Assembly (NCBI GenBank): GCA_037444485.1
Contig: JBBIMI010000001.1
Span: 1-64,000, forward strand
DNA: 64,000 bases
Source: Candidatus Micrarchaeota archaeon
Lineage (GTDB): Archaea; Micrarchaeota; Micrarchaeia; Norongarragalinales; Norongarragalinaceae
Reading direction: 5' to 3'
This document shows, in pieces, positions 1-64,000 of this stretch (positions are counted from its first letter, which is position 1; the number at the start of each line of letters is the position of its first letter). The translations under genes were made by a program, and so were the position numbers. The notes under the pieces are model-generated. The model had not been told where the DNA came from, did not search any database, and saw only the letters and a list, made by a program, of their open reading frames with translations.

Positions 1-105
1 TTTGAACACGCTTTCATGCTCGACTACGGACTCAAGCGCGTTGATTACGTCAACGCTTTCTTTAAAGCAATCGATTGGCGCGTTGCAGAAAAAAGATTCG
101 AATAA
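1..105 (+). CDS. sod: Fe/Mn superoxide dismutase, C-terminal fragment (gene starts before window)
   Basis: Frame 1 reads FEHAFMLDYGLKRVDYVNAFFKAIDWRVAEKRFE*, matching the SOD C-terminal (W/F)EHA..DY...R..Y...F...I.W motif; not in ORF track. Confidence 0.85.
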   Translation, partial: FEHAFMLDYGLKRVDYVNAFFKAIDWRVAEKRFE

Positions 106-384
106 AGCTTTTTTTAGCGTCAAACGCATTTTCGAAATTGAAAGTATAACGACTTGTTTAGAGACGCCAACACGTTTTTCACGCGTTTTTCAACTAAGCG
201 GCGAAGGCTCGAGGGGTGCTCGGTCGACGGATGCTCGAAATTCTTTTGACTCTGACGCGCTTCGAACTAGTTCGATGCTTGCTTCCTCAGCAAGGTCTTA
301 TAGGGTTAAGCGTCACGTTAGAGTTCAGCGTCACGTTCTGCACGAAAACGCCGAATCGGCTAGCGCTCTGAGACGTGGATATAG

Positions 385-470
385 TGCAGGGGGAGAGATT
401 TGAACTCTCGAACCCTCTTCGGGACGGGGTTCTAAGCCCCGCGCATTTAACCAAGCTTTGCTACCCCTGC
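385..470 (-). tRNA. tRNA-Leu(TAG)
   Basis: Reverse complement GCAGGGGTAGCAAAGCTTGGTTAAATGCGCGGGGC-TTAGAA-CCCCG...GTTCAAATCTCTCCCCCTGCA; cloverleaf with long variable arm; CCA not encoded. Confidence 0.95.
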
Positions 471-634
471 GCGAAAATAATTGTGGCGGACACGGATTAA
501 AAAAGCTGTTCAACTGAAATTAGTTTTAAATCGTATTTGGTGTTGTTGATTTAGTGTTGTTGAATTAGGTATTAGAATCAGTATTTCTTTACTTTCCATA
601 ACTCAAGCGTATATCGTCAATCAAACGTGCATTT

Positions 635-1360
635 TCAGGCGTACATCGGGTTTTGCTCGCGTTTCGAGTACTCTGCCTGCATTTCCTTCATTTTGTTGAT
701 AGCTGCACGCATTTTTCGCTCTACTTCCTCGCCTTCCTTCAACAAAGGCTTGGTGTCAATGGGAACTGAAATGAGTTGCGAGAGCTTGTCGAGGAGTCTG
801 GCTGCAGCGCGCGGGTCAAGCGGTGAAGCGGTTTGAACCATTAAGTTCGCTGCTGGAAATTGTTGCGAAGCGCATTCCGCGATGAGCACGCCGCTCACGC
901 CTTGAGTCGCGCCTTCTTTAATCAAGTCAATGCCTTTTTTCTTTAGGGTTTCGGCAACCGCTGGCGTGCTAGCGATTCCGTGAATTGTTTCCCTTGGTTC
1001 CGGCACTGCTATGGCCGCAAGCGAGTAAATCATTTTCGCTTTTTTCTCGCGCGCCCAATCAATTATTTTTTCGCTTAAAGCGTAAATGACTTCGGAGGGA
1101 ATGATGAATTCGCTGAACAACACAATCAAATCGTATTTTTCGCTCGCGTAAATTCTGGCTGGCGAGACTGGTTTGTAGTCGTGAATCGCGCTGATTGGAG
1201 GAAAGTGCGAGCTGGCGAGGTAGCCGACTAGCTTCATTCCGAGTTTTTCTGCTAGGTAGGAAGCGCTTATCGTGCCGACCATTCCAATTCCAGGAAAACC
1301 TTCAATGATGACTGGATTCTTGACTTTGAGTTTCTCGATTTCATTTATTTTTATAATCAA
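635..1360 (-). CDS. Proteasome assembly chaperone (PAC2) family protein
   Basis: IIEGFPGIGMVGTISASYL, GVSGVL, DPRAA motifs; TTG start with GGTGG RBS. Confidence 0.85.
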   Translation of the reverse strand: MIIKINEIEKLKVKNPVIIEGFPGIGMVGTISASYLAEKLGMKLVGYLASSHFPPISAIHDYKPVSPARIYASEKYDLIVLFSEFIIPSEVIYALSEKIIDWAREKKAKMIYSLAAIAVPEPRETIHGIASTPAVAETLKKKGIDLIKEGATQGVSGVLIAECASQQFPAANLMVQTASPLDPRAAARLLDKLSQLISVPIDTKPLLKEGEEVERKMRAAINKMKEMQAEYSKREQNPMYA

Positions 1361-1659
1361 GTAAAACCACCCCGAGGCATGAGCGCATTTCTTAGGAAAC
1401 GGGTTTATATTACGTTTACGTTTTATGATTTTGAATCGCGTTTATGATTCTGTTAACTTTAAAGTAATCTTTTTATATTTATTAAATCTGCTGTTGGTGT
1501 TGTTGGTAGGGTTATTCGATTAGTGAAGAAGTTGAACTTAATGGTTGACGCCATTCAAGTAATTTCTGTTTTTCTTAATTATTTCCTGTAAAGTCGTTTT
1601 CAAAATCCAAAAACTAGTTAGTTGAATACTCTGTAAAACAATTTCAGGCAGAGTACTAA

Positions 1660-1718
1660 CTATAGTATTACTAATTACTATAGTATTCTGCTATAGTATT
1701 GTAGCCTACTATAGTATT
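1660..1718. repeat. Four copies of CTATAGTATT, the last covering the stop codon of the upstream-transcribed TadC-like gene
   Basis: Copies at 1660, 1678, 1691 and 1709. Confidence 0.8.
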
Positions 1719-2578
1719 ACCGCGCTTTTCACGATGTTGAACAACAACAGCGACGCGGGCAAAAGAAAAGCAGCGTAAAGCGCAGTCTTCTTCAAGTCTC
1801 CCTCGCTTGAAGCGATGAAAGCGCTTGCTGCAACAGCAAAAATAGTCAAGTAAACCTGGTTTCCCAACAAAATCGCTGCTGAAAGCGCGTCGCGCGCGGC
1901 AGCGCTTGTTCCAGTAAACTCTTCAAGCCCAGCTGCATTCAAGCCAGACACCACGTTCAACAGCAATCCTAGCGTGACTGGCACAAGAATCCCGCCGGCT
2001 AGCAAAGTATACTTTTGCAGCGCGAAAGCAGAACGCGCTTCCTTCGAAATCGCCTGCAACTCAAGCGCGTCATCAGCGACTTCGCGGAACGCGTTACTTA
2101 AATCAACTCCACTCTTGTAAGCGTTCGCGAGAAGCTTTAACGCGCGATTCAACAAAACAGAGTTGTTGCGCGCAGCGCATTCTTCGAAAGCCTCGACGAC
2201 CGGCATTCCAGCGTTCACTTGCCGCTCGACGACACGGAATTCGCTGCTTAAAGCGCCGTAATCGCTGTATGCTAGCGCCGAAATTATTTTCTCCATGCTA
2301 GCCCGACGCGGAAAAGAAGCGACTTGCAACAATGCGGCCGGCAACGCGTCCTCAATCTCGCGCAAGCGCTTCGATTCAAGGAAACCGAAATAATAATAGA
2401 CTGCAAGCGGCGGAAATACTAGCGTAACGAAAAAAACTAGGGCTGTGAAAAACAATTCACCCTTCAACAATAATAATTCAAGAAACGCGAGTGCGAGCGA
2501 AACGACGAAAACAAGAGCGATAACGCGATTCGAGTCCCAAGCCCTCTTTCTTGAATCACGCTTTCTGTAATAACCCAA
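1709..2578 (-). CDS. Type II secretion system F / TadC-like membrane platform protein
   Basis: Multiple TM helices; IEDALP.ALLQ...YGALSSEF...V.AGMP pattern; in an operon with a secretion ATPase. Confidence 0.8.
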   Translation of the reverse strand: MGYYRKRDSRKRAWDSNRVIALVFVVSLALAFLELLLLKGELFFTALVFFVTLVFPPLAVYYYFGFLESKRLREIEDALPAALLQVASFPRRASMEKIISALAYSDYGALSSEFRVVERQVNAGMPVVEAFEECAARNNSVLLNRALKLLANAYKSGVDLSNAFREVADDALELQAISKEARSAFALQKYTLLAGGILVPVTLGLLLNVVSGLNAAGLEEFTGTSAAARDALSAAILLGNQVYLTIFAVAASAFIASSEGDLKKTALYAAFLLPASLLLFNIVKSAVIL

Positions 2579-2584
2579 TCCAAA

Positions 2585-3427
2585 TCAACTCACAAGAAAC
2601 TTGGGCGTCTTCGCCCGCAAGAACAACAACAAAGCCGCATCCAAAAAAGGAAACAACAACACGAACGCCGCGAAAACATCGCCGGCGCCGAACGAGAAAG
2701 CAAGGAAACTAGAGCCAACAATAACGTAAGCCCCAAACAAGGCAGGCACAATACACGAAACAGCGATGAAAAGCAATCCAAAAAAAGATGCTTTAGCGTT
2801 GAATTCGCGCGCCCGCGTCTTCTGCAACAACAACACTTCGTCAGCCAACTTCCGCAACCCCTCACCCTTCAAACCATGCTCGTAAACGAACGCGAGTTGC
2901 GCGCACGCGCGCTTAAACAACAATGAATCAACACGCTCGCGAGCAGCGCGGAACGCTTCACCGAAACCCGCGCCGCGCGCGACGCTTGCGAGCACGCGCG
3001 AAAACTCGTTACTCAACTCGCTGTAACCATTCGAAAGCTCGCGCAACACGCGCTCAAAACTCGCGCCAGAATTCAATTCAATGCTCGCCGCCCGCAACGC
3101 CACGCCCAGGTCGCGTTCCACCAACTCGCCACGCGCCCGCGCGGCATACCAAGGCGCGCGCAACAACGCGAGAAACGCTAACGCGAACGCGGCGAAAAAC
3201 GCGGCGAACGCCAACTGAAAGCCAAACGAAAACAAAGCGAGAATAAACGCAAGCAATCCGACGGCAAGCGCGCCAACCAACGATAGAGTGCTCCAACGCG
3301 CCGGCGTAGCGAGGGCATTCGACTGCAGCAAGCTTTTCCCTAAACGCGATGACGTTGACTGGGAAAACAAACGCGTTTCAGGAAGCGTGTTCGCGAGAGC
3401 GTCAAGGACCTTAAACATTTTTTTCAA
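2585..3427 (-). CDS. Type II secretion system F / TadB/C-like membrane protein
   Basis: ERDL..ALR....L.SG.SFE...Y.ELS.EF pattern with TM helices; paralog of the downstream gene. Confidence 0.8.
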   Translation of the reverse strand: MKKMFKVLDALANTLPETRLFSQSTSSRLGKSLLQSNALATPARWSTLSLVGALAVGLLAFILALFSFGFQLAFAAFFAAFALAFLALLRAPWYAARARGELVERDLGVALRAASIELNSGASFERVLRELSNGYSELSNEFSRVLASVARGAGFGEAFRAARERVDSLLFKRACAQLAFVYEHGLKGEGLRKLADEVLLLQKTRAREFNAKASFFGLLFIAVSCIVPALFGAYVIVGSSFLAFSFGAGDVFAAFVLLFPFLDAALLLFLRAKTPKFLVS

Positions 3428-4824
3428 CTGTTTTCAACTGTGCGCGAAAACAAGTAATCGTTAACCTTATTCGTGAATTCAAGCAACCCCAACTGCTTTT
3501 CACTCAAGCTACTCAAAAACCTGCTTCTCGCAGCTAGTTCGCTCTCGAATTCCTTGAAATTACGGAAACCGTAATTAAACGCGATTTTGTTGAAGAACCG
3601 CAGCGAAGAGAAAGCGCGAGTAGCGCGCAAACAATTTCCGGTTTGGTCGAATTCAAACAACTTTACTGGTTCGCCGTCAACAACTTCCGCGACTTCAACA
3701 ACGCGCCTTACTTCGCGTTGTTTCTTCGCTTTCTTGTCGTAGACTGTTGCGCGGCGGAGAATCACGAGCAAGTCTATCGCGTTCAAGTCTTCTGGGCGCG
3801 CGCCGAACGCGGTTAAACGCGCGAGTGCTTCCCGAGCCGAGCCGGCGTGGAAGGTCGCGTAACTCCCGCGCGCTTGGCCGGCGAGGAGCGAGTCGAATAA
3901 CGCTTGCGCTTCGCTTGCGTCGCGCACTTCGCCGATTATTACGCGGTCTGGACGCATGCGCAGCGTGTCTTTCACTATAGCGCGCAGTGGAATGTCGAGT
4001 TCCTCGTTCGCGACGATTCGCACTTGATGCTCGTGAGGAATGCGGATTTCAGGTGTTTCTTCAGTTACTACCACGCGGTCTGAAAGCGGAATGAATGAGA
4101 AAAGCGCGTTGAGGAAAGTTGTTTTTCCGCTTCCAGTGTTGCCAGCGATTAGAATTGAGGAGTCCGCGTATGCGGCCAACCACAAGAATGCCGCGAGATT
4201 CGCGTCAAGCGTTTGAAAACTAATCAAGTCAAGGATTGTGAAAGGTTTTTCGCGGAATTTGCGGAGCGTAAGCTCGACACCGTTCAGCGTGAGGGGTGAG
4301 ATGCACGCGTGTAAACGCGCTCCGTTCGGAAGCACGGCGTTCAATCTCGGGTTTTGGTAAGTTATCCTGCGTCCAAGCGCGCGAGCCATCTTGTTTATTG
4401 TGTTAACAGCGAAGGCTTCGCTAGTCAAAACACAGTTCGTCTTAAGCCAACCGCGCGTCTTGTGGAAAACGTAGATTGGCTTGTTCACGCCGACAACACT
4501 GATTTCTTCAAGCTCGTCGTCAGCCAAAAGATAGTCGAAGACTCCAAAACCGTAAACGTTTTTGAACGCTGCATCGAGAATCGCTGCGCCAGCGTTTTTC
4601 TCTACTTCCACGCCGTATTCTTCGCTCAACCGCGCTAGAATAGCCTTCAAACGCGTTTGAACTCGGGCCGCGTCACCGCTTGGTTCAGGCGACTCACTCA
4701 AATATTCTTTCAACAAAAGCTCTAAGAGTTTTTCGTGCTCGCGTGAAAAACTCGTTCCGCGTTCTGGAAGCGAGTAACCAGCTGCGTCGGCTTTCGTAAT
4801 CATCCAACCTAAGGCTTTAGACAA
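3424..4824 (-). CDS. Type II/IV secretion / pilus assembly ATPase (TadA/VirB11/FlaI family)
   Basis: Walker A GNTGSGKTT, LRMRPDRVIIGEVR, TFHA motifs. Confidence 0.92.
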   Translation of the reverse strand: MSKALGWMITKADAAGYSLPERGTSFSREHEKLLELLLKEYLSESPEPSGDAARVQTRLKAILARLSEEYGVEVEKNAGAAILDAAFKNVYGFGVFDYLLADDELEEISVVGVNKPIYVFHKTRGWLKTNCVLTSEAFAVNTINKMARALGRRITYQNPRLNAVLPNGARLHACISPLTLNGVELTLRKFREKPFTILDLISFQTLDANLAAFLWLAAYADSSILIAGNTGSGKTTFLNALFSFIPLSDRVVVTEETPEIRIPHEHQVRIVANEELDIPLRAIVKDTLRMRPDRVIIGEVRDASEAQALFDSLLAGQARGSYATFHAGSAREALARLTAFGARPEDLNAIDLLVILRRATVYDKKAKKQREVRRVVEVAEVVDGEPVKLFEFDQTGNCLRATRAFSSLRFFNKIAFNYGFRNFKEFESELAARSRFLSSLSEKQLGLLEFTNKVNDYLFSRTVENS

Positions 4825-4934
4825 TAAGCAACCCCCACACTAAAAATTTTGATAGTGTTTGACGAATTGTTTATTAAAATTTGTTTATCGAGTTGTTGTT
4901 TGTTGAAAAATTGTTTGTTAAAGTTTGTTAAATG

Positions 4935-5303
4935 CTAACGCCACGAGAGTTTTAATCCCTTACGCATGCGCAGCTGGCGCGCGCTACCGGCAGGCAACTC
5001 GAAAGCGAACTTGCATGGAATCCGCGAGACAATGGAAAAAGAAAACGGTTTGACTTGCCGCGCGACGTCGACGACGCGCTTACGTGAGTCGAGGAAAACC
5101 ACATCGAAGCGAGGGCAAAAGAGGGAGTGAAGCGCGTTCAACGCTCGCGCTTCTACGCCGAATTCAATCACTAAGGGAGTGAAGGGCGGGCGCGAGAACA
5201 TTATTCCAAAAACTTTTTCCAAACCAGAAGCTATTCGAGCTTTAAACAAAAAACGCTTTCGTTTCCATGCCTTGTTTTCCGCAAAAACTTTCACTAAACG
5301 CAT
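4935..5303 (-). CDS. DUF192 family protein
   Basis: GIMF...LHSLF..FDVVFLD....VV....VKPF....FELPAG; start moved to ATG at 5303. Confidence 0.7.
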   Translation of the reverse strand: MRLVKVFAENKAWKRKRFLFKARIASGLEKVFGIMFSRPPFTPLVIEFGVEARALNALHSLFCPRFDVVFLDSRKRVVDVARQVKPFSFSIVSRIPCKFAFELPAGSARQLRMRKGLKLSWR

Positions 5304-5388
5304 TCCGCCAGCCTCGCCAGGAATAAAAGTTAAAAGCAATGCATTAATTAAATTCTCTTGCATTAATTTTTTGAATGGGTTTTCCAGA

Positions 5389-6084
5389 ATGGTTCGCAAA
5401 CTGGAGCGGCTCGCAATAATCCCGGACGGAAACCGCAGGTTCGGCAGAAAAATAGGCGTGAGCGGTTATCAAGCTTACGTTAAAGGCTTTCAGAAAGTAC
5501 GCGAGACAATAGAATGGGCGAGAGACGTGCATTCCTTGACTTTTTGGGCTCTTTCACTCGACAACTTCAAAAAACGCAGCGAAGTAGAACTCAAAATCTT
5601 GTTTCAACTAATGGCGAAAAACATTGATGAAGCAATAAACTCGAAAAAGCTCTTCGAGGAGGGCGTGCGCGTCACTTTTTTCGGGCGCAGGGAACTCTTG
5701 CCGGCAAGCGTCGCCTCGCGCATGCGCGTACTCGAGGAAAAAACTGCTGTAAACGAAGACCGGTTATTGAGTTTCGGTGTTGCTTACAGCGGGCGCGACG
5801 AATTATTCAACGCAGCGAAAAGTATTGCCCTCGACTTGAAGAATGGAAAAATTAAAGAAAGCGAATTAACGCAGCAAGCGTTTGAAGAACGCTTGTACTA
5901 CCGTGAATCTCCTGACTTAGTTATTCGCACAGGCAACGAACAGCGTTTAAGTGGCTTTCTGCCATGGCAAACCGAATACTCTGAACTTTATTTCTCTAAG
6001 AAACTCTGGCCGGAATTCACTAAAAGAGATTATGATGAAGCCGTAAGGTTTTTCGAAGCAAGCGAATCACGGAAAGGAAAATAA
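5389..6084 (+). CDS. uppS: cis-prenyltransferase (undecaprenyl/polyprenyl diphosphate synthase)
   Basis: IIPDGNRR, LSLDNF.KRS, YSGRDE, PDLVIRTG.EQRLSGFLPWQ.EYSEL; ATG at 5389. Confidence 0.93.
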   Translation: MVRKLERLAIIPDGNRRFGRKIGVSGYQAYVKGFQKVRETIEWARDVHSLTFWALSLDNFKKRSEVELKILFQLMAKNIDEAINSKKLFEEGVRVTFFGRRELLPASVASRMRVLEEKTAVNEDRLLSFGVAYSGRDELFNAAKSIALDLKNGKIKESELTQQAFEERLYYRESPDLVIRTGNEQRLSGFLPWQTEYSELYFSKKLWPEFTKRDYDEAVRFFEASESRKGK

Positions 6085-6147
6085 GGCGAAAGAAAACAAG
6101 TTAATCGAAACATTGACAGTTAAAACAGGTTAAAACAGTTAAAAAAA

Positions 6148-6600
6148 CTAGATTTTGTTCCACAACAAGCGTTTGCTGAAATTGTTTCCGTTGTTGAACG
6201 CGGTTAACTCTCTCTCCAACGCTTTAAGTAGTTTTAGTTTAAGCGTTTTTTCAGGAAAGTGGTAAAGCAATTCAAGAGCGATTTTAAAAGCTTTCTCGGC
6301 ACGCAAACCCCCGTCTTCAAAAACGAGTTTCGCTTCAAAACCGGAAAACTTGAAACTGTAAACCTCGTGTCTTTCGCCAGTATCGATTCCGAAATTCAAA
6401 GCAACGACATCGTCTTGAATTATTAAGTCTCCGTGAACAACTCCAAAGTAAGGGCCGTCTTCAGAAAAAAACGCGTGATTCTGGTCCAAAACCCACCATC
6501 CAACGCAAGCGCCGCTAGCAATCTCGCTGGCAGCACGCCAAACGCTCGCGTCGGAATCCACGTTTAGAAACGGTGAAGCCAAAAAAAAACGACCCCTCAA
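6148..6600 (-). CDS. Hypothetical protein
   Basis: 150-aa ORF filling an intergenic gap; no motif recognised. Confidence 0.5.
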   Translation of the reverse strand: MRGRFFLASPFLNVDSDASVWRAASEIASGACVGWWVLDQNHAFFSEDGPYFGVVHGDLIIQDDVVALNFGIDTGERHEVYSFKFSGFEAKLVFEDGGLRAEKAFKIALELLYHFPEKTLKLKLLKALERELTAFNNGNNFSKRLLWNKI

Positions 6601-6819
6601 AAAAACGGTGAAAGAAAAAAAAATTTAAAGAACAAAACGACTTTTAAACTTTACTGCCTTACCGAACAACTTAGAATAAAACAAAAAAAAGAAAAGAAAA
6701 AAACAAGAAAAGAAAAAGACGAAGAGGATGGGGGAGAAAGAGAAAAAAAGAAGAAGAAAGGGGAAAAGAGAAGGGAAAGGGGTTTTGAGGGTGGGTTCAA
6801 GTAGTTTGTTTTCAGTGTT

Positions 6820-7524
6820 TTAAGTGGTTGTTTCTAATGCTGGAACTTGTATTCCTTTAACGCTCCTCCAACCGTGAAGCATGAAATTAAAGGATTTTCC
6901 AGCGTACTTTCCGCCCGTAAAATCGATTTTGCCGACAACAAAATGCGGAATGCCTTCATAATTCTCGTAAATAGTTGCCGTAGCTGTTCCCACTATGACG
7001 GCTGTGCAAGAAGGGTCTGCCCTAAAGCAAGCAAGCGTATACTTTCCAGAATAAAGAGAGCCTGTAACTGTTTTAGTTGAGTCATCGTAAGAACCGACAA
7101 ACCAATACTTTTCACCGCCGCTGCTTGCAAGAATCTCGCCGAAGCGAACCAAGCCAAGCGCTTTTTCAACACCGTACTGCGCAAGGCAATCGCTGCCAGT
7201 ACAGTTTAAAGCACCATTCTTTATTTGTTGAAGCGTTTCAAAAGGAATCACTTTAACCAGCCTACCGTGAGCAGCCATTGCGTGAAACTCGCTGCCGTCG
7301 CTTGTAATCGCTGCTCCACGCGCGTGGTACAGCACGCGAACGTAGTTAACCGTGCGGGCAGGCGCGTTCTTCAACCCGCTTGGCTTAAGGTTCTCGTTTT
7401 GTGCTGCTAACGCAACCGGCGTTAAGAATAACAGCATTGCGAGGAAAACAATTAAGAAAACCTTGCTTAAACCACTTAAACCCGCCTTCAATCTTGCAAA
7501 TCTTACACTCATTTTTATACTCAC
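6820..7524 (-). CDS. Hypothetical secreted protein
   Basis: Signal peptide ending ALAA; two Cys pairs. Confidence 0.7.
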   Translation of the reverse strand: MSIKMSVRFARLKAGLSGLSKVFLIVFLAMLLFLTPVALAAQNENLKPSGLKNAPARTVNYVRVLYHARGAAITSDGSEFHAMAAHGRLVKVIPFETLQQIKNGALNCTGSDCLAQYGVEKALGLVRFGEILASSGGEKYWFVGSYDDSTKTVTGSLYSGKYTLACFRADPSCTAVIVGTATATIYENYEGIPHFVVGKIDFTGGKYAGKSFNFMLHGWRSVKGIQVPALETTT

Positions 7525-7596
7525 CTTTTTTCGCTTTCACGCATTCCTAAAATTCCTAAAAATTTTTTTATTTTCTAGAACAAAAAAAATTGTTTT

Positions 7597-7863
7597 TCAT
7601 GATTCGTTTAACAAGCTAGCGTCGAACTCGTTTGGTATAGTGTCGGCTTCGCTGCCCGCGCTCGATGCTTCGTTGAGTGAAGCGTCGAAAGAATCAAGCA
7701 AAGAATCAACTTCGATGCTGGTCGTCGCTGCTATAGTGGCCGTCGCAGCCGCAGTTGTTTGAGGCGACTGAGGTGTTTTTTGAACGCAGCCGAACAACGC
7801 TAGCGCAGTTAACGCTAATACAACGGAAACGAGAAAAAAATTTTTCATCAACAAATTTTTCAT
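7597..7863 (-). CDS. Small predicted lipoprotein
   Basis: Hydrophobic signal with LFGC lipobox-like motif; GGAGG RBS. Confidence 0.65.
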   Translation of the reverse strand: MKNLLMKNFFLVSVVLALTALALFGCVQKTPQSPQTTAAATATIAATTSIEVDSLLDSFDASLNEASSAGSEADTIPNEFDASLLNES

Positions 7864-8060
7864 TGACAGTCGACCTCCTCAATTACTCCGTTTATTTCGT
7901 TCAACGTTTTTTCGTGTTCTCAACTTTTTTCGTGTTTTCTTGTGTTTTTTTATTCGCGTTTTCGTCTAATTAATTTTCGTTTAATTAAAATTGAGTTATT
8001 AAACCATGCGCGATTAATAAAGGTAAAGGTTATTGTTAAACGTTGAACTCGAGTTTCAAC

Positions 8061-9260
8061 TCAAGTTGTTATTGGAGTCGCTGCTGGCGTTGGGAGTATT
8101 GTTGACGCTGGCGTTGAAGGGATTGTCGTCAACGGCGGGTTCGCTGTTGGTATTGTCTCTAGGGTAGGCACCGGCTGCCTGTTCAAAATCGCGTGAATTA
8201 TTTTCCTAGCCTGCACTAGAGACTTTTTGACTTCAAGCAACCTACGCATTTGTTCCTTGAAGCCTAACCCCGTCTCGTTTGCAGCAGCAATCTTTTGTTC
8301 GACGACCGTAATCTGCGCGTCAAGGGACGTGACATTGTAACCTTTCCCAGCAAGTTCGTCGCGCGTCGTCTTTATTTTGTTTAAAGCGTTTACAGCGCGT
8401 TCGAGAGCCTTGTCAACCAAATGCTTGTGCAAGATTTCGAGTACTTGTTGTTTGAACTCACGCCACTTTTCATTGGTTTCTTGCAGAATCGCTTTTCTTT
8501 CTTCCGGCGTTGTCGCATTCAAGAACTCGCTGCGTTTTTCTTCAACGAAAGCACGCATTTCTATTATTATTGCAGTATCAAGCCCTTCGCGTTCGAACTT
8601 TGCTTGCAATGCGTCCAGCGCGGCTAAAAAGCGTTTGAAAGCGTTGTTGAAGTAACCCTTTATCGCCTGCTTCAATGATGCTAGGCAATCAGTTTTCTGT
8701 TGTTCGTCAACCAATTCCAAGCACGCCCTGCGTCTCTCGCTCACCCGCTTGAGACCGTACTCTTTTTTCAAGCAAGCTTCGCGCGCGTCTTCACTCGCTA
8801 AGAACCAACACTTTTTTTCGCGCGCTTTCTCTTGCTTTCCTCCCAAGCACGGGCCGACGTACTTTACTGCAACGCCTGCTTGCTGCGCGAGAACAGGAGT
8901 GTCGTAAGTTTCGCCATTCACTCCGCAAACTTGGAGTTTGAAATGCTCTCTAAGCGTTTGAACCGCTTGAATCTTGAACAGCGGTTTTAGCTTAGACTTC
9001 AACTCTGGTCCTGCTAAGATAGACTCTTCATCAATTGTTTCAATGGTTTGCGTCTCACCAATTTCGCTTGATGCAGTCTTTTGAATGCTTGGCGTACTCG
9101 TGGGCCGCACCGCATTCGCGTTCGCTGCTAAAAGCCCGAGAAACAATAACGCGACGACTCCGAAACGGAATGCCGCAATTGCTTCAGCTTCAACTCTAAC
9201 CGATTTTCTTTTTTCCTGAATCGTTTTCTTCATTTTTTTCTTCACCTCCACTTTTTCCAC
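8061..9260 (-). CDS. Secreted coiled-coil protein with a Kazal-like segment
   Basis: Signal peptide; QVCGVNGETYDT...AGVAVKYVGPC; helical coiled coil; Pro/Thr tail. Confidence 0.65.
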   Translation of the reverse strand: MEKVEVKKKMKKTIQEKRKSVRVEAEAIAAFRFGVVALLFLGLLAANANAVRPTSTPSIQKTASSEIGETQTIETIDEESILAGPELKSKLKPLFKIQAVQTLREHFKLQVCGVNGETYDTPVLAQQAGVAVKYVGPCLGGKQEKAREKKCWFLASEDAREACLKKEYGLKRVSERRRACLELVDEQQKTDCLASLKQAIKGYFNNAFKRFLAALDALQAKFEREGLDTAIIIEMRAFVEEKRSEFLNATTPEERKAILQETNEKWREFKQQVLEILHKHLVDKALERAVNALNKIKTTRDELAGKGYNVTSLDAQITVVEQKIAAANETGLGFKEQMRRLLEVKKSLVQARKIIHAILNRQPVPTLETIPTANPPLTTIPSTPASTILPTPAATPITT

Positions 9261-9563
9261 TCGCGCCTTTTCCTCCTGAAACCAAAACCTAAAACAAAAA
9301 AACTAAAACCAAAACTCTAAAACAAAAAAACCCAAAAAAAACCAAACAAAATAAAATAAATCAAAAAAATTGATTTGGTTTGACGAGGTTAAGGAAAACG
9401 ATTGTTTAAAAAAACTCTTTCGGACGTGCGGTTGAAAGAAGCTTTACCGCGCCTTTTTTTCGGGAAACAAAGCTTTACGCTGCCCCAGTTGCCTCCAAAA
9501 AAAACTGTTTTTAGTTGAAGAAAACAGTGGTTTTTTATTTCATGACGCTAAAAGAATTTCTTC

Positions 9564-10328
9564 GTGAAAACAATCGCGTTCTTCGTCATCGCGTTGTTCC
9601 TCCTTCAGACATTCACGCAAGCAACTGTTTTGCGCGGCATGGTCTACGACGCGAACCTCAACGCCTTGCCGAAAGCACTGGTTGAAATAAACTCTACGCC
9701 CCGCCAGACGATGGTAGCGACGCGCGGCGAATACTATTTCAACGTGACGCCGGGATACTACGAGATTACCGCGGTTTTCGAAAACGCGAGCACGAGCGCA
9801 GACGCGTTGGTCGCAAGCGAAGGCGAGTTTCGAATCGATTTAGTGATGATAGACGTCGAAATCGGGGTCGAGGAATTAAACGAAACCGCAACCTCGTTAA
9901 GCTTGCCAAGCGCGTTGAACGAAACCCTCGCAGAAGAAAAAACAGTTGCCGCGCCACCAACGCAAAACGAAATCCTTGCACTCCTCGCCATCACAGCGCT
10001 CGCAATCGCAGCAATAACAGCAACCGCGTTGTTTTTCACCAACTTCAAAAAACAAGCGAAAATCGAGGCGCGGATGAAGGCGCGGAAGAAAGCGCGGCGT
10101 GAAGTTGAAGAGATTGTGAAGGAAAAGCAGGTTGTGTTGACGCGCGAGCAGCGGGAACTGCTTGAAAAAATCAAGGGTGCGGGCGGCAGTTTGACGCAGA
10201 AGGAATTGCGGAAGCAAGTTGATTACAGCGAGGCGAAAGTCAGCCTCGACTTAGACGTTCTCGAGAGCCAAGGCTTAATCAAGAAGATAAAGAAAGGCCG
10301 GGGAAACATAATCGTCGCCAAAGAATAA
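9564..10328 (+). CDS. Membrane-anchored protein with C-terminal winged-helix domain (COG2512-like)
   Basis: Signal peptide, beta-sandwich domain, TM helix, then LTQKELRK...SEAKVSL.L..LE..GLIKKIKKGRGNII. Confidence 0.8.
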   Translation: MKTIAFFVIALFLLQTFTQATVLRGMVYDANLNALPKALVEINSTPRQTMVATRGEYYFNVTPGYYEITAVFENASTSADALVASEGEFRIDLVMIDVEIGVEELNETATSLSLPSALNETLAEEKTVAAPPTQNEILALLAITALAIAAITATALFFTNFKKQAKIEARMKARKKARREVEEIVKEKQVVLTREQRELLEKIKGAGGSLTQKELRKQVDYSEAKVSLDLDVLESQGLIKKIKKGRGNIIVAKE

Positions 10329-10488
10329 GTGGAATGATTTGGTAAGCAATACGTGGGGGGAACGGCGTAAAACAAGGAAAAAACTATTGAAAAACAAGAG
10401 AAAAACAAAAAGAAAAAAAGAAAAAAGAAGGCTTGTGAAGGCTTGCAGCTGAGTTGCTTTTCTATCGCTCACTTTTCTATTGTATCGC

Positions 10489-12141
10489 TCACTTTTCTAT
10501 TGTTTTACGCATGTTTTCTAGACGCTGTTTGTATTCCTCGTCTTGCTGTGACTCTCTGTAAAACCTGCGTCTTCCAGCAAGCACGACTACGAGCAACGCT
10601 ATGAGGATAATTAACGCAATCAGCCAAGTGTTTTGACTCAACGCCAGCGTAACGAAGCCCGTCAAGCCGGTCGCGCGCGGTTCTACTGAAAATTCTTTCA
10701 CCGCAACCACGCGGCCTTTGCTGCGCACTTCGATTACCGCGTTCTTCACGCCCTCGTCGCTTCCCCGCGTTATTGAAACGAGAATAGTTTTCTTCGAATT
10801 CGCTGGAACGATGGTTGCTGGAGGCGCAGAGTAACTCCAGTCCTTCGGCAGGCCGGAAATCGAAATCGTTGCATCCTCGAGAGGCGAGTCGAACGGGTTT
10901 TCAACTTCAACGAAAAGCTTGACTACTTCGTTTTGCTCGCTTTTTTCAACTAAAACGTTTTCCTCGCCAACGCAAGCGCTGGACTGCACTGCAACAGTTT
11001 TTTCGAATGTCTTGCGTTCCGGCGAATTCAAGCTCTCGGCGCGCACGACTAGCGCGCGAGCGCCTACGCCTGCTTTTGAACCGTCTACTGTAACAGTAAA
11101 TAATGCTTCTTTTCCTGCTGGAATGCTTAGTTCAGTTGGCGCGAGGGAAGCGAATTCGCTTGCCTCTAGAATGAATGAGTCCTCGCGGGAGCCAACATTC
11201 TTCAACCTTGCAGTAAACGCGGTTGAACTGCAAGCGCTAGTCTTTATTGACTGTGGTAGGGCGAGCTCGGCGTCGAACTTGTCTTCAACGTCAACGTAAA
11301 CGTCTTTTTCTGCTAGAACAACGAAATTACGGATTGCTTGAACAGTAATCCAGTACCTGCCAGCGCCAGCATTTCTCGAAGGCTGCACATCAACATAGAA
11401 TTCCTGGATTCCGCCACGCGATAGAGAAACATAGTTGTTGCTTAAAACCGCGTTTACAGCGTCCTTGTCGCCGACGAGCTTCAAATCGAAGGTGCCTGCA
11501 GCGCCGCGGTTTACTAAAGCTATTTTAAAGCGCGCAAAACCGCCTGCCGAGATTTTCTTACCTTCAGTCGCGCCCAGAAAATCGACGTCGTACTCTGTGG
11601 GGTCAAAATAAGAAGCGAGAGTCAAGTAACTCTTTACTTGCGTGCCCTCGCCGGTTTCACGAGGTGGTTCATAGTAAGGAGTCTTCGCAGTGCCGTTAAT
11701 GTAGTAACCCTTGCTTGCGCAGGGAGTGACGAAAACCCGCAAGTTTTTCTGGCGAAACTCGTTCACTGTATTGTCACGCGGCGACGTGATTTGCGCGCGA
11801 ATCGATGCGTCTTCAGCGCCCCGCATGTTGTCAGGCGCGCGGAAATGCAAGTACGTTCCTTTCGCGCCGTGCGCTGGCGCTACAAGAAACTCGTCTTCAA
11901 AAAAGCCGTTCAAACCGATTCGGTTAAAGAATTGCGCGGAAAACGCGACTAGTCGTTCTTCGCTCGCGTCATTCACAATCCAAACGAACACTTTCCCCTC
12001 GCGACACGATATTGAAGCAGTGTCAGCGCTTACCTTCAACTCGACGCCTGCTGCGAGGGAAGCGACCAATAAAGCCGTTCCCAAGGCTATGAAGCCGATT
12101 CTTAATTCCTTCAACCCGTGCAGCGAAGCCAACAAAGTCAT
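10489..12141 (-). CDS. Ig-like multi-domain cell-surface protein with C-terminal TM anchor
   Basis: Signal peptide; repeated N.G...D.F.L beta-sandwich motifs; C-terminal TGLTGF + TM + basic tail. Confidence 0.75.
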   Translation of the reverse strand: MTLLASLHGLKELRIGFIALGTALLVASLAAGVELKVSADTASISCREGKVFVWIVNDASEERLVAFSAQFFNRIGLNGFFEDEFLVAPAHGAKGTYLHFRAPDNMRGAEDASIRAQITSPRDNTVNEFRQKNLRVFVTPCASKGYYINGTAKTPYYEPPRETGEGTQVKSYLTLASYFDPTEYDVDFLGATEGKKISAGGFARFKIALVNRGAAGTFDLKLVGDKDAVNAVLSNNYVSLSRGGIQEFYVDVQPSRNAGAGRYWITVQAIRNFVVLAEKDVYVDVEDKFDAELALPQSIKTSACSSTAFTARLKNVGSREDSFILEASEFASLAPTELSIPAGKEALFTVTVDGSKAGVGARALVVRAESLNSPERKTFEKTVAVQSSACVGEENVLVEKSEQNEVVKLFVEVENPFDSPLEDATISISGLPKDWSYSAPPATIVPANSKKTILVSITRGSDEGVKNAVIEVRSKGRVVAVKEFSVEPRATGLTGFVTLALSQNTWLIALIILIALLVVVLAGRRRFYRESQQDEEYKQRLENMRKTIEK

Positions 12142-12465
12142 TTAATTTCCCACCATTCGCATTTATTTAATTTCCAACCATTTACATTTATTTGCATTTT
12201 TCTTTATTCGCTTTTTTCGCGTTTATCGCGTTTTTCCCTTGATTTTCCTCTAATTTTCCTTGTTCTCTCGTTTTCCTCGTTTTCCTGTTTTTCCTCTTGC
12301 AAAAGATTTAAATACAAGCCCAAGCAAAACAAACAGTGTTACTATTGCGTAGTAAATACATATTTAAGGTTTTTGGTTGGTGGGATGAAAGGGTTTTAGT
12401 CAAGTAACAAATTGTTACCCTTGAGCGAGGACTAAAAAACAAAAAGTTTTAAAAAGGCGGTTTCC

Positions 12466-13233
12466 GTGAATTACAACGATTACATGGCAGCTAATTACGA
12501 TGTCGTGAATTTACTGCGCAGGCTTGGCTTAAACCAATACGAGGCTAAAGCCTACTTCGCGCTCGCCAGCTTCGGCAGCCACACTGCAGGCGAGCTAAGC
12601 GAACGCGCGCAACTACCACGCCCCCGCGTTTACGACGTTCTAACGCGCTTGCAAGACAAGGGATTCGTGTTGATACAGCAAGGCAGGCCAGTCAAGTATG
12701 CAGCGCTGCCGATTGCGGAAGCAGTGAAAACCCTCAAAAAACAACACCAGTCCTCGCTTGCCGAAGAACTCGAGAAAATTGAAAACATCAGTAAAGAGTT
12801 GCAAAACAAGCTCAAGCCAGTACGCAAGGAAGAAGGCGCAGAGTTAGGCGAAAAGGTTTGGACGCTGCGGGGAAAAGAAGCCATTTACTCGAAAGCAGGA
12901 GCAATGATTACTGGCGCGAAGAAGGAAGTCATTCTCGCCTCTACGCCTGAAAAAGCGTTGCAAAAGATAAAAGCGCTTTCGAAGGAAATCGAGAGCGCGC
13001 GCAAGAAGGGCGTGAAGATTCACGTGGTTTCACAAATCAATGAAGGTGAACTAACTAAAATCGCTAACAGTGTTACGAACAAGATTCTTCCAACTCGAAT
13101 GCTGCTTGCAGATGACCAGATTCTCTTCTACCTCTCGGACGAGAAAACTGCGCCTGAAGACGAACTCGGCGTCTGGCTGCACAGCCCGCATCTGGTGCAA
13201 ACAATAAGGCAAGCCATAAACGCGAAAGCTTAA
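12466..13233 (+). CDS. TrmB-family transcriptional regulator
   Basis: LRRLGLNQYEAKAY.AL...TAGELS..AQLPRPRVYDVL..L..KGFV....GRP.KY. Confidence 0.92.
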   Translation: MNYNDYMAANYDVVNLLRRLGLNQYEAKAYFALASFGSHTAGELSERAQLPRPRVYDVLTRLQDKGFVLIQQGRPVKYAALPIAEAVKTLKKQHQSSLAEELEKIENISKELQNKLKPVRKEEGAELGEKVWTLRGKEAIYSKAGAMITGAKKEVILASTPEKALQKIKALSKEIESARKKGVKIHVVSQINEGELTKIANSVTNKILPTRMLLADDQILFYLSDEKTAPEDELGVWLHSPHLVQTIRQAINAKA

Positions 13234-13398
13234 GCGCGCACACTACTCAATAATCCGCATAGCCGACATGCTTCTAATTTTTGGTATCACCGATTAATTT
13301 TCGATTAATTTTTGTATTACCGATTTTTGATATTAATTTTTTGTATTATTATTAATTTTTTGTATTATGTTATGGTGTGGTAAGGGTTAATGTTATAG

Positions 13399-13562
13399 TG
13401 GGGTCGGCGAGATTTGAACTCGCATCCACAGGTATCCCCCTTCACTCTTCACCAAATCAGAGCTCCAGAAGTTTTCAAGTCATTACCGCGAAAACGGCTC
13501 GTAATACCTGCGTTGATCACGGAACTGGAGCCTGTTGTTCTGCCAGGTTATACTACGACCCC
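13399..13562 (-). tRNA. tRNA-Trp(CCA) with 91-nt intron at 37/38 (intron 13434..13524)
   Basis: Reverse complement GGGGTCGTAGTATAACCTGGCAGAACAACAGG-CTCCAG[intron]A-CCTGTGGATGCGAGTTCAAATCTCGCCGACCCCA; CUCC/GGGG central helix with AGU and AUA bulges. Confidence 0.93.
13434..13524 (-). ncRNA. Intron-encoded box C/D guide RNA for tRNA-Trp 2'-O-methylation (C34, C39)
   Basis: Box C-like GTGATCA; guide CAGGTAT followed by D'-like ACGA; guide CTGGAGC followed by T-CTGA box D; both guides are complementary to the pre-tRNA. Confidence 0.8.
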
Positions 13563-13854
13563 GTGTTGTTTTAAAAGTTTTAGGAATCGAAGAAATTAAA
13601 ACTATTGATGAAAGAGATGAGAGGCCGCGCCGAACTGAAAGAGTACGCCGGACGAACCGAACTCGAAACGAACTCAAAACCTGAAAAACCATAAAAGCCA
13701 AAACCAAACATTTAAAAATACTTGCTACCACAAAGTAGTAACAATAAGCTGTCGCGCGGTTTGTTTTGTTGTTTTAGTTGGTTTTGCTTTCGAAACCGCG
13801 ATGATTTTTTCGGTTTGTTTCAAGGAACGCGAGGAACAAGGAAGGTGGGATTAA

Positions 13855-16800
13855 GTGAGTTTGCGTGACAAGATTCTTGCGACAGCATTGTTTTTTTTAG
13901 TCGTAACCATCGTTTTTTCTTTAAACGCTGGTTTCGCGAATGCGGCGCAAGAGTATAGTCCATGCCAAACTAATCAAGAATGCGCTGACGTCGTTTGTTT
14001 AAAGAACAGCGGTATTTTCGATTACGATTCTCACGGCGACACTTACAGTAACTACTGGTGCGGCGTAAGCGGACAGCCTTGCACGAGTTTCTGCGGAGAA
14101 CAAACGAGAAAGTGTTTATGCGGCGCTTCTCAAACCGGGATGTGCGACCAAGCGCCTTCTTTTGATTATTACGGTAATGTTGTTTCTTTCGGTGACGCTG
14201 CTGGAATCGGTTTTCCTGTAGGGGTTTACTGCACGACGTCCGACAACAGGCCTGGAGAAGTTTACTTGACGAATTGCCCGAGTTGCGGGAACGGTTTGAC
14301 TTATTGTAAGCCGAATGTTTTCACGCAACCTGAACCGAGTCCTGCTCCGCAACCAATGTGCGGTAATGGAGTACGCGACGCGTACGGTGAAGAATGCGAC
14401 GGCAACGACTTGAGTGGTTGTTACAATGACGCAATCGGGTGCGACTTTCAGTGTCAATGTGTTTACGAGGGCGGCGGTTACCCGCCTAACGAACCGCCTG
14501 CACCAGGCGGTTGTTACCCTCCAGCGTGCCCTGCCCCACTCCCATCTTATTGTTGGCTTGATGCTTTCCCGACTCACGTTTATGCAGGTGATTACAGCGA
14601 GATTGCAGTGAATTACTTTAATTTGTGGTACGAACCGTACTCTGCTTTCGTGGACTGCGGCAACGGCTACGGTGCGTACGCTTGGGGTTGTTTCGGTAAT
14701 ACCGGCGTTTGTTACGCGTCGTGTCCTTACACTACTCCAGGATTTTATACAGTAACAGCGTACGCTGGCGGAACTTATTGTTATCCGACAAGCGTTTACG
14801 TTGAAGACTATCAAGAACCGTGCCCGACTTGCGGGCCAACCGCAACGCCGACCAGCATGCCGACAGTATACCCGCCTTCGTGCAGCGTTGTAATGAATCC
14901 GGGCACGATAGTTGGAGCCGGGCAGAGCACTGCAATCGTTAGTTTCACAAACATTGAGAACGCAACTACTGCGACTGTGATTTGCGGTAATGGTCAGACT
15001 GTTACAGCGCAGTGCGGCAGCGGTCCAAACAGCCAGTGTATTGCAACCTGTAATTATGTTGCTCCAGGCTATTACCCGTTCACTTACACAGTCAACGCTT
15101 TTGTTGAAGGGTGGAGCTGCAACCCTGGTTACGTTACTTTAATTGAACCAATTCCTTCACCGCCTGTACCAAGTCCAAGCCCGCTTCCTGGAACTCTTGA
15201 AGTTCTCGCATTAAGCGGTTGTGGTGGATTGCCGATTGCAGGCGCGACTGTAAGCATTTCAGGAGTCGGAGTGTTTTACACTGACGCGAACGGGTTAGTG
15301 ATAGTGCCCGGCGTTGCACCAGGAACTTACTATGTTTACGTTTCTGCGTCCGGATACTTACCTGCAAGCGCGACTGGCGTTGTAGTCAGCGGGCAAACTA
15401 CTCGCGTTACGGTTACTTTAGGGTGCGTCCGCAACCCCTCGTGCAGCATCGCAATCAATCCAAGCACGATTCGCGGCGGTTCGAGTACTACTGTGACTGT
15501 TTCTTACAACGATTTTGACCCAGCACAAATTCCGACAGCATTGCAAGTCGCGTGCGGCAACGGCGTGCTCACCAGCGCTCAATGCAGCGGCGGTTCAAGT
15601 GGAACTTGCGTTGGAACTTGCGCTTACGGACTAGAACAAGCGTACCCTGTTTACTACACCCTAACTACAGCAATCGATGGAGTCCAGTGTTCGACCGCGA
15701 CTGCACGCATAATCGCGCCCATTCCGACTACAGGCAACTTGCTTGTCCGCGTTACTGACTGTGATACAGGGGAACCACTGCAAAGCGCGCGCGTTTCCTT
15801 GAATACTCCGCCGCCAGTTTGTCAAGCAACTTTCTGTGGTGACGGAACTTACAACGTTTTCACTAACTATACTACAATCCAATCAACCAACTTTTTCGTT
15901 ATTACAGTAGAACGCGTGCCTGACGGCGTTGACAACAGCACCAGCATTACTGTACGGGATTCAACGGGTGGTTTGATAATCGCGAATTACTCGATGGTTG
16001 TAGGCGACGCTTACACTATTCCAAACTCGCTTGCAGTTTCTTATGATGGGGTCGTAACGACGCAAGGTCAGTACGGGGCAAGGTTGACAGTAACCTCGTT
16101 AAGCGCGCCAGGCCCAGGCTGGCTTGTTTATTATACCGACCAGTACGGTGAAGCGTTTGCAACTAACTTGAATCCAGGTGATTGGTTTGCTTGGGTGGCG
16201 CTGCAAGGGTACCAGTCTGCAAGTGCGACAGCACCAGTCTACGCGGGCTTGACTACGACGCTCCCGATTTGTTTGACTCGCGCGCAGCCTGACTTTACTG
16301 CGCAAGTACTCAACGCGCCAACGTGTCCTTACTCTACTGAGCCTACGCCGTACCAAATCAAGTTGACTAACAACTTGGGCGTTCAATTAACGCTTCTCGT
16401 AACTTACTCTAGTCCAGCAATTACCGGCCCAAGCGTGGTCACGATTCCGCCTTACGGTTCCACGATTGTTGACTTGTTCGTCAATCCAACTCAAGGTTAC
16501 GCTGGAGGAACGTTCGTGATGGTGACTTTCACTCCACAAGAACCCCAAAACCCGCAGTCTACGCTTAGCCTCCAGTTGCCTGTTTGCTTGAGCGGAGGCC
16601 TAGACCTTGAAGCAGTAGTCGACTTCAAGACTGCTTTCGGTGGGGAACGCGTTTGCTACCCGCTTTTAGTCCGCAATACGGGTCTCGCGCGCGGAATCGT
16701 TGATTTAGTCGCTTCATTCAACTCAAGCGAAAATTTCGTCACCGAATTCATTCCGCAGTCTTTCTTCATCACCCCGCAAGAAATCAAGAACACTGAATTC

Positions 16801-19290
16801 TGCGTCACCACGCCGAAAAGCGCGAGCACTTCGCCTTCATTCTTGCTGCAGGCTTACAGCAGCATCAACAACGATAACGATTCAGTCACGCTTCAAGTTT
16901 ACTCGCAAAACGCGTTCCACACGGACTTTAGTGGGTGTCCTACGATAAACGCGACCACCACCGTTACCAACTACCCAATAACTATTTGGAATAACGCGCT
17001 CAGCAGCGATTACGAAATCGAGTTTACTGAAAACGATTTGCTTGCAGTAACCGATCCAGTGATTTACGGTTTCGAGAAAGCTACTTCAAGGCAGATAAAC
17101 ATTCGCATGGACGCGTTCGGCCTCAACGCAGGCGAGCATCGTTTCAACCTATTACTGAAGAAGGACGGCAACGTTGTCTTCCAACAACCACTTTGCTTTA
17201 ACATAGCAGGCAGCAATTGGGTTTACGCGCAATTAATGCCGTCTTCCCTACTAGTGCCTAAAATTGACGGCAAAACCACGTTGCTGAAAATAAAGAATCT
17301 TGGAACAGTGCGCAACGTTTACTCGATAACCGCAGACTCTAACTTCACTTACGTTTTCATCACTCCAAACGAAGTCGCACTCAATCCAGGCGAAGAGACG
17401 AGCGTTGAAGTCCGCATCGCGCCTGCGTCAAGCGTTGCCAACGGCGAGTACGTCATTCCAATCAAGATTTTCGCGAGCACTCTTTCTAACGCCTCGCTTT
17501 ACTCGGTCGCGTTCAACTGCGGCAACGGAGAAACGAAGACGGTAACGTGTGGTTACGGCATTGGCTCGTGCCAAACTACTTGCAGTTATTCGACTGCAGG
17601 CAGTTTCCTCGCGAACGCGCTTATCGACGGGCAATCGTGTTCCACTCCAGTACGCGTCCTCGACTCTATTCAAAACAATTCGATTGTCTTAAGCGTTTTT
17701 CCGGACAACAACGCTCAAGGATTCGCCTCAAGCGTCAACATCAATTACTATAACTTAAGCGTGGACACGCAGCCACCCCAATTCGTTGGCAACGTGATTG
17801 TCAACGCTTCGAACGCCACCGCGTACATCTTGTGGAGTACTGGCGAGCAGTCGAACGCGACCATCAAATTCGGCACTACGATTGACTTAAGCGCGAGCGC
17901 AAGCAACTCCACGTTCTCAACCTCGCACAATCAAACGCTTTCAAGCCTCACACCAAACACCCAGTACTACTTTACTGTCAGTGCATGCGATTCTGTAAGC
18001 AACTGTAATACTACGAACGTGATGAGTTTTACTACGACCGCGCTTGACACCCAGCAAAACAATTACTCTATCAACGTTTCTTCAACCACTTCCTCGAGCG
18101 GCACTTTAAGCATTACTGTCAACTGCGGCAACGGATTGACTGTCCCTGCAACCTCGTGTTACGGCACTACAGGTAGTTGCAGCGCAGCGTGTTATTACTC
18201 TACCGCAGGCACGTTCACGGTTACAGCAACAGCAAGCGGCGTGACTACAACGCCGACGGTTTACGACGCGCGCGTAATCGCAAGCAACCCGAACGACGTT
18301 TCATGCGCGTTAAGCGCGACGCAAAACATTGTGCGCGGAAACGATGCCAGCATCACGATGAAGTATTACAACATTCCTGCTCCCTCGAGTGGTGGAAGCG
18401 GAAGCGGCTTACTCGAAACGCTTAACCTTCTCGTGAGCGTAGTCAGCGGCGAACAGAGCGCGTTCGAGCCAACAGTATCGCCTGACTTCATCATAGTCGT
18501 ACAACCAATTGAAGTTGTTCAAGGCACTGTAACCCGCGTGCCAATAATTGTTAGGAACGACAATTACTACTCGCTTTCATCAGTCTTAGTTTACGTGAAA
18601 GACTTGCCAGGAGGCGTTTCAATGGATTCGCTAACACCGTTCTCGCTCGCTTCAAAAGAAGAGAAAACAGTTTACGCGTACTTCAACGCGAAAAACGCTG
18701 TTCCTGGAAACTACCAGGTCGAGATTCACGCCGATTCCGCGCTAGTCTCTGCGCAACCGAAAAGCGTTTCCTTTACGATAAAACCAGCTGCTGAAGCGCC
18801 GCTTAACTTCGGCGTGAGCGAGCCTTCGCTTGCTTTCACGAATGTTGGTGGCAAAGACGCGATTAACGCGAGTTTCTCGATTCAAAACAATGAAGCCACT
18901 GTAATACAGTACTCTGTTTTCGTCGAACTGCCGACTGGTTGGACTTACCAAATCGCGCCTTCAAGTGGAACACTTGAACCAAGCAAAAGCGCGAGTTTCA
19001 ATGCATTGATTTTCCCGACCGGCTTCGACTCAAGCAAAGAGTACGATGCTAGTATAGTAATCCGCACCCCAGACAATAAAGTCAAGCGTCACGCATTCAA
19101 AATATCTGCATCCCGCTTCTCGCCTTTCAGCGGCTTGTTCATCGCGCTTTCAAGTGATTTTGGATTAGTAGTCCTGTTGCTAGCTGCGCTGGCAGTCGGA
19201 GTGGCCCTAGCAGTGTTTTCAAGCAGGAATTTAAAGCGCGCTAAAGAAGCGCGTTCAGAAGCCGGGGTTCCACCTGTAGTGACAGAGTAG
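13855..19290 (+). CDS. Giant (1811 aa) Cys-rich surface protein with PKD-like CGNG repeats, carboxypeptidase-regulatory-like and FN3-like domains, C-terminal TM anchor
   Basis: Signal peptide; about 5 CGNG..C..C..C.Y...G.Y/FTV repeats; LSSLTPNTQYYFTVSACD FN3 motif; C-terminal TM. Confidence 0.85.
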   Translation: MSLRDKILATALFFLVVTIVFSLNAGFANAAQEYSPCQTNQECADVVCLKNSGIFDYDSHGDTYSNYWCGVSGQPCTSFCGEQTRKCLCGASQTGMCDQAPSFDYYGNVVSFGDAAGIGFPVGVYCTTSDNRPGEVYLTNCPSCGNGLTYCKPNVFTQPEPSPAPQPMCGNGVRDAYGEECDGNDLSGCYNDAIGCDFQCQCVYEGGGYPPNEPPAPGGCYPPACPAPLPSYCWLDAFPTHVYAGDYSEIAVNYFNLWYEPYSAFVDCGNGYGAYAWGCFGNTGVCYASCPYTTPGFYTVTAYAGGTYCYPTSVYVEDYQEPCPTCGPTATPTSMPTVYPPSCSVVMNPGTIVGAGQSTAIVSFTNIENATTATVICGNGQTVTAQCGSGPNSQCIATCNYVAPGYYPFTYTVNAFVEGWSCNPGYVTLIEPIPSPPVPSPSPLPGTLEVLALSGCGGLPIAGATVSISGVGVFYTDANGLVIVPGVAPGTYYVYVSASGYLPASATGVVVSGQTTRVTVTLGCVRNPSCSIAINPSTIRGGSSTTVTVSYNDFDPAQIPTALQVACGNGVLTSAQCSGGSSGTCVGTCAYGLEQAYPVYYTLTTAIDGVQCSTATARIIAPIPTTGNLLVRVTDCDTGEPLQSARVSLNTPPPVCQATFCGDGTYNVFTNYTTIQSTNFFVITVERVPDGVDNSTSITVRDSTGGLIIANYSMVVGDAYTIPNSLAVSYDGVVTTQGQYGARLTVTSLSAPGPGWLVYYTDQYGEAFATNLNPGDWFAWVALQGYQSASATAPVYAGLTTTLPICLTRAQPDFTAQVLNAPTCPYSTEPTPYQIKLTNNLGVQLTLLVTYSSPAITGPSVVTIPPYGSTIVDLFVNPTQGYAGGTFVMVTFTPQEPQNPQSTLSLQLPVCLSGGLDLEAVVDFKTAFGGERVCYPLLVRNTGLARGIVDLVASFNSSENFVTEFIPQSFFITPQEIKNTEFCVTTPKSASTSPSFLLQAYSSINNDNDSVTLQVYSQNAFHTDFSGCPTINATTTVTNYPITIWNNALSSDYEIEFTENDLLAVTDPVIYGFEKATSRQINIRMDAFGLNAGEHRFNLLLKKDGNVVFQQPLCFNIAGSNWVYAQLMPSSLLVPKIDGKTTLLKIKNLGTVRNVYSITADSNFTYVFITPNEVALNPGEETSVEVRIAPASSVANGEYVIPIKIFASTLSNASLYSVAFNCGNGETKTVTCGYGIGSCQTTCSYSTAGSFLANALIDGQSCSTPVRVLDSIQNNSIVLSVFPDNNAQGFASSVNINYYNLSVDTQPPQFVGNVIVNASNATAYILWSTGEQSNATIKFGTTIDLSASASNSTFSTSHNQTLSSLTPNTQYYFTVSACDSVSNCNTTNVMSFTTTALDTQQNNYSINVSSTTSSSGTLSITVNCGNGLTVPATSCYGTTGSCSAACYYSTAGTFTVTATASGVTTTPTVYDARVIASNPNDVSCALSATQNIVRGNDASITMKYYNIPAPSSGGSGSGLLETLNLLVSVVSGEQSAFEPTVSPDFIIVVQPIEVVQGTVTRVPIIVRNDNYYSLSSVLVYVKDLPGGVSMDSLTPFSLASKEEKTVYAYFNAKNAVPGNYQVEIHADSALVSAQPKSVSFTIKPAAEAPLNFGVSEPSLAFTNVGGKDAINASFSIQNNEATVIQYSVFVELPTGWTYQIAPSSGTLEPSKSASFNALIFPTGFDSSKEYDASIVIRTPDNKVKRHAFKISASRFSPFSGLFIALSSDFGLVVLLLAALAVGVALAVFSSRNLKRAKEARSEAGVPPVVTE

Positions 19291-19395
19291 GCTTGAAAGC
19301 GAGTAAGCCGTACGCGGAGCCGGTGCATGCAGGCTAGTGCTGGCAAGCAAGCGCATGAAACCGTCAAACAAGAAACGAAGAGGGAACGTAAAAAA

Positions 19396-22155
19396 ATGGG
19401 TTTAGTTTCAAAAAACTTTGCGGTTTTCTTCGCAATCGCTTTCGCAGCGTTCGCCGTAAGCGTTTCAGCGAATTCGCTTGTCTTCGTTTCGCCGAGTTGG
19501 CAGCAAGGCTGCCAATGCGACCCGCAGACTTTCGTAGCGCGTTTAACTAACGACAACGCGGAAAGCGAGGTTTACGACCTCTTTATTTCAGGACTAGACC
19601 CGGATTACTTCAGCTATTTCGCGACTCCCCGCGTTGAAGTGCAACCGCACTCGAGCAACGAAGTAATGGCTTTCATTACTCCGCGTTGTTACGCGGACGG
19701 GGGAAACTATTCGTTTTCAATCAAAGCAGTCGGCAGTAGGGGAAGCTCGCACTCGCTTTCCGGAATCACGCAAGTAGTGCAATGCCACTCGCTTCGATTA
19801 AGTGTAACGCCAGAGCAAAGCGTTTGCGGGGGCGACGAAGCGACTTTCTTAATCACGCTCAAAAACAACGGAATCTTTCAAGAAACAGGCAACATTACTA
19901 CCGACTTGCCTGCAAGCATGCACTCGCTCGCTGACAAGAGCTTCAACTTGAAGCCAGGCGAAGAAAAACAATTCCGTTTGTACGTCCAGCCGCCTACGCG
20001 CATGCCCCCAACGCGTTTAGCTTTTAAAGTAGAAGCCACTTCACATAACGCTTTCCGCAGGGAATACGCTGCGCTCGTAGTCCGCGATTGCTCCGGCTTG
20101 CAAATCGTAGTTCCGCCAGTAATCTACTTGCAACCCGGCGAACAAGCAGACACCCCAGTTTACTTGATTAACACTGGCGCGAGCGATGGTTTCAACTTAC
20201 GAAAGGAATGCCCGCAGTGGACGAGCTTAAGCGACGCAAGCGTCACCCTCGCAGCCGGAGAAAACAAGACTACCACGCTGCGTTCAACCCCGCCAGCTGA
20301 CGCGGTAAACAAAGAATTTGCGTGCGCTATTCGCGCGGATTCAAAAAAATTCGGCAAGCAATTCAGCGCTAACACGAAGCTAGTAGTCCAACAACTTTAC
20401 TCTGCCAGCTTAAGCGCTAATGTTTCCGGCGACGAGGTGCGCGCCTGCAAAGGCGAAGGCGCGACGGTTCGCTTCACGCTCTCGAACACCGGCAAGCAAG
20501 CTGCCTTCACGCTTTCAGCAAGCGGCGTGCCAGGCGCTTTAAGCATGAACAGCGTTACAGTAAACGCGAACTCAACGCAATCATTCGATTATAACATAGA
20601 TAGCGCTGCAGCCGCGATCGGGGCTTACACTCTAACCGTGCAAGCAAGCAACTCGTATTACTCGACGAGCAAATCCATTCGCGTTACAATAGAAGATTGC
20701 TTTAACAGCGGGTTGACCGCGAACACGAATTCGCTTACGCTTTGCCCAACGCAGTCAAGCACCATCACGCTCACGATTTCAAACAAGGGAACCCGCGCCG
20801 ACGAATTCACTCTCGCCGTCAGCGGCCAAGACGGCCTGCAAACGCGGTTAAGCAAAACAACGTTTTCGCTCGCCGGAAACGCGAGCGACCAAGCAACGCT
20901 TGAAATCACCGCGCCGTTAAACGCGCAAGCAAACACTTACGCAGTCACGCTCACGCTTGAAGACGGTTCAACTGCTACTCTGCCGATAAGCGTGCGCGTT
21001 CCAACGCAAAGCGAATGCCGCAGTATCGAGTTGATTCCGCAAACATGGTACTTGAATTCCACGTTATGCCGCGGAGGCGTTATTGAAATCGAGGTTAAAA
21101 ACAAGGGATTGTTTACTGAAACCCTCACGCTTTCCGCAGAAGGCGTTTCATGGGCTTACATCACGCCAAACAAGCTAACAATAAAACCGCAATCAAGCGC
21201 TAAAACGTACTTGTACGTTGCAGCCCCATTCTCAACACCGCCCGGAATATACTACATTACACTCAAAGCATTCAACGACTTCATTAACGAAAGCATTCGC
21301 TTAACCGCAGAAATCAAGGAATTACCGCCTGAAGAGTACTACAAAAGCAAGGGCGTAAAACCAACAGACTACGCGATTACGTTAACCCCACCCCCGCAAA
21401 TCAAGACCGAGACGAACGCAATCAAGCAAGTAAACTTTAAAATCAAGAACACGGGCGTCGGAGTAATTCACGACGCGCGAATCTTCGTGCAAAGCGACTT
21501 GCTCACAATCGCCAACCAAACACTCGAACCAATCGAAATCAAGCCCAGCGAAGAAAAAACAATAACGCTCGCGCTTCAAGCGAAAAAACAAGGAGAGCAC
21601 GAAGCGCTAGTGCGCGCGGTTGCTCGCGAGACTTTCGCTGAAGCGAAAACGCGTTTGATTGCAGGCGTTCCCACGCTTTCAATACGAGAAACAGGCAAGC
21701 GCATGGTTAACGCGAGCGAGAACAGTAAAGTGTTTCAAGTTACTTTCAACGTCACGAACCTCGACGGAGAAACCATAGTAACGCCGCGCGGTGCGAACGC
21801 GGTCTTCACTCCAGAAACACTAACGCTCAAGCAAGGCGAAAGCGCGGTTTTCACTGCTAGCGTCAACACGCAGATTGAAGTCAACCAAACGTTCGGCTTC
21901 GAGTTCAAAACAAACCGCGGCGTTTACTACGCTGAAACTCGAATTGAAAGCACTGGAATCCCGTCAACAGGCTTCGCTGGCGCGAGCCTAACAGGCTTGT
22001 TCGCAGGCGCGAACGCTACGATAATCGGCTTCATAATCGCTCTCGCAGCAGGCCTAATAGTGGTTTACTTGCTGCTCAAGCACGACGCAATCAAAATAAA
22101 GCGTCAACCCGGCGCGCCGAAAACGAAAAGCAAAAAACCACCAATTGAAGAATAA
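19396..22155 (+). CDS. Large Ig-like repeat surface protein with C-terminal TM anchor
   Basis: Signal peptide from ATG 19396; repeated C...(L/I).N.G...F.L modules ending in xxC; LTGLF + TM + Lys tail. Confidence 0.8.
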   Translation: MGLVSKNFAVFFAIAFAAFAVSVSANSLVFVSPSWQQGCQCDPQTFVARLTNDNAESEVYDLFISGLDPDYFSYFATPRVEVQPHSSNEVMAFITPRCYADGGNYSFSIKAVGSRGSSHSLSGITQVVQCHSLRLSVTPEQSVCGGDEATFLITLKNNGIFQETGNITTDLPASMHSLADKSFNLKPGEEKQFRLYVQPPTRMPPTRLAFKVEATSHNAFRREYAALVVRDCSGLQIVVPPVIYLQPGEQADTPVYLINTGASDGFNLRKECPQWTSLSDASVTLAAGENKTTTLRSTPPADAVNKEFACAIRADSKKFGKQFSANTKLVVQQLYSASLSANVSGDEVRACKGEGATVRFTLSNTGKQAAFTLSASGVPGALSMNSVTVNANSTQSFDYNIDSAAAAIGAYTLTVQASNSYYSTSKSIRVTIEDCFNSGLTANTNSLTLCPTQSSTITLTISNKGTRADEFTLAVSGQDGLQTRLSKTTFSLAGNASDQATLEITAPLNAQANTYAVTLTLEDGSTATLPISVRVPTQSECRSIELIPQTWYLNSTLCRGGVIEIEVKNKGLFTETLTLSAEGVSWAYITPNKLTIKPQSSAKTYLYVAAPFSTPPGIYYITLKAFNDFINESIRLTAEIKELPPEEYYKSKGVKPTDYAITLTPPPQIKTETNAIKQVNFKIKNTGVGVIHDARIFVQSDLLTIANQTLEPIEIKPSEEKTITLALQAKKQGEHEALVRAVARETFAEAKTRLIAGVPTLSIRETGKRMVNASENSKVFQVTFNVTNLDGETIVTPRGANAVFTPETLTLKQGESAVFTASVNTQIEVNQTFGFEFKTNRGVYYAETRIESTGIPSTGFAGASLTGLFAGANATIIGFIIALAAGLIVVYLLLKHDAIKIKRQPGAPKTKSKKPPIEE

Positions 22156-22220
22156 GTTGATTACGGTTTATTACGGGTTTCCTCCTTGTTTTTATTTTTC
22201 GAAAGCCTAGTGGTTAAGAT

Positions 22221-22898
22221 GTGGTTAGCATGAACGTAAAACCAGTTCCCCTATTCCCAGGAGTTTACGAGATAGGCGGCACGCTCGCCACGCGCTCGCT
22301 CACGCCGAGCTTTAAAGTCCACGGCGAACGCTTGCATGAAATTGGTGGCGTCGAGTACCGCGAGTGGAATCCGCATCAAAGCAAGCTTGCAGCAGCAATC
22401 GCGCGCGGCTTGCGTGAACTCCCAATTCACGAAGGCTCGCGAGTACTCTACCTTGGGGCTGCTCAAGGCGCGACCGCGAGCTTCGTCAGCGACATTGTTG
22501 GCGAAAAAGGCGTAGTGTACTGCGTTGAAATAGCCCCTCGGGCCGCCAGCGACTTGATTCGCGTGTGCGAGCAACGCGAAAACATGGTTCCCATTCTGGC
22601 TGACGCGCGCAAGCCCGGCGAGTACGCTAACGAAATCAGGGGTTGGGTGGACGTGGTTTTCGAGGACGTGGCAGACCCACAGCAAGCGGAAATCCTGAAA
22701 ACGAACGCCTGCTTTCTCAAGCGCGGCGGCGCAGCGTTGCTCGCAGTCAAGGCGCGCAGCGTGTCAAGCGTTGAAGAACCGAAACGCGTTTTCGAGAGAG
22801 TAAAACGCGAGCTCGCAAGCGTTTTCGAACTAGTTCAGGAAATAGACATTTCGCCCTTCGAGAAAGACCACGAAATGCTCGTTTTGAGAAAGAAATAA
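22221..22898 (+). CDS. flpA: Fibrillarin-like rRNA/tRNA 2'-O-methyltransferase
   Basis: EYREWNP..SKLAAAI, VLYLGAA.G.T.S.VSDIV, PILADAR.P..Y, PFEKDH. Confidence 0.95.
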   Translation: MVSMNVKPVPLFPGVYEIGGTLATRSLTPSFKVHGERLHEIGGVEYREWNPHQSKLAAAIARGLRELPIHEGSRVLYLGAAQGATASFVSDIVGEKGVVYCVEIAPRAASDLIRVCEQRENMVPILADARKPGEYANEIRGWVDVVFEDVADPQQAEILKTNACFLKRGGAALLAVKARSVSSVEEPKRVFERVKRELASVFELVQEIDISPFEKDHEMLVLRKK

Positions 22899-22919
22899 AG
22901 AAAAAGCTTTTCGCCAAAC

Positions 22920-23693
22920 TCAGACAAAACGCTGAAGATGATTTTGTTTTATAAAACGCTGAAGATGATTTTGTTTTATGTATTCCGCCCTCTCTGCCGC
23001 CATATTTGAGGTAAGGTTTTCGAGTTGGCTTATGGCGCCTTTGATGGCTTCCCTTGCTCTTGAGTGAAGCTCCTTTTTTTCGCCGTAATAGTCGTGAAGC
23101 ATGCCTGAAGCAATAGTTTTTAAGTCAATAAAATATTGTTTTTCTTCAATTTTTCCAGAAAACTTTAGGTTTAGAACGCGTTCCAAAAGGTCAAACATTT
23201 TTGGGTTTGCCGTCATCAAAGGAGTGGTTAAAGATTCAATTTCTTTTAGCGTTCTCCCGGCTTCAGTTAACTCTTCCACATGCGTTCCTTTCTCGGGGGA
23301 ATATTTACTGGTTTTGAGTTCTATCCTGTGAAAACTCTCTTCTTTAGGGAAATATTTAGGTATTATTAGCTCCGAATCGAGATTGGCTCGGAGGAGTCCA
23401 AGCCCAGAATACAGGAGACGCAGGTTCGTTTCCTTCATCAAATTTTCGATTTTCTCATTTAGATTATGAACTTCTCTTACTTTATCATTTAAAATGCGTT
23501 GAAAGTAATTCAAGTGAATTCCGCCGCGGGTTTTAATCTCTTCACCTCCAATCACACCAACCTTAGGGACTTTAAAGACTCCGAACTCGCGAGACTTGAT
23601 GAACGAGTTCAAAAATTTTTTTTGTTCTTTAGTCAAATTTGGTTTATTCGTGCCTTTATACAGCCGCCAATAGGGCAACGCCATTAAGTCCAC
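22920..23693 (-). CDS. Hypothetical protein (AT-rich, C-terminal 9-aa duplication)
   Basis: 257-aa ORF; IKQNHLQRF repeated twice at the C-terminus. Confidence 0.65.
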   Translation of the reverse strand: MDLMALPYWRLYKGTNKPNLTKEQKKFLNSFIKSREFGVFKVPKVGVIGGEEIKTRGGIHLNYFQRILNDKVREVHNLNEKIENLMKETNLRLLYSGLGLLRANLDSELIIPKYFPKEESFHRIELKTSKYSPEKGTHVEELTEAGRTLKEIESLTTPLMTANPKMFDLLERVLNLKFSGKIEEKQYFIDLKTIASGMLHDYYGEKKELHSRAREAIKGAISQLENLTSNMAAERAEYIKQNHLQRFIKQNHLQRFV

Positions 23694-24012
23694 CTCCGCA
23701 GGAAGCCAAGGAAGCCGAATTACTTAAAACTATATTATTAGACAACTCCGCCAACACCGGAATTTAAGTCAAAAATTTAATCGAACTTATGGTGCTGTAA
23801 ATCTCATAACTTACGGTCGTTACCATCGGAGGACGCCATCGGGGATGACAGCGTGAAGAGTATGTTGAAGAAAAAAAGTTTAAACAAAAGTCTTTCATTA
23901 ACCATTAACCAACCACCCCGCTTTCACTCTTATTTTAAATGTGGTTAGAGCATTTACTGAAAATTAGCATTTGTAATATATATATATATCGGTTAGTGTG
24001 TATAATGTTATT

Positions 24013-24130
24013 CGGTTGGCGGCCATAGGAGGGTGGAAACGCCCAGTCCCATTTCGAACCTGGAAGCTAAGCACCCTTACGACGTGGCGAGTACTGGAGT
24101 AATTCCGGGAAAGCCTGTTGCTGCCACCAC
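24013..24130 (+). rRNA. rrf: 5S rRNA (stand-alone)
   Basis: GGCGGCCATAG..GG.GGAAACGCCCAGTCCCATTTCGAACCTGGAAGCTAAGC...GAGTACTGGAG...CCGGGAAA...TGCTGCC; TATA-rich tract upstream; ends approximate. Confidence 0.92.
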
Positions 24131-24196
24131 TCAAAATACTGGTTTCAATTAACCGAATTTTTTATCAATTTGTTAGGATTCGTAGTATTGGCGAGT

Positions 24197-24727
24197 TTAA
24201 TGTCTGTATTTTCTGGCGAGTTCAAGTTCTTTTAGACGACGCTCGCAATTATTACGTAGATACCCAGCCATTTTACGATCTACGAGATCCAGTTGTTTTA
24301 CAACTTTTTCAAAATTTGTCTTAAACGGTTCTATTAACTTCTCATTATATAGATGCAAGTTATCGAGCAAGTCTAGCGCGTTGATTTTTGAATTTAGCAA
24401 CCACTTTCTCTCAGAACCTAGTGTTTTTTTTTTGGAGGAGTGTTGCAGCACGTCAAAAAAAAACTTGAGTTGAGGCGTCAACGCCTTTGCCAGCAAATTG
24501 TTGGCCTCGTAACCGTGAGCTTTAGAAACATGTTCAAGCGCGTCTCTCATTTTTCGTTTGTTCGTATCAATCAATATCCAGACGTTGTGAAAATTTGTTT
24601 CATCTTTGTTTCCGTAATACTCTTCTTTAAGTAATTTATTTAAGCCGTTTAATTCTTTAAGGTCTTCAACTACACGGCGCAGTTTATCTTGTTCATGTTT
24701 CAGAAGTTTGAGTTCAAAATTTTTCAA
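24197..24727 (-). CDS. Hypothetical helical protein (AT-rich)
   Basis: 176-aa ORF, Leu/Lys rich, no motif recognised. Confidence 0.55.
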   Translation of the reverse strand: MKNFELKLLKHEQDKLRRVVEDLKELNGLNKLLKEEYYGNKDETNFHNVWILIDTNKRKMRDALEHVSKAHGYEANNLLAKALTPQLKFFFDVLQHSSKKKTLGSERKWLLNSKINALDLLDNLHLYNEKLIEPFKTNFEKVVKQLDLVDRKMAGYLRNNCERRLKELELARKYRH

Positions 24728-24972
24728 AAATTTACTTGTCCTTTTGGAAGCTCTCCTAAAATTGCTTTGTATCGTTTTTATGCGCTATACTTGTAGAGAG
24801 ATAAAGAAAGTTTAGGCAGGCTTACCACTCTTGAAATGGTTTTAAACAAGTTAAAGCGTTTAAAATAAAACGCTTTGTTTTGCGTTCGCTTGCTTTAAAT
24901 GCTTTAAAAAGTTTTAAAACCATTGTTTTTTTAATTAATTGGTTGGAGGGCTTGGGAGGGGGTTTTGGTTTC

Positions 24973-25257
24973 TTGAGCGAATTGGTTGCTTGGAGTGCTT
25001 ACGCCGCGTTGATTCTAGTCTCGCTCGTCTTTTTTTGGAGCGTTGAAAAAAGTTTTGCGGACGCGGGCAAGCGCTTGGAGCTAGCGCGCCAACGCATCGA
25101 ATTACAGAACGCGTTGTTGAAAGACGCGAGGATAGAGTTGAATGAAATCCGTAAAACGCTTCCCGCGAAAGCGGGAATAAGAGAGATAGAAGAAAGACTT
25201 GAGAAAGCAACGCGTGTGATTCTCAACGCGCAAGCAATTAAAGCCAAAAGCAAGTAA
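24973..25257 (+). CDS. Small TM + coiled-coil protein
   Basis: N-terminal TM then heptad coil; TTG start inferred after GGAGGG. Confidence 0.6.
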   Translation: MSELVAWSAYAALILVSLVFFWSVEKSFADAGKRLELARQRIELQNALLKDARIELNEIRKTLPAKAGIREIEERLEKATRVILNAQAIKAKSK

Positions 25258-25296
25258 ATAAAACGGAAGGCAAGTAAGGGAGCGTGCGAAAAAAAA

Positions 25297-25572
25297 TTGG
25301 TTGAAGGGTTGAGCGCGACTACAATCGCTTTGCTTGGATTCGCGTTGTTATTGTTTATCGTTTTAGTCAAGACTGTTTACAGGTTCAAGCGAGACTTGAT
25401 TGAAAAAACAAGTGAAATAGAGGGAAAACTCGGCGAACTCGAAAAAGAAACAGCGCTTACAAAAAAAGTTTTGAGTGAAGTAAGGGATGACGTGCGGCAA
25501 AAGATTGATGTTGCTTACCTCGACAAACGCATTGAAGGACTAATTCAATTGTTTGAAAACAAGTCTTCTTGA
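25297..25572 (+). CDS. Small TM + coiled-coil protein
   Basis: Same architecture as the upstream ORF. Confidence 0.65.
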   Translation: MVEGLSATTIALLGFALLLFIVLVKTVYRFKRDLIEKTSEIEGKLGELEKETALTKKVLSEVRDDVRQKIDVAYLDKRIEGLIQLFENKSS

Positions 25573-25635
25573 AAAAAACTAAAACAACTAAACAAACACT
25601 AAAACGAAAACAAACACTAAAACGACTACTAGAAA

Positions 25636-26688
25636 TTAAAGCACCTTGAAGTCGACTGCCACTTCAACTTCTCCAGGAGCGCTTTCAACAACCACGCGCT
25701 TGCCTAAAACGCGTAGCTTCACGCCTTGTTTCTCGCTTTCTTTTCGCAGGTTTTCAAGCACGTGTTTGAATGGTTTTTCTCCGCGTTTGACGCGCGTGAA
25801 AGCGTAGTAGTGGATTACGCAGTTTTTCGCCGCGTTTTTGAGGGCTAGGGGAAGGAATTCGGACGCGTTTTTCGGTAGAGGCATTATTATTCTGTTGAAT
25901 TGTTTCGGGAATTTTTTTAATGCGTCGCGGGCGTCGCCGTGAATTATAGTGACGTTAGTCGCGTTGTTTAAGCGCGCGTTTTCTTTGAGTAAGCGTGCAG
26001 CGTGCGGGTTTAATTCAACTGCAGTCACGCGCGTGGTCGGAACGCGTTTAGCGATAAGTATTGCGTATGGCCCGACGCCTGCGAAGAGTACTAGAACCCG
26101 CTCGCCTGGCAGTACTTGCGCTGCTATTCGCGCGCGTTCCGTGCTTAAGCGTGGTGAGAAGTAGTCTTTCCGTAAGTTGACTTTATACAAGCAACCGTGT
26201 TCTTTGTGGGTTGTCGAGAATTTGTGTTTGCCTGCAGCCCAAGCGAGTTGCATTACGCGGTAAACGCCTTTCCGCCCGCTTTTTTTTGTTAGGACTGTTG
26301 CGACGCGGGGGTTTGATTCGCGTAACGCGCGCGCGATTACGCGGGCCTTGCGCGAGAGTTCGCGCGGGATTTGAATTACTGCGATGTCGCCGATTAAGTC
26401 GAAGGAACGCGTTGCTTTCTCTAATTCGTTTTCTGAAAGCTTGCCTGCAAGCAGTTCCTTCAACGGTTTTACTTTTCCTTCCTCGACAAAGTTTTTTTTG
26501 ACGAACTTGACGGGCGCGCGCAGCGCGACGCGTTTGGAAACCGGAAAGTAAACGAATTCCGCGTCGCGCGCTGGCTTTAAATCGCGGGCTAGAGCTTGCG
26601 CTGCAATCAATTGTTTTTTCACGAGTTCGGCTGCTTGCTTGCGTACTTTCGCCGCCAAATTTTTTCGTTTTCTTTGGTTTAAAACCAT
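25636..26688 (-). CDS. Trm5/Taw2-family SAM-dependent tRNA methyltransferase
   Basis: SFDLIGDIAVI, HKEHGC.YKV, YFSPRLSTERARI, LFAGVGPYAI, ELNP.A, RIIMPLP; ATG at 26688. Confidence 0.88.
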   Translation of the reverse strand: MVLNQRKRKNLAAKVRKQAAELVKKQLIAAQALARDLKPARDAEFVYFPVSKRVALRAPVKFVKKNFVEEGKVKPLKELLAGKLSENELEKATRSFDLIGDIAVIQIPRELSRKARVIARALRESNPRVATVLTKKSGRKGVYRVMQLAWAAGKHKFSTTHKEHGCLYKVNLRKDYFSPRLSTERARIAAQVLPGERVLVLFAGVGPYAILIAKRVPTTRVTAVELNPHAARLLKENARLNNATNVTIIHGDARDALKKFPKQFNRIIMPLPKNASEFLPLALKNAAKNCVIHYYAFTRVKRGEKPFKHVLENLRKESEKQGVKLRVLGKRVVVESAPGEVEVAVDFKVL

Positions 26689-26726
26689 TAAAAGAATTAA
26701 TAACGTTAACTGCTTTAAACAATTGC

Positions 26727-27395
26727 GTGAAGAGGAAGAGAGTGAAGAACAAGAGTGCGCCGGTCGCGGTAGTCTTGAAGCGCTTGCGTTGGAAGTATGG
26801 TGGAAGACAGGCTTACAGCGGGTCCGCGAAAACAGTTTTTGAGTGTTTGATTGGAACAATGCTTTCGCACCGCACTAGAGACGAGCGAACCGCTCTTGCA
26901 GCTGAAAAGCTTTTCAAGAAGTTTGGTTCACCGGAAAAACTTGCGAAAGCGCGGGTTGCCGAAATAACGCGTTTAATCAAGCCAGTTGGTTTTTACCGCG
27001 TGAAAGCGAAACGCGTGAAGCAAGTCGCGAGAATACTAGTCGAAAAACATGGTGGGCGAGTGCCTGACTCTATGACTGAATTGCTTGCGTTGCCTGGCGT
27101 TGGACGCAAGACTGCTGGCTGCGTGCTTGTTTACGCTTTCAATAAACCAGCGCTGCCAGTCGACAGTCACGTTGCGGTCATCGCTAGAAGGCTTGGGTGG
27201 ACTAAACAAAAAAATCCCGACAAAGTTGAACGCGATTTGACTGCATTAATTTCAAAGAAAGATTGGGTTGACGTCAACAACCTGTTCGTCCTGCACGGCC
27301 AGCAAACTTGTTTGACTGTAAAACCGCGTTGCCCGCAATGCGTTTTGAATGATGTTTGCCCAAGCGCGACGAAATACTACCCGAAAGAGAGTTGA
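26727..27395 (+). CDS. nth: Endonuclease III (HhH-GPD, 4Fe-4S)
   Basis: LLALPGVGRKTA, VDSHV, C....P.C..C.L...C. Confidence 0.93.
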   Translation: MKRKRVKNKSAPVAVVLKRLRWKYGGRQAYSGSAKTVFECLIGTMLSHRTRDERTALAAEKLFKKFGSPEKLAKARVAEITRLIKPVGFYRVKAKRVKQVARILVEKHGGRVPDSMTELLALPGVGRKTAGCVLVYAFNKPALPVDSHVAVIARRLGWTKQKNPDKVERDLTALISKKDWVDVNNLFVLHGQQTCLTVKPRCPQCVLNDVCPSATKYYPKES

Positions 27396-28240
27396 TTTGG
27401 TTGGCGGACTGGATTCAAGAATACTTCATAAACCCCATGGCTTTTCCAGACAAGTATCCGCCCTACAATCCAGTGAACACGCTTACGTTCGCTGTTCTCG
27501 GACTCCTCGCGGCTTTCCTTATTTACAAGGGATTAAAGAAGTATGGTGTGAAAATAGATTCAGCTTTTTTTTACTCGATCCTGCCGTTCGTCGCGCTTGG
27601 AAGCATTCTGCGCGTCGCAGTAGACGCGAACGCGTTGCCGCGCGCTGTAAGCGTTTTCGGCGAAACGTTTTACCCACTAATAACGCCAGCCGTGTACGTC
27701 ATCACTTTCCTCGCGACTATCGCTTGCCTGTCAATCGCGCGAATTACTGCGAAAAAAAAAGACGAAAAATTTAATGCAATCACGCTGCGTTTGGGAACCG
27801 CGCTTGCAATCCTTGCTTTCCTGCTCTTAACACCCTTCATTTTCAAGCAATCGTTCGCCGAACGCTTGATGGTCATCGTGTTGCTCGCGCTCGCTTCACT
27901 CGCGTTCTTTCTCGCCTTGAGGCGGGCGCGCAAACTCGCAAGCGAAGGAGTAGAGAAAGCCACTGTTTTCGCGCAGTCGCTTGATGGAGCTGCAACGTTC
28001 GCTGGAGTCGGATTCTTTAATTACGGCGAGCAACACGTAGTCGGCAACTTCATTATTGACGCGTTAGGTGGACCGCCAGCGTTTTACGTAATCAAAACTC
28101 TTTTCGCGATTCTAGTCGTTGAAGTCCTGCGGCGCGAGAAGGTTGACGCGCAATTAAAAACCTACTTGCTGTTGTTAATAACGATTTTCGGCCTCGCGCC
28201 TGGCCTGCGCGACGCGCTGAGAATCTTTCTGGGAGTGTGA
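27392..28240 (+). CDS. DUF63 family membrane protein
   Basis: YNPVNTL, LITP, LDG.AT..G.....YGEQHVV, GLAPGLRD.LR; start inferred. Confidence 0.85.
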   Translation: MIWLADWIQEYFINPMAFPDKYPPYNPVNTLTFAVLGLLAAFLIYKGLKKYGVKIDSAFFYSILPFVALGSILRVAVDANALPRAVSVFGETFYPLITPAVYVITFLATIACLSIARITAKKKDEKFNAITLRLGTALAILAFLLLTPFIFKQSFAERLMVIVLLALASLAFFLALRRARKLASEGVEKATVFAQSLDGAATFAGVGFFNYGEQHVVGNFIIDALGGPPAFYVIKTLFAILVVEVLRREKVDAQLKTYLLLLITIFGLAPGLRDALRIFLGV

Positions 28241-28244
28241 TGAA

Positions 28245-28826
28245 TTGAGCGGAAAGGAAAACGATTTACTGAAGTTTTTGTACGAAGTCAACCAGGCGAA
28301 AATTATCAAGCACTGCGGTTACTGGGTTGCCAAAGTCAAGGACCCGGAGAGCGTTGCTGAACACAGTTACTCTGCGGCGGTAATCGCATTAATACTAGCA
28401 AAGCTCGAAAAGAAAAGCAATCCAGAAGATTATGCTGTCGCCGCCTTGTTTCACGACTTGCATGAAACTAGGTTGCTTGACAGGCACAAGATAAGCACCA
28501 GATACTTGAAAACCCCGCGCGAAGTAGAAGAACAAGTAAAGCGCGACCAAAGCACTCTACTCCCAAAATCAGTGAATAAAGAGCTTTACGACAAGTTTAA
28601 AAACCTAGATTACGCGATTCTTAAAGACGCTGATTACTTGGAAATGGCTTTGCAGGCGCGCGAATACTACGACACCGGCTATAAAGGCGCTTGGGACTGG
28701 ATTATTCGAGTCGAAAAAGTACTGAAAACCAAAACCGCGCGTGCTTTACTAAAAAAAATCAAGACGACTGACTCCAACGTCTGGTGGCGCGGTTTGAAAG
28801 AAGACGTCAAAAACTTGAAGTATTAA
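28245..28826 (+). CDS. HD-domain hydrolase (YfbR/HDDC2-like)
   Basis: PESVAEHS, ALFHDLHE, DAD.LE..LQA.EY. Confidence 0.88.
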   Translation: MSGKENDLLKFLYEVNQAKIIKHCGYWVAKVKDPESVAEHSYSAAVIALILAKLEKKSNPEDYAVAALFHDLHETRLLDRHKISTRYLKTPREVEEQVKRDQSTLLPKSVNKELYDKFKNLDYAILKDADYLEMALQAREYYDTGYKGAWDWIIRVEKVLKTKTARALLKKIKTTDSNVWWRGLKEDVKNLKY

Positions 28827-28840
28827 CCAATTGATGATGA

Positions 28841-29359
28841 ATGAAGAAGAGGGTTTTGCTCGTAATCGCCCAACAAGGGTTTCAAGACTACGAGTACAAC
28901 GAACCAAAAAAAATACTTGAAAACGCGGGCATTGAAACCAAGACAGCCAGCAAAACAACTAGCGAAGCCTTCGGCAAACTAGGCGCACGCGTCAAGCCAG
29001 ACCTCGCGCTCGCGCGAGCCCACGCAAGCGACTACGACGCTATCATATTCGTCGGCGGGCCAGGCGCAGCAGCGTACTTCGACGACGAGCAAGCGCTAGC
29101 ACTTGCGCACGATTTCGAGAAAGCTGGAAAAATAGTTGCAGCCATCTGCATCGCGCCAGTCATTCTCGCAAACGCAGGCATCCTGCGCGGAAAACACGCT
29201 ACTGTCTGGCCAAGCGAAGGCGCGAACCTGCGCGAGAAAGGCGCGAATTACGCGAATGAAGACGTAGTTCGAGACAAGCGAATCATCACAGCAAGCGGCC
29301 CGCAGGCAGCGCGAAAATTCGGTGAAACGATTTTGAAAGCGTTAAAGGAAAAAGCTTGA
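28841..29359 (+). CDS. DJ-1/PfpI family protein
   Basis: GFQDYEY..P, YDAIIFVGGPGA, AAICIAP.ILA.AG, IITASGP. Confidence 0.92.
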   Translation: MKKRVLLVIAQQGFQDYEYNEPKKILENAGIETKTASKTTSEAFGKLGARVKPDLALARAHASDYDAIIFVGGPGAAAYFDDEQALALAHDFEKAGKIVAAICIAPVILANAGILRGKHATVWPSEGANLREKGANYANEDVVRDKRIITASGPQAARKFGETILKALKEKA

Positions 29360-29361
29360 AT

Positions 29362-30345
29362 TCACCGCAAGCGAATAAAACGGTTTACTTCAACCTTCCT
29401 GTCGCGGCACAGTAGTGCCACGCGCGACTCAGGCTGCTCGTCACACAATTCGAAACCAGTTTCCGCAGCCAACTCGCGCGAGAAATCCAGTATTTCAGCG
29501 TGCGTGGGCATGTGCGCTTGAGTCAAACGCAGCACTGAACCCCCAACATTCATGAATGCTTTCGGCTCCACAAACCACGGTTTCGCGCGCTCCACGAGCC
29601 GCGCATACTCACGCGCGTGACTAAAGTTCAGTTCCCGCACTAGCGTCAAACGCATTACGGTCCGCGTTTTCCTGCCAAGTTCAGGAAGCAACTCGAGAGT
29701 TTCACCCAATTTTTTCCACGCGTTCCCCTCGATTGGCGCGAGCGTGCGCTTGCAACTCGCCTCGTCGAAAGCGCACGTGGAAACATACAATTGCGTCGGC
29801 AACGCGCGTTCACCCTCCAAACGCTCAAGCATTTCGGGCCGCGTGCCGTTCGTAACCAGAAACGTCGTAAAACCACGCTTGCGGAATTCCTTAATCAATT
29901 CAGGCAATTCTTCGTACAACGTCGGCTCGCCATCCAAACTAATAGCCGCGTGCTTCGGGTCTTGAGCCTCAACCCAAAGTTTCTTGACCGTCTTCAAATT
30001 CCCGGGAAACCCATTCAACAACTTCCGCTGGCCAACAATCGCGCCCTCAATCAACCCACTCGGTTCGTCGACTCCACCAACCCACGCGGGTTTAAACAAG
30101 CGCGAATCCCGCCAGCAGAAAGCGCAGCGTTGAGTGCAGAAAGGCAACGCTGGCGTGAATTGCAAGCAGCGATGCGAGTGGATGCCGTAAAACTTTTGCT
30201 TGTAACAAGAGCCTTCCCCGCGCAACGCTCGCTTCGTCCACAAACAAATTTTGACTGCGGAATGCTTTCGCTCGCCCACTAGAATGTACCCGGCTTTGCG
30301 AAGCCGCGATTGTTCCTCAACACTCAAAACGCTTTGAATTGACAT
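29362..30345 (-). CDS. taw1: 4-demethylwyosine synthase (radical SAM, TYW1/Taw1)
   Basis: CYKQKFYGI.SHRC.Q.TP, CTQRCAFCWR, HAAISLDGEPTLY, FVEPKAFM. Confidence 0.93.
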   Translation of the reverse strand: MSIQSVLSVEEQSRLRKAGYILVGERKHSAVKICLWTKRALRGEGSCYKQKFYGIHSHRCLQFTPALPFCTQRCAFCWRDSRLFKPAWVGGVDEPSGLIEGAIVGQRKLLNGFPGNLKTVKKLWVEAQDPKHAAISLDGEPTLYEELPELIKEFRKRGFTTFLVTNGTRPEMLERLEGERALPTQLYVSTCAFDEASCKRTLAPIEGNAWKKLGETLELLPELGRKTRTVMRLTLVRELNFSHAREYARLVERAKPWFVEPKAFMNVGGSVLRLTQAHMPTHAEILDFSRELAAETGFELCDEQPESRVALLCRDRKVEVNRFIRLR

Positions 30346-30390
30346 GAAAAATATTTGGGGAAACAAGTATTTCAATTTTTTTTAACGCCT

Positions 30391-30855
30391 TCAACGCTTG
30401 AGCAAGTGCCGCACGCGCGGAAAAATGAAGCCCGTGCGGTTACAGTAGTCTTCGAAAAGCGTGTTGAAGTGCTTCGCAAGCACTTTTTCTTCCTCCCACG
30501 CGCGCCAAACATGGCCTGGAATCGCGATTGCGAGCCAAGCCAGCAAGCCTGCAAACGACTCGAGAGCTATGTTTAAACCAAAAAGCGCGAGCAACGCGCC
30601 CGCGTAAATAGGGTGCCGCACGAACGCGTAAGGACCACTCATCACTAAAACGTGATTGCTTTGAACGCGCGGCGCGAGGGAATACTGTCTTCCAAGCCAT
30701 TGCTTAGACCAAAATATTACGAAGACGCCTGCGAAAAACAGCGTCAAGCCGACAACGCTAACCAAACTCGTGCTCAAAGGCCTGGTTGCGAAAGCTACGG
30801 TAACTCCTACCACGAACACGTCTAGAATCCAAGGCAACGCGTGAATGAAACGCAT
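30391..30855 (-). CDS. Isoprenylcysteine carboxyl methyltransferase (ICMT/PEMT) family protein
   Basis: LV.SGPYAFVRHPIY.G, EEE..L...F...FEDYC.RT...FP. Confidence 0.85.
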   Translation of the reverse strand: MRFIHALPWILDVFVVGVTVAFATRPLSTSLVSVVGLTLFFAGVFVIFWSKQWLGRQYSLAPRVQSNHVLVMSGPYAFVRHPIYAGALLALFGLNIALESFAGLLAWLAIAIPGHVWRAWEEEKVLAKHFNTLFEDYCNRTGFIFPRVRHLLKR

Positions 30856-30926
30856 AACCGAAAACCGTTTCCCGACGTTAAAGCGAAAAAAAGTTTTTAA
30901 TTGAAAGCCGTTTAAAAACATTTTCT

Positions 30927-31499
30927 ATGAAACGAAAACCATTGCACGCGTTCGGAATAGCGTTAATCCTGCTGGCTTCATTGATCTTGTTTGGGTGCGC
31001 AGCGCAGCAGCCGCAGCAACAACCGCAAGCAACACAGCAGCCTACACTCCAACAAACCATTCAACCAACACTGTTTCTGACGCCAACGCCGGCTGCTTCA
31101 CAAACATTGAAAGCAAGCGCGATTCCGCCGCCAACAACAAGCCCCACGCCAACAACAAGCCCCACGCCGACAGCAACGCGGCAAGTGTTGGCAGCAAGCA
31201 TAACCGCGCCAGCTGAAGTTGAACCAAACAAAGAATATCCAGTAACGCTTTACATCGAATCCCAGATTCAAAACGCTTCCAGTTACGTGAACGAAGTAAT
31301 ACTGTTCGACAACAGCATGGAAACCTACAAGAAAACTTACAACAACGTCAACTACGTCCGCGCTCCGCGCTGGAGCTTGAACATCAAAATGATTTTCACC
31401 GTAGACACGATGCTTGAACTCCGCGTCAAGAAGACTACAGGCGAAACAGCTACTGCATTCAAAACAGTTTCAGTAAACGCGCCTCCACTGGAACGCTAG
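30927..31499 (+). CDS. Predicted lipoprotein with Gln/Pro/Thr linker
   Basis: LILFGC lipobox-like motif, low-complexity linker, beta-rich domain. Confidence 0.7.
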   Translation: MKRKPLHAFGIALILLASLILFGCAAQQPQQQPQATQQPTLQQTIQPTLFLTPTPAASQTLKASAIPPPTTSPTPTTSPTPTATRQVLAASITAPAEVEPNKEYPVTLYIESQIQNASSYVNEVILFDNSMETYKKTYNNVNYVRAPRWSLNIKMIFTVDTMLELRVKKTTGETATAFKTVSVNAPPLER

Positions 31500-31522
31500 A
31501 ACGCTAAACGACGAAAACGAAG

Positions 31523-31984
31523 TCAACGCTTTTTCAAAACACGCAGCAATTCAGCCGCGTTGCTGGTGGAAACCACGAAATCCCGTCCACGCTTCAACTT
31601 CAAGCGAACTCCGCCGCCAAAACGCGTGCAGTACGCGGTGCTACCATCAAAACCCCACCTTATTCCTAAACCCCAGTAGTTCGGAAACTTGATTTCGCAC
31701 GCGCTTGCATCAACGATTTCCTTTAAAGGAATCCTGCGCGCAAGCAGCCCGTAACGCGCTTCAAAAAACTCTCGCGTTACTCGAATACGCAAGCACCAAA
31801 AGTTTAACGACACTATAACCAGGAAAACGAGGATTGCTATAGGCAGCCAGTAAAACGCGTTGCCGATACGCTTTGCGCTTGGCGGAAGCAAAACCAACTG
31901 CATCGCGAGAACTAAAGCAGCTGTTAAGAAAATGAATGGCGCTGCATGAAAAAATTGTTTTTCCTCAAAAACGATTTTCTCCAA
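31523..31984 (-). CDS. Membrane protein with PH-like C-terminal domain
   Basis: Two TM helices then RIPLKEI..., WGLGIRWG, VVSTSNA.EL. Confidence 0.7.
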   Translation of the reverse strand: MEKIVFEEKQFFHAAPFIFLTAALVLAMQLVLLPPSAKRIGNAFYWLPIAILVFLVIVSLNFWCLRIRVTREFFEARYGLLARRIPLKEIVDASACEIKFPNYWGLGIRWGFDGSTAYCTRFGGGVRLKLKRGRDFVVSTSNAAELLRVLKKR

Positions 31985-32659
31985 AAAAAATCACCCTCAA
32001 AATTTAAAGCATCAAAAAAACAAAATCTAAAGAATTTTAAGGATTAATGATTTAAAACCAAACGGCGTGAATAAAAAAACGTTTTCGCGTTACTAGCAGT
32101 AATCGCCGCAACAACTGTTCTAACTGCTTGCGTTCCCTTAAGCCCTGAAAACCGCGAAAAAAATTGGTAACGACGCTTGCAACGCCAGCCAAGTTTTCAA
32201 ACCAGCCAAAAAAAAACCATCGCTTAAACCCTCGCCAATCAAACGCTTTACACGACCGCGAGAACGCGCCGAAAACGATTCCTGTTCGCGCGAGTGCTCC
32301 TGCGCGCTTAAAGCAACTGCGAGGCACTGAAGCAACCGCGCATCAAGCGCGTCGCTCGGTTGCGCTGCAGCCGACTTCAAGCAATACATTACTTCAACGA
32401 TTGCTTCAACGCCGAAATAATGCGTAAAGAATTCGGTTACACGACTCGAAAGCAGTTTAAATCCAGGATTATTGGAGTTTTACTAAGAGTTTTACTGCAA
32501 TGGAAGATTAAAAAATATTCCAGCCAAAAATTCCAGTCAAAAATCAGTGCTTTTAAAAAGTAAGACCTACAACGCGGTAGTACTCCTCTTCAAACTTTTA
32601 CGAGTTTGAGAGCAACTAGAAACCCCTGCAGAAATTAAAAATACTGAAATTAAAGAGAG

Positions 32660-33175
32660 GTGAAAAACAAAACGATTCTTGCAAAGCACGAAATCCTCGA
32701 GCGCATAGTGCGCGACAAGCTCGTCGAAGGATTCGTTGACTTGAAGCGCCAGCTTCAGCCGGCAAGCATGGACTTAACCCTAGAAAGCGTTCACGCGCTC
32801 GAAGAAAAAGGCGCGCTTGACTTCGACAACACGCAGCGCGTAATTCCAAAAACCCGCGAGTTAAAGTTTAACGCGGACAATTGGCTCGACCTCGCGCCAG
32901 ACACTTACAAAATCCGCTTCAAGGAAACAATTCGTTTGCCGGACGACTTGAGTGCAATAACCTTATCCCGTTCTTCACTCGCCCGCTGTGGCGCGTTAAC
33001 GCACGCAGGCTGGTGGGACCCAGGCTACTGCGGACGCGGAGAAGCATTGCTTTCAGTCGGCGGTAAAGGCCTGCGCTTGAAGAAAAATGCGCGCGTGACG
33101 CAAGTTATTTTCTTAAAGTTGAACGACAAAGCACGCGAATTATACTCAGGAATACATAATAAAGAAAACATTTAA
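32660..33175 (+). CDS. dCTP deaminase / trimeric dUTPase family protein
   Basis: QLQPASMDLTL, SRSSLAR.G, WDPGYCG.G, RVTQVIF, YSG. Confidence 0.88.
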   Translation: MKNKTILAKHEILERIVRDKLVEGFVDLKRQLQPASMDLTLESVHALEEKGALDFDNTQRVIPKTRELKFNADNWLDLAPDTYKIRFKETIRLPDDLSAITLSRSSLARCGALTHAGWWDPGYCGRGEALLSVGGKGLRLKKNARVTQVIFLKLNDKARELYSGIHNKENI

Positions 33176-33189
33176 TGACGGTGTTTTAG

Positions 33190-33668
33190 TTGATTGGAAA
33201 ACGCAAGCTTGAAACCGAATGCAAGCTTCAAAAAGTGCGTGATACAGTAAAAAAACTTGCAGCGATTTGGATTGATATTACCACATTGTTCAGTAGCAAA
33301 ATACGCGAAAAAACTCGTGAAAGTCAAAGGTTTTGACGAGGAACTCGCAGAATTAGGCGGCTTGCTGCACGACATCAGCAGAATCAACTTTGAAACAAGA
33401 GAAAACCACGCGGGGTACAGGCATTCTAGACGCCGAGAAAATCCTTAAAGAACTGAATTACCCGCAAGAAGTAATCGATGAAGTCAAACACTGCATCGAA
33501 TCGCACAACGAAAGCAAAAACAGTCGAGCCCAAGACTGCAATCGCAAAGATAGTCGCAAACGCGGATGCGATTACTCGCTTCGACGCTATTCCGATACTA
33601 ATCCAACTCGGTTTGAAGCTAGAACAACGATGTTACTAAAGCAGTTGCATGGACTTAAAGCAAACTAA
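33190..33668 (+). pseudogene. Frameshifted HD-domain protein
   Basis: Fragments in different frames: VAKYAKKL...GGLLHDI...ENHA / GTGILDAEKILKELNYPQEVIDEVKHCIESH / PKTAIAKIVANADAI. Confidence 0.75.
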
Positions 33669-34077
33669 ACTAAAACTACGACTTTAAAAGAAGAAGATGA
33701 AGAACTTAAGAAAAAAGAAAAAAAGAAAACAAAAAAAAGAATTAAAAAGAAAACAAAAAATAATCAGGGAATTACTAGGGAGAACTGGAAGAGCTTGAGG
33801 AAGAACAGGAAAAAACAATTAAAGAAAAAGAAACGTTGAACGCGCTAAGCGCGTACGAAGATGGTTTTAAAGTGGCTAGCGTTGACTTTCTGTTCGCAAT
33901 CGACGACGTGATTATGGTAGTGGGCTTAATCCTGATTTTGTTTACTGGCGAACTAGTGTGGGGCGGACTGCTGTTCATCACTGGACTCGTCACACACTTA
34001 TCAGGATTCTGAAACCAGCAGTTCACTGGCATGGCGGCCTGCTCAAGTTTTTATTTCAGTCTACGCAATTTATTTGC

Positions 34078-34782
34078 ATGCTAGACTTTAATGCACTTAT
34101 CGACAAGTACTTGTACCGCGAGCACAAACCCAAACAAATAGGGCGTTACTACCCAAGCGAAGTCGGAAACTGTATCCGCAAAACATGGTTTTCGTATAAA
34201 TACCCGCAAGAGTTCGACGTAAACAAGTTACGCGTCTTCGAAATGGGCAACATCTTGCACGAGTACGTAATCAAAGTCTTTAAAAGCGAAAAAACGCCTG
34301 AAGTAAAACTCTTAAAAACAGAATTCCCCTTCCAACTTCCAGTAGACGATTTTACTATCAGTGGACGCGTTGACGACTTGCTTCTGCTTACAATAGAAAA
34401 CAAGGAACTCTTGGTTGAAGTAAAATCAACTAGCAGCATCGGCTGGATGAATAAACCCCAACCCAACCACGTAATGCAACTGCAATTCTACATGCACGCG
34501 ACTGGGGTGCACGACGGCGCGTTGTTGTACATCGAAAAAAACACGCTTCAAGCCAAAGTCTTTAACGTGCCTTTCACGCAGAACGCTGCAGACGAAGCTT
34601 ACGCCCGCTTTAAAGCGTTGCACGCATTCTTAAAGCACGATGAACTCCCGCCTGCGGAAGCCAAACTAGAGAAAGAAATCAACTGGTTCTGTAAGTACTG
34701 CGAGTACAAGCCAAAGTGTGACGCGGCCGGACTCGCGCAAACAGAACACGAGAAAGTCAAGCCGAGATGGACTAAAGCTTAA
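34078..34782 (+). CDS. Solo Cas4-like PD-(D/E)xK nuclease
   Basis: YYPSEVGNC.RK, G...H, ISGRVDD, VEVKS, QLQFYM, CKYCEY...C; ATG at 34078. Confidence 0.85.
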   Translation: MLDFNALIDKYLYREHKPKQIGRYYPSEVGNCIRKTWFSYKYPQEFDVNKLRVFEMGNILHEYVIKVFKSEKTPEVKLLKTEFPFQLPVDDFTISGRVDDLLLLTIENKELLVEVKSTSSIGWMNKPQPNHVMQLQFYMHATGVHDGALLYIEKNTLQAKVFNVPFTQNAADEAYARFKALHAFLKHDELPPAEAKLEKEINWFCKYCEYKPKCDAAGLAQTEHEKVKPRWTKA

Positions 34783-35021
34783 AACCAATAACAACTACAA
34801 CAAACCAACACAAACACAACTGGTTTCAATCAACTAAAACCAGCTGAAAACAAGGTAACGAGAAATAGAAATAGAATAACAGGCGCGAAACGTAGGCACG
34901 AAAAGGTGTTACCGAAACGCATACTTTGCATTACTTTGTAAAACAAATTACTTTGTAAAACAATTTTGAATCGCGTTGCTTGATTTATTTGGTATTAACT
35001 TGAATGCGTTTGACTCCACTA

Positions 35022-35519
35022 CTATTTTTGCTGGTTTTGTTGGTTTTGACCTTGTTTTTGCTTGAATCTCCACGTGTTTACGAGTGAAGTCCACTCGCTG
35101 CCGACGTGCTTCAACGCTTCCCCAAACCGGTTTGAAACAGAAAGCAGCATTTGATGCCGCTCGTCTTTAGTGCTTTGGCCGGACGGGTTTCGCCTGCTTC
35201 TGGCAAGCATTCCAACGCGCACGAGTTTGGGAATCACTAGATTTCGCAGCGTTGAGTTCGCAACCCCGTTTTCAAGCATCCACGCATTCAATTCCTGCCC
35301 TGAAACGCCTTCCCGCGTGCTTAAAAAATCTATGAGTTTCACCGCGATTTCGTATTGTTTTTTCTGTAGGTCTGGAGGGAATACTAGAGCTAGAACGTCT
35401 TTTGCTTCCCAACGCGCTTCCAAACTCATTGGAAGATCATCGTAAACGAATTTCAACGCGGTTTTTGAAGGAATTCCTCTAGAGAAAGGTGTTTTCAACG
35501 ATTCTGAAACGCGCTGCAT
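35022..35519 (-). CDS. Hypothetical protein, probable winged-helix fold
   Basis: STLRNLVIPKLVRVGML resembles a wHTH recognition helix and wing. Confidence 0.6.
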   Translation of the reverse strand: MQRVSESLKTPFSRGIPSKTALKFVYDDLPMSLEARWEAKDVLALVFPPDLQKKQYEIAVKLIDFLSTREGVSGQELNAWMLENGVANSTLRNLVIPKLVRVGMLARSRRNPSGQSTKDERHQMLLSVSNRFGEALKHVGSEWTSLVNTWRFKQKQGQNQQNQQK

Positions 35520-36181
35520 TTTTCACCAATTCCTTGAACACTAAACACCATGATGGTGGGCGGCATGATAACGAAAAACAAGAAAACAATTCAAGTATTT
35601 AAATATTGTTATGGTATATAAAAAATTGTGGAAGGCTGGTTTTCGCGTTTTTTTACCCTCTAAGAGCGCGAGAGGTTACTCAAGCCGCCCAAAAACACGC
35701 TACAATACCGTAACGATGTAACGTAGCGTTTATGCGGATGCACTAACTCGTTATCGTTATAGTGTATTTATTTCCTGTAAAACGATTAGTGGAAGTTAAT
35801 ACTAATTCAATATAATTCCAGTAATCGCACGATTTTTGTTTTCCTGTTTTCGAAACAATCGAATTCAAAAGAATTCAAAACAATTCCAGAATTCTTGCAG
35901 GTGCGACTCCAAAAAATTGGTTTAGAGAAATGAATGCAATCGAATGCGCGCACGTGAACCGGCACAAGAATCAGCAGAACCAGCACGTGAACCAAATAAC
36001 AACTGGCAGAAAAACAAGAGAGAAAACACGAAAAAGAAAACACGAAAAAAGAAGAAATCGGAATCAAGAATTAAGAAAATTGAAGCCTAGCCCAAAACAA
36101 AAAACAAGAAAATAGAAAAACAAAACAGAAAATAGAAAAACAAAAAACAAAAATTAGTTCATACCGCGATGAACTTATTCG

Positions 36182-36475
36182 TTACTCGATGTATTTTTGG
36201 TGTTTTAGCGAAAATAATCGCAATGGCTCGCTTTTTCGTGGTTTTATTTCAAGTAAAACGTTGGAAGTGCGCTTAGTTTTCGAAAAAGCAATTTTACGAT
36301 TTTTTTTGAAGAAATCAAGAAGAAGATGGAACGCTTCAGCGACGCTAGTCGCCTTTTCGTTATTCGCTTGAAGTTCGCCGGCCAAAGCATGGATTTTAGG
36401 AAAATCCTCTTCAAAAATTCGAATCAAACGTGTTTTTTTCTTTGCCTTTTGAGCCAATCCTCTTTTTTTCGCCAT
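36182..36475 (-). CDS. Small basic hypothetical protein (possible ribbon-helix-helix)
   Basis: KTRLIRIFEEDF..I..LA...SVAEA...LL; GGTGG RBS. Confidence 0.45.
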   Translation of the reverse strand: MAKKRGLAQKAKKKTRLIRIFEEDFPKIHALAGELQANNEKATSVAEAFHLLLDFFKKNRKIAFSKTKRTSNVLLEIKPRKSEPLRLFSLKHQKYIE

Positions 36476-37169
36476 TCAAACCACCATTTATATATTTACA
36501 AGATTAACATTTTAAATAAAGTAGATTTTGTTTATAAATTTATCTCTTATTAAGTGTTTTTTTATTTTATATTAATAAAATATAACTTTGTTGATGATGT
36601 AAATAAAATTTACAAAAATTAATGAATAATGGGTTAGAGAGAGTTCTATTGCTTTTGTTGTGATCGTATGGTTTTGTGCGTGAGTAGTTTGCGTAGATTT
36701 TAAATTAAATAATTAAATTAAATAATGTATTTTAGGGATTAAACTGCCTACTATGCAATTTTTCAAGTTGTTTTCCAAAAGTTTTTCAAAAAAATGCTTC
36801 GAATTGTGGCTATACCATAAATTATGAATTTTAGAAAAAATTGTTGAAAAAATCGCTGATTTAAAAAATACGTAGCCGCATTCGTATTGCTGTGTTTGAA
36901 AACAAAAGTTTTATCCAACATTTTGCATTAAAAATAATTCGAATTGAGAAAACTGTGAGAAAACTAGCTAAACCCAGAAAATAAACCCAGAAAACTGCCT
37001 ATTTTATTTTATTGTTATTTTGTTGTTTTTGTTGTTTTCGAGTTTAGGCAAAAGAATGCGTTCGAAATTCACTGAAATTAAATGAAAATAAATGAAAAAT
37101 TAATGGAAGTTGGGTCGGCGAGCGTTTAAATGCAGTTCTGCACACTGTATTCCTCATGGTGTATTTTTC

Positions 37170-39953
37170 ATGGAATTAGGTCTTTTCATGGAATTAGGTC
37201 TGCGTCCAGAGGTAATGCGCCTCGTCAAAGCAAAAGGCTTCACCGAATGGACTGAAATTCAGGAAAAAGCGATTCCACTCGTGCTTGAAGGAAAAAATAT
37301 TCTAGCAATAGCCCCAACTGGTTTTGGTAAAAGCGAAGTGGCTTTCTTAAGCATCTTGTCAAAAATCCTCGACGCACACGATGCAGGCGACAAACGCGGA
37401 ATTAAAGCACTATACATTACTCCGTTGCGTGCTTTAAACCGGGATTTGATGGAACGCTTATTGTTTTGGACGCGCGTGCTCGGAATTTCGCTTGCTGTAC
37501 GCCACGGCGACACTAGTGCGAGCGAGCGGGTAAAACAACGCGAGCAACCAGCAGAGCTTTTCATCACCACACCTGAAACTCTTCAATCAATGCTCGTAGC
37601 ACCTAAACTCAAAGACGCGCTCTCCAACGTCAAGTTCGTAGTAATTGATGAAGTTCACGAACTCGTCGAAAGCAAGAGGGGTTTACAGCTCGAACTCGGA
37701 CTTGAACGCTTGAGAGAAAAAGCACCGAGTTTTCAGACGATTGGGTTAAGCGCGACTATAGGCGACGAAAAGGAAGCTGCGCGCTTCGTTGCACGCAACG
37801 CGATAGTCGTGAAATCTAGTGTTGAACGCGGGTTGAAGGCAGGCGTCGAGTGCCCGGCGCAGCCGAAAACCGATGAGCTTGAAGAGTTGGGCGTAAGCAA
37901 GGAATCGCGGGCGAAACTCGAACGCGTTATGGATTTGATTGAAACACACTCGCGCACGCTATTGTTCGTAAATACGAGGTACGTCGCTGAATCACTTGGC
38001 AGCCTGTTGTTTGAAACGCGTTTGAAGGACGAGATTGCAGTCCACCACTCGTCGCTTTCGAGGGAAGCCAGGCTCGAGACGGAGAAAGAATTCAAGTCTT
38101 TCGGTGGAAAGCTGAAGACAATAATATGTACGAGCTCTCTCGAACTCGGCATCGATGTTGGAAGCATTGATTTAGTGATTCAATTCGTTTCCCCCAGGCA
38201 AGTGACGCGTTTTCTGCAACGCGTCGGGCGAAGCGGTCACAGCAAGCACTTGACACCCAAGGGTATTGTAATCGCTAACGACGCGCTCGACTGCTTCGAA
38301 AGCGCGGTCATCGTTTCCCGCGCGAAGAAAGGCTTGCTTGAACATCTTGAAATCCGTAAGAACGCGTTGGACGTCGTTGCACACCAGGCTGCTGGACTCG
38401 CGTTGGACTTCGAACAACTTACTGTCGATAAAGCTTTTTCGTTAATCAAACGCGCGCGTTCGTTCGAAACGCTTTCCATGCAGGAATTCATCGAAGTTTT
38501 AAAGCAGGCGAGCGACGCTGGAAACATTTCTTTCGACGGAACGCGTTTTTCAGCGAACAAGAAAACCAGGTTGTATTACTACGAAAACTTGTCGACGATC
38601 CGCGACGTGAGAAAGTACTTCGTGAAAGACGCGGACAAGCGTAAGAACGTCGGCGTTCTAGACGAAGACTTCGTTAACGAATACCTTTATCAGAATGCTA
38701 CTTTCATCGCAAGCGGTAGAGCTTGGCGCGTACTAAGCATTTCAGACGATGAAGTAGTGGTTGAAGCAACTCGCGACTTTGGAGCCGCGATTCCGGATTG
38801 GGTTGGTGAAGAAATCCCGGTAACGCGCGAAGTCGCCGAACAAACAAGCGAACTCATCGCGGAACTAGGCAATGCGAAAGAAAGTGAAGAACTAGCGCAA
38901 GAACTTTCTTGTTCGCAAGACGCATTGAAGAAAATGATTGAATTCGCGCGGGAACAAAAAAAATTCTTCGAATCAAAGGCCGGTGAGATAACAATTGAAA
39001 CCAACAAAAACTTTGCAGTCGTGCACTGTTTCGCTGGCACGAAAGCAAACGAAACTCTTTCCCGCGCGCTCGGCGCACTGCTTACCGCAAGCCTCGGCGC
39101 CAGCGTGCGAAGCAAAGCAAGCGCGTACGGCTTTCTCTTGGAATTCCCGAAAAACGTGGACGGTGAGAAACTCAAGCAAGCGCTGCAAGAATTGAGTGGA
39201 CGCAGCCTGCGGGCTATTCTTGAAAACGCGTTGCCGCACTCGACGCTCTTCCGCCACAAGTTCGTGGGCGTCGCGAAAGCGTTCGGAGTGCTGCGTAAGG
39301 ACAGCGAGTTGGGCGGCTTCGGCGTGCGCCGGCTCGTTGAAGCGTTGTGGGGCACGCCGGTATTCAAGGAAGCGTTGGAAGAAACTTTCTTCGACAAACT
39401 AGACCTGCAGACAGCTGCCGAAGCTTTGGGACAAAAAATCTCGTTGATTCAAGGCCGTGGCGAGTGGTCGCCTCTTGCCAAGCAGTTCTTCAACTACGGT
39501 GCTTTCAGCGAATTGATGGTTCCAGCAGAGCCGAATTCTCAAGTAGTCCAAGCATTCAAGCAAGAACTCTTGGAAAAACGCGTCCGCTTGTTGTGCGCTT
39601 ACTGCGGCAAGAAATTCGGGCGCACGCTCAGCGACGACCGCGTGCTTGCGTGCCCGTACTGTAAATCAACGCAGTTGACTCTAGAGGAATACGGTGAAGT
39701 GCTCGAGAAGAAAAAAAGGAAACGAGAATTAAGCGAAGAAGAAAAACGCGGGTTGCGTGAAGCCAAACGCGTAGTTTCGCTAATCGCAGCGTACGGAAAA
39801 CGCGCGTTGCTGGCGCTTGAAACGTTTGGCGTCGGACCCAAGAGCGCGTCGCGCGTTCTAGCGAGGCTTCATAAGACCGACGACGAGTTTTACGCGGACT
39901 TGCTGGAATCTCAAAAAAAGTTTATTAAAACAAGGCGGTTCTGGCGGTTGTGA
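37170..39953 (+). CDS. lhr: Lhr-like DEAD/DEAH-box helicase
   Basis: APTGFGKS, YITPLRALNRD, RHGDT, TTPETLQ, IDEVHEL, GLSAT, HHSSLS, TSSLELGIDVG, QRVGRSGH; C-terminal CxxC..CxxC; start at 37170 or 37188. Confidence 0.93.
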   Translation: MELGLFMELGLRPEVMRLVKAKGFTEWTEIQEKAIPLVLEGKNILAIAPTGFGKSEVAFLSILSKILDAHDAGDKRGIKALYITPLRALNRDLMERLLFWTRVLGISLAVRHGDTSASERVKQREQPAELFITTPETLQSMLVAPKLKDALSNVKFVVIDEVHELVESKRGLQLELGLERLREKAPSFQTIGLSATIGDEKEAARFVARNAIVVKSSVERGLKAGVECPAQPKTDELEELGVSKESRAKLERVMDLIETHSRTLLFVNTRYVAESLGSLLFETRLKDEIAVHHSSLSREARLETEKEFKSFGGKLKTIICTSSLELGIDVGSIDLVIQFVSPRQVTRFLQRVGRSGHSKHLTPKGIVIANDALDCFESAVIVSRAKKGLLEHLEIRKNALDVVAHQAAGLALDFEQLTVDKAFSLIKRARSFETLSMQEFIEVLKQASDAGNISFDGTRFSANKKTRLYYYENLSTIRDVRKYFVKDADKRKNVGVLDEDFVNEYLYQNATFIASGRAWRVLSISDDEVVVEATRDFGAAIPDWVGEEIPVTREVAEQTSELIAELGNAKESEELAQELSCSQDALKKMIEFAREQKKFFESKAGEITIETNKNFAVVHCFAGTKANETLSRALGALLTASLGASVRSKASAYGFLLEFPKNVDGEKLKQALQELSGRSLRAILENALPHSTLFRHKFVGVAKAFGVLRKDSELGGFGVRRLVEALWGTPVFKEALEETFFDKLDLQTAAEALGQKISLIQGRGEWSPLAKQFFNYGAFSELMVPAEPNSQVVQAFKQELLEKRVRLLCAYCGKKFGRTLSDDRVLACPYCKSTQLTLEEYGEVLEKKKRKRELSEEEKRGLREAKRVVSLIAAYGKRALLALETFGVGPKSASRVLARLHKTDDEFYADLLESQKKFIKTRRFWRL

Positions 39954-40111
39954 TTCTTGCTGTTGTAACTGTTAACTGCAAGCTCCGAAATTCTTTTTCC
40001 GCTTTCGCTGGCGCGGCGGCTCGCAAGTTTCAACGAATTCGTAATTTTCTTCGCTCGGCGGCTCGCGTTCTTCCAACTTTTTCTTGCGCACTTCAACTAT
40101 TTTCGGCTTCG

Positions 40112-40582
40112 TCAACCCACTACCCTCGGTTTTCTGGTGATTACTGTTTCATTCAACGCGTTCGGGTGCATCGCAAAATAATCAGCTGCTTCCTTGTTTA
40201 ACGCGTCGTTCGGATTCGGTTTTTCGAGTAATTGCTTTAACGCTTTTACTAGGCTCACTAGCGTCGTGCCTTCACTCCACTCGTTTAAAAGCTGAATGCA
40301 TACTTTTCCGTCTTCGCTGCGAATGTTCGGGTGAAAGATTGGAGTCAACCAAGTGACTTCGATTCCGCCAGCGTAAGGGTATTCGCGCTTCAAATCGATT
40401 TGAATAGAGTGCGACTCGCGTTTTTGTAGCGAGTCCCCGTTCTTAAACAAGCTGACGCCGCGCAAGCTTATTACGTAACTCGTCTTCGACTCGTTAACCT
40501 CAAAATTTTCTTTGCTGGCAACCATTTGTTGAAACTCGCTTTCAAGCCTGCGTCTCCAAATCGCTTCAGGAAGCATTGGCAT
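40112..40582 (-). CDS. Ubiquitin-conjugating enzyme E2 (UBC fold)
   Basis: RRLESE, EYPY, TPIFHPNI...GKVCIQLL.EWS, L..LLEKPNPNDALNKEAA. Confidence 0.92.
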   Translation of the reverse strand: MPMLPEAIWRRRLESEFQQMVASKENFEVNESKTSYVISLRGVSLFKNGDSLQKRESHSIQIDLKREYPYAGGIEVTWLTPIFHPNIRSEDGKVCIQLLNEWSEGTTLVSLVKALKQLLEKPNPNDALNKEAADYFAMHPNALNETVITRKPRVVG

Positions 40583-40620
40583 TACAGACTACCTCGAAAA
40601 AACAGTTGAATGATTTGACT

Positions 40621-40884
40621 TCAACCGCCAGTCGGATCAGGCATCAACAGCAAACGACTCCCTTCCTTTAAACCAGCGTCTGCCACCGTAATTTCAGGAT
40701 TCAAAACCTTATCATCAACAGTAGATAAAACAAAACGGTCTTTTAATTGAAGGTTTTCAGCGAGCACTTCCAAAACAGAGCTGATTGTGAAGCCCGGCTC
40801 TACCGCAACAACTATTTCCTTCCCGCTCGTGGTATGCGTTACTGTAATGTTGAATTCTTTCGAAGGCGAACTTTCCGATTCCAT
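40621..40884 (-). CDS. Ubiquitin-like protein ending in Gly-Gly
   Basis: 87 aa beta-grasp pattern; ...KVLNPEITVADAGLKEGSRLLLMPDPTGG*. Confidence 0.88.
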   Translation of the reverse strand: MESESSPSKEFNITVTHTTSGKEIVVAVEPGFTISSVLEVLAENLQLKDRFVLSTVDDKVLNPEITVADAGLKEGSRLLLMPDPTGG

Positions 40885-40984
40885 GCAAAAACCACCTCAA
40901 TTAAAGCACGTTAGTTAAAGCAAAAGATATTTGAACACAATATAATAATAAGTGTTGCGGTGAACAAAAGAGGTTTTTAAACCC

Positions 40985-41461
40985 GTGAATGAAGAAAAGA
41001 AAAAACCAAAGACAATAAGTGAGAAAGACGCGGTTCAAGAAGCTGGCGTTAAAGAAACCGTTGAAGAAGAAAGCAAGGAAACCGCTGAATCTAAAAACGA
41101 AAACACTAAAGAGGCGGAAAAACAACTAGTGGAAACAAGTGAAACGAGTAAAACAAGCGAAAAAGAAGAGAAGAAGCCTAGAGTGAAAGTCGTTGTAGAA
41201 CCAGTTTTCGGCGAACGCGGAACAAAACCCGTCATAACCGTCACTAGCGAGAAACCGCGTTTAGTGCGTGAAGTAGAAGAACAAGCTGCTCGAGACGTTC
41301 TGCCAACACAATCTCCGCCGGGCACGCCGTTAGAAGCGCGGAAACCCTTGACGCGTGAAGAAGTAGTTGAGAAAGCGAAACAGGTTTGGGAAGAGAACAA
41401 GCGGAAAAAAAGTGAAGGTAAGTTCTTCAACCGCTTAAAACGCGCGTTGAAACTCGGTTAA
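40985..41461 (+). CDS. Hypothetical acidic, low-complexity protein in the ubiquitin cluster
   Basis: Glu/Lys-rich, with a C-terminal amphipathic FFNRLKRALKLG. Confidence 0.65.
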   Translation: MNEEKKKPKTISEKDAVQEAGVKETVEEESKETAESKNENTKEAEKQLVETSETSKTSEKEEKKPRVKVVVEPVFGERGTKPVITVTSEKPRLVREVEEQAARDVLPTQSPPGTPLEARKPLTREEVVEKAKQVWEENKRKKSEGKFFNRLKRALKLG

Positions 41462-41480
41462 AGTTGTTTAAAGCGGTGAA

Positions 41481-41942
41481 TTGATGTTCGAGGTTTACGT
41501 TCACGAGAAAGTCTTAAAGAAAGCTGAAAAACACTGCGCACGCGAAGCAGAGAGAGGACTAGAAGCGATGGGTTTGCTTTTGGGAAACGCGTTCACGCAC
41601 AAGGGCCGTGAGTACGTTGTAGTCGAAGACTATTCCACTGGCGAGAATGAAGCAACAAGCGTTTCGGTGCGCTTTACGAAGAAAGCGTTTTCTAAACTCG
41701 CGAAAGACTTCGAGGAAGGTGGACGCATAATCGTTGGTTGGAGCCACGCACACCCGTCTTACGGTTGCTTCCTCTCAGCAACAGACTTGAAGACTCAAAA
41801 CAATTACTTTAACGAAGATTTCCACGTCGCGCTCGTCATAGACCCAACGCACAAAACGTCGAACGGTTTTGAAAAAAAGTTTTTCAAACTCTGCGCTGAA
41901 GGCTACCGCGAAGCTTCCTACGCGGTAATCAAAGAAAAGTGA
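41481..41942 (+). CDS. JAB/MPN+ (Rpn11-like) metallo-isopeptidase
   Basis: EAMGLLLG ... VGWSHAHPSYGCFLSATD ... ALVIDP. Confidence 0.92.
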   Translation: MMFEVYVHEKVLKKAEKHCAREAERGLEAMGLLLGNAFTHKGREYVVVEDYSTGENEATSVSVRFTKKAFSKLAKDFEEGGRIIVGWSHAHPSYGCFLSATDLKTQNNYFNEDFHVALVIDPTHKTSNGFEKKFFKLCAEGYREASYAVIKEK

Positions 41943-42952
41943 AAAAAATGCTTGGACAAAGCGAGACGCAGGAAAAAAACGCGAACGCACCCGCTGCTGC
42001 TGGCGCGTCAGCCGCAACTCCAGCGGCGAAGACGACAGTAAAGACAATGGTGGAGACGCGCAGAAAGAAAGCAGTCGTAAAGAAAACCGCGATTAAGATA
42101 ACTAAGTTTGATAAAGCGCTCGCGCAACAAATAATTTTAGGCGAAACTAACCTAAAGAAAATCCAGGAAAAAATGCGTGTCGACGAAAAACAATTTTTTG
42201 AACGCGTGAAGAAACTAGGCGACGCTGGTTACATTGTTATTAATGAATCAAGGGAAGCCTGGTTTGGAATAAAAGGCTTTGAAGCCTTCGCCAACCAATT
42301 CAAGAAACTTGCGTCTACGCCGACGCCGAAATCCCGCGCGCGACTGGAAGAAACGCCCTCCGCGGCGCAAGCACCGCAAGCGCAGCAGACGCCAGCGCAG
42401 CAAGCGCAGCAGACGCAACAAACGCAGTCTCCCTTCACACAGCCCACGGTTCCGCCTGCGTTAGACCCTAGGCAAACTTTTCTTGCTGAAGCGACTGCAA
42501 AAGAAAAAGATGAGGTCAACGTCGACTTGAGCGAATTGCTTAAAAAAGGTGCTCCTAAACCAAGCGACTCGATTTTCGTAAAACGCCAAAACGAAAAATC
42601 TTCTAGAGTGCTCTCTCGCGCGTTTGAAACAATTAAAACCAAGGATCCTGCAAAAGTCTCGACTGCAGGAGAATTAATTGAAGCGATTAAGAAAAGTAAG
42701 CCGAGCAGAGAGGCGTTGATGGTTGACGGCGGCGAGGCTTGCGAATTGTGTAAAGCAAATTTTAAACTCGCTGTTGCAGGAGACGGCAACCCAAAGTACG
42801 GCCACTGCTTCTGCGGAGCAGCCTACCATAAAGACTGTTACGAGTCCCTCGCAGGCAACAGCGGAAAATGCGTGCGCTGCGGCAAGAAACTCAAACTCGA
42901 GTTAAGCAAACAAAGCGAAGAAGCGGTTAAAGAAATAAAGGAATTATTCTGA
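41939..42952 (+). CDS. wHTH + RING-like zinc-finger protein (candidate E3 ligase)
   Basis: C-terminal CELC-x14-CFCGAAYHKDC-x9-CVRC; N-terminal wHTH-like segment; overlaps the JAB stop codon. Confidence 0.72.
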   Translation: MKKMLGQSETQEKNANAPAAAGASAATPAAKTTVKTMVETRRKKAVVKKTAIKITKFDKALAQQIILGETNLKKIQEKMRVDEKQFFERVKKLGDAGYIVINESREAWFGIKGFEAFANQFKKLASTPTPKSRARLEETPSAAQAPQAQQTPAQQAQQTQQTQSPFTQPTVPPALDPRQTFLAEATAKEKDEVNVDLSELLKKGAPKPSDSIFVKRQNEKSSRVLSRAFETIKTKDPAKVSTAGELIEAIKKSKPSREALMVDGGEACELCKANFKLAVAGDGNPKYGHCFCGAAYHKDCYESLAGNSGKCVRCGKKLKLELSKQSEEAVKEIKELF

Positions 42953-42990
42953 GAAAGCGTGAAGTACCCTAAAATACTGGGTTCCGACTT

Positions 42991-43752
42991 TCAATGCACT
43001 GGGCAACTAACGCGTTTCGGAACTTCAAACAACCGTGCAGTCGACTTCAAACCGTCCAGAAAGAGGAACTTGCCTGCAAGCGTTTTCTCGCCGAAAGAAT
43101 CACTGTGCACGAGCTTCAAAAACTCGTTCACTTGAATTCCTGCAACAACGCTCGTCGTCGTCGGAAGCGCCGGATTCTTTGGGTTAATCCAATCAACTAA
43201 CTCTCCCACACAATTGTACTTTTGCCACAAAAGCTTGTAATCGCTTTTACTCAACCCGCACTCGAGACACGAAGAAGGAGCGCGCACTACTTGCACTTTC
43301 CCGAAAAACCCGGTTGTTCCCCCGTCAATCAAAGGAATCTTGCTGTAACACTGGGCGTTCAAATGCAGTCTCGCACCCAAGTTGTCGAGACAACCGAAAG
43401 CGTAATCGAAATTTTCGTAAAAATCTTCAGGAAGTTCTTCAATCTTCTCAGTGAAAACGCGTACCTCGGCAGTCGGATTGATTCTTGCAGCTTCGCGTTT
43501 TACCACATCAACCTTCGGCAAGCCCACGTCTCCCTCGCTAAAGAAAACACAGCGATTCAAGTTCGCTTTCACAATCGAATCGAAGTCTACAAGCGAAATG
43601 TTTTTTACGCCGAGTTGAAGCAAGAGCTTGACGACTTCATTTCCAAGCGCGCCAGCGCCGACTACAAGCACGCGCGCCTCCGCGACTTCAGTCTGCCTCC
43701 AACCCTTCACGCGCTTTTGCCTATCGTGAACGTCCTCATCAATCGCAACCAT
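42991..43752 (-). CDS. Ubiquitin-activating E1 / ThiF-MoeB family adenylyltransferase
   Basis: HDRQ, VLVVGAGALGNEV, VDFD.I...NLNR, CLDN..AR, IDGGT.GF.G.V, CLEC...C...CPVH. Confidence 0.92.
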   Translation of the reverse strand: MVAIDEDVHDRQKRVKGWRQTEVAEARVLVVGAGALGNEVVKLLLQLGVKNISLVDFDSIVKANLNRCVFFSEGDVGLPKVDVVKREAARINPTAEVRVFTEKIEELPEDFYENFDYAFGCLDNLGARLHLNAQCYSKIPLIDGGTTGFFGKVQVVRAPSSCLECGLSKSDYKLLWQKYNCVGELVDWINPKNPALPTTTSVVAGIQVNEFLKLVHSDSFGEKTLAGKFLFLDGLKSTARLFEVPKRVSCPVH

Positions 43753-43803
43753 AATGCTATTTTTAACAATCGTTCTTTAAAACAATATTAGGGAAACAAA
43801 AAA

Positions 43804-44595
43804 ATGCCTTTGATTCTCTACACTACGGAAGACATTGCGGGAACGAACGCCGCGCGCATTCTGAAAGAAAATTATGGCTTTAAACAAACTGAAGACTTGC
43901 AGATTAAAGACAAGACCTTCAAAACCTGGTATGACCATGAAATCCAACTGATCGAACTAAATACGCGCCTGGCGTTCGACAGCAACTGGCTCAATGATTA
44001 CTTCGCGAGCGACTTGCTCGTGTTTGCTTCCCGCCACTGCAGTGAAACAAGTAAACCCTGCCTTACCACGCACACTACTGGCGATTGGGCCAGCGGCGAA
44101 TTGAGTGCAACCAGCGCGTTCGCCGTAAAAACCGCTTTCTTGTTCTTCAAACAAAACCCGCTTGAAGGATTTAGCGTTTCACTGGAAGCAACCCACCACC
44201 AGCCTTGGAATTTAACCACCCCCTCACTCTTCATTGAAGTTGGAAGCAGCGAAAACGAGTGGCGCGACGAAAGAGCTTGCGCGCTCTTAGCAGAATGCGT
44301 TATTGAAACAGCGAAAAACTATTCGAATGCGAGCGGAAAAAGCGCGTTAGGGTTCGGCGCCGGCCACTATGCGCCAACGTTCAACGAACTCGAAGCAAGC
44401 GATTACAGTTTTTCATTCATTGCTCCAAAACACTCACTCGACTTCGTAACAACTAATTTAATCAAGCAAGCAGTTGCAAAAACGCGTGAAGGCGTTGAAG
44501 TAGCAGCAATCGATTGGAAGGGCTGCAGCGGCGAGCAACGCAAGAAAGTGATTCAAGCTTGCGAAGAAATCAGCTTGCCTTGGGAGAAGGTTTAA
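43804..44595 (+). CDS. dtdA: Archaeal D-aminoacyl-tRNA deacylase (DTD2/GEK1 family)
   Basis: VFASRH.S, LTTH.TG, EATHH.P, FIEVGSSE.EW, GFGAGHYAP. Confidence 0.88.
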   Translation: MPLILYTTEDIAGTNAARILKENYGFKQTEDLQIKDKTFKTWYDHEIQLIELNTRLAFDSNWLNDYFASDLLVFASRHCSETSKPCLTTHTTGDWASGELSATSAFAVKTAFLFFKQNPLEGFSVSLEATHHQPWNLTTPSLFIEVGSSENEWRDERACALLAECVIETAKNYSNASGKSALGFGAGHYAPTFNELEASDYSFSFIAPKHSLDFVTTNLIKQAVAKTREGVEVAAIDWKGCSGEQRKKVIQACEEISLPWEKV

Positions 44596-44647
44596 TTAGA
44601 CAACGCGTTTTAAACATTTTAAATAATTTGCAACCAAAACTGATTGC

Positions 44648-45211
44648 ATGGACGAGTATAAAGACAAACACAAAGGCGCGCAGCGACTCTATGTTTGCGA
44701 CGAGCGTGGAAACACTAGCGGCGAGATCGTAGAACGATGGAAAGCCCACACTACGCCTGGAGTCAAACACTTGGCTTTCGGAATTCTTGTTTTAAACGAA
44801 AAAAACGAGATAGTCTTACACAAGCGGCCAGCGCGCAAAGTCGGCGGCGGGGTTCTGGACATTCCCGTCAGCCACATTCTTGAAGGCGAAACTAGAGAAC
44901 AAGCCATGAACCGTTGCTTGAAAGAAGAATACGGCATAACCGCAAAACGCTTCGAGCATTACCCCGGCTTTTCGTATTATGAAGAGTATCCTGACGGAAC
45001 TTGCGAAAACGAGTACTGCTTGATAAGCGTGATAAGACACGAAGGCAAGTTTAAACCCAACCCGGAGGAAGTTGAAGGCGAACTAAAAGTTTTTCCAGCA
45101 AGTAAAGTCGTCAAAGAAATAAGAAAACATCCGCGGAAATACTCTATTTGGTTTAGGAAAGCGATAGAATTGTTAGCCAACGACGAGCGCGGCAGAAAAC
45201 ATTTGGTTTAA
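44648..45211 (+). CDS. idi: Type-1 isopentenyl-diphosphate isomerase (Nudix fold)
   Basis: AH...G..HLAF, SH..EGE..., EEYG, F.Y......ENEYC, PNPEEV, YS.WF; adjacent to MVA genes. Confidence 0.78.
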   Translation: MDEYKDKHKGAQRLYVCDERGNTSGEIVERWKAHTTPGVKHLAFGILVLNEKNEIVLHKRPARKVGGGVLDIPVSHILEGETREQAMNRCLKEEYGITAKRFEHYPGFSYYEEYPDGTCENEYCLISVIRHEGKFKPNPEEVEGELKVFPASKVVKEIRKHPRKYSIWFRKAIELLANDERGRKHLV

Positions 45212-45243
45212 AACATTTGGTTTAAACTTATTGAGTGATAAAC

Positions 45244-46491
45244 TTATCGATTGAAAATAATCTCCATGCTTTCCGGCTCCAAGCGCACGCCTTCATTACT
45301 CACACCCAAATTAAGGACTTCAATCTTTTTTTCCTTATAACCGCGCCAGAATTCGCGCACTTTTTCCGCAGACTCTTCGCTTAAGCATATCGCGGCTATC
45401 GAGTCGCCGCCGCCAGCGCCTGGAAGCTTGGCGACGAAAGCGCCGTGCTTAAGCGATTCGTTGACGAGTTTGCTTAGTGTCGGGGGCTCTATTGGGGCGC
45501 CGCTTTTTTCGCCTAGTTCGCGCGTTAATTCGCGCCCGCGTTCGAATTCTTGTTTGAAGCGCGTGAATAACTCGAGTTCGCTTGATGGTTTTTGTGGTTT
45601 CTGTGTGGTTTTCTTTGATTCGGCGAGCGTGAGGGTTTTGGCGTAAAGCGAAGGGTTTTGTTTCGCGAGCGCATTGATTTTTTCGAGTAAAGCTATTGCT
45701 TTCGCGTTTGCTTCGTTGAGTTCCCGCATTAAATTCGCGTACTCTTGCGGGTTTGTTGTTTTCCACGCGTTTATTTTTTTAACCATTTCGCTGGTTGAAG
45801 CGCTTTCGCCGGCAATGTTTCCGACTACTGCGGTGAAGGAGGGCGGCATTGCGAGTGGTTTTGAAGAGTAATCCCAAGCGCTCTCTAGAGCTTCCAGAAA
45901 GTCTTTCTTCTTTAAGATGCTTGGGCTGTAACGCGAGTAAACGTGTCCGCCGTAAGTTGCGGCGGCAACGTCGAAACCGCTGCCTATCTTGCCTTGCGCC
46001 ACGCAGTGAACCAACTGCGCTGTTTTGTGCAGTAATTCTTTTTCTTTTAACGCGTCGATTCCGTGAAGCGCGAGTACCGCGGCTGTCGAGGCTACTGTGA
46101 CTGCTGCTGAAGCGCCGAGTCCGGCTTTAGTAGCGCCTAGTCCGAATGCTGGGTCGCTGAACGTGGTTAATTCTATTCCGTTGAAAGAAATGTTTTTGCG
46201 GATAAAGTAATTGAAGCAAGTTTCGACGGCGCCCCGCATGAATTTTGTGGCTGAATCTTGTTCTGGGGTTAACGGGTTTTTGAAAACCAGTTTGTTTAAC
46301 TCGAATGCTGCTTCAGCGAACGCGTTGAATTGCGGGGCGTTTAACACGACCTTGTTTTCGTCAAGCTTTCGCGCGCGCACGAAAACGCGTTTGTTTACTC
46401 CGGTAACGAAGGAAACATTTGGTTTTTCGAGAACCGAATACCCGCCAATCCAAAGTATTTTCCCGGGCGCTGACGCAATGCAAGAATTCAT
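45244..46491 (-). CDS. Phosphomevalonate kinase (GHMP, ERG8-like)
   Basis: SAPGKILWIGGYSVLE, KAGLGASAA, AQGKIGSGFDVAAATYG, PGAGGGD. Confidence 0.88.
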   Translation of the reverse strand: MNSCIASAPGKILWIGGYSVLEKPNVSFVTGVNKRVFVRARKLDENKVVLNAPQFNAFAEAAFELNKLVFKNPLTPEQDSATKFMRGAVETCFNYFIRKNISFNGIELTTFSDPAFGLGATKAGLGASAAVTVASTAAVLALHGIDALKEKELLHKTAQLVHCVAQGKIGSGFDVAAATYGGHVYSRYSPSILKKKDFLEALESAWDYSSKPLAMPPSFTAVVGNIAGESASTSEMVKKINAWKTTNPQEYANLMRELNEANAKAIALLEKINALAKQNPSLYAKTLTLAESKKTTQKPQKPSSELELFTRFKQEFERGRELTRELGEKSGAPIEPPTLSKLVNESLKHGAFVAKLPGAGGGDSIAAICLSEESAEKVREFWRGYKEKKIEVLNLGVSNEGVRLEPESMEIIFNR

Positions 46492-46495
46492 TTCA

Positions 46496-47263
46496 CTACC
46501 TTCTCAAGACTTCCTTCAACACTTGTTTAGCGTTTTCAAGAATAAAATCAGCTTGTTTTGCGAGTTCTTCACGCTTGCTGTTTCCAGTTAAAACGCCTAT
46601 TGTTTTCACTCCAGCTCGTTTTCCAGCAATTATTCCTGCAAGCGAATCCTCTACGAGAACAACTTCTTGAGGGAAAACGCCTAGTTTTTTTAACGCGTAG
46701 TTTATCATTGACGGGCTTGGTTTTTCCTTTAAACGTTTTTCCTTCAAACCAGCGTCTTCAGTAACCAGCAAATCAACTTTAAAACCGAATTTCTTAATTA
46801 ACGATGAAGCAAACAGTTTGTTGGCGTTCGTGATTATCACGGTTTTAAAGCCTTTATTACGCAGTTGTTTCAACAAACTCGCGGAACCCTGAATTTTTTT
46901 CGCGAGGTTCAAGAGTCTTCCAGGATTCCTGCGAATTCTAGAGTACTCGCGGACAGCGACTTCACTTTCAACAAGTTCAGCTTTAGAAAGATTGTTTACC
47001 GCCTTGCGTAGTTTTACGCGTGTCGCTTGAAGACGCGCTCCGCTTCCCGCTTTCTTAATGCCTAACTTGTTTAAAGCGATGAGCGCTTTAAAAAAATCTT
47101 GTTTTTTATGAAACTCTGGAAGAGAGCGAATCGCGTAAACGTCGCGCACTCGAAAACACGGTTTTACGCCGGCGTGCGCTAAGGCTTTCTCTACAACCTT
47201 TTCTTGAAACCTACCGTAATCCACTAGCACTCCTTCGAGGTCGAAAAAAACGGCGCGAATCAA
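46496..47263 (-). CDS. HAD-superfamily hydrolase
   Basis: FFDLEGVLVD, ITNA, KPSP, VEDSLAGI.AG..AG. Confidence 0.85.
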   Translation of the reverse strand: MIRAVFFDLEGVLVDYGRFQEKVVEKALAHAGVKPCFRVRDVYAIRSLPEFHKKQDFFKALIALNKLGIKKAGSGARLQATRVKLRKAVNNLSKAELVESEVAVREYSRIRRNPGRLLNLAKKIQGSASLLKQLRNKGFKTVIITNANKLFASSLIKKFGFKVDLLVTEDAGLKEKRLKEKPSPSMINYALKKLGVFPQEVVLVEDSLAGIIAGKRAGVKTIGVLTGNSKREELAKQADFILENAKQVLKEVLRR

Positions 47264-47279
47264 ACGCAGACACCAACCT

Positions 47280-48353
47280 TTATTTCACGATTATTCTGCC
47301 GCTTGCCTCATCATACCAGTGTTCGCGAATGTTGCCGCTTGAGTCAAGCAAGTGTTCGTTAACGTACTTCGGCCCAAAACCAACTTTGCAAACCAGTATT
47401 TTCTGAACGCCTTCAACTTCAGCCAAAACTTTTTTTACTTCATCAACGTGTTTTTCAACAGTAAAAACGTGAGCGTTGGGGCCAGCGTCGAAAGTGTAAC
47501 CAGCCTTTATTTCGCCCGCAGCGTTGTTAAAGTCTATTATTGAAGCCATTATTTGTTTTGAAACGTCGTTCAAATACGTTATTGGCGGCCACGTGTCGAG
47601 CATTACCGCGTGCATGTTGCTTGATTCACGCATAGTCGCTTCGAGAAGCGTCGGCAAGTCTTTGCGTAGAATCGCGTTGCGCACGGTTTCAAGAGTCTTC
47701 GGCAAGTCTCGAAGCCGCTTTTGATAAAGACTGCTTGTCGCCACCGTCTGCTTCATTCCAGCGCGAGAAGAAATTTTTTTCTTTCCTTGCTCTACGATTG
47801 CAATCACGTTACGCAACTCCAGCCAATGCGACGGCGGCGCGATTTGAATTGCTAACGAATCGCTGCCGTCGCTCTTGACTCCGCGTTTCCACTCGACGAA
47901 ACCGCCGAGAACACTGCGGCAAGCGCTGCCTGAACCCAAGCGCGCGAGAATAGATAATTCGCTTGAAGACAAGTTGAGGCCGGCTGCTTTGGAAGCAGCG
48001 CAAGCAAGCGCAGCCAAGCCGGCAGCGCTTGACGCGAAGCCAGCCGCGGTCGGAAAACAATTGAGTGAAACTATTCTTGCTTTTGCGTTTATTCCGGCTT
48101 TTTCTCGAATGACGTTCAATTGTTGCATGCGTTCAGCTGTTTCCTTGTCGTTCAAGTCAAGCTTTCTTCCATTCAACCAAACTTCGTCTTCCGCGAATTT
48201 TTCTGAAAACATGACGGTCGTACGCGTTTTCAGCGTTTCATCCATAGTCACAGAAATGCTTCCTTCCTGCGGCAGAATCAGTTTTTCGTCGCGTTTCCCC
48301 CAGTATTTTACTAACGCGATGTTTGCAGTTGCTTCAACAGTTGAAATACTCAT
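47280..48353 (-). CDS. mvaD: Diphosphomevalonate decarboxylase
   Basis: NIALVKYWGKRD, FPTAAGFASSAAG, ARLGSGSACRS, SSRAGM, YTFDAGPNAH. Confidence 0.93.
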   Translation of the reverse strand: MSISTVEATANIALVKYWGKRDEKLILPQEGSISVTMDETLKTRTTVMFSEKFAEDEVWLNGRKLDLNDKETAERMQQLNVIREKAGINAKARIVSLNCFPTAAGFASSAAGLAALACAASKAAGLNLSSSELSILARLGSGSACRSVLGGFVEWKRGVKSDGSDSLAIQIAPPSHWLELRNVIAIVEQGKKKISSRAGMKQTVATSSLYQKRLRDLPKTLETVRNAILRKDLPTLLEATMRESSNMHAVMLDTWPPITYLNDVSKQIMASIIDFNNAAGEIKAGYTFDAGPNAHVFTVEKHVDEVKKVLAEVEGVQKILVCKVGFGPKYVNEHLLDSSGNIREHWYDEASGRIIVK

Positions 48354-49251
48354 TTAATCCCCCCTCGCTGCGTTTCAAGAGTTCTTTAACGTAATTGATT
48401 GAGTCAAACAGTATTCTGCGCTCGCACGCATTTAATCGTTTATCTTCAGCGAAAAGCTTTAAATCGCGTTCGAAAAAACGCTTGAATTTTTTAACTGCTT
48501 GTTTTTCTGGAATGCGTTTCTTTCCACAATCGTAAAAAAAGTTTAACACTGCTAATGCGCCGACACGTTTCAACCAACTGCGGACAAGCGGGTTTTCAAC
48601 CCCGGCCTCCCGCTGCAAAACACGCACGTACTCGGAAACAAAGCTTAAAGAATCGCGCGCTTCAGGAAAAACTTGCAACAACAACCGGCCAGCAGAACTT
48701 TTCAAAAACGTTTTCGACTTACGCAAGCGTTTTTTGTAGTAAGAGATTATTGTTGCAGCGTTGAGAGGCGCGCCGCTCTCGCCGAGATACAAGTTTCTTC
48801 GAAAAACAATGTGTTCCGCAAACTGGTCTAGTTTGTCAGCTGCCTTCAATGCTCGCCCTACAAGGGAAGAAACACGTTTCACTCTCCGAAAACCATTCGG
48901 GGAAAGCCCAAACGAATGCGAAGCGATAGCGTCACAAACCAATTTCACTTCTTCAACCGAAAAACCGTATTTCGGCAGTATGCTTGCAGCCGCTTGCGCG
49001 GAAGCGACTTCATGCTCGTCCGCTAAACCCATCTTTTTTAAAAGGTTTTCAGGAATCCGCAGCCAATCGTGAAACAAGCCGGCTATAAATCCAAGTTCCT
49101 GCTCACGCAGCGAACCACCGCCTTTTTTTACGAGCTCGCGAGTCAAAAGCGCTACGGGCAGGATGTGCTCGCGCCAAGAGTGAACCTTCGAATGCAATCC
49201 CTTCCGCGTTCTCTCCTCGTAATGCTTTTCAGCAAAACTAGTCAATTTCAT
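48334..49251 (-). CDS. HD-domain protein
   Basis: HSWREH, AGLFHDW, EHEVASA, IASHS, ADKLD. Confidence 0.75.
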   Translation of the reverse strand: MKLTSFAEKHYEERTRKGLHSKVHSWREHILPVALLTRELVKKGGGSLREQELGFIAGLFHDWLRIPENLLKKMGLADEHEVASAQAAASILPKYGFSVEEVKLVCDAIASHSFGLSPNGFRRVKRVSSLVGRALKAADKLDQFAEHIVFRRNLYLGESGAPLNAATIISYYKKRLRKSKTFLKSSAGRLLLQVFPEARDSLSFVSEYVRVLQREAGVENPLVRSWLKRVGALAVLNFFYDCGKKRIPEKQAVKKFKRFFERDLKLFAEDKRLNACERRILFDSINYVKELLKRSEGGLNEYFNC

Positions 49252-49314
49252 TCTTGGAATACCGTTTTAGATTACTTTTAGATTACTGCGTTTACTGCGA
49301 ATATCGCCGTATTT

Positions 49315-50460
49315 CTATAGGCGGTTCACTATTTTCTCGAACTCTTCGCGGGCTTTACGCTTTGATTCAGCTTCAATTTCAGAAACCCACTTGCCCGCGT
49401 ATTCGCCTGAAGGCTTGGCGTAAACGTCAGGGTGCGCGTAATGCAAGACGAGTTGAGCTGCTTGATTCGCTTTTTCCTTGCTTATTGAAGAAATCATTTT
49501 TTTAGAATCTTTAGGAATGTTTTCCTTAATTTTTTCAGAAAACTCTTCCAATCCAGGGTAGCCGTGATTCAACCCAAATTCTAGGAGTTCGTCCTCTGAT
49601 TCGAAGTTGAAGTGTTTTATCAAGCTGTAGTAAACGTCTTCCTCCATTTTTCGCATTCTGTTAACTTCACTCACCAATTCTGGCGGGTAGTCTGAAGCAG
49701 TTTTCTTTGCTCTAATCCTCAGCAGCGACTCCAGCAGGAAAGCGAGTTTTTTAGTATCAGCGACAGTGAATTTTCTTTCCTCTCGCATACCCAAAAGTTT
49801 TTCGACGAAAGGCTTCATTTCTAGATCGGTATCGTGTCTTTTTCCAGCTACGAATTCCGCTCGTCTTTTCACTACTGTAGCGCCGAGTCCTTCAGGCCCC
49901 TTGTCACCCCAAGTCAAGCCAAGCAATACTATTTTCTCTAACAAGGGCTTGTTCTCGTCCTCTAATTTTTCTCTTATTTTTTCTAACGACAACTCGTTGT
50001 CTTGAATGGCTTTCGTAATTGCATTGAATTCAGAATCGGTTAAGAACGTCAACCCAGTTTCATCCTCCTTGATTTTTCCTTCACGAATTTGCTTCAACCA
50101 CGCGCTCCTGCGCTTTTCAAGCAGTCTTACAGTCTTGAAACCGTCAGACTGACTTAATGCAGACAATCCGGTTTTTCCAGTTTCTCCCGCTCGCCTTATT
50201 AAATCGTGAACAATCGCGGCAATTCCAGCCAAGTTCGCTAAAGCCTTTACGGAATCAGAATTCAAGCGTTGCTTGCGCGCGTTTTCTTCAGCGACCCGCA
50301 TTGCTTCTAAAGCAGCTGGATAAACGTGGTCCCGCGCGTGAGCGGGCTCTCGCCCGCCGCTCTTTTCAAGAGTATCGTAGGCTTTGTTGAAGTACGAAAA
50401 AACTTTTTTTAAAGCCTTGGTTGTCCGTTTTCTCGCTTCACTCGGGTTTTCAAACACCAT
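49315..50460 (-). CDS. Divergent HD-domain protein
   Basis: HARDHVYP, AAIVHDLIR, GDK..., RRAEF. Confidence 0.6.
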   Translation of the reverse strand: MVFENPSEARKRTTKALKKVFSYFNKAYDTLEKSGGREPAHARDHVYPAALEAMRVAEENARKQRLNSDSVKALANLAGIAAIVHDLIRRAGETGKTGLSALSQSDGFKTVRLLEKRRSAWLKQIREGKIKEDETGLTFLTDSEFNAITKAIQDNELSLEKIREKLEDENKPLLEKIVLLGLTWGDKGPEGLGATVVKRRAEFVAGKRHDTDLEMKPFVEKLLGMREERKFTVADTKKLAFLLESLLRIRAKKTASDYPPELVSEVNRMRKMEEDVYYSLIKHFNFESEDELLEFGLNHGYPGLEEFSEKIKENIPKDSKKMISSISKEKANQAAQLVLHYAHPDVYAKPSGEYAGKWVSEIEAESKRKAREEFEKIVNRL

Positions 50461-50674
50461 GAATTAAATTTGAGTAAACTGATTTTATAAACGTTTACGC
50501 AATAAACGTTTGCGTATTGGCTCGCATACAGATTATTGTTTTAAACAATTTTTTCAAGAAACAGGAAACAATTTTTTTCAACAATTTTTTTTCAATAAAT
50601 ATTTTTTCAACAAACAAAGAACAATTATTTTTAAAACAAGAATAATTATTTTCAACAAGTAGTGGGAAAAACGA

Positions 50675-51757
50675 ATGGCGAACAATTTCGTAAAAATAAT
50701 TGCGAGCGCGCCGAACAAAATTCATGTTGCTGGCGAGCACAGCGTCGTTTACGGTGGAATAGCTTTAATCGCTCCAGTTGAAGTGGATGAAAAACGCAAC
50801 GTTGTGGAATTAATCGCTGAACCCGGCCAGCCTCAGCTAGAGTTTATAGGAAAAGGTTACGGAAAAACCGGGAGGGCAGTACTGCATGCTGACGGGACGA
50901 TGAACGGGGACAACGAATGGAAGCCGATGCTTGAAGTAGCGCAACACGTTTTAGAAGACTGCGAAAAAAACTTGAAAGACTTGAATACTAGTATAACCGC
51001 TGAACGGTTTTTCAGTGGTGCGCCGAAAGGAACAGGCAATTCAGCTTCAATTCCAGCAGCATTCGCTTCCGCGTTATACGCGTTTTTGGGAAAAAAACCA
51101 AGCAAGCAAGAACTTTACGATGCGGCTTTCATTGCGGACAACGCGTGGCATGGCGGAAAGTCAAGCGGTGGAGACGTGCAAGCAGTAATTTCGAACCATC
51201 CACAAAAATTCTGGAGAGAATTCACTCGAAAAGGCGTAAAACCACGTTACCAAGACTTTAGTGGAACGCTTCCGAAAAACACTGTTTTAGTGTTAATAGA
51301 TTCTTTCAGGGGTGTTGGAGAGAAATCCACTACGGCGCTCCAAATCGAGAAATTCGCTGCAGCTAACGGAATAACTAGAAAACCTTTCGAATTAACTGAA
51401 CAGGAAAGAAAAAAAATATGTAAGCCTTACGATGAAGTCATCGAAAAAATAGAAAGCGAAATGCGTTTTGACGGAAACCCTGAAAAACTCGGGGCATACT
51501 TCAACGAAAACCACGAGTTACTGAAAAAATCAAATGTTTCAAGTCCAGACATTGAAGAAGCTATTTCAGTAAGCAAGCGAAACGGCGCTCTAGGAGCGAA
51601 ACTAATCGGCGCCGGAGGCGTTGGGGGGGCAGTCATAGCCCTCTGCATGCGAGAAAAAACGCGTTTAATAACGAATGCGCTTGCGGAAAAAAAATTTAAT
51701 AGTTGGACGGTCAAATTCGCTGAAAAAGGAGCTTGCGTGGATTCGATGCAAAAATGA
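50675..51757 (+). CDS. mvk: Mevalonate kinase
   Basis: SAPNKIHVAGEHSVVYG, KGTGNSAS, HGGKSSGGD, GAKLIGAGGVGG. Confidence 0.85.
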   Translation: MANNFVKIIASAPNKIHVAGEHSVVYGGIALIAPVEVDEKRNVVELIAEPGQPQLEFIGKGYGKTGRAVLHADGTMNGDNEWKPMLEVAQHVLEDCEKNLKDLNTSITAERFFSGAPKGTGNSASIPAAFASALYAFLGKKPSKQELYDAAFIADNAWHGGKSSGGDVQAVISNHPQKFWREFTRKGVKPRYQDFSGTLPKNTVLVLIDSFRGVGEKSTTALQIEKFAAANGITRKPFELTEQERKKICKPYDEVIEKIESEMRFDGNPEKLGAYFNENHELLKKSNVSSPDIEEAISVSKRNGALGAKLIGAGGVGGAVIALCMREKTRLITNALAEKKFNSWTVKFAEKGACVDSMQK

Positions 51758-51805
51758 TATTTTGGATGGAGTCAAGTGATGGGCTCGTATTAAAATAATA
51801 GTAAT

Positions 51806-52514
51806 ATGAAAATGAAAACTTTTGTTATAGGCGTTGACGAAGCGGGCAGATTGCAATAACTCAAGTTATTGCAAGCCAAAAGGACCCGTCATCGGCCCAC
51901 TAGTAGTCTGCGCTTTCGCCGCGCCAGAGTCTTCGCTTTCTTCACTCAAGAGCGCGGGTGTCAAGGATTCTAAGTTGCTGACGCCTGAAAAGCGCGAGGC
52001 GCTCGCGCGCGAGTTGCGCGCGTTTCCGCACGCCCTCGCCGTCGTCACCGCGCGGGAAATTACTGAGGAAATGGCGCGCAAGGTTTCATTGAATGAAGTG
52101 GAAGCGCGCTTCATGGCTAGCGTGATTCAAGCAGTCGTAGAGAAAGTTGGTTTCGAGAACGTGGCGCGAATCATGGTTGATTCTCCTGACCCGACTACAG
52201 TAAAGTTTAAAGCGCGGTTGCGCAAGTATTACGACGCTGATTCGAAAGTTCATTGCGAACACAAGGCGGACTTGCGTTATACTGAAGTAGGCGCTGCTTC
52301 AATTCTAGCGAAAGTCTTGCGCGACGCTGAAGTCGCTAAAATCAAGGAGTTGTTCGGTGAAGACTTTGGAACAGGGTATAGTCACGATGCGGCGACGATC
52401 GCATTCCTGAAAAAACACTTGCGTGACCCGCGGCTCACGGAATTCGTGCGGTGGAAGTGGAGCACCGCAAAAAAATTGAGGGTCACGCAGTTAGAGTTAA
52501 ACAAATTCCTATAA
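51806..52514 (+). CDS. rnhB: Ribonuclease HII, interrupted by a 31-nt insertion (exons 51806..51849 and 51881..52514)
   Basis: Exon 1 MKMKTFVIGVDEAGR joins exon 2 GPVIGPLVVC...GVKDSKLLT...HKAD...AASILAKV.RD...GTGY. Confidence 0.9.
51850..51880 (+). other. Putative BHB-type intron in rnhB
   Basis: A-TTGCAATAAC-TCAA-GTTATTGCAA-GCCAAA; perfect 10-bp hairpin; removal restores frame and the DEAGRGP motif. Confidence 0.75.
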
Positions 52515-52569
52515 ACTTTAGGATTCTGTAACTTTAGAATTAAGTGAGTATAAATTTAAGATTAAGCAG

Positions 52570-53286
52570 TTAAGCTGGAATGCTTTCAGCGCTTGCCGTG
52601 GTCTGCTCGCCAGTTGGTTCACCTTCTTCCGCGCCTTCCTTCACGCTGGCAGCAGCTTCCGCGTTCTCCACGCTTTCCGCACTTTCTAGCTGCTGGGCTT
52701 CTGTAATGTCGAATTCTTCGTACAACTCGCTCTTGTAAACCTCGACGCGGCGCAGCGGCATGAATTTCTTGAGCTTGCCGTAAAGCTCTGTTCCCGCCTT
52801 GCCCCAAAGCACTTCTTGAATGAATTTACCGAATTCCTGTCTCGCGGCTTTCTTCTTCAACTCGCTCGCCAACGCGTTGCGTAAAAGCCGTTTTTGCGTT
52901 TCGCTGCAAGGAACGTTCGTGACTATGAGGACTTTGACCGTAAAATCGATTCCGTCACTCGATTTTACTGGCAGGATTACGCGCAACGCTTCCCTGCGCC
53001 TGCGCACTAGAGTGCTCAAGTACTCGCGCGCGATCTCGTGGCCAATGAATTTCGTGAATGCGGTGCGTCCCTTGATTTCGCTGACGCGCAAGCGAATGTT
53101 TACGTAAACGTGACTCAAGTCATGAGTCACTTCACGCAATGGAAGCGTGATTACGCGGTTCATTAAGTGTTGCTCGTCGCTGGCAGGCACTCGCGCGACT
53201 TCCACTTCACCCAAGAATTTTGGTGCAATAATCGCGTACCAAGATTTGGTGCGCCAAGTGTCAACCGGTTTTTTGGTTACAACCAA
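52570..53286 (-). CDS. rps3ae: 30S ribosomal protein S3Ae
   Basis: DTWRTKSWY.IIAPKF, T.FIGHE..REY...LVRRR, PLRRVEV.KSE. Confidence 0.93.
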   Translation of the reverse strand: MVVTKKPVDTWRTKSWYAIIAPKFLGEVEVARVPASDEQHLMNRVITLPLREVTHDLSHVYVNIRLRVSEIKGRTAFTKFIGHEIAREYLSTLVRRRREALRVILPVKSSDGIDFTVKVLIVTNVPCSETQKRLLRNALASELKKKAARQEFGKFIQEVLWGKAGTELYGKLKKFMPLRRVEVYKSELYEEFDITEAQQLESAESVENAEAAASVKEGAEEGEPTGEQTTASAESIPA

Positions 53287-53305
53287 ATAAAAACACCTTC
53301 AACCT

Positions 53306-53758
53306 TCACTTGACTAATAGAGCTGCTTCCTCTGGAACGTAACTCCAGTCAGCTGGAATCTTTTTGCCGCGGTAATAACGCACAAGCCGCCTGATTTTTG
53401 ACTCGACGTGCGCGAGCTTCACCTTATTCTGCACGTCGCGCGGGTTTTGCTTCAAGTGCTTACGCAAGCCAACCGCGGCGCGAATCAAGTCCATCAAGTC
53501 GCTAGGGTACTTCGGCCCAAGGTTTTTTTCCTTCAAAAAAGCGCTGATGCTTTGTCCTAAAACAAGCTTCGCGTTCGGCACACCGTACTGGTCGCGCAAC
53601 ACTACTCCAATTCTCGCTTCAGTCTCGCCCTCGCGCGCAAGTTTTTCAATAACTGTTTCCACTTCTTTTTTTGAAGCCCGAATCCAGCCTACACTCCGCT
53701 TGCCGACTGGCTTGTGTGAGCTCGACTTTCCCTTCTTCCGCGTATGCAACCTAGCCAA
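53306..53758 (-). CDS. rps15: 30S ribosomal protein S15
   Basis: MARLHTRKKGKS.S, IG..LRDQYGVP, P.DL..LI..AV.LRKHL, ESKIRRLVRYY. Confidence 0.95.
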   Translation of the reverse strand: MARLHTRKKGKSSSHKPVGKRSVGWIRASKKEVETVIEKLAREGETEARIGVVLRDQYGVPNAKLVLGQSISAFLKEKNLGPKYPSDLMDLIRAAVGLRKHLKQNPRDVQNKVKLAHVESKIRRLVRYYRGKKIPADWSYVPEEAALLVK

Positions 53759-53875
53759 ATAAACAACTCCTTAAACAAAGAATCGAATTTGTTTTCAAAA
53801 GAAAAGAATTCGACGTTTTCCACTTCACTAAAAATTTTGCGGGAACGACTATAAAAACCTTTTATTCGAAACCTT

Positions 53876-56254
53876 TTATTCGAACACTTTCACAGAAAAC
53901 TCTTTCTCGCTGCGCTTTACTTCGACAACCCTTGCCTTCGCAATAACCTTGATTTCGTCAACAACGTCAGCCAACAAACGCGCTTCCTCTATTCCGACGC
54001 CGACTTCAACGCACTCTACAGGTGCATTCAACGCGAGTCCCTTCGCTGCCTTGAACTTGCGCGTTTCACTCAACACTAAATGCATCAAGTCCACTGTTTT
54101 TTTAACGCTCGCGTCGCAAACTCGTTTCGGTTCAGGCCACCCCTGTACATGCAGACTCTCGCCGCGCTTTGCGAACAACTGCGAATAAATTTCTTCAGTA
54201 GTGTAAGGTGCGAAAGGCGCGAGCAGCTTGAGAGTAGTTTCAAGAACTTCACGTAATGCGTGCTGTGCGCCGCGTTTTGACTCTGCGTCAGCGCCGTAAA
54301 TCCTGTGCTTGACGTCTTCCAAGTAGTAATCGCAGAACGAGTGCCAAAAGAACGACTGCACTGCAGTAATCGCGGCATAGTAATCGAATTCCTCCATTGC
54401 TTTAGTCGCGATGCGAATAGTCTCGCTTAACTCGCCGAGAATCCACTTGTCAACGATGCTTTCTTTCGCTTTCGCACTCGCGTCAAAGCCTTCTAGAGCC
54501 TTTTCCACGAATTTGGAGGCGTTCCATAACTTCGTCAAAAAAGATTGCGCGAAATCAATGTCCTTCCAACTAAACACGACGTCTTTTCCAGTGCGTCCAC
54601 TTAAGGCAGTCCACTGGCGTAACGCATCAACGCTAGCGCGTTTTATTACGTCCTTCGCTTCAACGTAATTGCCGAGCGACTTACTCATTTTCTTGCCGTC
54701 AACACCTAAAACCATTCCATTCACGAGCACTGTCCCGAAAGCAGGTTTGCCTGTAAGCGCCAAGCAACGGTAAATAGTGTAAAACGCCCAAGTGCGAATA
54801 ATGTCGGTTCCCTGCGGCCGAAGCGAAACCGGAAAAAAACGCTTGAACTTCTCCTCGTCACGCGTCCAGCCTGAAATCACGAGCGGGGTGACGCTCGAGT
54901 CAACCCAACCGTCGCAAACGCTTTCCTCGCCGGCAAGCGAACCGCCGCAAGAACACTTCGCGCGAGGCGGCGCGTCAACAGTCGGGTCTACCGGCAACGC
55001 GTTTTCTTTTTGCGCAAATACTTTGCCGCATTTTACGCAATACCAAAAAGGAATCGGAATGCCGAAAGCCCTCTGGCGCGAAATGCACCAATCCCATTCG
55101 AGTGCGTCAACCCAATCCAGCAATAACTGCCGCGAGTGTTCGGGAATCCAACGCATTTCCCCGCTCGCTTTTTTTACTTCTTGTTTGAAGTTGGATAACT
55201 TGGCAAACCACTGCGTGGACTCGATGAACTCGACTGCGTGCTTGCAGCGGTCGTGAATCTTTACAGTCTGCTTTAAAGCCTCTGTTTTTTTCAACAAACC
55301 TTTTTCTGCAAGCTTGCCAACGATTTTCTCGCGCGCTTGAACAACAGTCAATCCGTCTAGCTCGCCTGCGTTCGCGAGTTCACCCCGCTCGTTCATCGCC
55401 TTTATTATAGGCAGCTTGTGACGGTAAGCCCAGACAACGTCAGTCTTGTCTCCGAAAGTGCACACCATCACGGCGCCTGTTCCGAAATTCGGGTCCACGT
55501 CAGAATCCGCCAAGATTTTTACAGTTTTTCCAAACAAAGGCGTAGTCAACGTTTTTCCAACGAATTGCTTGAAACGCTCGTCGCCGGGGTTGACGAGAAC
55601 CGCAACGCAAGCGTGCAGCAATTCTGGGCGCGTGGTCGCGATCTGGAACGCTTTTCCATCGACAGTCTTGAAGTCGATAAAGTAAAGCACTGAATCCCGC
55701 TCTATTTCCTCAGTCTCCGCCTTCGCAATCGCGCTTGCGCACTTCGTACACCACAAGACCGGGTGCCTAGCGCGGTAAACCAGTTTTTTTTCGAACATCT
55801 TTAATAAAGAGTATTGAACTAGTTTCTTGTACTCGGCGCTCGTCGTGAAGTACTCTGACCGCCAGTCGATGCTGAAACCCATCAACTTCATCTGCGGCCG
55901 AATTGAAGCGATGTTAGCGTTCGTCCACTCTAGACACTTTTCGCGAAACTCTTTCTTCGGCAAACGCCCGTACTTCGCTTCAACCTTCACTTCAGTAGGA
56001 AAACCGTGGCAATCCCAACCCTGCGGAAAGAAAACATTGAAGCCCCGCATGCGCTTGAAGCGCGCTGCGAAATCGATGTAACACCAGTTTAACACGCTGC
56101 CTGTATGGAACTCGCCGGTTGGGAAAGGCGGGGGAGTGTCTATCACGAAAACAGGTTTTTTCGAATCAAAGTAATCGAACTCGTGAATCTTTTTTTCCTC
56201 CCAAACCTTCAACCATTTTTCTTGAATTTTTTCGTGAACGAGTTTATCAAGCAC
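53876..56254 (-). CDS. valS: Valine--tRNA ligase
   Basis: IDTPPPFPTGEFHTG, GWDCHG.PTE, ATTRPELL, WCISRQR, QGTDIIRTWAF, KMSKSLGN. Confidence 0.95.
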   Translation of the reverse strand: MLDKLVHEKIQEKWLKVWEEKKIHEFDYFDSKKPVFVIDTPPPFPTGEFHTGSVLNWCYIDFAARFKRMRGFNVFFPQGWDCHGFPTEVKVEAKYGRLPKKEFREKCLEWTNANIASIRPQMKLMGFSIDWRSEYFTTSAEYKKLVQYSLLKMFEKKLVYRARHPVLWCTKCASAIAKAETEEIERDSVLYFIDFKTVDGKAFQIATTRPELLHACVAVLVNPGDERFKQFVGKTLTTPLFGKTVKILADSDVDPNFGTGAVMVCTFGDKTDVVWAYRHKLPIIKAMNERGELANAGELDGLTVVQAREKIVGKLAEKGLLKKTEALKQTVKIHDRCKHAVEFIESTQWFAKLSNFKQEVKKASGEMRWIPEHSRQLLLDWVDALEWDWCISRQRAFGIPIPFWYCVKCGKVFAQKENALPVDPTVDAPPRAKCSCGGSLAGEESVCDGWVDSSVTPLVISGWTRDEEKFKRFFPVSLRPQGTDIIRTWAFYTIYRCLALTGKPAFGTVLVNGMVLGVDGKKMSKSLGNYVEAKDVIKRASVDALRQWTALSGRTGKDVVFSWKDIDFAQSFLTKLWNASKFVEKALEGFDASAKAKESIVDKWILGELSETIRIATKAMEEFDYYAAITAVQSFFWHSFCDYYLEDVKHRIYGADAESKRGAQHALREVLETTLKLLAPFAPYTTEEIYSQLFAKRGESLHVQGWPEPKRVCDASVKKTVDLMHLVLSETRKFKAAKGLALNAPVECVEVGVGIEEARLLADVVDEIKVIAKARVVEVKRSEKEFSVKVFE

Positions 56255-56345
56255 TTCAATCCACTCGAACGCTCCGAGAAAAAAACAAAAAACGGCGACT
56301 AGAAAACGCAGAAATGGGAGAACTGCTGCGTGGTTGACGTTTTTC

Positions 56346-56516
56346 CTACTTCTTTTTGAAGCGCGCGGTCCACTTCAAGCGCGACGGATTGCGTTTCAAC
56401 GCCGCGTTCTTCTCGCACTTTCTTGAACAGTAACGCACTGCAGACCCGTCTTTCTTGAACAACGTGACTCCGAAACCTGCTTGAATCTCTTTCCCGCAAA
56501 AACTACATGACGCCAT
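56346..56516 (-). CDS. rpl24e: 50S ribosomal protein L24e
   Basis: MASCSFCGKEIQAGFGVTLFKKDGSAVRYCSRKCEKNAALKRNPSRLKWTARFKKK*; 56 aa, absent from the ORF track. Confidence 0.93.
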   Translation of the reverse strand: MASCSFCGKEIQAGFGVTLFKKDGSAVRYCSRKCEKNAALKRNPSRLKWTARFKKK

Positions 56517-56615
56517 TAACCTTTCAACCTTTTCCGTTCTTCAACCCTTTCCGCTCGCTAGCTCCAGCTTGCTAACTCTATTCGCTAGCGCTCACTAGCT
56601 CCAGTTTGCAGTCCT

Positions 56616-56975
56616 TCATTTTTTTTCTTGCTTTTTCTGCTTCAACGGACGCGCTTCCCGCTCCGTCTCTAACAACATCAACACGTCTCCCTTTTTTACA
56701 GGTCCTTTAAGGTTCCTGCGAATAACGCGGCCCTTGTCGCGGCCTTCAAGCACTTTAACCATCACTTGCTTGACTTCACCGAAAACGCCTGTCCTGCCAA
56801 TGATTTCGACGACTTGCGCCGGAAAACCTTCAAACGCGCCGGCTGCAGCCTGTTGCGCTTGACGTGGTTCGAATGTTTTCTTACCCTCGTTTTTCGAAGC
56901 ACGCTCTAAAGCTTCCTTCTCCGCTTTTTTCTCGATGCTCTTTATTTTAGTCTTGCCGCCCAACTGCAAAACCAC
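56616..56975 (-). CDS. rps28e: 30S ribosomal protein S28e (N-terminally extended)
   Basis: [52 protein letters not shown]. Confidence 0.93.
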
Positions 56976-57077
56976 CTAAATCCAAAAAATTTTCAAAAAG
57001 ATTTTCAAAAAAAACGATAAAACGATAAAACGAACGATAAAAATTATTCCTAAAAAATTTTCCTAAAAAACAAAAAA

Positions 57078-57572
57078 TTAAGCTACTTCTTTTTCTTCAA
57101 CTTTTTCTTCCTTAACTTTTTCTTCTTTCGCTTTCTTCGCTGCTGGCTTCACTGTTTTTTTCGCTTCCTTTTTTTCCGCGCCAGCAGCGCCTGCGCTTGC
57201 GCTTGCAGTAGCTTCTTTCGGTAGTTCTGAAATTATTTCCTTGACTAGCGCTTCAGCGTTGCCTAGCTTCGTGATAGCGATTGCAGCTGTTGGAACGCTT
57301 AAGCCAGCCGCCTTGCCGAGGCTCGCTTTCTCGGGAGTGAAAGCGTAAGGCACGCGTTTCTCGACGCAAAGCATCGGCAAGTGCATGACTATTTCCTCCG
57401 GGTCGACGTCTTCAGCGATTACGACGAACTTCGCGTCCCCGCGTTCTATTGCCTTCGTAGCTTCGTTAGTGCCTTTGCGCACTTTACCAGTGTTTCTCGC
57501 TTCCTCTACAGCCTCGAGAATCTTGTTTTTCAAGCTCGCTGGAGTCTGAAAATTTACGTAAGACTTTGCCAT
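57078..57572 (-). CDS. rpl7ae: 50S ribosomal protein L7Ae
   Basis: [40 protein letters not shown]. Confidence 0.95.
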
Positions 57573-57776
57573 TCTCATCACCTCGACGCATTGAAAACGC
57601 GTTCACTGATTCGAAGCAAAACCGAATACGAAAAAAAGTAGTTTTGCGACAAGATTTTTGTGTGAGAACCAATTTAAATACGTTTTGCATTAATAGAAAA
57701 AAAATAAGATGAGAAAACGGAAAAGAAGATGAAAAAAAATAAAAAAAATTTTCTGTTCGGGGGGAGTGCATTTAAG

Positions 57777-58775
57777 TTGAAAAAAAAGTTTTCGGTTTTA
57801 ATCGTTTTCTCGATTGCTGGAATAATCTTGTTTGGCTGCGTTTCGCAACCGCAAGCACCTGCTAGTGCTGGCGCTGCAAACGAACGACTAGAAGCAAGCG
57901 TTGCAAAAATCGAGAATAGAATCAGTGCTTTAGAAAGCCGGTTGTCGATGCTCGAAAACGCTTTCGCTAAAAAATTGCTTGAACTCGGCGTTCCTCTGCG
58001 TTTTTACTATGACTCGAGCTGCGCGTTCTGCGCGAATGCTGATTACGTTAGCATGGCTGCTGGCTTGATAGACAGGCTTAAAGACCAAGGAATCCAGCTT
58101 GAAATCATTGACGTGAAAGGAAACTTCACGCAGCCCAACGCCCTTGGACTCAAACGCTTGCCTGCGTTTTACGCACCTGCATTCGCGCTTGCGAAAAGCA
58201 AGGAGTTAAGCGAGTTTTTCAAGACTCTTGAAGAAAACCGTTTTACGATAATCAACGCGGTGAACGGCTTGGCTGCGTTGACTAACGACGCAAGCGAACT
58301 CGTTGGCGGCGATTGCAACCTCGGCGATGGAAAAGTGCGGTTACGCGAATTCTATTCAGAAACATGCGCGTTTTGCGTGCGCATGAACTACGCTAACGGC
58401 ACAGAATACAATCCGAAAAACAATCCGCGTTACGCTAGCGTTTCCAGCGAAGCGGTTGAAGAAGTCAACAAGGCGCTTGGAGATAAAATAATTTACGAAA
58501 AATTCTGTATTCTACTGCATACCGCGCCGGACAACCTGCGACTCATCGGCGTAAACAAAAGCGATGACGAACTTTGCGCCGCGAAGTACTCGCGCGAGGA
58601 ACTCGATAAAGCGAATTCGCTTGCAAGCGATTACGCAATTCAAAGCGCGCCGTTCTTCGTGGTAGACTGCAAGTACGTCTTCAACGCTGTGACTGCAGAC
58701 AAACTCAAGAAAAACATTTGCGCGGTACGCCCCGACATCTGCAGCAGCGTCAACAACACGAATTCGAGTAGTTGA
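57777..58775 (+). CDS. Lipoprotein with two thioredoxin-like CxxC domains
   Basis: LFGC lipobox; FYYDSSCAFC and FYSETCAFC; SAPFFVVDCKY; start inferred. Confidence 0.65.
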   Translation: MKKKFSVLIVFSIAGIILFGCVSQPQAPASAGAANERLEASVAKIENRISALESRLSMLENAFAKKLLELGVPLRFYYDSSCAFCANADYVSMAAGLIDRLKDQGIQLEIIDVKGNFTQPNALGLKRLPAFYAPAFALAKSKELSEFFKTLEENRFTIINAVNGLAALTNDASELVGGDCNLGDGKVRLREFYSETCAFCVRMNYANGTEYNPKNNPRYASVSSEAVEEVNKALGDKIIYEKFCILLHTAPDNLRLIGVNKSDDELCAAKYSREELDKANSLASDYAIQSAPFFVVDCKYVFNAVTADKLKKNICAVRPDICSSVNNTNSSS

Positions 58776-58786
58776 GAGTTAACCGC

Positions 58787-60088
58787 TTAAAAGTTAACCC
58801 TCAATTCGGCAAGCAATTCACGCGCTCGGTCCACGCTTATTTTTTTCTCTTCAACCATCTTCCGCGCTATAACGTCAATCAACTCGCCTTTAGCGCCCGC
58901 CAAAACCGCGATGTTCTTCGCGTGCAGTTTCATGTGCCCCGCTTGAATTCCTTCGGTAGCAAGCGCGCGAAGCGCAGCGAAATTTTGAGCCAAGCCCACC
59001 GCTGCCATAACCTCGCCTAATTCGCGTGCAGTCTTCACGCCGAGAAGCTTTACGCAAACGCGCGCCACCGGATGCGTTTTCGTCGCGCCGCCGACTAAGC
59101 CGAGCGCGACAGGCAGAGTTATTTCTCCGATTAAGTCCCCTTTCTCGTTCTTGTAGTACTTCGTCAAAGGCGAGTATTTGCCTGAAAGCGCTGCGAAAGC
59201 GTGCGCGCCTGCCTCGAGCGCGCGCCAATCGTTTCCAGTGGCAATCGCTACAGCGTCAACGCCATTCATTATTCCCTTGTTGTGCGTGCAAGCGCGGTAT
59301 TCGTCGCTTGCCGCGAACGCGTAAGCGTCGAGAATGCGTTCGATTGTTTCCTCTCCGCCGCAAACTCCTTCGACAGCGAGCTCGCTTTTAGGAAAAACAG
59401 CTTTAGCGTGAGCAGTGCGGTTGACTGCGAGGTTTGAAATGATGCGCAAGCGCGCGCTCGCTCTAGTAAGCTCTTCCAATTTAGGGGCAAGCGCTTCACT
59501 CATCGTGTTCACCGTATTCGCGCCCATCGCGTCCCGCACGTCGACAAGCAAGTGCACTGCAAGCATTTTGCCGCGCGGCGAATCGACGACGCGCGATTCA
59601 ATCCCTCGCGCGCCTCCACCGTGTTCTACAAGAGTTTTGTCTAGAGTGTTGACGAAAGCAATCAGTTTTTGTTCCTGTTCTTTAATAATCTTGATTGCGT
59701 TAGCCCAATCGTTTTCATTAAAACGCGGATTAACGAGCTGAATCTGTCCAATCATCACGGGCTCAGTCGAAGTAGTAGTGAAACCGCTTGCAGCCCGCGC
59801 GATTTTCGCGGCTTTGCTTGCAGCAGCGACCACGCTTGGTTCTTCGATTGCGAAAGGAATAAAGTAATCTCGGCCGTTGATTTTAAAGTTTGTAGCGATT
59901 CCGATCGGCAGTTGCGTTGTTCCAACAACGTTTTCAATCATTCTATTCGCTGTTTCCGCGCCCAGCCCACCGTAATGGCTTAAAATCGTCGCTTCTTCTT
60001 GAGTTAACCCAGCAAAGTTTCGCACGAATTCGAGGCGTTCGGCAGCGGAAAGCTTGTAAAACTCTTTCACTTCAGAAGATTTTTCCAT
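58787..60088 (-). CDS. mvaA: HMG-CoA reductase, class II
   Basis: MIENVVG, EEPSVVAAAS, DAMGANTVNTM.E, ISNLA, THNKGIMNG, GNDWRALEAGAH, EGIQAGHMKLHA. Confidence 0.93.
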   Translation of the reverse strand: MEKSSEVKEFYKLSAAERLEFVRNFAGLTQEEATILSHYGGLGAETANRMIENVVGTTQLPIGIATNFKINGRDYFIPFAIEEPSVVAAASKAAKIARAASGFTTTSTEPVMIGQIQLVNPRFNENDWANAIKIIKEQEQKLIAFVNTLDKTLVEHGGGARGIESRVVDSPRGKMLAVHLLVDVRDAMGANTVNTMSEALAPKLEELTRASARLRIISNLAVNRTAHAKAVFPKSELAVEGVCGGEETIERILDAYAFAASDEYRACTHNKGIMNGVDAVAIATGNDWRALEAGAHAFAALSGKYSPLTKYYKNEKGDLIGEITLPVALGLVGGATKTHPVARVCVKLLGVKTARELGEVMAAVGLAQNFAALRALATEGIQAGHMKLHAKNIAVLAGAKGELIDVIARKMVEEKKISVDRARELLAELRVNF

Positions 60089-60274
60089 GACCCCACCAAA
60101 AAAAATTATTTCTCCAACGAATTAAAAACCCCTCTAAAACCCTTCTCTGCTTCGGCAATCAACGATTTTCCTAGAGTTTAGAACGATTTAAAAAAAACAA
60201 CTCGCAATAAAAAACTGGTAAAAACTAGTTGACTGATTAACGAAACGCTTAACAATCGCTCGAGGTAGTCGCGA

Positions 60275-61321
60275 GTGACTGCTGGAATAATTGGTTACGG
60301 GACCGCAATACCGCGCTTGCGCATAAAGCCAAGCGAAATAGCGCGAGTGTGGGGTAAAGACGGCGAACGCGTAAGCGCGAGCTTGAACGTCAAAGAAAAA
60401 GCAGTCGCAGCCTTCGACGAAGATTCTTGCACTCTCGCTGTTGAAGCAGCGAGGGAAGCGCTTGAAACAGCGCGAATCAAGCCAACGCAAATTGGAGCCG
60501 TCTTCGTTGGAAGTGAAAGCAAACCGTACGCAGTCAAGCCAACTGCAACCATAGTCGCTGAAGCAATAGAAGCGACACCCAACCTCACTGCAGCCGACTT
60601 CGAATTCGCTTGCAAAGCAGGCACTACTGGAATTCAAGCACTCATGGGAATGACTGAAAGCGGAATCATTGATTACGGGATTGCAATAGGTTCAGACACT
60701 GCTCAAGGCAGGCCTGCAGACGCTCTCGAGTACACCGCAGGCAGCGGTGCAGGCGCTTTCATAATCGGAAAACAAGACCCTATTGCGACAATCGACGCTA
60801 CCTTCTCGTTCACTACAGACACTCCGGATTTTTGGCGCAGGCAACACGCGGAATTCCCGCGCCACGCAGGCCGTTTTACTGGCAAGCCAGCCTTCTTCAA
60901 ACACGTGGTAAGCGCGGCTCAAGGACTCATGAAAAAAACAGGTTTGACTGCAGAAGATTTCAATTACGTGGTCTTCCATCAGCCCAACGGCAAATTCCCG
61001 TTGGAAGCAGGCAAGATTCTCGGCTTCGAAAAACAAAAACTCGAACAAGGACTAATAACGCCTTACATTGGCAACACTTACAGCGGAGCTTCAATGATTG
61101 GGCTCGCAAGCGTCTTAGACGCCGCCAAGCCCGGCGACAAGATTCTAGTAGTCTCTTACGGCAGCGGCGCAGGCAGCGATGCGTTTGCTATCACCGTCAC
61201 TGAAGCAATAAAGCAATCCGGCCGCAGGCCGAAGAAAAGTGTTTTCGAAAAAATCCGCGACAAGGAATACGTTGACTACGCACTCTACGCAAAACACAGA
61301 AAGAAAATCAAGAGCTTGTGA
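60275..61321 (+). CDS. Archaeal HMG-CoA synthase
   Basis: GSESKPYAVKPT, DFEFACKAGT, DTPDFWRR, FHQPNGKFP, GNTYSG, SYGSGAGSD. Confidence 0.94.
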   Translation: MTAGIIGYGTAIPRLRIKPSEIARVWGKDGERVSASLNVKEKAVAAFDEDSCTLAVEAAREALETARIKPTQIGAVFVGSESKPYAVKPTATIVAEAIEATPNLTAADFEFACKAGTTGIQALMGMTESGIIDYGIAIGSDTAQGRPADALEYTAGSGAGAFIIGKQDPIATIDATFSFTTDTPDFWRRQHAEFPRHAGRFTGKPAFFKHVVSAAQGLMKKTGLTAEDFNYVVFHQPNGKFPLEAGKILGFEKQKLEQGLITPYIGNTYSGASMIGLASVLDAAKPGDKILVVSYGSGAGSDAFAITVTEAIKQSGRRPKKSVFEKIRDKEYVDYALYAKHRKKIKSL

Positions 61322-61331
61322 GGAGATTAAA

Positions 61332-61688
61332 TTGGGGTTGAGTGAAAGAAAAAAAATTTTCTTTATTTATTTAGGCTATTTACTGTTTATGCTGAACTCC
61401 AGCGTGGCTGTAGCAAACCAGGAAAACCCGTTTAGAGAAATAACAATGATTTCAATGCTCGTTGCGCCGATTGCTTTCATAATCTGGTTGATTTACAAGA
61501 TTGTGAATCCAGCTGACTCTCGAGCGCTTACAGTAATCAAAGGCAGCTTAATCTGGAGTTTAACAATCTTTTTAGGTTCCTCGCTTTACAACATTACTGT
61601 TTGGAAACCACGATTCCCAATAACACCAGACTACGTTTACCGAGTTGATTCAATGGGCTTTAATCACATTTCCAGCAAGCGCTTTTAG
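61332..61688 (+). CDS. Hypothetical membrane protein
   Basis: Three hydrophobic segments; TTG after GAGGAG (start inferred). Confidence 0.55.
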   Translation: MGLSERKKIFFIYLGYLLFMLNSSVAVANQENPFREITMISMLVAPIAFIIWLIYKIVNPADSRALTVIKGSLIWSLTIFLGSSLYNITVWKPRFPITPDYVYRVDSMGFNHISSKRF

Positions 61689-61756
61689 CCGCGCTTGAAA
61701 TCAAAATACTTAAAGCCAGTAAACAAGTTAAAAACAAAAAAAAGAAAGTGAAACTC

Positions 61757-62920
61757 ATGCGCAAGGTTTCAGTAATAGGGGCTGCTTACACAAAGTTCGG
61801 CGAACACTGGGAAAAAAGCTTTAGAGAACTCGCCGTCGAGGCGGGCGTAAAAGCACTGCAAGACGCGCACATGGAAGGCAAAGACATTCAAGCGCTTTAC
61901 GGCGCCAGCATGGCCAGCGGCACGTTTATCGGACAAGAACACGTTGGCGCGCTCTTAGCAGACCAAATGGGTTTAAACCCGATTCCAGCAATACGTTGTG
62001 AAGCTGCCTGCGCCAGCGGCGGCGTTGCGTTCAGGCAAGCTTACCTCGCGGTTGCAAGCGGTGCTTACGACATCGTCGCAGTCGGAGGCGTCGAGAAAAT
62101 GACTGACGTCAGCGTCGAAGAAGCCGCAACTGCGCTTGGAGGCGCGGGCGATCAAGAATGGGAATTGTTTTACGGCGCTACTTTTCCAGCGATTTACGCG
62201 TTAATGGCGCAAAAATACTTGCACGATTTTAATGCGAAAGAAGAAGAATTCGCTGCAGTAGCAGTCAAAAACCACTACAACGGCGCGAGAAACCCGCTAG
62301 CACAATACCAGAAAGAAATCACTATCGAAGACGTCATGAACTCGGGCTACATCGCCACACCACTCAAACTACTCGACTGTTCACCAATCACTGACGGCGC
62401 TGCCGCAGTCATCCTTTGCGCTTCAGAACACGCAAAGAAATACACCGACCAACCAATCGAAATAATCGCGAGCGCGCAAGCCAGCGACACGCTCGCGCTT
62501 GCAAGCAGGCACTGCCTCACAGAACTCCATGCTACTAAAGTAGCCGCGAGAGAAGCATTCAAGCAAGCCCGCCTCACGCCAAAAGACATTGACGCAGCCG
62601 AAGTACACGATTGCTTCACGTCCGCGGAAGTGATGGCGATCGAAGACTTAGGATTCTTCGAGAAAGGCAAAGGCGCGAAAGCAACTAGCGACGGCGCGAC
62701 TGCATTAAACGCAGAAATCTCAGTCAACACCAGCGGCGGCTTGAAAAGCTGCGGCCACCCAGTTGCCGCAACCGGCATCAAGCAAGTATGCGAAATCGTG
62801 GAACAACTCCGCGGCGGCGCGAAAGAAAGACAAGTAAGCGGCGCGGAAATAGGCTTGACTCACAACGTTGGGGGCAGTGGCGCGACTGCGGTTGTCCACA
62901 TATTCAAGAGAGGGGATTAA
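61757..62920 (+). CDS. Acetoacetyl-CoA thiolase (archaeal type)
   Basis: EAACASGG, GVEKMTD, CSPITDGAAA, EVHDCFT, GHPVAATG, HNVGGSG. Confidence 0.94.
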   Translation: MRKVSVIGAAYTKFGEHWEKSFRELAVEAGVKALQDAHMEGKDIQALYGASMASGTFIGQEHVGALLADQMGLNPIPAIRCEAACASGGVAFRQAYLAVASGAYDIVAVGGVEKMTDVSVEEAATALGGAGDQEWELFYGATFPAIYALMAQKYLHDFNAKEEEFAAVAVKNHYNGARNPLAQYQKEITIEDVMNSGYIATPLKLLDCSPITDGAAAVILCASEHAKKYTDQPIEIIASAQASDTLALASRHCLTELHATKVAAREAFKQARLTPKDIDAAEVHDCFTSAEVMAIEDLGFFEKGKGAKATSDGATALNAEISVNTSGGLKSCGHPVAATGIKQVCEIVEQLRGGAKERQVSGAEIGLTHNVGGSGATAVVHIFKRGD

Positions 62921-62921
62921 A

Positions 62922-63323
62922 ATTAGGCATGCTTTACCGTTGATTTGGCGCAGGATTCCAGAACGCTACAACCTACTCGGCTCAACATGCCAAAACTGCG
63001 GCGTTTCTTACTATCCTGAACGCAAGATCTGTCCCAAATGCAGACGCCACGGAAAACTCGTTAAACAAAAAATGCCTCGTGAAGGCAAGATCGTCAGTTA
63101 CACTCAAGTGCATGCTGCTCCAAAAGGCTTCGAGCACGAAACGCCTTACTGGCTGGCAATCGTAGAACTCGACAACGGCGCCAAACTAATGGCGCAAATC
63201 GTGGACTCGCCGAAAGAAAAAATCGTTGAAGGCGCGCGCGTGCAAGCCTGCTTCCGCAAAATATTTGAAGATAACGAAGAAGGCGCGATCGCTTACGGAT
63301 ACAAGTTTAAAGTCGTTTACTAA
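62922..63323 (+). CDS. DUF35 Zn-ribbon/OB-fold scaffold of the thiolase-HMGS complex
   Basis: WRRIPERYNL.G..C..CG..YYP....CP.C, PY..AIVEL..G, FRK...G.I.YGYKF; start uncertain. Confidence 0.9.
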   Translation: MRHALPLIWRRIPERYNLLGSTCQNCGVSYYPERKICPKCRRHGKLVKQKMPREGKIVSYTQVHAAPKGFEHETPYWLAIVELDNGAKLMAQIVDSPKEKIVEGARVQACFRKIFEDNEEGAIAYGYKFKVVY

Positions 63324-63357
63324 GCTTATTTTTAAATCCGTGGGAGAATAGAAAATT

Positions 63358-64000
63358 ATGAATGGCAAGGAAAAACGGCCAATCCTACTTGAGCTTGATG
63401 CGGTGCACCCTTGCTGGTGTATCGAGTCTATCAACAAGGTTGAAGGCGCGCAAATAAGCTTAGTCTCTCCTCTTGTTTCTGAAAAAGACGTTTCCTGCGG
63501 TTATTATGAATTAAACGCGCCGAACGTCGACTTGTTTATTGACACGTTGAAAAAACATCCTTGGGTTAAAGAAATCCTTGTAATCGAGAAAACAAAAAAC
63601 CATGCTTTCGCGCTGATAAGGTCGCAGCATGATAAGCTAATGATAGAAACAATGGTTAAAACCGGCGCTCTGCCGCTAGAGCCTACGCTCACGAAAAGCG
63701 GTTTCGACACCGTAGCGTTAATCGTGCCAGACGACAAGACGCTTCGCGTGCTGGCCAGCGCATTGAAAGAGAATTTCGAGTACAAAATTCGGTTTAAAAA
63801 ATATTTAGTGAAAGAAAAAAAAGTTGGTGGAGAAAGATTTGGCGGTACAGGATTGTTTTCGTCAACCGACTTCTTGAAATTGAAGCTTGCAACAGAAAGC
63901 CTCTCACCAAAACAACGCGAGGCTGTTATGCTGGCTTCAGAAAAAGGCTATTGGGCAACTCCAAAACGCGTTGATCTAGAAGAACTCGCACGCCTTGCTG
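63358..64000 (+). CDS. Bacterio-opsin-activator-like HTH_10 transcription regulator (runs off window end)
   Basis: MNGKEKRPILLELDAVHPCWC...LSPKQREAVMLASEKGYWATPKRVDLEELARLA; not in ORF track because it has no stop. Confidence 0.85.
   Translation, partial: MNGKEKRPILLELDAVHPCWCIESINKVEGAQISLVSPLVSEKDVSCGYYELNAPNVDLFIDTLKKHPWVKEILVIEKTKNHAFALIRSQHDKLMIETMVKTGALPLEPTLTKSGFDTVALIVPDDKTLRVLASALKENFEYKIRFKKYLVKEKKVGGERFGGTGLFSSTDFLKLKLATESLSPKQREAVMLASEKGYWATPKRVDLEELARLA

Follow-up and report, generated by a model that had tools for sequence, protein, structure and literature searches.

A candidate BHB-type intron within the catalytic motif of the RNase HII gene of a Micrarchaeota archaeon

The RNase HII gene (rnhB) of a Candidatus Micrarchaeota archaeon is split between two reading frames inside its catalytic motif, and the question raised by this locus is whether the gene is broken or whether the nucleotides between the frames are removed from its transcript. 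The locus lies in a window of 64,000 nt (positions 1–64,000 of contig JBBIMI010000001.1, assembly GCA_037444485.1), the window being the whole stretch of DNA that was analysed. The start codon is the ATG at 51806, and the upstream frame reads MKMKTFVIGVDEAGRLQ to a stop codon; MKMKTFVIGVDEAGR, opened by this ATG, is followed by LQ and then by the stop. A long open frame that reads GPVIGPLVVC and onwards runs from 51882, in a different frame from exon 1, and matches the Pfam family RNase_HII over profile positions 9–198 of 199. The insert between the two frames is 31 nt long (a flanking A makes 51851–51881 equivalent to the interval given in Table 1). The break after R and the resumption of GPVIGPLVVC 31 nt further on in another frame are found where the first-pass annotation of this DNA had placed them.

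The explanation favoured here, with a probability of about 0.88, is that these 31 nt (51850–51880) are an archaeal bulge-helix-bulge (BHB) intron in the rnhB pre-mRNA; we infer its splicing from comparison of sequences. The first-pass annotation had proposed the same, and the proposal is supported by inserts at the same site in related genomes, covariation of the helices, insert lengths that are free modulo 3, conserved exons and the presence of both a suitable endonuclease and RtcB.

The interrupted rnhB frame and its predicted fold

The interruption falls within the catalytic motif at a distance of 44 nt from the start codon, and shifts the frame such that a stop follows two codons downstream; unspliced rnhB RNA would give only a 17-residue peptide. 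The upstream neighbour is a GHMP-kinase gene of the mevalonate kinase type, and the downstream neighbour, on the opposite strand, encodes ribosomal protein S3Ae. Automated annotation would call such a gene truncated, and the shifted frame with its early stop is also what would be seen if a hairpin-forming insertion had inactivated rnhB and left the remainder as a young pseudogene. However, a simple pseudogene accompanied by an intact second copy, which had been named as an outcome that would count against splicing, is not what the genome holds: it is 95 % complete and contains a single RNase HII match, the exon 2 of which is open.

The genome is metagenome-assembled, in 58 contigs (961,727 bases, 47.5 % G+C), which would be in favour of an assembly or sequencing artefact. 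Positions 51500–52300 are present at a depth of 26 and with 0 differences in a contig assembly made independently from the probable source run, although raw data may be shared between the two. The 31 nt are thus retained in that assembly, and inserts at the same site occur in nine other assemblies, so that an artefact is scarcely credible. Among four DNA runs compared, one near-identical contig spans the site; in a 90–95 % relative (X2), 74 other letters replace 124 across the rnhB start.

Table 1. Coordinates of the predicted features of the interrupted rnhB and rtcB genes (window positions unless a contig is given)
Feature	Position	Strand	Remarks
rnhB exon 1	51806–51849	+	ATG to 2nd base of Arg codon; encodes MKMKTFVIGVDEAG plus AG of Arg; ends DEAGR
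Putative BHB-type intron, 31 nt	51850–51880	+	Removal would give GGC AGA GGA CCC; same-site inserts in 9 other genomes
rnhB exon 2	51881–52514	+	Last base of Arg codon, GPVIGP... to stop; PF01351, E 7e-38
Outer exon–exon helix, 5′ strand TGACG	51835–51839	+	Pairs with 51887–51891; loose
Central helix H, 5′ strand GGGC, in exon 1	51844–51847	+	Pairs with 51875–51878
5′ bulge AGA	51848–51850	+	Predicted cut 51849/51850
Helix h′, 10-bp hairpin with TCAA loop	51851–51874	+	9/9 aligned pairs with compensatory changes, 10 genomes
Central helix H, 3′ strand GCCA, in intron	51875–51878	+	Pairs with 51844–51847
3′ bulge AAA	51879–51881	+	Predicted cut 51880/51881; sits in 5×9 internal loop, not a closed bulge
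Outer exon–exon helix, 3′ strand CGTCA	51887–51891	+	Pairs with 51835–51839
rtcB insert 1, 51 nt	C30:2998–3048	+	After MPDGHEG; helix AAGG/CCTT, bulges ATA and GAA, 13-bp hairpin; cut would give EGYGFPIGG
rtcB insert 2, 35 nt	C30	+	After GGVGY; helix GGCT/GGCT with G·U pairs, bulges ACA and CGG; cut would give GGVGYDINCG

Most of the insert is taken up by a perfect 10 bp hairpin (arms 51851–51860 and 51865–51874, loop TCAA), the sequence of which is single-copy in the 0.96-Mb genome as well as in the window, where shuffles give an expectation of 0. The perfect hairpin with its TCAA loop had been described beforehand, as had the GGGC/GCCA helix, the AGA and AAA bulges and the TGACG/CGTCA outer helix, and all of these elements were recovered at the positions then given. 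The central helix of this genome consists of three Watson–Crick pairs with G·A as the outer pair. The outer helix h is set off from the 3′ bulge by the 5×9 internal loop, whereas in most relatives it closes the 3′ bulge and leaves 3–4 nt unpaired. The modelled motif of this genome is of a relaxed kind with an HBh′-like 3′ side, in keeping with an endonuclease type for which cleavage of relaxed motifs has been reported. Folding of the whole segment has z = −2.44, a stability matched by 6 of 200 shuffles. At −23.4 kcal/mol the BHB register is 0.3 worse here than the minimum-energy fold (−23.7 kcal/mol), the more stable alternative being an exon–exon pairing that disrupts the central helix. Of the ten intron-bearing orthologues, six have the BHB register as their minimum-energy fold, and in the other four it lies no more than 0.9 kcal/mol from that fold; the central helix and two 3-nt bulges on opposite strands are found in all ten, with an additional unpaired A next to the hairpin in one (G014).

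A perfect palindrome of this kind could also be a DNA-level element, MITE- or REP-like, with RNase HII produced as an N-terminally truncated protein from an internal start. An open frame of 226 codons does begin at TTG 51834, and the palindromic elements of Rickettsia are in-frame hairpin inserts. However, the sequence is unique in 961,727 bases (the next best match covers 20 nt at E 0.9), with which a repeat element does not fit, and in the related genomes the sequences vary while the structure is kept. Additionally, a protein that starts past the insert would be without the Asp and Glu of DEAGR, which we take to be catalytic residues of RNase HII. A palindromic element is on these grounds very improbable. 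A self-splicing group I or group II intron, or another described RNA family, was rejected: a search of positions 51700–52000 against Rfam, with E up to 1, was negative, and the insert has 31 nt as against hundreds.

Same-site inserts and covariation in related genomes

Relatives were surveyed in two stages. In the first, 41 related genomes were searched with exon 2 and the upstream DNA was inspected at 30 loci; an insert at the same site, after the second base of the Arg codon of DEAGR, was present in 5 other genomes. In the second, 68 genomes of the order were searched with an uninterrupted homologue as query and rnhB was detected in 64, with late-starting alignments in six further genomes. 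Four of the six carry the same-site insert (G065, G044, G063 and G043), one has an uninterrupted rnhB (G049) and in one the gene is cut by a contig end (G050); another genome (G019), with an alignment that was without the N-terminal part, was left out of the insert assessment. In all, the DEAGR|G motif is interrupted between the second and third bases of the Arg codon in 10 of the 68 genomes, from 5 families. Uninterrupted congeners occur in four genera, in which the interrupted gene is found in 3/5 (g10), 1/3 (g5), 1/5 (g6) and 1/2 (g11) genomes. The search of related genomes for rnhB with and without the insert, which the first-pass annotation had put forward as a check, thus returned both forms.

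A degenerate pattern comprising the exon 1 edge, a gap of 22–52 nt, and the intron 3′ end with the exon 2 edge was scanned against 401 genomes of the class. It matched the same ten genomes within the order (10/68) and none of the 333 class genomes outside it, the negatives including the unpublished G297 and G136; the reversed pattern, used as a control, had no match among the 401. The pattern was written from these same ten cases, and divergent forms may therefore escape it. Genomes of the class with two rnhB matches each (families f14 and f18) were considered as carriers of split genes and rejected: in the five cases checked, both matches lie in one open frame and are two pieces of a single alignment.

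The inserts measure, in ascending order, 29, 31, 32, 33, 33, 35, 37, 37, 39 and 43 nt. Their lengths modulo 3, listed in a different order, are 1, 1, 1, 0, 0, 2, 0, 2, 1 and 2, and those in-frame inserts that were inspected contain stop codons. Occurrence of all three classes, together with stops in the in-frame members, means that the inserts are not translated. The surrounding gene is preserved throughout: the exon 1 motif ..G(V/C)DEAGR is kept in 10/10 intron-bearing orthologues, and rnhB gives a single match per genome in all ten, its exon 2 being open over about 210 codons. Decay of the gene is hard to reconcile with an insert at the identical base in ten genomes of five families, with the retention of DEAGR and an open exon 2 in what is the only rnhB of each genome, and with helices that covary, since a decaying insert would not keep them. 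A dead or dying gene is therefore highly unlikely.

Ten segments were aligned with MAFFT, with gaps in the loop only, and the structure tested comprised 17 pairs (4 bp in the outer helix, 4 bp in the central helix and 9 bp in the hairpin). Paired cells amount to 91.8 %, a value reached in none of 500 shuffles (71.1 %); sliding the partners by 1–3 columns gives 31–48 %. Eleven of the 17 pairs are changed on both sides, where the shuffle mean is 6.5, and the covariation score is 0.584 versus 0.187 for the control. Intron sequences diverge between genomes, and the structure is retained. The central helix (columns 19–22 with 62–65; 95 % paired, compensatory changes in 2/4 pairs) carries particular weight, since its 5′ strand lies in coding sequence. 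At this helix the third base of the Ala codon and the last base of the intron-side strand form U–A in four genomes, C–G in two and G–C in two, and are unpaired in two; the third base of the Gly codon and the first base of the intron-side strand form C–G in seven, A–U in two and U·G in one. The outer helix (columns 11–14 with 74–77) is 97.5 % paired and almost invariant, so that its pairing is uninformative either way.

These alignments also bear on translational bypassing, in which the insert would stay in the mRNA and the ribosome would skip the hairpin by hopping, in the manner of phage T4 gene 60. The gap of gene 60 has a stop codon near the break and a stable hairpin right behind it, and in rnhB, too, a stop closely follows the break and a stable hairpin lies behind it. 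However, only 1 of the 10 orthologues has identical take-off and landing codons, and what is conserved is that exon 1 pairs with the 3′ end of the insert and leaves 3-nt bulges, which the endonuclease needs and hopping does not. Bypassing merits as little credence as decay of the gene.

With regard to the history of the BHB intron, no clear signal of recent transfer was found in the comparison of the intron-bearing genomes: intron identity roughly follows exon identity, and the best cross-family pair (G016/G034) gives 0.73 versus 0.68.

Splicing enzymes and interrupted rtcB genes

Cleavage after the second nucleotide of each bulge, as had been predicted, would remove 51850–51880 and regenerate AGRGP; in all ten orthologues, this genome included, the same cut restores the frame and gives DEAGRG(P/C). 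The accessible text of PMC4090602 does not state where in the bulge the cut falls, and the rule was therefore applied as a control to the genome's own tRNA-Glu, tRNA-His and tRNA-Tyr introns; it yielded tRNAs that were accepted by aragorn and had a normal anticodon loop. A one-sided shift by 1 base did not give such tRNAs, whereas a joint 1-base shift of both cuts also gave the tRNA in most tries. With intron search, aragorn predicts 23 of the 32 tRNA genes to be intron-bearing, several of the introns being at unusual positions; the three cases above were those checked.

The splicing endonuclease is encoded in one 388-aa frame with N-terminal and catalytic domains, of which residues 13–388 match PDB 4FZ2/9W2K (E 7e-128). 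These entries are, according to the available part of PMC12397907, the apo and RNA-bound forms of the epsilon2 enzyme of Candidatus Micrarchaeum acidiphilum ARMAN-2. Judged by this match the genome encodes a splicing endonuclease that is of the epsilon2, ARMAN-2 type. The relaxed specificity that had been attributed to such an enzyme is borne out by the accessible text of PMC3239211, in which the ARMAN-2 epsilon2 type is reported to cleave canonical as well as non-canonical (relaxed) BHB motifs. The RtcB RNA ligase is also encoded in the genome.

In the proposed pathway, the GGGC at the end of exon 1 would pair with the GCCA at the 3′ end of the intron and form the central helix, with the rest of the intron held as the 10-bp hairpin and the splice sites in the 3-nt bulges AGA and AAA on opposite strands. 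The epsilon2-type endonuclease would cleave past the second nucleotide of each bulge, RtcB would ligate the exons, and the spliced mRNA would then be translated into full RNase HII with its catalytic DEAGRGP motif. Cleavage and ligation probably take place in the cell; that RNase HII expression might be coupled to splicing activity is speculation.

The ligase gene appears to be interrupted in the same manner. The rtcB of this genome (contig C30, approximately 2853–4321, + strand, outside the window) lies in three pieces separated by two BHB-type inserts (Table 1). The GGVGY|DINCG site of rtcB is interrupted in 7 of the 68 genomes of the order (G000, G044, G022, G014, G043, G045 and G063), with inserts of differing sequence. 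The rnhB intron is also present in five of the seven (hypergeometric P = 4.4e-4, for related genomes that are not independent), and some genomes seem prone to such introns. The first rtcB intron is one copy of an A/T-rich repeat dispersed through the genome, where it has many matches (E down to 5e-10). Copies are found on C12 (e.g. 19532–19571 and 11557–11596), C19, C6, C29 and C5, as well as in the introns of tRNA-Glu (C28:6704–6821) and tRNA-Leu, which hints that mRNA- and tRNA-gene introns share a source.

Further mRNA introns were sought in a genome-wide screen that combined BHB geometry with open-frame and codon-usage filters. Only the two rtcB introns were convincing. Canonical cuts passed the filters no more often than cuts shifted by 1 base (e.g. 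31 loci versus 24–33), so that the screen has little power; the rnhB intron is absent among the loci listed, and thus real cases with short exons are missed. A Pfam search of the 74 open frames of the window found no other family split across neighbouring frames.

Two other features of the window may be recorded. Two T2SSF frames at 1712–2584 and 2588–3433 (− strand) have a single in-frame TGA between them; no BHB-like fold was seen by eye at the junction, and the frames look like two adjacent genes. A ubiquitin-like modifier set is located at 40115–44592, with frames for an E2-like UQ_con protein, a JAB/MPN protease and an E1-like ThiF protein.

Possible mobility, significance and relation to known systems

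The co-occurrence of rnhB and rtcB introns, a nuclease gene beside rnhB in G034 and the repeat nature of the first rtcB intron raise the possibility that these mini-introns are mobile, selfish elements that insert themselves by homing at codons of essential genes where conservation is highest (rnhB at DEAGR|G, rtcB at GGVGY|DINCG) and accumulate in particular genomes. The idea is tentative and on balance unlikely. The nuclease gene in question is a 375-aa frame with LAGLIDADG_3 (E 1.5e-8) and HTH domains (L009:2100–3224, − strand), which ends where the interrupted rnhB of that genome starts. In the nine remaining genomes with the intron, the region upstream of rnhB has no LAGLIDADG gene that Pfam detects: the frames preceding rnhB in G065, G063 and G043 have no such match, none lies beside rnhB in the window (where the mevalonate kinase gene is upstream) or in G016, G021 and G044, and the neighbour of about 400 aa in G004 and G014 is found beside intron-less genes too. 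Nuclease-assisted homing was rejected, the LAGLIDADG_3 and HTH gene being directly upstream of rnhB in G034 only. Elsewhere in the present genome there is a weak LAGLIDADG-like match (C14:11293–11724, E 3.5e-6).

Judging from the portions of the literature at hand, tRNA-type introns in archaeal protein genes have so far rested on one case, cbf5 in Crenarchaeota. The first-pass annotation had likewise described such introns as known mainly from crenarchaeal cbf5, which agrees with the accessible parts of reviews up to 2025, where it is the only case cited; papers of 2018 and 2025 name, in the sections available, only cbf5 as a pre-mRNA case, and a crenarchaeal one. A literature search that lacked most subscription journals found no paper on a BHB intron in rnhB or rtcB. 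The two genes would therefore be the second and third examples, in another superphylum and with another type of endonuclease, and the phenomenon would be wider than cbf5. Annotation pipelines will report such essential DPANN genes as truncated or absent, and inferences on metabolism and completeness are biased as a result. Since the introns occur patchily within genera, they offer a natural system for the study of intron gain and loss. An interrupted ligase gene would also make the splicing machinery dependent on itself: if this reading is true, rtcB mRNA needs RtcB for its maturation and the splicing apparatus would be heritable only as protein.

In the cbf5 pre-mRNA of Crenarchaeota, as described in the available parts of the reports, a BHB lies at the exon–intron junctions and the intron is removed by the tRNA-splicing endonuclease and a ligase, splicing having been demonstrated experimentally (Watanabe 2002; Yoshinari 2006; Yokobori 2009, PMC2738675). 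The intron occurs patchily among related species, which implies that it has been gained and lost. The putative rnhB intron resembles it in the BHB at the junctions and in its patchy distribution, with splicing predicted from sequence in the case of rnhB, and differs from it in the gene, in its position within the catalytic motif, in its DPANN, Micrarchaeota-type host and in the epsilon2 endonuclease, as opposed to the heterotetramer that acts on cbf5.

The non-canonical tRNA introns of ARMAN-2 are the closer parallel with respect to the enzyme, which is of the same type and, as far as the accessible sections indicate, acts on strict or relaxed BHB substrates (Fujishima 2011, PMC3239211; Miyata 2025, PMC12397907). 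Neither 'mRNA' nor 'protein-coding' occurs in the available text of PMC3239211, and that of PMC12397907 cites cbf5 in its reference list only. Many tRNA genes with predicted introns are likewise found in the present genome, whereas the proposed substrate at rnhB is an mRNA.

A third comparison concerns the removal of short mRNA introns by proteins alone. In HAC1/XBP1 the endonuclease Ire1 cuts at two stem-loops, the exons are joined by a tRNA ligase (RtcB in animals) and the reaction serves as a regulated stress switch. The rnhB intron would share with HAC1/XBP1 the protein-only cutting and ligation of a short mRNA intron, with a change of reading frame, yet in place of Ire1 and two stem-loops it would employ the tRNA-splicing endonuclease and a BHB.
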